DNA from: Amoeboaphelidium protococcarum X5
Lineage: Eukaryota > Fungi > Aphelidiomycota
Reading direction: 5' to 3'
NCBI GenBank assembly: GCA_023515725.1
Contig: JALDTO010000266.1
Location: forward strand, 2,250,217 to 2,314,216
DNA: 64,000 bases
The notes beneath the pieces were generated by a model. It saw only the letters and a list, made by a program, of their open reading frames with translations. It searched no databases and was not told the DNA's origin. The first letter of the stretch is position 1, and each line of letters begins with the position of its first letter. Positions 1 to 64,000 of this stretch are shown in pieces. Both the position numbers and the translations under genes were made by a program.

Positions 1-296
1 CTTCTTTTACTAAATCAGTGATTCCAGTTGGTTCTAAAGAATAGACTAATATTTAGACAGCATTGTATAAGATGATAATTTTCTCTAATTTTATTAATGA
101 CGCCGTACTGATTGACTATATAAAGAGAAGAAATGACAAATTTCCTCAATCAACGTGTCAAAAGTTGGCATTTGATAACGATTAGAATGACTCAACTTCA
201 TCCAACAGTCAAAGCATCAATTCTCCGCTAAACTAAGATGATAAAAATAAAAGATTATAAGTTGAAATAAATCATACAATCTAATTTATTATATAA

Positions 297-1208
297 TCAG
301 CTTAATGTGAGGCCCCAGCATAGTCCAATGAGACCACTGATGAGAACGAAGCCAGCTTCAGACAGACGAGAGAAAGCTTTACTGTCCAGTGAACTCAGAC
401 CGTTCCAAATTAGTGAGAGAGCGTTATTTCTACAATATAGCAGAGATTGCTACCATCGAGACTCTTCTTATTATTACTATATCTACTGATTTTGCTGATA
501 GATGGCGAATTTATTGTTATTATCGCGCTGATCTCCCATGAATTGGTTAAGTTTAGAGTCTATCGATTCCAAGAGCTTGGTAACTTCTGATTAAGATTGA
601 TCTTTTGATAACACACTATCAGATCTATTATCAACCAAACGATTCTAAGATTATGACGATAGCATAGTTTAGTCAAAGTGCACCTTAATCTAGTCCAACA
701 TCATCTATCGCTTCCGAGGCTCAATGAAAGAGTAAACTCCGACAGCAGTTACAATATTGACACCCACAAGAGCCATGGTCCAGTAGGTGTTGATCATTCG
801 AATGTGATCACTCCACAGCGACTCTTCCCTGAAGCGATCCCGTAACGCGTCGATCCACGCAGAGTGAGCTTGGTCATGCGTCTACTCTGTCGCATTCAAT
901 CTCTACTCCAAGTCGCCTTCCATCTACTCAATCTGATGATCGCGAGAGTATAGCTGCGTGAAGTGGTTCACATCATCTGGTGACCAATTATGCTTTCGCT
1001 GGAGGAGGGAGTTCATATCACGTTGGACGCGCGAACGATCTTGGACCAATTTCTGATACTCAGCCTTGGTGCTCTTTAACTGATTTCTGGCTATAACATA
1101 CTCGTTCTCCAGAGCCAACACTTTACTCTTCATAGCCTTCAGTTCTTGATAACCAGTTTTCGAGGCTAATAGCAGGAACACTCTATCCAGCGATCTGCTC
1201 ACTTGCAT
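297..1208 (-). CDS. SHE9: She9/Mdm33 mitochondrial inner-membrane morphology protein (303 aa, code 6)
   Basis: Single frame ATG 1208 to TGA 297 with TAR read as Gln. Motifs QRDMNSLLQRKHNWSPDDVNHFTQLYSRDH and RFREESLWSDHIRMINTYWTMALVGVN...IEPRKR, plus a C-terminal TM. The true start could lie in an upstream exon. Confidence 0.85.
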
Positions 1209-1330
1209 CTTGATTTAATTAGCTAGGTTGCTAGTTCTATAATTTCAGTTAGTAGAGAAAATCAAGTCAACTTTAAAGTGAGCGATTGTGATTGAGAAGG
1301 TAAAAAGTTCACAATATGAAGAGTGTTATA

Positions 1331-2690
1331 TCATTGTAATTATTACTGGTTAAAGTCTGAAGTGTCATTAGTATCGCTCTTGCCATAACTCTGATGCAGA
1401 TTGGACGGTGTGAGATCATAGTCATGAGGGTGATACAGTTCACTCAAGTACCTGTACATGTACTGAGGAGAGCATCCCTGCGTGTTGGTTATGAACATAT
1501 TCACACTGCCGGCACTGATATAATCATAAAGCGGATTGACAACTTGAACATTTTACATCAGCGGATCTTGGAAGCTGAGCATATTAGATGGATCTGCGCA
1601 TATGGAGGCCACATCATCAGCTTTGAATATCGGAGACAACTTGTACAATCCAGTGCACACCACCACAGGAATCCGTGCAGATTAGGCCACAGCCACAACA
1701 TTCATAGTACCTGCAGGTGCGACAATTGATCCATCCGCTAGAATAGCGTGACACCCAATCATGACCATATTCACACGGGACAACATCATTGCATGTACAG
1801 CACAGTCCGGTACCAAAGTGGTGTCGATACCGCTCTTGGCCAGAGATTAAGCCATTTCATGGCCGGATAGTTAAGGTGCACACTCTGCCACAATGACCTG
1901 GAACTCTCGCTTTCTACGCGCCGCCTTCAGGAACGACTCCACAGTCTTTGAACGTCCAATGGTCATTATAACATCTTTGGCGTGGATATGGTCCAGAGCT
2001 TGGGCGGCTATTGTCTATCCTACAGAGCCAAGTTCCTCAATCAGATCATTGATCCCCTGAATGAAGGCCGGCTTCAGCGCGTATAGATCACCTTAAGTGT
2101 AATCAATGTAGTTCATCATGGAATCAGATAGCTGAAGGATACCGCTGAGTGCTGAACTGAAGCTAGGCGAAGTTGGCATACTGCCGATCAATAGCGGAGT
2201 GGTGGCTCCAGAGAAGGACTGCTACTGTTAGCCACCACGATTCTGCTCCCGTTCACTCTACTGCTCATGAATAATGATATCATGATACTCTTCGCGAATT
2301 ACATGCATTACACGCCTAGCCGTATTCGCAATAGTAAACTCTACACTCACCATGTTCTCAATCATATTTAGAATTCATCGCATTATAAAAACCGCTAAGA
2401 TCTTTTTGTAAATACCTGCAGGATTAACAAGACTGAGGCGATAACCAGCTTCTCTCACTAGTTCTAAGAGTTCTTTAACATTGGCCCATCTCCCGTTGGA
2501 CACCAGGGCGCGCATAACGTATAACACTTCAATCGCGCATCCATATGCTCCATTGACTTCTCTACACACAAGCGAAAGTGATCAAAGAAATTGAAATGCA
2601 ATTGTGTATATGGCACTAGGCATACCTTCGCCGAATTCTAGCCGATAATACTTCAATAGCTGACTTGACGTCCTTAATCGCTCCCGTCAT
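1331..2690 (-). CDS. GCD7: Translation initiation factor eIF2B beta subunit (406 aa; introns 2562-2625 and 2341-2415)
   Basis: [58 protein letters not shown]...FITN. Two GT-AG introns restore the frame. Confidence 0.88.
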
Positions 2691-2835
2691 AATTTTTCAC
2701 TGCTTTATTGATTGAACAATCTCTTCAATATTGAGGAAAAGGGGGAAGCGATCTCACGCGACTCTCTTCAAGATAACAAAGTGTGGTAGACGCCAGGTTA
2801 AACGTGTAAAAATGTATGAATGACTATTAAGACTA

Positions 2836-4803
2836 TCATTACTGCTACTTATCATACTTTTCAATCATGTTTAGAGTTCTGTTGACGATGAATAAAATGG
2901 AGCATAGTTCCTTAGAGAATTCCATCAGAATCATGTAATTGTACAGTAAAGAGTCTTCTTCTGCATTTCCGTGTTTAGGATTACTATTCCACTACTCAAG
3001 TCGTTATTCGAAATCTGGGATAGATTTCTTGAGACTATGTGACTCTTGAAGAACTTTCAGGAGCGTCTATACAATGGAGTGCTGCAACACTGGAGATTTG
3101 ACATCCACCTAATCTTCAATGGACAAAATCCAATTCTAAATCTATCGCTGTGGGATCATGGCAAGATTAGATAATATACTAGTCAGGACCAGATTGAGAG
3201 CGGGTGAATTTCTATAGAATGTACTAAATTTTTCCATTATAAGCTCGAGGATATCAAAAATTTCTCGCGACGGAGACGCATCAATTGTAAGATTCCACTG
3301 ATTGACAATTCTAAAGCAATGTACACTCTTCACGTATGCCTCTTCCAGATAGCTATCGATATCACGCGGATTAGGAATAACCAGATCTTAACCTTGTTGA
3401 CTTGCTAAATCCTTGTCTTTACTTTCAATATCATCAACTATAAGTTTGAATGGACTATCTGGACGCATTTATAACTGACTAGGTGGACTTTACAAAAGAA
3501 TCTTCTAGATAATCTTCTACAAAGAGCTCTACCGTCTTATATTTATAATCTAGGAACTTGCACCTCCATCCAAAGACTCTGTAGATATAGGATGGAGAAC
3601 CAGGCGCGTATAAACGGAGCTATTATAAGTGGTGAACAGAGCATCAAACACTTTCCAGGCGTGAATAGAGATTAACTGCTCTTCTGATTAACAGTAACTG
3701 TACAGCTTGTCCGATAACGAAGTATCAATAAAGCAGTCCAGAAAAGGTGCCATCAACAAGTCCGTACCACCAATCTCCAATATGAAACCAGCCAGAAAGT
3801 CGAGCCATAAGCGCTGCCGTGTCTAATACTTTACCGAATCGCTAGATAACACCAACAAGATCTTTTTAAATACAATATTCCTCAGCATTTCCTACTTGAA
3901 AGCTTCAATCAGCGTATGAGCAATCAAATCCCCTTTTCCAATTTGATCCCTGGCAGAAGAGACATTTAAAAGATCAATAATGAATAGAATATAGTCAAAC
4001 AGGCGCGGGATATCATAATCAGATTTAACTTCATCCAAAGATTAAGAAGAATCTATCACAGCAGACACTTTAACAAAAAGTTCCGTAAAAATATCGACGA
4101 TATGGTTCGACAACTTGGACTGCGAGATGTAGCGCTGATACTGTGATTAGATTTTTGCATTAGAATAGTACTGTGAGCATACAACACCAATAACTATCAA
4201 TAACGCCTCTCTTGATGCAGTCAGCACAACTTCTTTATTAGTGATATCAAACGAGTATGATAAGATTAGATCGAACAGCTCAAACTCACCAGTCTCTTTG
4301 AAGAATAAGATTAGCAAGGGAGGATTCTACTCAAATTGCTTCGACAGGGCATTTATCAACTTCACCAGTTCCCACAAAAGTTCCTAGTTATCCTGCGCGT
4401 GTAACTTTTAATCACAATACCTCAGTAACTATTCCAAAGGTGAGCGGAACGACTCTTCAGGCAAAAGTTGAGCATTTCGCTGCGTGCCCAACAGACTGCT
4501 CGTGAATCTACACACCAGAACATCCATTCCGACGGGATTATTCTACAAAGCCTTGTACACCAAGTAAGCAAATATCTGATGAGATAGAAAGAACTCCATG
4601 CAGTCTTGCTCCTTCAAGTATTTCCTAATGCCATCAACGTGTATAGGGATGTTGGTATGTGCAATCAGCCTGTACTGCACGTCGCTCTTGGCATAGTACG
4701 CTTCAATGTGATTATAGTGCGCCATCAAAGTCTCAAGAGGTGTCAACTTTTCATTTATCGGTGCAACTACCTAAGCCAAAATATTCTTTAAATTAGTAAA
4801 CAT
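2836..4803 (-). CDS. FHIP/FAM160 (RAI16-like) FTS-Hook-interacting protein (655 aa)
   Basis: ORF-track fragments share one frame from ATG 4803 to TGA 2836. N-terminal CMEFFLSHQIFAYLVYKALQNNPVGM; C-terminal FYRNSPALNLVLTSILSNLA and NYMILMEFSKELCSI match the FHIP N and C regions. Confidence 0.75.
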
Positions 4804-5309
4804 TATTATTGTAAAGAAAGGATGGAATTATATTGGGATTTCGAACTTAGAGATAATCGCAAAAGAAGCCGCTGAAAAGACAGTGACGGCGCTCAGTCTC
4901 TTCTCTCCTTCAATTGCTGAATAGATTCGCGTTATCGACAATCAAAAAGATCTTATTCTAGCTAAATTACCAAAGATGTAGTCTACTATGCGATTTAATG
5001 TAAAGAAGAAGGGGCCTATTACTAGTAAGAATGCCAAGTAAATGATATAAAAGATGGTGGCCTTTAGTGATGGTCTCTCACAAGATATCCAGATCTAATT
5101 GAGTCAGGTTGTTGACGCGTTGGATTCAATGAAAAAGGCTAAAAAGTGATTTAGATACCAACTAGGTGTTATGATGGTGTAAATAGAGAGAATATGTCCC
5201 GATATCACATATTTGAACAGCATTTTAATAGAGATTAGATCCTACCCAGTTTCCTAATACATATCTTAAACATTTGATCAATTCAACTTATTCGATTGTG
5301 TAATTGCAA

Positions 5310-7765
5310 TCAGTAAAAGCGCGGGCGTTTCTTGGTGGAGGTGTACGTGTTCTACATACTTGTCAGTCAATATATATAAGATGCAAATAGACTTTTATAC
5401 TTTAAACTTACCTTCGTTTTGTTTTGGACCACTTTGGACGGACTAGGATTGGCAAAGCTTAGACCTTCAGATTTCTTGGTGACTACAGCGTGTCCAGCAG
5501 TGTTTTCGATTAGCTTTTTCTACAACACTTTGATAGAGATGATTTTACAATTCCAAAGTATTCAAACTTACCTTAATCTTGGACTTCTTCTGCAGTGCAA
5601 CTTCACGGTACACGGATGCGTCACTAAATTCAACGGAATCCTCTTCAACAGTCAAGTTGGAAGACTGGGGCTTCTTGAACAGTCCTCCACGATTGCTCTC
5701 GATCACCGAAACATTAGGACGATCTTTAATATTGATGGACGTCTGACTCAGCTTCTTGATTGCGGTAATATCATTTCCACTCTTATATTGAGACGCAATT
5801 TGCTCTTTCAAAGATTCAATCTCACTTACCAGATACATATTCCTGTCCATCAAGCCTTTGATTTCATTTTTCTGCTACTCTACAGCATCAGAGTTATCCT
5901 TGAGACTTTCTGAATCACGCATTGCAGACTACAGCTACTCCACATTCTGTTTCAGCTTTTGATTCTCCTTGGATGCTTGATGTAACTGATCAAGTAGTTC
6001 TTTGACCGTGGCAGAGTCATCGCTTCCTTTAACGACCAGCTGTTGCTTGACTGACATCAATGCATCGTGTAACGCCTGCAGTTGATCACGCATCGATTGC
6101 AGTTCTTCAGAGTCAGAACTACGCGACTATAATTACGCCTATATGCTTTACAACATGGACATTTGCTGCTGAACATCACCAGATTCTCCATCTTGCCCAT
6201 CCTTCTGACCAGTAGCTAATTGTTAAGACAGCAATTCAAAGTTGGATTTTGTAAACGATGACATTTGTTCCAGCTGCTTAGCGATAGCATCCCTATGAGT
6301 CGAGCCATCTTTGCTTATGTTGTTGTTGAGTTTATCAAAGGCCATTTGAAATTCGGCAAGTAAGGACTCAAGGTGTTGACATTGCTTAGAAAGAGATTCA
6401 ACTTCAGCGTCTCGAGCAGCTACACAAATGTATAAACATACTATACAGAAGCTGTAGAATTAAACATACCTTTTTGCACGGCCAATTCCTGTTTCATCTT
6501 CGCCAGCTCCTTGACTTCACAGCTCAAATCAGCTATCGTGGACTCATAGGACATCTTCACCACTTCTTATTCGCTGCGCAACTTTTCCAACTAGTCTTTG
6601 CTATTAGACATGGTCAACTCCAGGCGCGTCTCTGAATCTTGAACTACATGATAAGTAATTACACCGAAACTTAGCAGTATAGATTAAAAGCATTCTTACG
6701 TTTGGCGTTCAACTCTGAGCATTTCTCTTCCAACTGACTCACTTGAAACTCTTTCTGGGCTAGATCTACTTTATAATTGCGCTGATGTGTTGTGATAATT
6801 AAAATATATAACATACCTTTCTACAAGAGCTTGTATTTGGCGTGAGTCTCCTATAGCTTGACTGGCAGTTTTTATAGCGCGTCCAGTCTACTTTCTTGCT
6901 TTGCCAGCTTATCATTCACTGAATTTATACTACAATTCAATTCCAGTAAAGTAATACTTCCAACTATAAGCACTGAGACAGATAAATCTTACAGTTGCAT
7001 GTAATTCATCTCAATAGTACCCCAAATGTTCAAGTGTTCAGCATGACGAACAAACGCGGCCATCAGCTCCCTATTTCCAGATCTCAGGTAATCAATGTTA
7101 CGATTAGCTTCGCGTAGCTCATTGTCCTTTGCAACTAGATCCTTATCCTTGCGCTTGCTTTCAGACTTGATCAATGAGTACAACTAAGAAAGCAGATCAC
7201 CATCACCAGACTTGGATTTCTTACCAGATGCTTGGCCTGACGATTGAGGAGAAGCTGCAGTCACAACCGGCAATTGCAGAGATTCATTCAAATTCTCCAA
7301 CTGAAACGAAGCAAGTGGTTCCGCAATCAGTGAATGCTGAGACAGTTGAGATTGAGCAGGAGACGGAGGTAAGTTTTCAGATTACGACTTGCCGGTAAAG
7401 CTCGACGAAGCCGACGCGTTCTGAAACAGCTCACTATTACTAGGCACAGATTTAGGAATTTCAGACACTACGAATAGTTGAATAACATATTTCAAATTTG
7501 CAATTGTATTCCGTATATAACACTTACCATGCTATTAACGTGTAGAAATACGTGGAACCAGAGGTGGTGGAGGCATCTGAGCATTACTACGTCCAAAGTG
7601 TTTGTTTGCTTCCTCGTCATCATTGATGGTGATAATGTCACTGGATGAGGATTAACGCGTGCCCAGAGGTAAGTGAGATTACTTTTGTTGACCAACCACG
7701 TTCTAAAAAGAGAATTTGCTACTTGAGGACTACTAACCAGCCTATTTGTTGTTGTAGTTCAGCAT
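5310..7765 (-). CDS. Long coiled-coil protein with disordered head and basic tail (687 aa; 7 introns: 7468-7527, 6930-6992, 6766-6816, 6644-6699, 6420-6469, 5520-5571, 5352-5411)
   Basis: Seven GTA...GTAG introns give a spliced length divisible by 3. Heptad-rich E/K/Q/L core; ends KKRPRFY-TGA. Confidence 0.7.
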
Positions 7766-8318
7766 GATGTTGCAGTTATTTACAGAATGTCCAAAGTTTG
7801 AAACAGAAGAAGGAGATCACGAACTGGTGAAACGGTTTGAAACATTCAACGCGAACTCCATGATGGTCTCAAACGCTCTTTACAGAAGCACCGTTGCGTT
7901 AAAGGCACTTACATCTGACATTGATTGACATTTATATTCATTCACTGCTAAAACTTCACTGTGTATGATAATATATAACAAAATGGTTATATAACTAGTG
8001 ATCGGTTCGAATAAGTTTATATAGCTCATCACGTCCATTCTCATCTAAAATATTAGTCATTAGACATTCCATCACAATACGCAAATATTGATGTGAATGT
8101 CCAGATAGACGAAATTACAGAGAAATGCTATCCAAATAGATTGATTCCGCAGATATTCAATGTGTGATGAAATGAATCGGCGAATCTCATGTTTTTTGTT
8201 TCAACTCTGAAACAGATCTTTCCAGAAGTTTGTTCCTCTCCCTTTGTCATTGATATTCATTATAAACCTACCACTTATTTGAGTTCTTCATAAAGCAATT
8301 TTTGATCCTGATTAGCAC

Positions 8319-11300
8319 ATGCCTGAAGATAATAAGCCATCTTAGAATAAGGACCACAGCAAAAAGAATAGTCTCCAAGACTAAAAGTTGGCTCCTGGCT
8401 CACCCAAGCTTTAGAGTGAGAAGAAGTCCACTTTGCGCAATAAGTTGATGAACACTGCGTAGCCTGCAGATGTTAGTGTGCCCATCACTCAGACACCTGG
8501 AACTCTAGGTTCTGGTAGTGCCAAAGCATCTCCTATCAATATATCCAGCACGAAGCTCAACAGTATCATGAGTGTCTCCAATCTGTAGCCATCGGCTGCT
8601 GTGTCAAAGGCTTCAACGGCAAAGACTGGATTATCGCTGAGCAAGACTGATCGTTCAAAATCATAGCATTATGTGAGGTAATAGATTTAAGCTGGAGTTC
8701 CGGTATCTCAATTACCGAAGGTGAACAGGTTGATGAATAGTGATGGAAAATGTCAGAGTGTGTGGGAAGTTGCTGCATTAGTTCTTAGTTGTTACATTCC
8801 GAATGTTTATATTGAGAAAGTACTTAAAAAGACTGATCCTGGCGTGAAGCAGGCATACCGAGAGAAGGTGGCTCTATGTACTATATCTGCGCTCATGTGT
8901 ATATTCTTGTGCTTCTTCACTTTCTTCTACCAGTCCAGCTCTTGTCCTCCACCGAATGGTTCCCAGTATAATTTTAAAGACATCAAAGGTGGAAACTATT
9001 TACCTGCCGGGAAAGTGGTAGTCTATGGACAAGTTTATGACATTAAATCTTGGTTTAACGAGAAGCATCCAACTATACAAGGCGTTTAGAGTATGGGCAA
9101 GCTCATATCCGACGGTGCTCCTTATGATATATCTGGAATGTTTGAGTGGGATAATGGTGCTTGTGCGTAGTTTTCGAATGTTAAGCCTGATTGCGATTAT
9201 GCAAAGATTTTCTCTAAATAGTTTTCTGGTAAAAGTGGTCTTAAACATTGTCATAAATTGAGTTCATCTGACTCCATCCTTGGTCCTTTGCGAGTTGGAG
9301 ATGTTTACTTCACCTGGGAGAGTGTTACTGAGTAAGGTCCTTCTGGTTCCAAATCTAATTATATGGTTTATAATGGCCTTGTGCTTGATATGGGTCGATA
9401 TTTGAGTGGCGAATAGTAGTTTGGTCCTGAAGTTGACTTATTAGTCCGTAGAGCTTTAGGCAGTGATTCATCGTCATACTTTGGAAAGAGTCCTGAATTA
9501 AAGTAGATTGGAGATTGTATGGCTGCAATGTATACAGCCGGTACAATAGAGAAGGATCCTATTCTGTGTCTTGCTGCCAATACGATCTTGAATATTGCTC
9601 TTATCATGATTTGCTCATTAGTCATGGTTAGATTTATACTGGCGGTGTTTTTCGGATGGTTCTTGTCCTGGTAGCTAGGCAAGATTCAAGCATCTCGGAC
9701 ACTTTTCCAAGTTGCTGCCGGCTCTGATGTTGAGAACAAGCACGTTTAATCAGTCGGCACTGGAGTAACTGCAGCTACTCATCCGCAATCGTTTTCCCTT
9801 TTTCATGTGGTGGACTTTGACGTTCGGTATAGAGAATTGTACACTTTGTGTTTAGTTACTGCTTATTCTGAGGGTGAAGCTGGTCTTAGAACTACCATAG
9901 ACTCTTTGGCTTAGACTGATTATCATGATAACTATAAGCTGATTTTTGTAGTTGCTGACGGAGTTGTTTAAGGTGCGGGTAATCCAAAACCAACTGGGGA
10001 TATTGTGCTTGACATGATGTAGTTGGATGAAGCTATGCATGGACCTGTCACGTTTGAAACTGTTATAGATGAGAAAACGAAAGAGGAAAAGAAGATTTTA
10101 AAGTGTAGAAATGCTGAGCCTCAGAGTTATAAAGCAATCGGAGCCGGATCTAAGTAGCATAATATGGCCAAGATCTATTGTGGTACTTACTTGACTGGAA
10201 ATAGACGTGTTGCCATGATTTTGGTTTATAAGTGCGGAACTCCAGCGGAGCAAAGTGGTGCAAAAGCTGGTAATCGTGGCAAGAGAGATTCACAAATTGT
10301 GCTCATGGATTTTTTATCGAAAGTTATGCTCAATGAGCCACTATCAGCGGCTTAATATGATCTATTTCTCAAATGGTCCCACATAATGACCGTATAGAAT
10401 GATTCTGTGGTTAAAGTCACTCCAGACATGTTTGAGATTGTGCTGATGGTTGATGCAGATACCAAAGTTCTACCGGATTCTTTATCTAGAATGGTTAGTG
10501 TCATGTAGCGTGATCCTTCTGTGATGGGTTTGTGCGGAGAGACGAGAATTATGAACAAGAATGAGAGTTGGGTCTCCATGATCTAGGTGTTCGAGTATTA
10601 CACCAGTCATCATCTGGACAAGGCTTTCGAGTCCATATTTGGAGGTGTCACTTGTCTACCTGGATGCTTCTGCATGTATAGGATTAAAGCTCCAAAGCCT
10701 CTGCCTTTACATCTAAGAGACGAACCCAATGCAGAGGAATTATGTGATTGGATTCCCATCATTTCTAATCCAGACATTGTTGCGGATTATAGCGAGTCTA
10801 ATGTTGACACTTTACATAAGAAGAATCTTCTCTTGCTTGGTGAAGATCGATATTTGACCACGTTAATGTTGAGAACGTTCCCCAAGCGTAAGATGATGTT
10901 TGTCCCTAAAGCATTATGTAAAACTCAGGTGCCTGCAGAGTTTTAGGTATTACTTTCACAAAGACGTCGCTGGATCAACTCTACTGTACATAACTTGATG
11001 GAACTGATATTGGTGAGGGAGCTGTGCGGGACTTTCTGTTTTTCCATGCAGTTTGTTGTGTTTTTAGGACTTGTAGGAACTGCCACTCTACCTGCTGCGA
11101 TTATATTCACATTAGTCATGATCATAAGATCGGCCATCAGTGAGCCGTAATGGGTACCTCTCGGATTGCTGGCCGCCATCTTGGGTTTGCCTGCTGTGTT
11201 GATAATGCTAACCGCTGGCAAGACCATTTACATCTATTATATGCTTATCTATTTACTCGCTTTACCTGTATGGAACTTCGTGTTGCCCGTTTACGCATTC

Positions 11301-11867
11301 TGGCATTTTGACGATTTCTCCTGGGGTTAGACTCGTCAAGTGGCTGGAGAGAAGAAGGGAGGTGATGCCCACGGCCACGGTGGGGAAGATGAAGCTAGTA
11401 AAAATAGCGCCACCATTGATACCAAATTATGGGTGGATTGGGAAAGAGAAAGACGTAAACAGTTGTCTGAATAAAAACTGGATGATCCTTTCGGAAAAGT
11501 CTTGGCATCATCTGATGGATTAACCAAGTATGGGCAGAGTAATAAACGCAAGGGGTTCATTCACAGGTTCTTTGATAGGAAGCCAGAGGCGATGCAAAAG
11601 TCTGCCTCCACAAAGACTGGAACATCAGATACATAGCAGAAAGAATCATTACCGCCTCAAATTGATACCAAGATGGCAAAATTGAGGCCAGATGTTCCAA
11701 TTTCTGCTAATCTGCAATAGTAACAGACGCCGCATACCACCAACACTGGCGTGTCTTCAGCCCTTCCACTACCTTCTCCTGCTATCGCCGTCAGAAAGAA
11801 GGCGACTTAAGAAGATGCTGGTCAGAATGATGCAAAGTCGAAGAAATTGACTAGAAAATAAGTTTGA
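8319..11867 (+). CDS. Chitin synthase, division 2 / class IV (Chs3-like), with cytochrome-b5-like domain (1182 aa)
   Basis: [79 protein letters not shown]. No myosin domain; one frame. Confidence 0.95.
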
Positions 11868-12025
11868 GTATAGCCTGATTGAGTGAATTGATTATTTTGG
11901 TTCATATTGACAGTCCTTTACGCTTCTATCGCTCTGGACTTTTCACCTTTTATTCTCCATTCTCCCATTTATGCGTTTTGACTCTTTTGCTGTGAAACTT
12001 CATTGAATAATAGAATTTGCCCAAT

Positions 12026-13663
12026 ATGATAATTATGTAAAAAGTGATTAGCCAGCAAATTCATTATGTAAAAGCTGTAAGAGCGTTATCAACGGATGCT
12101 GTATTTGATGGGACTAAGGCACAGGCGATAAAGAAGGTGAAAAGTGCGGTGAAAAAGCCATCATCTATTGTTCAAGAAGGTACTCTTTAGTCCACCACTG
12201 GGCCTTCTTTTATACCTCCTGATGAGCGGACGGTGCCTAGGTTGAAGCATCGCCTTGATAGAGTCTTATTTAATCCGGGTGTTCATTTTCTGCGGGATAT
12301 CAGGTCCAAGGTGTATAATTTTGATCCATATGTGCGCTTTATCACTCAACCTCAAGATTTCGATTTCAGCCGTATTCCCCCGTTCAGAAGGCCGTCTCAA
12401 GATGAAACTCTGGCTTAGTTGGCATCTGAAAATAAGGCTAGATTCTTTGGAAGTACCTCATCTGTCTCCTCTGCTCTATCATAGATATACTTGGGCATAT
12501 CTCAATTTAAAGATATCTAGGTGTAAAATCTTGGATTTGATTTTCAAAATGCCAATACAAAGTTTACAGAAATCACGCGTCTTCCCACCTCTGTTCTACT
12601 TAAACCGTCTCAAATTGCAAAGGGAATTTATAGTATTGACTATTACAGTATGGAAAGTAAGGAGAAGGAATCCATAATGATGTAGCAGGGAGTCATATTA
12701 GAGAATTTTTTCACTCTCTCCAAGGAGGATTACGGTAAATTCTTGATAAAGAATAAGTCTAAAGTGGCAGATGCTACAACTGGATAGAGTGATGATAATG
12801 GTGCGTATGCTTATTGTAACTATAAGAGTCTGCTGTTAAGATCGTAGATTGACTGCATGAATCCACACTTACCGCGAAAAGTGTTCGATATTAAAACGAG
12901 AGCTTCTGTAGCCATTAGACTTAATAGTTAGAATTACGAGGATTTCGTTAATTATAGAATAGACAAAATTCATGGCTGGTACAACTCTTTCTCCAGGGAG
13001 TACTATGATATGCTGCGAAGTGCCTTTCTTAAGTACAATTTTTAGGTGCGCATTGGAAACATGGATGGACTGTTTGTGTCTTATCATAATACGCGTGAGA
13101 TATTTGGCTTTTAGTATGTATCGCGTGAAGAGTTGGATCTGGCGATATTTGGCTCTACTGCACTAGCTGACAAGATGTTCACTCTCAGTCTCGGCGTCTT
13201 TGATACTATTCTGAATGATATTGTGGCTGCAAATGATGGCCAATAGATGCTTATCTCTTTTGCTGCTGGTAAAGCTGGTATTAAAGTTTACGCTCGCTAG
13301 CATGAAGTGGAGAAACCATTTGTAACCAAATATATCATCCATACTGACACTTTGATAGATGATGAACCGGTAGAATCATTAGATACCGTCACGGAAGATG
13401 ATGATTTGGTTGTTAGCTATCGCGTCAGGAAATACAAAGACTCCTTCTTGGAAGAACATGATGCCTTACTGGCTCGCGTAGCCAAACGATTTAATAGGGA
13501 AAAGTCCTTTGGTTATGATGCAAAATTGAGAAGTGAGTTTGCGCCATATATGACGGAGGATGAAGAGGAAGACTAAGAGGAGAATGAGACTGAAGGAGAA
13601 GGAAGTTACGGTGGAAAGTAAAGAGTACTTAATCATGATGATGATGATATTGTTGTTTAATGA
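12026..13663 (+). CDS. PET127: Pet127 mitochondrial 5'-3' RNA exonuclease (545 aa)
   Basis: VPRLKHRLDRVLFNPGVHFLRD..SKVYNFDPY, GSTSS, LLLRSQIDC..PHLPRKVFDIKTRA, REYYDMLRSAFLKYNFQVRIGNMDGLFVSYHN. Confidence 0.92.
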
Positions 13664-13963
13664 TCATCTCTTTATTGTTCACATCAATATAATCAAATTT
13701 TCTACTTTAGGAAAGCCCACGTTGATATGTCTTGTCTACGTCACACGCAAGGCTTGACAGGGAGCGACCGTATGACGTGCGTGAGGTGACATTACCTGAA
13801 GCGGATCACGCTTGTGCAATCTCGTGGTGGTAATCAGCCTTGTCGCATGCACTTGCAACCTTCCATTTTCATTTGATTTATTCCTTTTTTTTAATCAATT
13901 TAGATATCTTGAATTTTTATATATATTAAAATAGATTATATACAGTACATAGAAAGTAACGCC

Positions 13964-14755
13964 ATGACCAAGAGTGAATTTGTTAGCAGAATGCAAGTGC
14001 TTGTGTCCAAAGAGAATGGTGATTAGCCGCTGAAACACGCGTAAGACGTGGCTGCCTCAATGAAATCAATGGACAATCTGTTCAATGCTGCTTTCACCGA
14101 GGGAATTAAGAATGAACTCAATCTATCTTATATTCTACCGCGCTTCGTCCGCATTGCCAATGAATATGATACCGACCGTATAGTGACTGCAGTGTAATGG
14201 CTGACTTCTGATTGGAAGCTGCGATCAATCATTGCTGTCGTGACTGGTGTAACCGAGCAATGGGTCGACGCCGAAGAGTTGGCGTACTTGATTACTTGCA
14301 TAGCCCGGTAGTGGAAGCCAAAATTCACTGCTGAGCTAGTGTATGCAGTGTGCATGCGATGGGAGCATGTCGGTACGTGTGAAGATGAGAAGGAGTATTC
14401 CTTGCAAGAGCAGACACAGTTTGTACTGTCAGTCATGAGGGATTGGAACTTTTTCCAAGCTAGCGCGGCGTTCATGTAACTTGGAGACAGATTACCATGG
14501 TAGATTAAAGCGGAGGTGTTCAAGGCTATACATTCGCGGCACTAGAAGAAGACATCTGTCGGATCACTGGAAGTTGACGCAGGAAATAGTGCTGAACTTA
14601 AGGGCAAGCCTAATAAAAATAACAAATCCTTGAGTAATTTGGTGGTTAAGTGTAATCAGTCGCATCGCTTCAATGGACTATTATCTCCCGATATTAACCA
14701 ACAGCCTCCAGTCGATAGTTACAAGCAGAATTTGGAGGATATAGCTGAAGAATGA
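13964..14755 (+). CDS. Hypothetical protein with periodic-Trp helical repeats (263 aa)
   Basis: Clean ATG-TGA frame under code 6. Trp recurs about every 16-17 aa in amphipathic segments. Confidence 0.7.
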
Positions 14756-14957
14756 TCAACATTTTGGTATCAAATTAAAGTTTACAATTTATAAATCTTT
14801 ATCTTAACTCTCGAATAATATAGTGATACTTCCGACACATGGATTTTAAGCAAGGTACAGCATATACTGTTATCTTGCACCCGCTATTTCTTCTTCGCTC
14901 TCTTTGTCTGAATGTTCCTTTCATTCAACCATCTAAACACGGTATTCGCTACGCGCT

Positions 14958-16729
14958 ATGGCATCGAATAGACTGCCTAATGTTAATATTCTAAGCATTC
15001 TCAAACATCCAGATTTACCAGAGTCAATTCTGCAATATTTGGATCCCCGCGATGTTCACTCTCTGTGTACCATTAATAATGTGGTTTGGCGCGTCATGAC
15101 TTCAGACTTAACCATATTGAAGAGATATTACTGGTTTTATTATGGTCCAATATTGAGTCTATTACGTCTTGAGGATCTTCCTTACCTTCGTAGATGCGGT
15201 CTTGATGAGGAAATACGGACCTTTGAAGAAGTGTTTGACATATTCTTACATAAAGATGAAGTACGTGATTGTGTGGCATTGCATTTGTATTTTCGTACGA
15301 TGGTTTAATCGAGGAGAATGTATATGAAAATCCTGCTTCGGCATCTTTTAAAGGATGGTAACAATGTTATTAAGTGGTGTTAGCTGGGTCGTAAGTTACT
15401 ACATCACGTCACACCCAAAATGTTTATTAAGTCTACGTTGCCGCAGTTCATCTAAGATGATTATGAGATTGGGGCCTTGAAGTAAGTCAAGACCATAACC
15501 GAATTTGTGGCTAAAAATAGGGAGCTATTTGGATTCAGTATTGCAGAACTTATTTAATACCTGGTTAATTGTAGATAGTTTTGTGACGCTATTGGGTGGC
15601 TAAAAGTGTTTGATGGTCCTCTGTTTACACTCGATGAGAGACGTAGTGCTTTCTGGGCCGTGATTTAGAAGTTCGATTGGAGTGAACATACATACATGAT
15701 TGCTGTAATTAGTGAGGCTGAGAGGCTGAGCCTTCAAATATATAATCATAGCATTTAGAGTTATGTTCAATGATGACACCGCGGGACTTGTAAATGTTGG
15801 CCGATTGTGATATGGATGATATATTGCGTCCGGACCATTCGGTTGAACGTGCCAAGTTTCTCATGTGCTTAGGGAGTTTATTGAAGTCATCCCAGGAGCA
15901 ATTTATTGATTATTTTAGCCGATTAATGTTAAGAACCATTAGTTGTGCAGTGTCTTAAACGCGTTCGTACTAACTAGAGGCAGTAATCAAGATTTTGTCG
16001 GGTGTATCGTCAAAGACTGTATGGATTGAATATTTGGATGAGGAGTTAGTTGATGCTTTTGGTGATGCTTTGATGCACATTGTAATTTAAATGGAAGCTG
16101 AATAATCAAGAACAGCTGGAAGAAGTGTCGTCAGATCTCACTTAATTCGATTTTTAACTTAATCATTTCCCAGTGATCTTTTGATGAAGTTGGTGGATTC
16201 AGGTTTCCAGCAGTTTCTGCATCTGAATATGACCAATGCTCGGATGATCTAATTTTACATTAAGATTTGGCATTGTCTGCCGCAGCATCTACCTGGGATC
16301 CCGCTGGAGTTGCGTAGATAATGGGTATCATCCTTAATAACGGAGCTTATCGGCCGCTATGACGAGGTGAGTGATAATTTTGGAGGCTTTTCGACCATTG
16401 TATTTGGACAGTGCTATTAAACTTTTCTTAGCGAAGAGTTTTGCCCCGTTATAGTGTCCGCCTATACCGAACTTTGCGGTAAAGAGGCGCCTGAGTATTC
16501 GTAATGGGAGGCCGAGTAGCTCTTTGAGGACTTGTACGAAAGCGATTTTGGCGATGAGTTTCCGACCTTGGCAAGCGTGACTTGGCCTTTGAAAAAGCAT
16601 GTTGAAGCTCTACAGTCGGAAGCCGGAACTAACAAATGCGGTGACGCTGTCGTGCAACAATTGTAACAGCTGTTTGAAGTTTATGAAAAGCGTAACAAAG
16701 ACGGCGAACACTACCCACAGAATGATTGA
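14958..16729 (+). CDS. F-box protein, paralog 1; reading frame broken near 15755-15773 (frameshift, possible pseudogene)
   Basis: N-terminal F-box-like LSILKHPDLPESILQYLDPRDVHSLCTIN..W. Frame 1 stops at TGA 15771-15773. Homology to paralog 2 resumes in the -1 frame and runs to TGA 16729. Confidence 0.65.
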
Positions 16730-16945
16730 ATCTGATCATAAAGCACTACTCTCGAGATGATTGATTAAACCCTGTAATCAAGACTTGAATGTGATTGAAA
16801 CATAGCTCTTAGCCTTACACACGGTTGGCGTTTCACTTGAATTTTACTCGCCGTTTCGCGCCGCTCTGTTCTCTTCTTGAAACGCGACGTGATAAATCGT
16901 TTAGTTTCAATTGTCCAGTAAACACATACGTACATATCAGACAGT

Positions 16946-18886
16946 ATGAGTGCCGCACCAGCTTTGGAGTTCTTGTAGCATCCAGACCTGCCTCAGCTAG
17001 TCATTTAATATCTAGAACCTCGTGATATCCATAAATTGTGCATATGTAACTCTGAGATTTGGAAATTAATGATTGCTGACCTGACTTTGCTAAAAAGTTA
17101 CTATTGGAATTACTATGGCCCTGTGCTGACTCTCTTTCGCCTGGAACACCTGCCGTATCTACTTCGTGTTGGCAACTAGAAGCCTATTAGAGCGCTGTAA
17201 GATTTATACACTGAGTTTCTACATACGCTTGAAGTACGTCGCTGCTAAGCTCTCTTGTTGTATGTCCAAACAATGGTGCGTTAGAAAAGAGCTGGTCACA
17301 CTGGCCCACTGATATAATATCTACATAAGAAATTTAGTTATGACTGGCGCGGTATATATCGTGAGATTAGGGGGTATTAATAATTTTCGAAATGGGGTTG
17401 GTCTGATTTTTATCATGAAGACGTTGAGTTGTACATGTCGAGAGGGCACATTCTGTTGTAAAATAAATCACAAATGCTACGCGTTTTGCTCAATCAGATA
17501 CGACATGATAATTGGTAATCAGTCTCTTTTACTCAATAGTTGCTTAGTTTGATATATAAAGCGAGTCCCCTGTAACTGGTGTGTTCTTATTTGCCAGTCA
17601 TGTATAGATATATGGAAGATTTATTCCTGGTGTAATGCATGTAAATTTTGGTCTTATTCTATCTTCACAATCCTGAGCTCTTTAGCTTTGATGTTGAAGC
17701 ACTAATCTATGAGCTGCTAATGGTTAAATCATTTAATAGCCCGCTGGATTGGCTGAAAATATTCGATGACCCACAGATATCTAATCATATAAGAAGTTAA
17801 GCTCTTTGGACTGTCATTATGCATTTTTAATGGGATAATTACAATCGCGTTCGTGGGGTAGTAGGGGATTTTAGATCTCATACGGATGGACTGGGTGCCC
17901 TTGTCGGCGAACTTGAACTTTAAAAGTTGACGATTTGCGATATTGATTAATTAATTACCGAATGTTCATCGTTATATCACATGATGTTCATACTGGGTCT
18001 GGGTTAGCGCCTGAAAAGTAGACAAATTGTGTTATTTTACAAGCGGGTCATCTTGAGGGCTATTGACTGTGCCACTCAGCGCCCGCATTCAGCTGCTCTA
18101 ACTGCCACTATTCTGTTCTTACCGAGGCTCGATGTGGTCAATATATAAATTAGATCGCTCGGTCAGTAATAGATTAGAACCTTATGTTTAGAGATATCTA
18201 ACTTTATAACAGGCGAAATGTATAATGAAGAAGATTCAGATCCTATAGTTTATTACAAAATTTACTCCATGCTGTTTCTGGTCAACACTTTTACCAATAC
18301 TGCTGTGCTGTAAATAGTATAACAAATGATTTCAAGTTCCTTGAGAGGTGGCAAAAATCTGGGTAAGATCATTAAGTTTTGCGTAGAGCTGTGGATTTTT
18401 GAGCCGCACATTTTGGGTCGCGTGTCACTTCGATCTCGCTATGTCTGGATGGACCAATTATTGACTGTGCTGGTGGAGCACTTTGAAGTGATAAAGTCCT
18501 AATGCGGACAATTTTCCACTGTTGTGTTTGCAACATTTTTGAAGACATGGGTCAGCGAAGACGGTTGTATGTTGATGGTGTAGACAATGCTAAAAATTTG
18601 TGATAAATACGGTTTTGACGCTGCGTAGGAAGAGGTTGACAATTTTTGCGAGCATGTCTATCTGAGACTTGAAGCTGGGTATGATATAGAGGGAAAGTAC
18701 CTGGATATGATGTAGACAGTTGAGGCGCATGTTATACCTTTGCTCTAGGAGCGAAATTTCGATGAGGAAGATTAGACGTATATCTTGCGTCGATTCTTGG
18801 TTAACAGTGATCATTATGGAGGTATTGTCTCCGAAACTGATTCGGATACTGATGGAGAAAATGGTAATGATTTTTAGGAGAAGTGA
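16946..18886 (+). CDS. F-box protein, paralog 2 (646 aa), helical C-terminal region
   Basis: Traced open frame. LEFLQHPDLPQLVIQYLEPRDIHKLCICN..WKLMIADLTLLKSYYWNYYGP is clearly homologous to paralog 1. Confidence 0.8.
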
Positions 18887-19261
18887 GTTGATTGTATTTG
18901 TGAATATGGCCATTGCCGATTGTATAATATGCTTTGCTCCTTAGTACTAAGTCTTAACGATATCTTTTGCGCTATCCTTACTATCCGCGATCATAAGTAA
19001 AAAGTTGTGCACCCAGAAATTCTATTAATTATTACTACTGGTTGTTGTGCTTCTAAAATGATATTCTTGTGAGACCTGAGATTCGTGTAACGTTTCACTA
19101 TATCCAATCTCAGTCGCACAAAGGCACTCACTCGGCTGTCAGTTCTGATTGGTCGATACATATGAGAAGTCTCACTAATCTTGGCACCATGTCTTATCGC
19201 ATTATATGAGTTATCTTTCTCCCATTATTATTAATCTTTATTTTAAAGATATAGTGGTGTG

Positions 19262-20701
19262 ATGAATAAGTTTGTGATTTTGTAAATGCTTAGCGCGATT
19301 GCTTTAACTTTTGCTGATCAGCAATAGCAGACGGCGGAAGTGGTCAAGTGTAGATTGCGTCCGGTTAGTACCACACCTTGCCCGTCCTCTGCTGCTGTAG
19401 CGCTGACTGTATCATCCTGTACCGATAGCAGCTTGGTTACTTTTATGAATAAAACCCCATCATCAAGTTACTGCTCGACCACTGCGTCTATTACTGCTGA
19501 AACAACCTCTTGCACTACTGTGGCGTCAACCACGATTATACCTCCAGCTGTATGGACTTCCTCTGCCTGCTCTACCACATCCACTGATGTTCAAGAAACC
19601 ATCTCTACCTCTACCAGAATATATTCTTCCTACACAAGCACGTCTAAATAAGTGAATACTCTGAGTACTCCCGGAATATCATCCAGTCGCGTGTCCTCAA
19701 CGACCGTCCTTACGAGCTCTGTAGTATCCTCTTAGTCGTCGTCTACTAAAACTTTGACCACGACTACTGCAACTAGATAAACTCCTAAAATCCCACCAGT
19801 AGCTCCACCTCCTCCTCCTTCTCCATAACCTCCGTCCTCTCCACCGCCGCCGGTTATCCCAACTCCTCCTATTTCGCAGCCGCCACCTTCGAATCCTCCT
19901 ATTCCTTAACCTCCTGCTTAACCACCTACTCCAACTCCTACTTCATCACCTGCTAAACCTCCTGCTTCGACACCAACTTCTCCTCCTGTCACTCCGCCAA
20001 CTCCAACTCCTCCTCCTGTCAAGCCTCCTACTCCAACTCCAACTCCGCCTACTCCTTCTCCACCTCCAATTAGCCCTAAACCAATACCAGGATAAACACC
20101 GCAACCTCCATCTAATCAGGGATTTTGTTTGAACCGTCCCAATAAAAGATGTAGCCCTCTGGTGTTTGATTTAAATAATGATGGTGTGGTTAGTGCCAAG
20201 CGCGGTGTTGGCATTTCATTTAACCACGAAGATATTGATCAGCATGTTGGGGCTGCCACAGGTGGCGACAAGATGTTAGCAATGTCTGATACTAATTAAA
20301 ATGGGGTCATTGATAGCCAGGAGGTGTTTGGCGATAGAACAATAAGCCCTCTCACTAAGAAGCCATACTAGGCACGTAATGGCTTTGAAGCGTTGAAAAT
20401 GCTCGTGTCTGAATTGTCGCCGATATGTGGTAATCTTTACATTGACAAGATTGGCACCTATGTAGATACTGATAAATTAAGAGGGTGTCTGAAGCAGATT
20501 GGCTCCGATCTAGGATTCATCAGTGATAGCAATGTACGCGTACTTGAAGATTTGGGTGATGTACTAGCCATTAATGTGGCTGATTATATCGACTCGCCTG
20601 AAGATAATCAAGACGGTATAGGACACTACTAAAAGAGTGTCTTTCTAGATCGCCTCGGTCGCAAACGTAAAGTTGATGATGTTTGGTTCAGAAAACGTTG
20701 A
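19262..20701 (+). CDS. Secreted Ser/Thr- and Pro-rich protein with C-terminal FrpC self-processing-module-like Ca2+-binding domain, copy 1 (479 aa)
   Basis: Signal peptide MNKFVILQMLSAIALTFA, S/T stalk, Pro-rich rod, then from 20153 SPLVFDLNNDGV...GDKMLAMSDTNQNGVIDSQEVFGDRT...ARNGFEAL...VLEDLG...VDDVWF. Frame traced codon by codon. Confidence 0.85.
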
Positions 20702-20795
20702 ATGCTGTTATAATAAACAATAATCATTTGTAAACTACTTAACTCAATCTATTACTGATGAATTCTTTTATAGTTCCACTGTTCTAACTAGTAAT

Positions 20796-21136
20796 TCAAT
20801 TTTACTAGAACCAGTTCAGAGAATCTTACAGGCAGCGCTCACCTGCTCCGATCCAGAGAACATGGTCGCCATTCTCATATAAAATGATCGACTTTTACGC
20901 GTCTGACAGGCGTGCACATCTTCTAACAAGCTCTTTAGATCCCTCAACATCCGTGACTAAATCATTCAATCCATGGCAAGCGAGAAATGGAACATCAATA
21001 TCCCCCAATTTCGATTACAGTTCAGTCATTCCTTCGAGGGAGACATTCCAGTGCCAACGCGAAGTCATCCAGTGTAAGTACCTACATCCGCTTTAAATCT
21101 CTCCTCCACAGATGGATCAACATGATTTTTACCTTT
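20796..21136 (-). pseudogene. Truncated 3' copy of the monoglyceride lipase gene
   Basis: Near-identical to 24147-24488 but lacks the 5' two-thirds, has TGG>TGA at 21065-21067 and a 1-nt deletion near 21040. Confidence 0.9.
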
Positions 21137-21333
21137 TAATAGGAAAGTAGTAGAGTTTGATGAATGATATTCAATTTATTATTAGAATACAAGATCACTG
21201 TTCAATCCATGGCTGGCCATTTCACCATCGTATACGTTCCAGGCTCTCGGGTGTGCCACATTTCTCAGACTCTATGCTAATCCACATATAGATTCTCACA
21301 GTCTAGTGTGATCATATTCTGATAAGGTGAAAG

Positions 21334-22040
21334 CCTTATGCTTCGAGCTATCTAACTTAATTACTGGCGAAATGCGTAATGAAGAAGATTCAGATCCTGT
21401 AGTTTATTACAAAATTTACTCCATGCTATTTCTGTTCAATACTTTTACTAATAACGCTGTGCTGTAAATAGCATAACAACTGATTGTAAGTTCATTGAGA
21501 GGTGATAAAAATCTGGGAAAGATTATTAAGTCTTGCGTAGAGCTGTGGATTTTTGAGCCGCACATTTTGGATCGCGTGTCACTTCGATCTCGCTATGTCT
21601 GGATGGACCAATTATTGACTGTGCTGGTGGAGCACTTTGAAGTGATAAAGTCCTAATGCGGACAATTCTCTACTGCAGTGTTTGCAACGTTCTTGAAGAC
21701 ATGGGTTAGCGAAGACGGTTGTCTCTCGATGGTGTAGACAATGCTTAAAATTTGTGATAAATACGGTTTTGACGCTGCGTAGGAAGAGGTTGACAATTTC
21801 TGCGAGCACGTCTATCTGAGACTTGAAGCTGGGCATGATCTAGAGGGAAGGTACCTGGATATGATGAAGACGGTTGAGGCGCATGTTAAAACTCTGCTTC
21901 AGGAACGGGGCGATAACGAAGATGATTAGACGGATATCTTATGGCGATTCTTAGTAAACAGCCAGCATTATGGAGGTGTTGACTTGGAAATTGATTAGCA
22001 TACTGATGGAGAAAGTGTTGACGACTAGGATGAGAAGTGA
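21334..22040 (+). pseudogene. 5'-truncated copy of F-box paralog 2 (C-terminal third)
   Basis: Highly similar to 18181-18886. No F-box upstream, and an in-frame TGA lies just upstream. Confidence 0.85.
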
Positions 22041-22410
22041 ATTTATCGTGATTTAAATACTTTCTGGCTGACCGTTCTTAACGTCTTGCACTTAGTACTA
22101 AGTTATATAACGAGGTCTTTTGCACTGATCTTAGTATCCGCATCGCCAGTAAATTGTTATTCAGCCAGGAAGTACTTTCATATTTTCAACAGGTGTTGGT
22201 ATTACTGAGCTGATATTCTTTTGAGGCCTGAGATTCGTGTAACGTTTCACCTTCCAATCTCAGTCGCACAAAGATACTTGGCGATCAGCTCTGATTGGTC
22301 GTTTTATATGAGAAGTCTCACTAATCTTGGCATTATGTCTGATGGCATTATATGAGTTTTTTCACTCCCGCAATAATTTTTTTTGTTTAGAGTATAGAAA
22401 TAGTTGTGTG

Positions 22411-24051
22411 ATGAATAAGTTTGCGATTTTATAATTGCTTACCGCGATTGCTTTCACGATTGCCGCCGAGAAATATCGTACGACGGAAGTGGTCAAATGT
22501 AGATTGCGTCCTGTTAGTAGTACACCTTGCACGTCCTCTACTGCTGTACCTTTGACTGTAACATCATGTACCGATAGTAGCTTATCAACACCTGTGAATA
22601 AAACGCCATAATCATGTGACTGCTCGAGCACTGCATCTGTTACTGTTGAGACAACTCCTTGTAGCACAGTGGCGTCAACTACGATTATGCCTCCAGCTGT
22701 ATAGACTTCCTCTGATTGCTCTACCACATCCACTGATGTGCCAAAATCTATCTCCACCTCTACTAGAGTATATTCTGTCTAGACAAGCAGTACTAAACAA
22801 GTGAACACTCAGAGTACTCCGGGGATAACGTCAAGTCGCTCATCCTCAATGATTGTCTTAACGAGCACTGTAGTATCCTCGAAGTCGTCTTCTACTAAAA
22901 TTCTGACTACCCCTACTGCAAGTACATCAACTCTTAAGATAACCACTACATAGACTCCTGGAATCCCACCAGTAGCTCCACCTCCTCCTCCTTCTCCATA
23001 ACCTCCGTCCTCTCCACCGCCGCCGGTTATCCCAACTCCTCCTATTTCGCAGCCGCCACCTTCGAATCCTCCTACTCCAACTCCCCCGCCGGTTAAACCT
23101 CCTGCTCCGACACCAACTCCTACTTCACCACCTGCTAAACCTCCTACTCCAACACCAACTCCTCCTCCAGTCAAGCCTCCTACTCCGACTCCTACTCCAC
23201 CCCCAGCTAAGCCTCCTACTTCTACTACTGTGAAGCCTCCTACTCCAACTCCCCCGCCGGTTAAGCCTCCTGCTCCGACACCAACTCCTACTTCACCACC
23301 TGCTAAACCTCCTACTCCAACACCAACTCCTCCTCCAGTCAAGCCTCCTACTCCGACTCCTACTCCGCCTACTCCTTCTCCACCTCCACCTTCACCGCCA
23401 CCTCCACCTCCACCTTCACCGCCACCTCCACCTCCACCTGTTCCGCCATCGCGACGTCCATCTAGTTAGGGATATTGTCCGAATCGTCCTAATAAAAAAT
23501 GTAGTCCTCTGGTGTTTGATTTAAATAATGATGGTGTTGTTAGTGCTAAACGTGGAGTTGGCATTTCATTTAACCACGAAGACATTGATCAGCATGTTGG
23601 TGCGGCCACAGGTGGCGACAAGATGTTAGCAATGTCTGATATTAATTAAAATGGGGTCATTGATAGCCAGGAGGTGTTTGGCGATAGAACAATAAGCCCT
23701 CTCACTAAGAAGCCATACTAGGCACGTAATGGCTTTGAAGCGTTGAAAATGCTCGTGTCTGAATTGTCGCCGATATGTGGTAATCTTTACATTGACAAGA
23801 TTGGCACCTATGTAGATACTGATAAATTAAGAGGGTGTCTGAAGCAGATTGGCTCCGATCTAGGATTCATCAGTGATAGCAATGTACGCGTACTTGAAGA
23901 TTTGGGTGATGTACTAGCCGTTAATGTGTCTGATTATATTGACACGCCTGAAGATAATTAAAACGGTATAGGTCACTACTAAAAGAGTGACTTTCTAGAT
24001 CGCCTCGGTCGCAAACGTAAAGTTGATGATGTTTGGTTTAGAAAACGTTGA
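22411..24051 (+). CDS. Secreted Ser/Thr- and Pro-rich protein with FrpC SPM-like domain, copy 2 (546 aa)
   Basis: Same architecture as copy 1 with a longer Pro rod and SPPPP runs. The SPM-like domain starts at 23503. Confidence 0.85.
23071..23366 (+). repeat. Intragenic direct repeat (168-nt period, ~128-nt match) in the Pro-rich rod
   Basis: 23071-23198 is almost identical to 23239-23366 (PTPTPPPVKPPAPTPTPTSPPAKPPTPTPTPPPVKPPTPTPTP). Confidence 0.9.
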
Positions 24052-24146
24052 ATGCTGTTAAAATAAACAATAATCATTTGTAAACTACTTACTCAATCTA
24101 TTATTTGATGAATTCTTTTAGAGTACCCACTGTACTATTTGGTAAT

Positions 24147-25127
24147 TCAATTTTACTAGAACCAGTTCAGAGAATCTTACAGGCAGCGCTCACCTGCTCC
24201 GATCCAGAGAACATGATCGCCATTCTCATATAGAATGATCGACTTTTAAGAGTCTGACAGCCGTGCACATCTTCTAACAAGCTCTTTAGATCCCTCAACA
24301 TCCGTGACTAAATCATTCGATCCATGGCAAGCGAGAAATGGAACATCAATATCTTCCAATTTCGATTACAGTTCAGTCATTCCTTCGAGGAGAGACATTC
24401 CTGTGCCAACGCGAAGCCATCCAGTATAAGTACCGACATCCGCTTTGAATCTCTCCTCCACAGATGGATCAACATGATTTTTACCTTTATTCGCTGGCGA
24501 TGCAGCCAGAGTCGGCGCAAGATATCTAAGTACGTATGCTGCATACTTTAATACAGAGTTGGGTGTAGACGCGGGATGAGATCTAATCAGGGGACAAAAT
24601 AACACCATACCGGATAGATCTGGAGATGATACGGGAACCAACTCTTTCCGCTTCAAAGTGTACAGCAGCGATATCAAACCGCCCATCGAGGCAGACAATA
24701 GATAATATTTGCAATCAGGTAGATCTTTAATTGTTTCAAGAAACACATTGTGCAAAGTGTTGGTCAACACATCCATAGATTCAATGTAACCGTGCAGACC
24801 ATCGCTTCGACCAGTGCCGGGGTGATCATATGCCACCACCGTGAATCCTGCATCCAAATACACCTAAGCTCTATGAGCAAATCTGCCGCCATAGTCGCCC
24901 ATACCAGCAACAAATATAATCACTTTGCCGCAATCTAATTCTTTCGCGGGTTTCCAGTATTACATGTACACGGAGTCATCACAGATATACTTCTCTACGC
25001 GCTCAACATCGGGACGCTACTCGAGAATCTACTCACCTTCCGTAAGAGGTAGTGATCTAGATGTATGACTTTTTCTCGCAAATATCTTGGTTGACTGTAA
25101 ACTATCTTGACTGCTAATTTCGCTCAT
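24147..25127 (-). CDS. Monoglyceride lipase / lysophospholipase, alpha-beta hydrolase (Hydrolase_4, Yju3-like; 326 aa)
   Basis: GFTVVAYDHPGTGRSDGLHGYI; nucleophile elbow LSASMGG; Asp in HGSNDLVT; His in YENGDHVL. Confidence 0.9.
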
Positions 25128-25470
25128 ATCTGATCTTATTTACAATTTGATTTCTAATCAGTGATAAGTAAAAAAATAAAAGATCAGGGGAATTGTACCA
25201 ATGAATACATTTCAACTGCTATATAATCATGTCAAACGAAAAGTCACGATCTCATACTTTGTAAAGATGCTTCAATTTATTGATACTACATCTAAATAAT
25301 CAATCTAATAACATATTCGTTACTTCTATACTATGGTGACCTTCTAATCACGATGATCAATTCATGTTTGATCTTAATTCTTTGTCATCATCATCATCGT
25401 CTCTCCTTTCTCTAGTCTTCTAAACGCGATATATCAGTACTTGATTAGGTGCGTCATAATTATCAGAAGA

Positions 25471-25737
25471 ATGGCTCCCAATCTACATGTGCCTAGAATA
25501 CTATACCTTGTAATTCCTATAATTGGCGGATATGGAATAATGAAAACAATGACACCATCTGATGAGTAGTATGTGAAGAATCTGCCTAGAGAGAGACAGG
25601 CTGATATCACAAAGCAAGACTTGCAGCGAAAACGCGAAGGCAAAATGTCATAATCAGAACTGATTGGATTAATGCTCAAGTAGAATATGGAGTCTAATCG
25701 TCCTGCCTGGGATGTTCGGCCTCCTAAGCTTGACTGA
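25471..25737 (+). CDS. CBP4: Cbp4/UQCC3-like complex III assembly factor (88 aa)
   Basis: N-terminal TM then TPSDEQYVKNLPRE and C-terminal ESNRPAW, the Cbp4 pattern TP..E....L.PE...S.KPIW. Confidence 0.65.
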
Positions 25738-26129
25738 ATAATATATAAAATTTTGAAAACAAAATGCATGTTATTTTTTGTGATTAATTTAAGAAAGTTA
25801 TATTTGTCTTGCTAATCATTGCGTCTATACGCCATGTTGCTGTAATTCGCTCGGCGACTTTTGTATCATATTCTTACCAAGACCAAACTTATTTAGCTCT
25901 TGAAAGCGTAGTTTTGCCTCAGCTACATTAAACTTGGGTCCCTTGTTCTTTACATCTGCTGGTGTCAGAACCATACCAGTAAGTAATCACAGCTGCTTCA
26001 ATACGTTCAATTCCGCGGTCAGAGGCGCAACTTGCAGCTTTTCAACTGTTTAGAAAAAGACGGCGTACTTTGGGCCTGAAAGACAATAGTTTGATCTTCT
26101 GGAGAAGAAAATATTACATCAATGGAAAG

Positions 26130-27600
26130 CTACGAATCAGTGTTGGCAATTGCAGCGGTTCGTGCTACAGGATTGTCTCGCGACATGCGCCTAGTAGGTC
26201 GACTAACGCACAAAGATTTGTTTGCACGTCTCGCAGATCAATTTCTTATGACGGTCTGGATCGTGCTTTTCATCCCAATGCCGAGTTAGATGCCACTTTT
26301 CGGATTGATAGGAAGAAATAAAATTTATTATATTAAGAATGATTACATTAAGTTTATTAATATTAATATCAGGTATGATTTTTCATAGAAAAAATTTTCT
26401 TGTTATATCTATGATATTAGAGTTAATCTATTTATTATTAGGATTTTTATTAATTTCATTAGTAAGCCTTGTCACAATTCTTCTTCATGCGACGAAATGG
26501 CTTGTCAACCTTCTGCTAGTGTTTCGCAACGTGAGTTCTATACTCAACTGCAGAGTTTAACACAGCACCACATGCAGGATGGTCGCAAGGGTAGCGCGAG
26601 GAGGATTGCTATTGGGAGGAGTGCTTTCGGGAGGATTGTTAAGAGGAGGATTGCTATTGGACGCGAGAGGATTGCTGGAATTCATGCTAATATTCTACAA
26701 CGTGGTGACTGTCAGAGGTGAATTTTCTGCTCAGGTTATTCCCAGTGAATCTTCTAGCTAATACACCTTGTGCCATGCGATACAAAAATCGCATCAGATG
26801 AGTGTACTTATTGTCGTCGACTGGCCAAACTCCGTCGCATAGACAAATGATTATGTCCTATGCACAGACTACATTAAGCTCATTAACGACCAAAACTTCT
26901 TCTTGCTGAGTCCCAATACTTGCCAGATTTACGTTGTCAAGACTTACAGGCGCCATTGTCGCAACGTACTTAAGGAATTCCACCAGATGGTATGGATTTC
27001 CAGTGCCAAAATTATCTGGGCACGTCATTGCCATAATGACAATGTCTTCTTCAGTGCACCCATTAGACTTGAGATCTAATGGCACATACGCATAGACGCG
27101 TCCATTACTTCTGCTTAATTTTGCCAGCATGGAGTATTCAAACGCTCCATTGCCAAACTGATGGGCACCATTTATCAGCGTCCGTCCAGCAAGCCCAGGA
27201 ATCACCTCTTTTCCAGAAGACGTCCATTGCAAAGGCATCATCAGCTCTTTGAGGAAACCATCCACGATATCACTGTGGATATCATTGACGCGCTGATTGC
27301 TACTGGATCGACCAAACGTCAGCCCAAAGACTCTCTTACCAGGTTCAGCTTCCATCACCAACTTCTGCGGCTAATATTCTTCCAGCGAAGGTCCAAGATG
27401 TCCAACTGAGGTGTGAACCTTGACTGATTTATCGCCACCATCGCCGACTTAAGACAAAGCATTTAGTTTCAGCTTATTCGCGCACCCTGCACATAAGATA
27501 TTGGCACTGTCATCTGTCCGCGGAATATCGTGCTTGCATTCAGAGCACTTCAGTACATCCTCTTGCAAGGCTTTAGCCACTTCTTAATTGCGGATTACTC
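26130..27600 (-). pseudogene. Decayed C2H2 zinc-finger gene (N-terminal CxxC..CxxC, three C-terminal fingers) interrupted by a NUMT
   Basis: YPCDHPACGAVLNSAVEYRTHVAKH; KPFRRMKKNCDKAY|SEKWHLTRHWDEKH; LICETCKQIFVRQSTYQAHV. No intact start; one Cys>Arg; insertion. Boundaries approximate. Confidence 0.7.
26305..26461 (+). other. nad4L: NUMT: mitochondrial DNA fragment carrying the 5' part of nad4L (ATG at 26339)
   Basis: Abrupt very AT-rich island. MITLSLLILISGMIFHRKNFLVISMILELIYLLLGFLLISL matches the NAD4L N-terminus (RKN.....I..E). Removing it rejoins a zinc finger. Confidence 0.8.
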
Positions 27601-28464
27601 CTCATAGACGACGCCGTAAAAAAACTCATCGTGGCCAACCAAGTCAAATCACCCATCTAGCCATTGCACTTTCCTGGGCTAGTAATTTTATTTTATTTTT
27701 ACTTTGTGGGGAAATTTGATTATTCATCCGGGATAGGCTGACACTTTGCATAGGAGTTGCAACCTTTAAATCGCTAGCGGTCAATGCAAGAGAGCTCCAA
27801 GCCTTAATGCGAACAGGTTAGTGAACCGCCACATTTTTTTCTGGCCATGCTCACAAAATTGAGAGCCCACACAAATTTAAAAATATAAATGCAAGCGACT
27901 GGGTAAACAAACACCTAACCAGAATTCCGCGTTCGTTTCTATGTTTATGATTGCAATTTTCACTCAACACAACCTTGTCATGTTTACAAATTCCAAATCC
28001 GTCGCGGTCTTTGCATGTGACCTTTAAATAACGGAGCTCACTATACGAGGTTCCAACGCGGCGCTTACACCGGAAGCACTGGATGCCTAGTTCTGGTTCG
28101 CCAAGTCTACTCTAAGCCAAAGCCTTCTGATATCCTTAGTCGCTCTCTTTTGGTTGATTGACCTGAGTTAATGCATTTCTGATAAGACGATAATTCAAGG
28201 CCTTGTATTTTCTATCGCGCAATAATACAATTAAACTTGCTTCAACACCATATAAACCATCGAGATTACTTTATTAGGTACAAAGTGATGTATTGTGTGT
28301 AACGTCTAAGGAAAGATCACGAGGAAATCTTATTTCGTTCGCGAAACAAACCATGACGTAAGTTTTTGTCCGTCTTTTTTCCTTTGTCTTTTATTAGGTG
28401 TTTTTTCGATATACACTTGACGATTTCAAGTTTAATTATTATTATAAGTAGTGAAATATTAACA

Positions 28465-30315
<1,851 letters not shown>

Positions 30316-31191
30316 GATGGGTTAAATCTTCGGTGATTTCTAAATAAATTTTAGCTTTGATATATAGAGCATTTTTTGGGTATGTTTCATTGTTCGCGCA
30401 ATTTTCAGTATATCTCTTGATAAGATTCCTGTGTATTTATCACCAACAATTTATTTTAACCCCTAAATTGTATCTCTGAGTCTCTCTGCCACGACCCAAA
30501 GTACCTCCCCGACTTCGTCCCCTACGACTTGCTATAAATATAGCGCGCGTGCTGTCTCATGCTTGCGGCCTAGACGTTTGGCAATGTCTGCTGATGGCCA
30601 GTTAATGTGTATCCTGTCTAACGACTACCGCCCTGCACCACCGGCTGTTCCTTGGCGTCCATTGACAACATATTCTACCACTTTGCGTGTAACGGCGACT
30701 CCGTATGCTCTTACCTACCTATACGGTATGAGTCTATGTAGTCAAGGGTGTCGAAAAGTAGCGCGCGTCATCGCTTTCAGTAATGATCGCTGCTTTAGCT
30801 TTTGGATCATCTCCCACGTTAAATATGTATGTCATAGTATGAATAGTGATATAAAGTAGTGGAAACAATGAGCTTCTATGACCGCCTTGAAACTGATCTT
30901 AGTCTTAGTCATTCATCCTGAATCTATCTCACAGTATTGATCTATGGATAGCGTCGTCTCTCTTGGAGTATTTAGATGGGGAGGGGTTATCGGACCGGAG
31001 ACGAGTTAATGCTTGTGGCCGATTGTGGTAAATAAAAGGCAGGATTGAAAGAATCCTGTAGATTAGATGAATGTACTTTTAAATAGTTATGAATAGTTCA
31101 ATATACAATGATATATCAGCAATTATACTAAACATAATGTTAAATTTCAAATGAGAGGGATCTCATGAATGAATTCTTTATCCATACTCTT

Positions 31192-33270
31192 TCAATAGAG
31201 ATGCGCATCTTGTTGATCATCTTGAACGCGATTCTTTGACGTGTTCTGCATAGAGACATTGAGCTTGTAAGAGCTCTTGATCACCTTCCACACAAAAGGC
31301 GTCAGCAATAGACTAATCGATGTCGTACCAAGAATCGCATAATATAAATCGCGGCTCAGAATATCCATCGATTTCGCCCTTGATGCAACTATAAAAGCAA
31401 ATTCACTAACTTGACTCAATCCCAGGCCAAGTTGGAGGCTCAGCTTAGGATTTATTTTTAAACAGAGATGTAGTGATAGAAACATACACATAGTCTTACA
31501 AGCCATCAGAATCACGGTCATCATAATGAGAAGGGGCGCCTAGTCAATCAGAAATTGAGGATATATGTGCAAGCCCAGCGTACAGAAGAACAATGCTGCA
31601 AAATAATCTCTAATCGCGTCAATACCAGTGTTTTCTAATCTCGCCATCGATGACAATGATGATGATGATGTATGATTATGACTAGTCACCGATACTCCAG
31701 CCATAAAAACAGCCACCTCTGTGGACAAGTCAAAGTACTCAGCTACGAGAACAAAGGAGAAACAAACAGCTACATGGGAGAGGAGTGAGAGCTCTTCTGA
31801 CAATCGCTGGCGGAGTAATCGCATTACAGGCTGTAACACCCATCGACCAATGACCCAGCTGACAATCATCATTAAGACTGTGGATACGAATGCTTTCAAC
31901 AAGCTCGAGGCGAAAGCCCATGATACCGGTTATGTGAGAGTCGGCATAACCGCGAGCAAGAGACCTAGGGCCATATCTTACAACACTAGGATACCAACTG
32001 CCGATTATCCCAAAATTGTTTCTGTCAAACCACCAATGCATTTAAGCAGAACGGTGGTGCTAGATAGTGAAATCAAACTGCCAATTAACACGGATTGCGT
32101 GACGGGAAGTCCAACTACGGATCCAAGTAATACGGATATCGTTATCAAGAACAGTGTAAATAAAGATCCACCTAGAGCAGTTATTCGCCAATGTTTCCGA
32201 ATTTTGTCAACTGAAAACTCTGTTCCCAGTGCATACATGATAAAGAGCACGCCGACCTGAGCAATAGTTTCAATCTACACCAGAGATTTTATTTTGTTAG
32301 AAGTGGTAGGACCGAGAACTATACCAGTGAGAATATATCCGAAGAATGATGGCAACTTTAATAGATCAAACACTAGTCCTCCGATGAATGCACCAACACT
32401 CAGATAAATCAGATCATAATACAGTCGCATATCAAGAATGTGCTCGGTAGGATTACTCGTCCGACTAAGAACATATTAATCATTAGATGAATCGATCAAT
32501 GTGCTTGCTACTTTATGCTTGGGCGATGAATGCTTTATATTCTTGCCAGATTATCCAACTTTTGACGCGTCTATTGATTGACTTTCATCATTCGCAGATG
32601 ATATATTATCCTTACTTTTACTCGATAGTTACGCGTTAGTAGATGATTAGTCGTCTGACACAGACTCTTCATAATCAGATTAATCAATGGAATCCCTGCT
32701 GGAGTCTTCTTTGATTTTAATGACAGTTTCCACAGACTCGATATTACTCCCATCTTCCATCTACTTGTCTCGTATTGTATCTTCTAGCTGACTGACAGAT
32801 TTATCAAAACCTTTGATCACACCCTCCACAATATTATCTTTTTCATCAGTCTCACCCTCACTTTACAATCTATTCTATTCAGCACTATTGTCGTCATTAA
32901 ATCTCAGCTTGTACTACTTTTATACATCATACGCCAATTGTTAAACACTTTTAAGCATAATATCACTGTTCAATGCGACATTAGAGAGACTCTCATTCAA
33001 ATACAAATCCAAGGCTTTATCAGTGCAGTTAATTAAATGATCAATAGTAACGGATTATAGATACTTATGTTGGAATAGTAAATGATCGCCATTTGTGACA
33101 GAGTCTGTGGATGCATTACTATTACCTGTAACTTAAAGTTCTTCTTCTGCAAGATTTAATTCATTGTTGTAACTGTATTTCAGCTTTATTTTCTTATCCA
33201 AAAAGAGGAGTGATTAGCATTAAGATATTTATATAATGAGCAAAATTGAGTATATAGTTAGAGTCTACAT
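31192..33270 (-). CDS. CPA2 K+/H+ antiporter, TMCO3/KEA4-6 type, with N-terminal hydrophobic segment and coiled coil (692 aa)
   Basis: LIDSSNDQYVLSR, GYILTGIVLGP, IETIAQVGVLFIMYALGTEFS, SLSSTTVLLK, GLSQVSEFAFIVASRA; start and stop in the same frame. Confidence 0.88.
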
Positions 33271-33416
33271 TATAATTTAGTCACTCAAAACCGTCAGTTT
33301 ATACGTACAAGAGTGGTAAAGTCAAATGCTCTGAGGAAGCGACGCAGCACAGAGTAAATTGAAAGCGATAAAGAACGTTGAAACAATTGAACAGAGACTG
33401 TAAATCGAATATAATA

Positions 33417-34922
33417 TCATTCAAACACGTCAGATCTCAAATCTTACAATATCTGTAAATTATACTCCAACAGCGGTTCATGAGTCCATTTCTTACCTGA
33501 CACGTCATTTTACAAGGAGTTGAGATAAAACTTTTCCATGTACCGATCAAGCACAGAATCATATATCACCATTTCTCCATCTATAAGTAGAAGCCACCTG
33601 TTAAAGTTTAGAAATTGTATATGCCATGACACATTATCGCTAGTAGATGGTGGAGTAAGCATCTTGATTATATCACGCGTTTCATCGCTGAGGAAGCAAC
33701 TTGGACATTTAAAAGCATTAGAGAGTTCTTACTTCATTAACTGCAGTGACACAACTTTAAAGTTTTCATATGGGCAGTCCGTAAGCAACAGCTTAAGCAT
33801 CACGAGAAGATGTTATTTACTCAGTTTGTTACAGAGGATTTGCAACTACTGAAAGCATTAGTGTCTCAACTAAGGATTAGGACACTGAGACATGAAGTGA
33901 ATCTATCCATGCAGATAGTCTAGATCAGGTATCATCTAAAGACTATAATCAGCTAACTGATTAAGTAATTCAATGCAACAGTCCAGGATTGAATTCATGA
34001 ATGTCGTCCATTGGTCAGAGGGGGCACTTTCACCAACTTATAGGCAAGACATCATGCATGGGTAGTACACTTCCATACACAGCGGATCATCAGATTAGAG
34101 TTCTAAGCGTTTCAATACAACAAGCCTAGTGATTATAAAGCCCACAGCGCGTTGCTTGCCTTCTTAAACGCGTTCTACTAGCTAAGACGTGTTTATATCA
34201 AGGATTGTGATAATCTAATCAATATAGTGTATTATATCCTGGAACGAATCGACATGGTCGCAATAATCAGGTAGCAAGCACTCTTCAACGAACTCTTCTA
34301 TGACATTTATGAAATCCTCAATTAGAGTATGAGACTCAACAAGAGAATTCTAGGCAGCAATAGTGAATATTCTATGTAACATCAGAAACATGTATGATTA
34401 CTCGAGGCCACTCAAAGTACCAAGTAGCTCTGATAGTTCCACCAATGATCTCGCTTGAGGCTTCCCTGACAATTACTCGACACATTGAACAGCCAAAGTT
34501 AAAATCTATTTAGAAAGCGCATCATTTATAAATTACTTATTATTAGTATAGCAATGTAAAGCTTCCATACACGCAATCAGAAACTCTTTCTTATTTGCGT
34601 GATCGTAGCATAATTGTATGATATCGCATAATAAATCAACATCATCAGCAGACTCTATAACTTACTAATGAGTACTACAAACTAGCCTAAATATCTCCCA
34701 TCCAGAGAATCTCAATAGTTCTTTAGTGTGCTAGTTCTTCAATTACAAGACATCACGCTTTATCATTTTGTACAGTTAAACCAACACATCTGATTATAGT
34801 TCACCATGATGTTGAGCAATGAGATCCTAAAACTGGTCTGCTAATTCCGTTTTAAATTACACTCTGATATTTTGATACAACTACAAAAGTTGATCGCCAT
34901 AATTGCTCTATTAAAAAGTCAT
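33417..34922 (-). CDS. Glomulin/Ybp1/ALF4-like HEAT-repeat protein (501 aa)
   Basis: Start and stop in frame; GWEIF...ANKKEFLIACMEAL and CPYENFKVVSLQLMK resemble family motifs. Confidence 0.6.
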
Positions 34923-35031
34923 GGCATAAAGATCTAGGACTTTACCGTGTGTACAGTACAATGGATTCCTTTAAGGGGACGAGTCAGCGCGAATCTCTTT
35001 TCTCTCTTCCTCTCTATTTCGCTGTAAAGAA

Positions 35032-36528
35032 ATGACAGTTGAAATTGGCGAGACCTTATCAATAGTAGGTGCAGGAGAAGATATGTGGTATGATGGCTTG
35101 GATTAAACAGCAGTGAGAGTTAATATGAATAAATTACCTCCATCCAGGGATCACAATCGGCGCGCATATGATGAACGAGTGAATTTCTGGTACAAGGTGA
35201 TAAAGTAATACTAGTTAGAGTAGTTAACCAAGGAGTAGTGTTCAGCTAAGTCGCTTCTAACATTACCGCATACATCTGATTTATAGCGGATATTCATGTA
35301 CAAAGATAGTATAGTATAACACTCGATGAATGATATAATTCAAGAGCTATAGAAATAGCGAAAGTTGGTATCAAGCGATTCAGCTTTAGATCCTCAATTG
35401 GCTCATTTGCTGCATTTAGACTCCAAATAATTATATTCTTCCTCTTCTGGTTGGCTCTCGTGGTCCTTCTCTATGGCGTCACATCTACTCAGCGTGGCTT
35501 TCAGTTCACTTACTGGCAGCATCCAGTCTCATCCATCTTCTAATGCTGATAATGAACACTCACATTCTGGACTCTTGATTAAAGAAGTATTCGATAATGC
35601 TTAGAGTCGTATAATGTCTTCACTCGCTCAGTTTCAATCAAGTAATGTTGACTCTGTATTGTCGTTATAAGAATTTCAGTCTGTCATTTAGTCAGCATAT
35701 CCATCTTTAAATAACCTTGAAGATACTCTACTAGTGCTGAGTGGACTGAAGCGGAGTAAAATTGTAAATTTCGAGGTTCTACACGCGTAAAATGTCCTCA
35801 TCAAAGTTTTACCTTCTGCCCTGTAAAAGTCAGCGTCAATCCATATCACCGATGCGGATAAGGGAATATATGTGGTCAAGTAAGCTGTTCACTTGGTGGA
35901 AAAGTAGAATGATAATGTATTGTCAAAGATTCAGATTTATGAAAGTCAGATTAAATCCTCCCTTTAACGCGGTAATCGATAAATGGCTATCTTGTTACTG
36001 AAGCAGAAGAAAGTGCTGGAATAGACTGCCGTCAAGTAGACAGAGAAGCTCCACAATCTCTAAATTGTATTGATGAATATTCAGACGGCGGCTAATGATG
36101 TGGCAATCGTGAACGCGTTAAAGAGTGGCAATGATGCTTTAAAGTCCATCATGAGGTAGAGTGATTTGAACATTGACAGTGTGGACCGTGTTATGGATGA
36201 GATTAATGAACTCAGCCAAGATTTGAATGATATCGACGCTGCCATCTCTCAACAACCATCCGGTGTAATGCAAGACTTGGACGATGATGAGTTAATGGCA
36301 GAGTTGGACCAGCTGTTACTTGAAGAAGAATAAGAAAAAGATTAGCGCTTGGATGAAGATCGTGATTAGCAAAAGATTGCCCGAGATAAAGCTCAAGAGG
36401 AGCAACGCGTGTAACAATAGTTGTAACAGATTTCCGGTGCTTAATCTGTCCCGCAAGGTGTTGGTATTAAAAGCGATTCAAACTCGGTGGCGATTGAGAG
36501 TCATGCTTCTAAGATGCTTAGTGAATGA
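35032..36528 (+). CDS. CHMP7: CHMP7/Chm7 ESCRT-II/III hybrid protein (498 aa)
   Basis: N-terminal NRRAYDERVNFW winged-helix region; C-terminal Snf7 domain (IVNALKSGNDALK, IDSVDRVMDEI, DDDELMAELDQL). Confidence 0.85.
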
Positions 36529-37220
36529 TTTTCATTATGATGAATTCCACTTGTTAATTTTGAGTTTACCCCATGATTCATTTTATATAGACTTTACATG
36601 TGTGAGCTCTAGTATCGTTGAGAACGAGAAACATTGTTAGTCGATGAAAGGTGTTTAACTATTATCCGAACCTGAGATATGGTCTTGAGGCGGTAAATAA
36701 TCAATTAATGAAGTTGAAAAATACATAGATATGTTAAGTGTAAAATTCTACATTTATTAATACTATTTTTCTGGTCAAATGTTGCATCTATGCATAAAAA
36801 ACGTGATATAACGTACAAGATTGAGCCAAAGTGTCAATTACCGAAAATATCCGCGGATACCGACTGCCGATTGACACTTGGCCTAGCTGAAATTTTTTAG
36901 CACAACGCAATGACCTCTATATGACAATATCTGGTATAGCTTTGATATTTAGTATGAGTTTATTTATTTTATTGATTAAAGAAGTTTTACGAAATACAAA
37001 TACTGAAAGTAATTCTTTAAAATACAATCCTGAAGCCTGTTCAGGTGTTACCCTTACTTCTGTTACCAAGACGGTGACGCGTTACGCTGAGAGTTAGACG
37101 AGACGCGGTTTCCTTCAGCCAGTTCTCAACGAAGGATTCCAGTCATACCGAGTTGCTTGTTTCCAGCTTCTGATTGTAATCTGCCGAAAAGCCGATAAAA
37201 CACAAAGTCATTCAAATAAT

Positions 37221-38603
<1,383 letters not shown>

Positions 38604-38743
38604 TGATATCATTATTATCTATCTACTACTGTGGTTAGTAAACTCGAAATGTTCTGCTAAAATTAAACATACATTCTCTCTTCATCCCATCATCATCATC
38701 ATCATCATTAAATAAGTCATCATGTGCGCACCAGTTATAATAA

Positions 38744-40526
38744 TCACTTCTTCTTGCCCTTCTTTGACTTCTCTGCCTGATTCCTCTTTAGCCATTGATC
38801 TTTCAAAAACGCCCTCAATACCACTGGACCTCCAGACAGTACATTATTTGGGAATCCCATCAATGGATTGTTGGTCAAGTCAAAAGTCACCAGGTTCACC
38901 ATGGTATAAAGTTCCAAGGGAATAGACTGCAAATTATTGTGCGACAAGTCCAACCTGGTCATTGTCTATATAGAGCACAATTCAGGAGGCAATTAAGTGA
39001 TGGCATTAGATCTAGCCTCCAGACTTTGTAACTTTGTCAAATTACTACACTATTATAATAAAGATTATAAAATGAAATGAAAAAATTGTTACCAGATAGT
39101 TGCTGGGATACTCTCGAGTTTGTTGTTGTTCATGAACAACTTCTCGATTCCAACTAGATATCCAATCTCATCAGTGATGTTGTAAATTAGATTGGAACTT
39201 ATGTCCAGCTCAGCTATATTCTACAAATCCAATAAGGCCTCTGGAATTTGCTCCAATCTATTACTTCTACACACGGGAAGCTTGTAATAATAGTATATGT
39301 AAGTAGGAATTTTGATGATATATCAGAATAAAGTGACACTTACCCAAGATAAAGTCTCTGAAGAGATCGCAAGTTCTTAAAGCTTTAAGGGAAGGAGGAT
39401 ACATTCAACTAATTCTTTCGCAAATCCAAGTGCACCAAATTGGATAAATATCCAATCTCTTCTGGAATCTAAGAAATGGAGCAATTCTACCAATCCAATC
39501 TTTTCAACTGTGTCAAATTACCAATAGATTCTACACTTGACATAATACGATAAAATAGCCAGTATAATGAAGTTGTATCAAGATAAACTTACATGGAATA
39601 GCATCAATCTGAGGATTATCACGGACGGAAAAGTCCAGCATCATTGTCCAATTTCTCACCAAGTTCACAGGCAAAAAGTCAACCTTGATATCTTGCATGA
39701 CCATTCTTTTCAAATTGATGCAGTTGGCTAGAGAAGGCGGCAGTTGAGACAGTTGCTTATTATGAGAAATATCAAAATCCTCGATACGAGTCAGGAGACC
39801 AATCTTATCAGGCAGTTGAGAGATTGCATTAGATTAGATCCACAATCTGGTCAATCTCTCCAATAGACATATTTCATCCGGTAATCTTGGTAGAAGATTA
39901 TCACTCAAATCCAATTCTCTGATATACTTTAGCTTCGTAATCTCCTGGCCAATATGCTTGATCTTATTGCTCTGAATATTGAGAATCTCCAGCCCAATAA
40001 GACTCAACACACAGTCAGGTATCAACTTAAAGTCATTGTGATGCAGATCCAGCTATCTCAAACTTGTCAACTGGGCCACCTCCATCGGCAACTCTTCCAA
40101 CTGATTTCCACTCAAATCCAAACGCAAAATATTGGTCAATTAAGAAATCATTGGAGTCATCGGAGAGTAGAACAGGCGATTATTAGACAGCAAAATGTGA
40201 GTGAGCTAGTTCATCTTACACAGATCCGGTGGGAAGTGATTGAATGCATTATTAGACAGATCAATAGACTTTAACTGAGTTAAATATCCTACATATTAAG
40301 AAGAGAGTGGATATATTTAGCAAGATACATGAATACATGAATGAAATATAAAGAACTTACTCAGTTCAGGAGTAATGTCAGAGATGGAATTATTGGACAA
40401 GTCCAGACGGACACTCTTCTTACAATTCTTCAACTCTGGTGGAATAGCCTTGAGATCATGCTTGGCCAAACTGATTTCCGTAGCATTCTTCTACGCATTA
40501 ATTTCCTTAGACAGTGGATTCCCCAT
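38744..40526 (-). CDS. LRR-only protein (SHOC2/LRRC40-like; 507 aa; introns 40289-40360, 39531-39592, 39267-39343, 39045-39092)
   Basis: Many LxxLxLxxNxLxxLP repeats; four GT-AG introns keep the frame; MGNPLSK start and KKGKKK end. Confidence 0.85.
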
Positions 40527-41039
40527 TATAAAGTTTCTACCTGATTGACTTTGGATTGGATTCAGAAAGAAAAAGATGATGAAACAACTGAAATTTGTTC
40601 AGAGAAAGTTTGAGAAACAGTTCGCTGAAACGGAACGTCTTTATTCCCCACGATTCCTCACAGTACGCAAAGATTGGTGAAAGCTTAACTAAAGCTAATA
40701 CAAGCACAATATCTTCAAGAGTAAATAAATGTGCCTCAGATTTATAACCTAATTACAGCAGGTACTGTAGATCTAAGGACTACATAAAGAAAGTGCATTA
40801 CTCTATAGTTGTATATGGGCATAATCTTCAACATCCACCAGCAAAACTCAAAGAAAGTGACTTTATGATAAATCAATAAAGCCCGAATAACACACAGCGA
40901 GTAATCTCAATATCATTTAACGTGTTTATTAGACATGCTGTAGAAATTGCTCAGACAATTAGGCGAAAAACTTCAGCAATCACCAAAACGCCACACTGGT
41001 AAGCTTAAGGAAAGGGAGATCGAGAGCACAAAGGGCAAC

Positions 41040-41060
41040 GAGAGAGAGAGAGAGAGAGAG
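41040..41060 (+). repeat. (GA)n microsatellite upstream of EF2
   Basis: About ten GA units seen directly. Confidence 0.9.
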
Positions 41061-41298
41061 CGAATCAATCGAAATGACACGCGCCTCGGTTACGGTTTGC
41101 CCACTTTGTTGTTAAAATCTCTTTCTCGTCGCCTCGCACACGCCGCGTCATTTTGTACTTGGTTCTCTCTTATTGTTGTTGTGTTAGTTGCTATAATAAT
41201 CAATCATTGTGTTGTTGTACTTGGCCTTTGCTGTTCTATTCTAATTCTTATAAACAAGTCTAGTCGTAGATTCATAATTATACAGTGAGTGAGCAAAG

Positions 41299-64000: not shown

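Follow-up and report, generated by a model that had tools for sequence, protein, structure and literature searches.

The window, by which we mean the whole stretch of 64,000 nucleotides that was analysed from Amoeboaphelidium protococcarum, a parasite of green algae related to fungi, contains two genes, here called G1 and G2, that encode proteins ending in a domain with the fold of the FrpC self-processing module (SPM). As the earlier note had recognized, both are intronless and are read with TAR as Gln: translation with table 6 gives 12 in-frame TAR codons in G1 and 11 in G2, with TGA as the terminator of both. The layout that it had described, a hydrophobic N-terminus followed by a stalk, a rod and a 182-aa domain, was found in both genes with exact domain coordinates, as were the motifs that it quoted. 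The features are listed by position in the window.

18180..21136: tandem duplication unit 1, with the 3' part of the upstream gene, G1, and a copy of the 3' end of the hydrolase gene
19262..20701, + strand: G1 coding sequence, 479 aa, TAR=Gln, no intron (table 6; annotated counterpart P0157)
19262..19315, + strand: putative signal peptide of G1, aa 1-18, inferred from sequence alone, without a predictor
19346..19792, + strand: KCRLR motif and S/T-rich, Cys-containing stalk of G1 (S+T 50%)
19793..20113, + strand: Pro-rich rod of G1 (P 53%)
20153..20698, + strand: SPM-fold domain of G1, Ser298-Arg479, 182 aa, C-terminal
20153..20158, + strand: Ser298-Pro299 of G1 (AGC at 20153), equivalent of FrpC Asp414-Pro415
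20293..20569: 277-bp tract with an identical counterpart at 23643-23919, probably through gene conversion
21146..21325: dispersed repeat of about 180 bp at the duplication junction (7 long genome copies, this one included)
21334..24488: tandem duplication unit 2, with a copy of the 3' part of the upstream gene, G2, and the 3' end of the hydrolase gene
22411..24051, + strand: G2 coding sequence, 546 aa, TAR=Gln, no intron (table 6)
22411..22464, + strand: putative signal peptide of G2, aa 1-18, likewise inferred from sequence
22495..22965, + strand: KCRLR motif and S/T-rich stalk of G2 (S+T 48%)
22966..23463, + strand: Pro-rich rod of G2 (P 58%), with a 138-nt near-exact repeat inside
23503..24048, + strand: SPM-fold domain of G2, Ser365-Arg546, 182 aa, C-terminal
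23503..23508, + strand: Ser365-Pro366 of G2 (AGT at 23503), equivalent of FrpC Asp414-Pro415

The putative signal peptide of G1 has a basic start, a hydrophobic core and small residues at -3/-1. The annotated NCBI protein P0157, which clusters with A. protococcarum KAI3652787.1, equals G1 from Met9 onward, so that the putative signal peptide is truncated in the NCBI model; Met1 of G1 is common to G2 and to the copy C154. The SPM-fold domain is the end of both proteins, with no C-terminal RTX nonapeptide repeats or type I secretion signal, and neither a transmembrane segment nor a GPI-like tail is present in proteins of the G1/G2 type. The codon pattern of the KCRLR motif occurs genome-wide at chance level (104 versus 112 in the control) and is therefore unusable for finding other families.

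That G1 and G2 are a duplicated pair, as previously described, holds true, but the family is much larger and comprises 27 paralogues on 8 contigs of the A. protococcarum genome. The two SPM-fold domains are 6 residues apart and the N-terminal stalks are 72% identical, in line with the earlier count of about 6-7 differences in the domains and more in the stalks. Purifying selection and gene conversion had been offered as alternative explanations, and it seems that both apply: dN/dS is 0.05-0.12 in the domain versus 0.4-0.5 in the stalk, indicating that the domain evolves under purifying selection, and the 277-bp identical tract is probably due to gene conversion.

We show that the C-terminal 182 aa of G1 and G2 are a true homologue of the FrpC SPM (Pfam PF26745), homology being taken as a sequence or profile match to FrpC 415-591. 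The queries were stop-free pieces of the genes, the paralogue L026, whose domain contains no TAR codon, and P0157. A paralogue domain matched the FrpC SPM (6SJW) with an E-value of 1.8e-8, the family profile did so with 5.2e-7, and profile-profile comparison of the family with canonical SPMs gave 99.8% (E 1.9e-28), the canonical SPMs themselves matching FrpC with E 2.9e-60. The G1 domain alone as phmmer query had no FrpC match, and homology therefore rests on the paralogue, the profiles and the structure. The stop-free pieces had only weak EF-hand matches in a Pfam set without PF26745 and none in the PDB, and the NCBIfam search gave nothing significant. In the AlphaFold (AF2) model of the G1 domain (pLDDT 94.8), the only significant structural matches were 6SJX and 6SJW (Foldseek probability 1.0; Z 14.0, next 3.3), with a TM score of 0.56-0.61 and an rmsd of 3.1 Å over 143 aa. 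The end-to-end likeness to the SPM that the earlier note had drawn is thus borne out, and the comparison with the FrpC structure that it had proposed recovers the SPM fold.

The aphelid heads share with the FrpC/ApxIVA SPM (PDB 6SJW, 6SJX; PF26745) the fold, the N-terminal Pro strand, the location at a junction after a passenger region, and the near-invariant residues around the cleavage site, P415, G477, D/N478, G491 and D579 in FrpC numbering, whose roles have been described (PMC7078468). Ca loop 1 is kept (G1 D303, N305, D307 and G308, aligned with FrpC D419-D421-D423-G424), as does Ca loop 2 (G1 D343, N345, N347, D351 and E354, aligned with FrpC D462-E474); FrpC D456 aligns to a Lys in G1, and the adjoining Asp is invariant. 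The equivalents of FrpC D478 and D579, which adjoin the cleavage site (fifth, transient Ca site; PMC7078468), are D358 and D473 in G1, and are D/N and D family-wide. Unlike in FrpC, Ca loops 3 and 4 (FrpC D499-D511 and D521-E532) are lost except for the last Glu, and their place is taken by a helical insert carrying a Cys pair (Cys389/Cys409 in G1), which is invariant in 27/27 paralogues. The pair W451/W519, both invariant in canonical SPMs, is also lost, with Ala/Gly at W451 and no Trp at W519 in aphelid and Vampirovibrionia-type members. Moreover, the aphelid domain is C-terminal, lacks the RTX and type I secretion elements, and belongs to a 27-member family with a eukaryotic signal peptide and a glycoprotein-like stalk.

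In Neisseria, the FrpC module cuts itself and couples proteins to one another; the side chain of Asp414 forms the anhydride (PMC7078468), and the D414A substitution abolishes both cleavage and coupling (PMC7846742). The residue before the invariant Pro is Ser in 21 and Cys in 6 of the 27 aphelid paralogues, and Asp in none; it is Ser in G1 and G2, where Asp is also missing at -2 (Cys). Because the scissile Asp is Ser or Cys in all of them, the Asp-anhydride clip-and-link proposed in the earlier note is excluded, Ca2+-induced cleavage with an Asp-Lys isopeptide is predicted to be absent, and any self-cutting by the aphelid heads would have to use a chemistry other than that of FrpC. That Ca2+ nevertheless triggers Asp-Pro cleavage of the FrpC type, with an anhydride cross-linking the stalk to lysines as a glue, is highly improbable. 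The shared fold, several Ca ligands and the Asp-Pro of 23 out of 84 proteins in the nearest bacterial subfamily speak for it; against it stands the lack of an Asp at the site in G1, G2 and every other paralogue, the D414 side chain being the nucleophile of the published mechanism.

Among 203 bacterial SPMs the pre-proline residue was Ser in 143, Asp in 45, Thr in 11, Cys in 3 and Phe in 1, a Ser:Asp ratio that is biased because the samples are related to each other and were seeded by Ser-type queries. Asn, Ala and Gly occurred in 0/203 bacterial SPMs and 0/27 aphelid paralogues, and 17 different residues were found one position upstream in the bacterial SPMs. The tree implies at least 8 changes between Asp and non-Asp, none of them with a visible intermediate residue, and both Ser codon families are used in the paralogues (AGY 11, TCN 10). 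This pattern suggests a nucleophile, and the presence of Cys together with the absence of Asn would speak for a nucleophile more than for a turn cap or a Ca ligand. With most sampled bacterial homologues carrying Ser, Thr or Cys at the position of the reactive Asp of FrpC, the data also suggest, as a new point, that the Asp form, and with it the characterised FrpC chemistry, may be the minority case among SPMs.

Our best guess, with a probability of roughly 0.45, is that the aphelid heads undergo Ser/Cys-based self-cleavage during secretion. The 27 proteins of the G1/G2 type are secreted, soluble, mucin/extensin-like proteins made of a putative signal peptide, the KCRLR motif, an S/T stalk, a Pro rod and an SPM-fold head. 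The head would fold on Ca2+ in the ER and strain the Ser/Cys-Pro junction, at which the Ser/Cys would have been kept as a side-chain nucleophile, and the chain would be cut. The most plausible route would be an N-to-O/S acyl shift acting on the bond that immediately precedes Ser/Cys, as in SEA and GAIN. Such a maturation cut, in a glycoprotein of the surface or the cyst coat, would either part stalk and head or keep the two together by non-covalent contacts, an outcome different from the Asp-anhydride cross-link of FrpC. SEA and GAIN are autoproteolysis domains of animal mucins and adhesion GPCRs that act by N-to-O/S acyl shift and are processed in the secretory pathway. The likeness is one of functional analogy, namely a site driven by folding, with Ser/Thr(/Cys) at the junction, where a glycosylated stalk ends, cleavage being hypothetical in the aphelid case; the folds are unrelated, and SEA and GAIN proteins are membrane-anchored, unlike the aphelid ones. 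The GPS motif is given as H-X-S/T in PMC13062082.

Self-cleavage is favoured by the fold match, the restriction of the site to Ser/Cys in the paralogues, the conserved site residues and the low dN/dS of the domain. It is also known that SPM fusions are already cleaved within a mammalian secretory pathway; on a eukaryotic secretory route an SPM encounters Ca2+ as early as the ER (PMC12538545), which makes the extracellular Ca2+ switch envisaged in the earlier note doubtful. Against self-cleavage, the twisted amide of FrpC is the bond after residue 414. With a Ser there, attack on this bond would have to pass through a strained four-membered ring, whereas the strain required for an acyl shift would have to lie one bond earlier. 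In addition, the Trp pair and Ca loops 3-4 are lost, and two divergent eukaryotic homologues (P0108 and P0052) lack the nucleophile or the Pro. Our literature search found no experiment on any Ser/Thr/Cys-Pro SPM and no paper linking aphelids to the SPM, and a search for RNA runs likewise turned up none.

It is quite conceivable, if short of even odds, that the head does not cleave at all and instead caps the glycosylated stalk as a Ca2+- and disulfide-stabilised tip for binding or assembly, possibly serving adhesion to the algal wall or the cyst or tube coat, with the pre-Pro Ser/Cys in a structural role (turn cap, hydrogen bond). The absence of the scissile Asp in 27/27 paralogues and the loss of cleavage shown for D414A would agree with this, as would the invariant Cys pair in place of two Ca loops, the stalk-plus-head layout, which we consider typical of surface adhesins, and the loss of the cleavage site in some eukaryotic homologues; moreover, a non-cleavable FrpC SPM still folds normally on Ca2+ (PMC7078468). 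However, a non-cleaving head leaves unexplained why Cys is present while Asn, Ala and Gly are absent, and why the residues around the cleavage site are near-invariant. Less likely, and to be taken only as a speculative extension, Ser/Thr/Cys-Pro SPMs, apparently more numerous than the Asp-Pro form, might be active self-processing modules working via an ester or thioester in place of an anhydride, one of which aphelids would have captured and multiplied as a covalent clip-and-link glue for zoospore attachment or cyst assembly; the SPM fold would then host two chemistries, and a eukaryote would be using it for the first time. If Ser/Cys-based self-cleavage is true, a second self-processing chemistry would be relevant to protein-ligation tools such as NeissLock; in the alternative outcome, most SPM-fold domains would be non-cleaving Ca2+ modules. 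Aphelids are the sister group of fungi, and their secreted SPM-fold family of 27 genes supplies candidates for parasitoid attachment to and encystment on algae.

The identity of the head and its bacterial origin are, taken together, very probable. The nearest bacterial kin of the G1 domain is a patchy Vampirovibrionia subfamily (mainly Gastranaerophilales) that is 41-50% identical to the G1 domain along the length of that domain. In this subfamily, as in the aphelid heads, the domain is C-terminal, neither the two Trp nor Ca loops 3-4 are kept, and the site is mostly Ser-Pro. In contrast to the aphelid proteins, its members have no signal peptide, their N-terminal regions are rich in Gly/Asn/Thr where the aphelid proteins have S/T and Pro stalks, Asp-Pro is found in about one in four, and the second aphelid Cys is mostly absent. 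The eukaryotic copies, several of them from eukaryotes with the standard code, fall into a single narrow clade (SH-aLRT 98-99) that groups with this subfamily against canonical SPMs (SH-aLRT 99-100). The best explanation would be a bacterial origin of the head, with entry into a common ancestor of A. protococcarum and other aphelid-like eukaryotes that use the standard code. The bacterial affinity suspected in the earlier note, with Vampirovibrionia as nearest kin, is therefore upheld; nesting within the bacteria is not, since the free tree suggests a place for the eukaryotes inside Vampirovibrionia but the AU test does not reject the subfamily as a clade with the eukaryotes as sister (p=0.745). 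Together with the patchy occurrence of the subfamily (3/151 genomes of the class; 23/401 Gastranaerophilales) and two copies in a Desulfobacteraceae-labelled bin, this leaves some room for another, unsampled bacterial donor, or for transfer from aphelid-like eukaryotes to Vampirovibrionia. We regard these as unlikely, given that the SPM is broad in bacteria, that the bacterial copies sit among bacterial genes, that the eukaryotic clade is narrow, and that the 20 top matches looked up by name included no named protein from fungi, animals or plants.

The genes are integrated in the eukaryotic chromosome and use the genetic code of the host. G1 and G2 are flanked by genes of eukaryotic or ordinary housekeeping type (MYST acetyltransferase, EF2), contigs of other samples join the upstream flank to G1 and G2 to the hydrolase gene, and homologues in other eukaryotes adjoin RPC2, L7e, IFT and Brr6 genes, so that the contiguity with eukaryotic genes that the earlier note had asked for is found. 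Although the whole stretch is not covered by any one public contig, these junctions and neighbours, the in-frame TAR=Gln codons (11-12 per gene) and the spread of 27 copies over 8 contigs make bacterial DNA joined to an aphelid scaffold by contamination or mis-assembly scarcely credible. With regard to the matched bacterial genomes, the NCBI label 'Gammaproteobacteria' on two of them was rejected, as both place in the Vampirovibrionia class or the Gastranaerophilales order; other labels on matched genomes were 'Muribaculaceae' and 'Desulfobacteraceae'.

Here we show that the two intronless genes G1 and G2 belong to a conserved family of 27 genes encoding secreted-type stalk proteins, whose C-terminal head has the fold of Neisseria FrpC's self-processing module (SPM) without its Asp chemistry. 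The earlier note had described a pair, and a search of the organism's own genome extends it to 27 members on 8 contigs. With TAA and TAG read as Gln (TAR=Gln), both genes are uninterrupted reading frames ending at TGA:

19262-20701, G1 coding sequence, 479 aa
22411-24051, G2 coding sequence, 546 aa

The same code is required by the window's EF2, FAD-binding (SdhA-like), MYST acetyltransferase, GARS and Hydrolase_4 genes. Both proteins consist of a hydrophobic N-terminus, which appears to be a signal peptide, a KCRLR motif, an S/T stalk (S+T 48-50%), a Pro rod (P 53-58%) and a 182-aa terminal domain, whose previously assigned extent holds in both genes; neither protein has a transmembrane segment or a GPI-like tail. 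The public G1 protein, P0157, which clusters with A. protococcarum KAI3652787.1, is identical to G1 from the second Met onward; as annotated it begins at Met9, which cuts off the signal peptide, and the real start is probably 19262. The KCRL(R) motif (19346-19360 in G1, 22495-22509 in G2), about 10 residues past the predicted signal peptide, is present in 22 of the 27 paralogues, and KCRPR/KCRLR is repeated in homologues of other eukaryotes (loci L058 and L147). Possibly it has a disulfide-linking or sorting role.

Stop-free pieces of G1 and G2 gave faint EF-hand matches and nothing more. In the homology test against FrpC, for which one paralogue with a domain free of TAR codons was used, the domain matched the FrpC SPM (PDB 6SJW) end to end (E 1.8e-8). 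A 99-sequence family profile matched 6SJW at E 5.2e-7 and a canonical SPM set with 99.8% probability, that set itself matching FrpC at E 2.9e-60. For the G1 domain, AlphaFold gave a model with pLDDT 94.8, which had significant Foldseek matches only to 6SJX (TM 0.61) and 6SJW (TM 0.56), with probability 1.0, and among 48,161 representative chains 6SJW scored Z 14.0 (rmsd 3.1 Å over 143 residues), the next scoring 3.3. Sequence, profile and fold thus bear out the likeness to FrpC proposed in the earlier note. The SPM kind itself is known; what is new is a eukaryotic, Ser/Cys-Pro, Trp-less SPM family, of which we found no published mention in the literature.

FrpC cleavage depends on Asp414, whose side-chain carboxyl attacks the residue's own carbonyl within an amide twisted by Ca2+ and leaves an anhydride (PMC7078468); both cleavage and coupling are lost in D414A (PMC7846742). 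The FrpC-type Asp-Pro clip-and-link proposed in the earlier note does not hold, since Asp precedes Pro in none of the 27 paralogues: at the position of the scissile Asp414-Pro415, G1 has Ser298-Pro299 and G2 Ser365-Pro366, and across the family the residue is Ser in 21 and Cys in 6. Compared with the FrpC SPM, the aphelid head keeps the fold, including Ca loops 419-424 and 462-474, G477, D478, G491 and D579, but lacks the scissile Asp, the Trp pair (W451, W519) and Ca loops 499-511 and 521-532. An insert replaces the lost features, and its Cys pair, invariant in 27/27 paralogues, presumably forms a disulfide.

The residue before Pro in 203 bacterial domains was Ser in 143, Asp in 45, Thr in 11, Cys in 3 and Phe in 1, the sampled domains being related and seeded from Ser-type queries, so that the Ser:Asp ratio should not be taken as a census; 119 of them came from a profile starting at Pro, which left the pre-Pro column unscored. 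Asn, Ala and Gly were absent there among the 203, and the next position upstream held 17 different residues. At least 8 switches between Asp and non-Asp fall on the tree. Ser codons before Pro in the aphelid family are AGY in 11 and TCN in 10, and bacteria also use both codon families. If the residue served as a turn cap or Ca ligand, Asn would be expected among the residues used and Cys would be unfavourable; the set found would better fit a nucleophile.

Our preferred reading, with a probability of about 0.45, is that the Ca2+-folded head cuts itself at Ser/Cys in the ER. Folding driven by Ca2+ would strain the Ser/Cys-Pro junction, and the Ser or Cys would then cut the chain. The most plausible route would be an N-to-O/S acyl shift at the bond before this residue, as happens in SEA and GAIN domains, and the cut would serve to mature a surface or cyst-coat glycoprotein. 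In a close rival, to which we give somewhat less than even odds, the head does not cleave and is a binding domain stabilised by Ca2+ and disulfide; the Ser/Cys-Pro site is no longer present in two divergent homologues from eukaryotes. Cross-linking through an ester or thioester intermediate could occur in principle, though we consider it unlikely. We found no published test of a Ser-, Thr- or Cys-Pro SPM in the literature. An SPM fusion passed through the mammalian secretory pathway was partly cleaved already there (PMC12538545), which suggests that the eukaryotic head probably folds in the ER rather than being switched on by extracellular Ca2+ at the host surface. Since aphelid zoospores attach, encyst and penetrate the algal wall with an infection tube (PMC3975115), adhesion or coat assembly would be a plausible setting.

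An exhaustive homologue search gave 266 cluster representatives, in which the closest after the aphelid proteins were some 100 that share this C-terminal variant, mainly from Gastranaerophilales, plus single Vampirovibrionales and Caenarcanales genomes (species-genome collection). This subfamily is patchy (3/151 class genomes, 23/401 Gastranaerophilales genomes). Two of its genomes were labelled Gammaproteobacteria; both were placed within the Vampirovibrionia class or the Gastranaerophilales order. In some Gastranaerophilales genomes, 2-4 genes that end in this SPM-like domain lie in tandem (L073, L076, L082); the family has thus expanded there independently, as it did in the aphelid, and single genomes hold both Asp-Pro and Ser-Pro forms.

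The eukaryotic rows all fall into a single clade (SH-aLRT 98-99), which groups with the Vampirovibrionia-type subfamily against canonical SPMs. The bacterial affinity expected earlier is therefore supported; the eukaryotic clade may be nested in that subfamily or sister to it, as a tree holding the bacterial subfamily together was not rejected by the AU test (p=0.745; test tree without nine long or compositionally odd rows). Because SPMs are broad in bacteria, bacteria-to-eukaryote transfer is the economical reading, whose donor and direction we infer.

Metagenomic eukaryotic copies adjoin RPC2, L7e, an IFT gene and Brr6; in these carriers TAA and TAG are stops, and their copies share the stalk and KCR motif. 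One such carrier is probably another aphelid-like holomycotan, because the best credible named relative of its L7e is A. protococcarum and its RPC2 scores higher against the A. protococcarum X5 genome than against yeast or human. Loci L058-L060 (run SRR28148137) belong to a flagellated standard-code eukaryote whose L7e and RPC2, of the named proteins compared, are nearest those of A. protococcarum; it has at least 3 members of the family, and the stalk of one exceeds 850 aa.

Domain dN/dS is 0.12 between G1 and G2; comparison with the contig C154 copy gives 0.05 and 0.08, and the N-terminal stalk gives 0.41-0.52. A run of 277 bases inside the domain is the same in G1 and G2, although the C154 copy has many synonymous differences there. 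Both explanations offered before as alternatives, purifying selection and gene conversion, thus seem to apply.

The locus is arranged as follows:

18180-21136 and 21334-24488, tandem duplication units containing G1 and G2, plus copied ends of both neighbour genes
21146-21325, dispersed repeat of ~180 bp at the duplication junction
24147-25157, minus strand, Hydrolase_4 (alpha/beta-hydrolase) gene

The repeat, which has 86-93% identity to 6 other long genome copies, may have mediated the duplication. Positions 20776-21136 are a duplicated 3' fragment (95%) of the hydrolase gene. ORFs at 14634 and 16841 (region 13913-18886) have similar F-box-like N-termini, although the one piece searched had no Pfam match, and seem to make up a gene family local to this region; 21334-22040 is a copied 3' fragment of its last ORF.

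Contiguity with eukaryotic flanks is supported by other samples' contigs, which lead from the upstream flank to G1 and G2, and from the G2 domain on to the hydrolase gene; no single contig among them spans the whole stretch. At 19721-19723 and 22172-22175, contigs from two other samples have loose ends that are reverse complements of each other, which suggests that other strains carry inverted-repeat DNA elements inserted here. Insertion at 19721-19723 would break G1; 22172-22175 lies upstream of G2.
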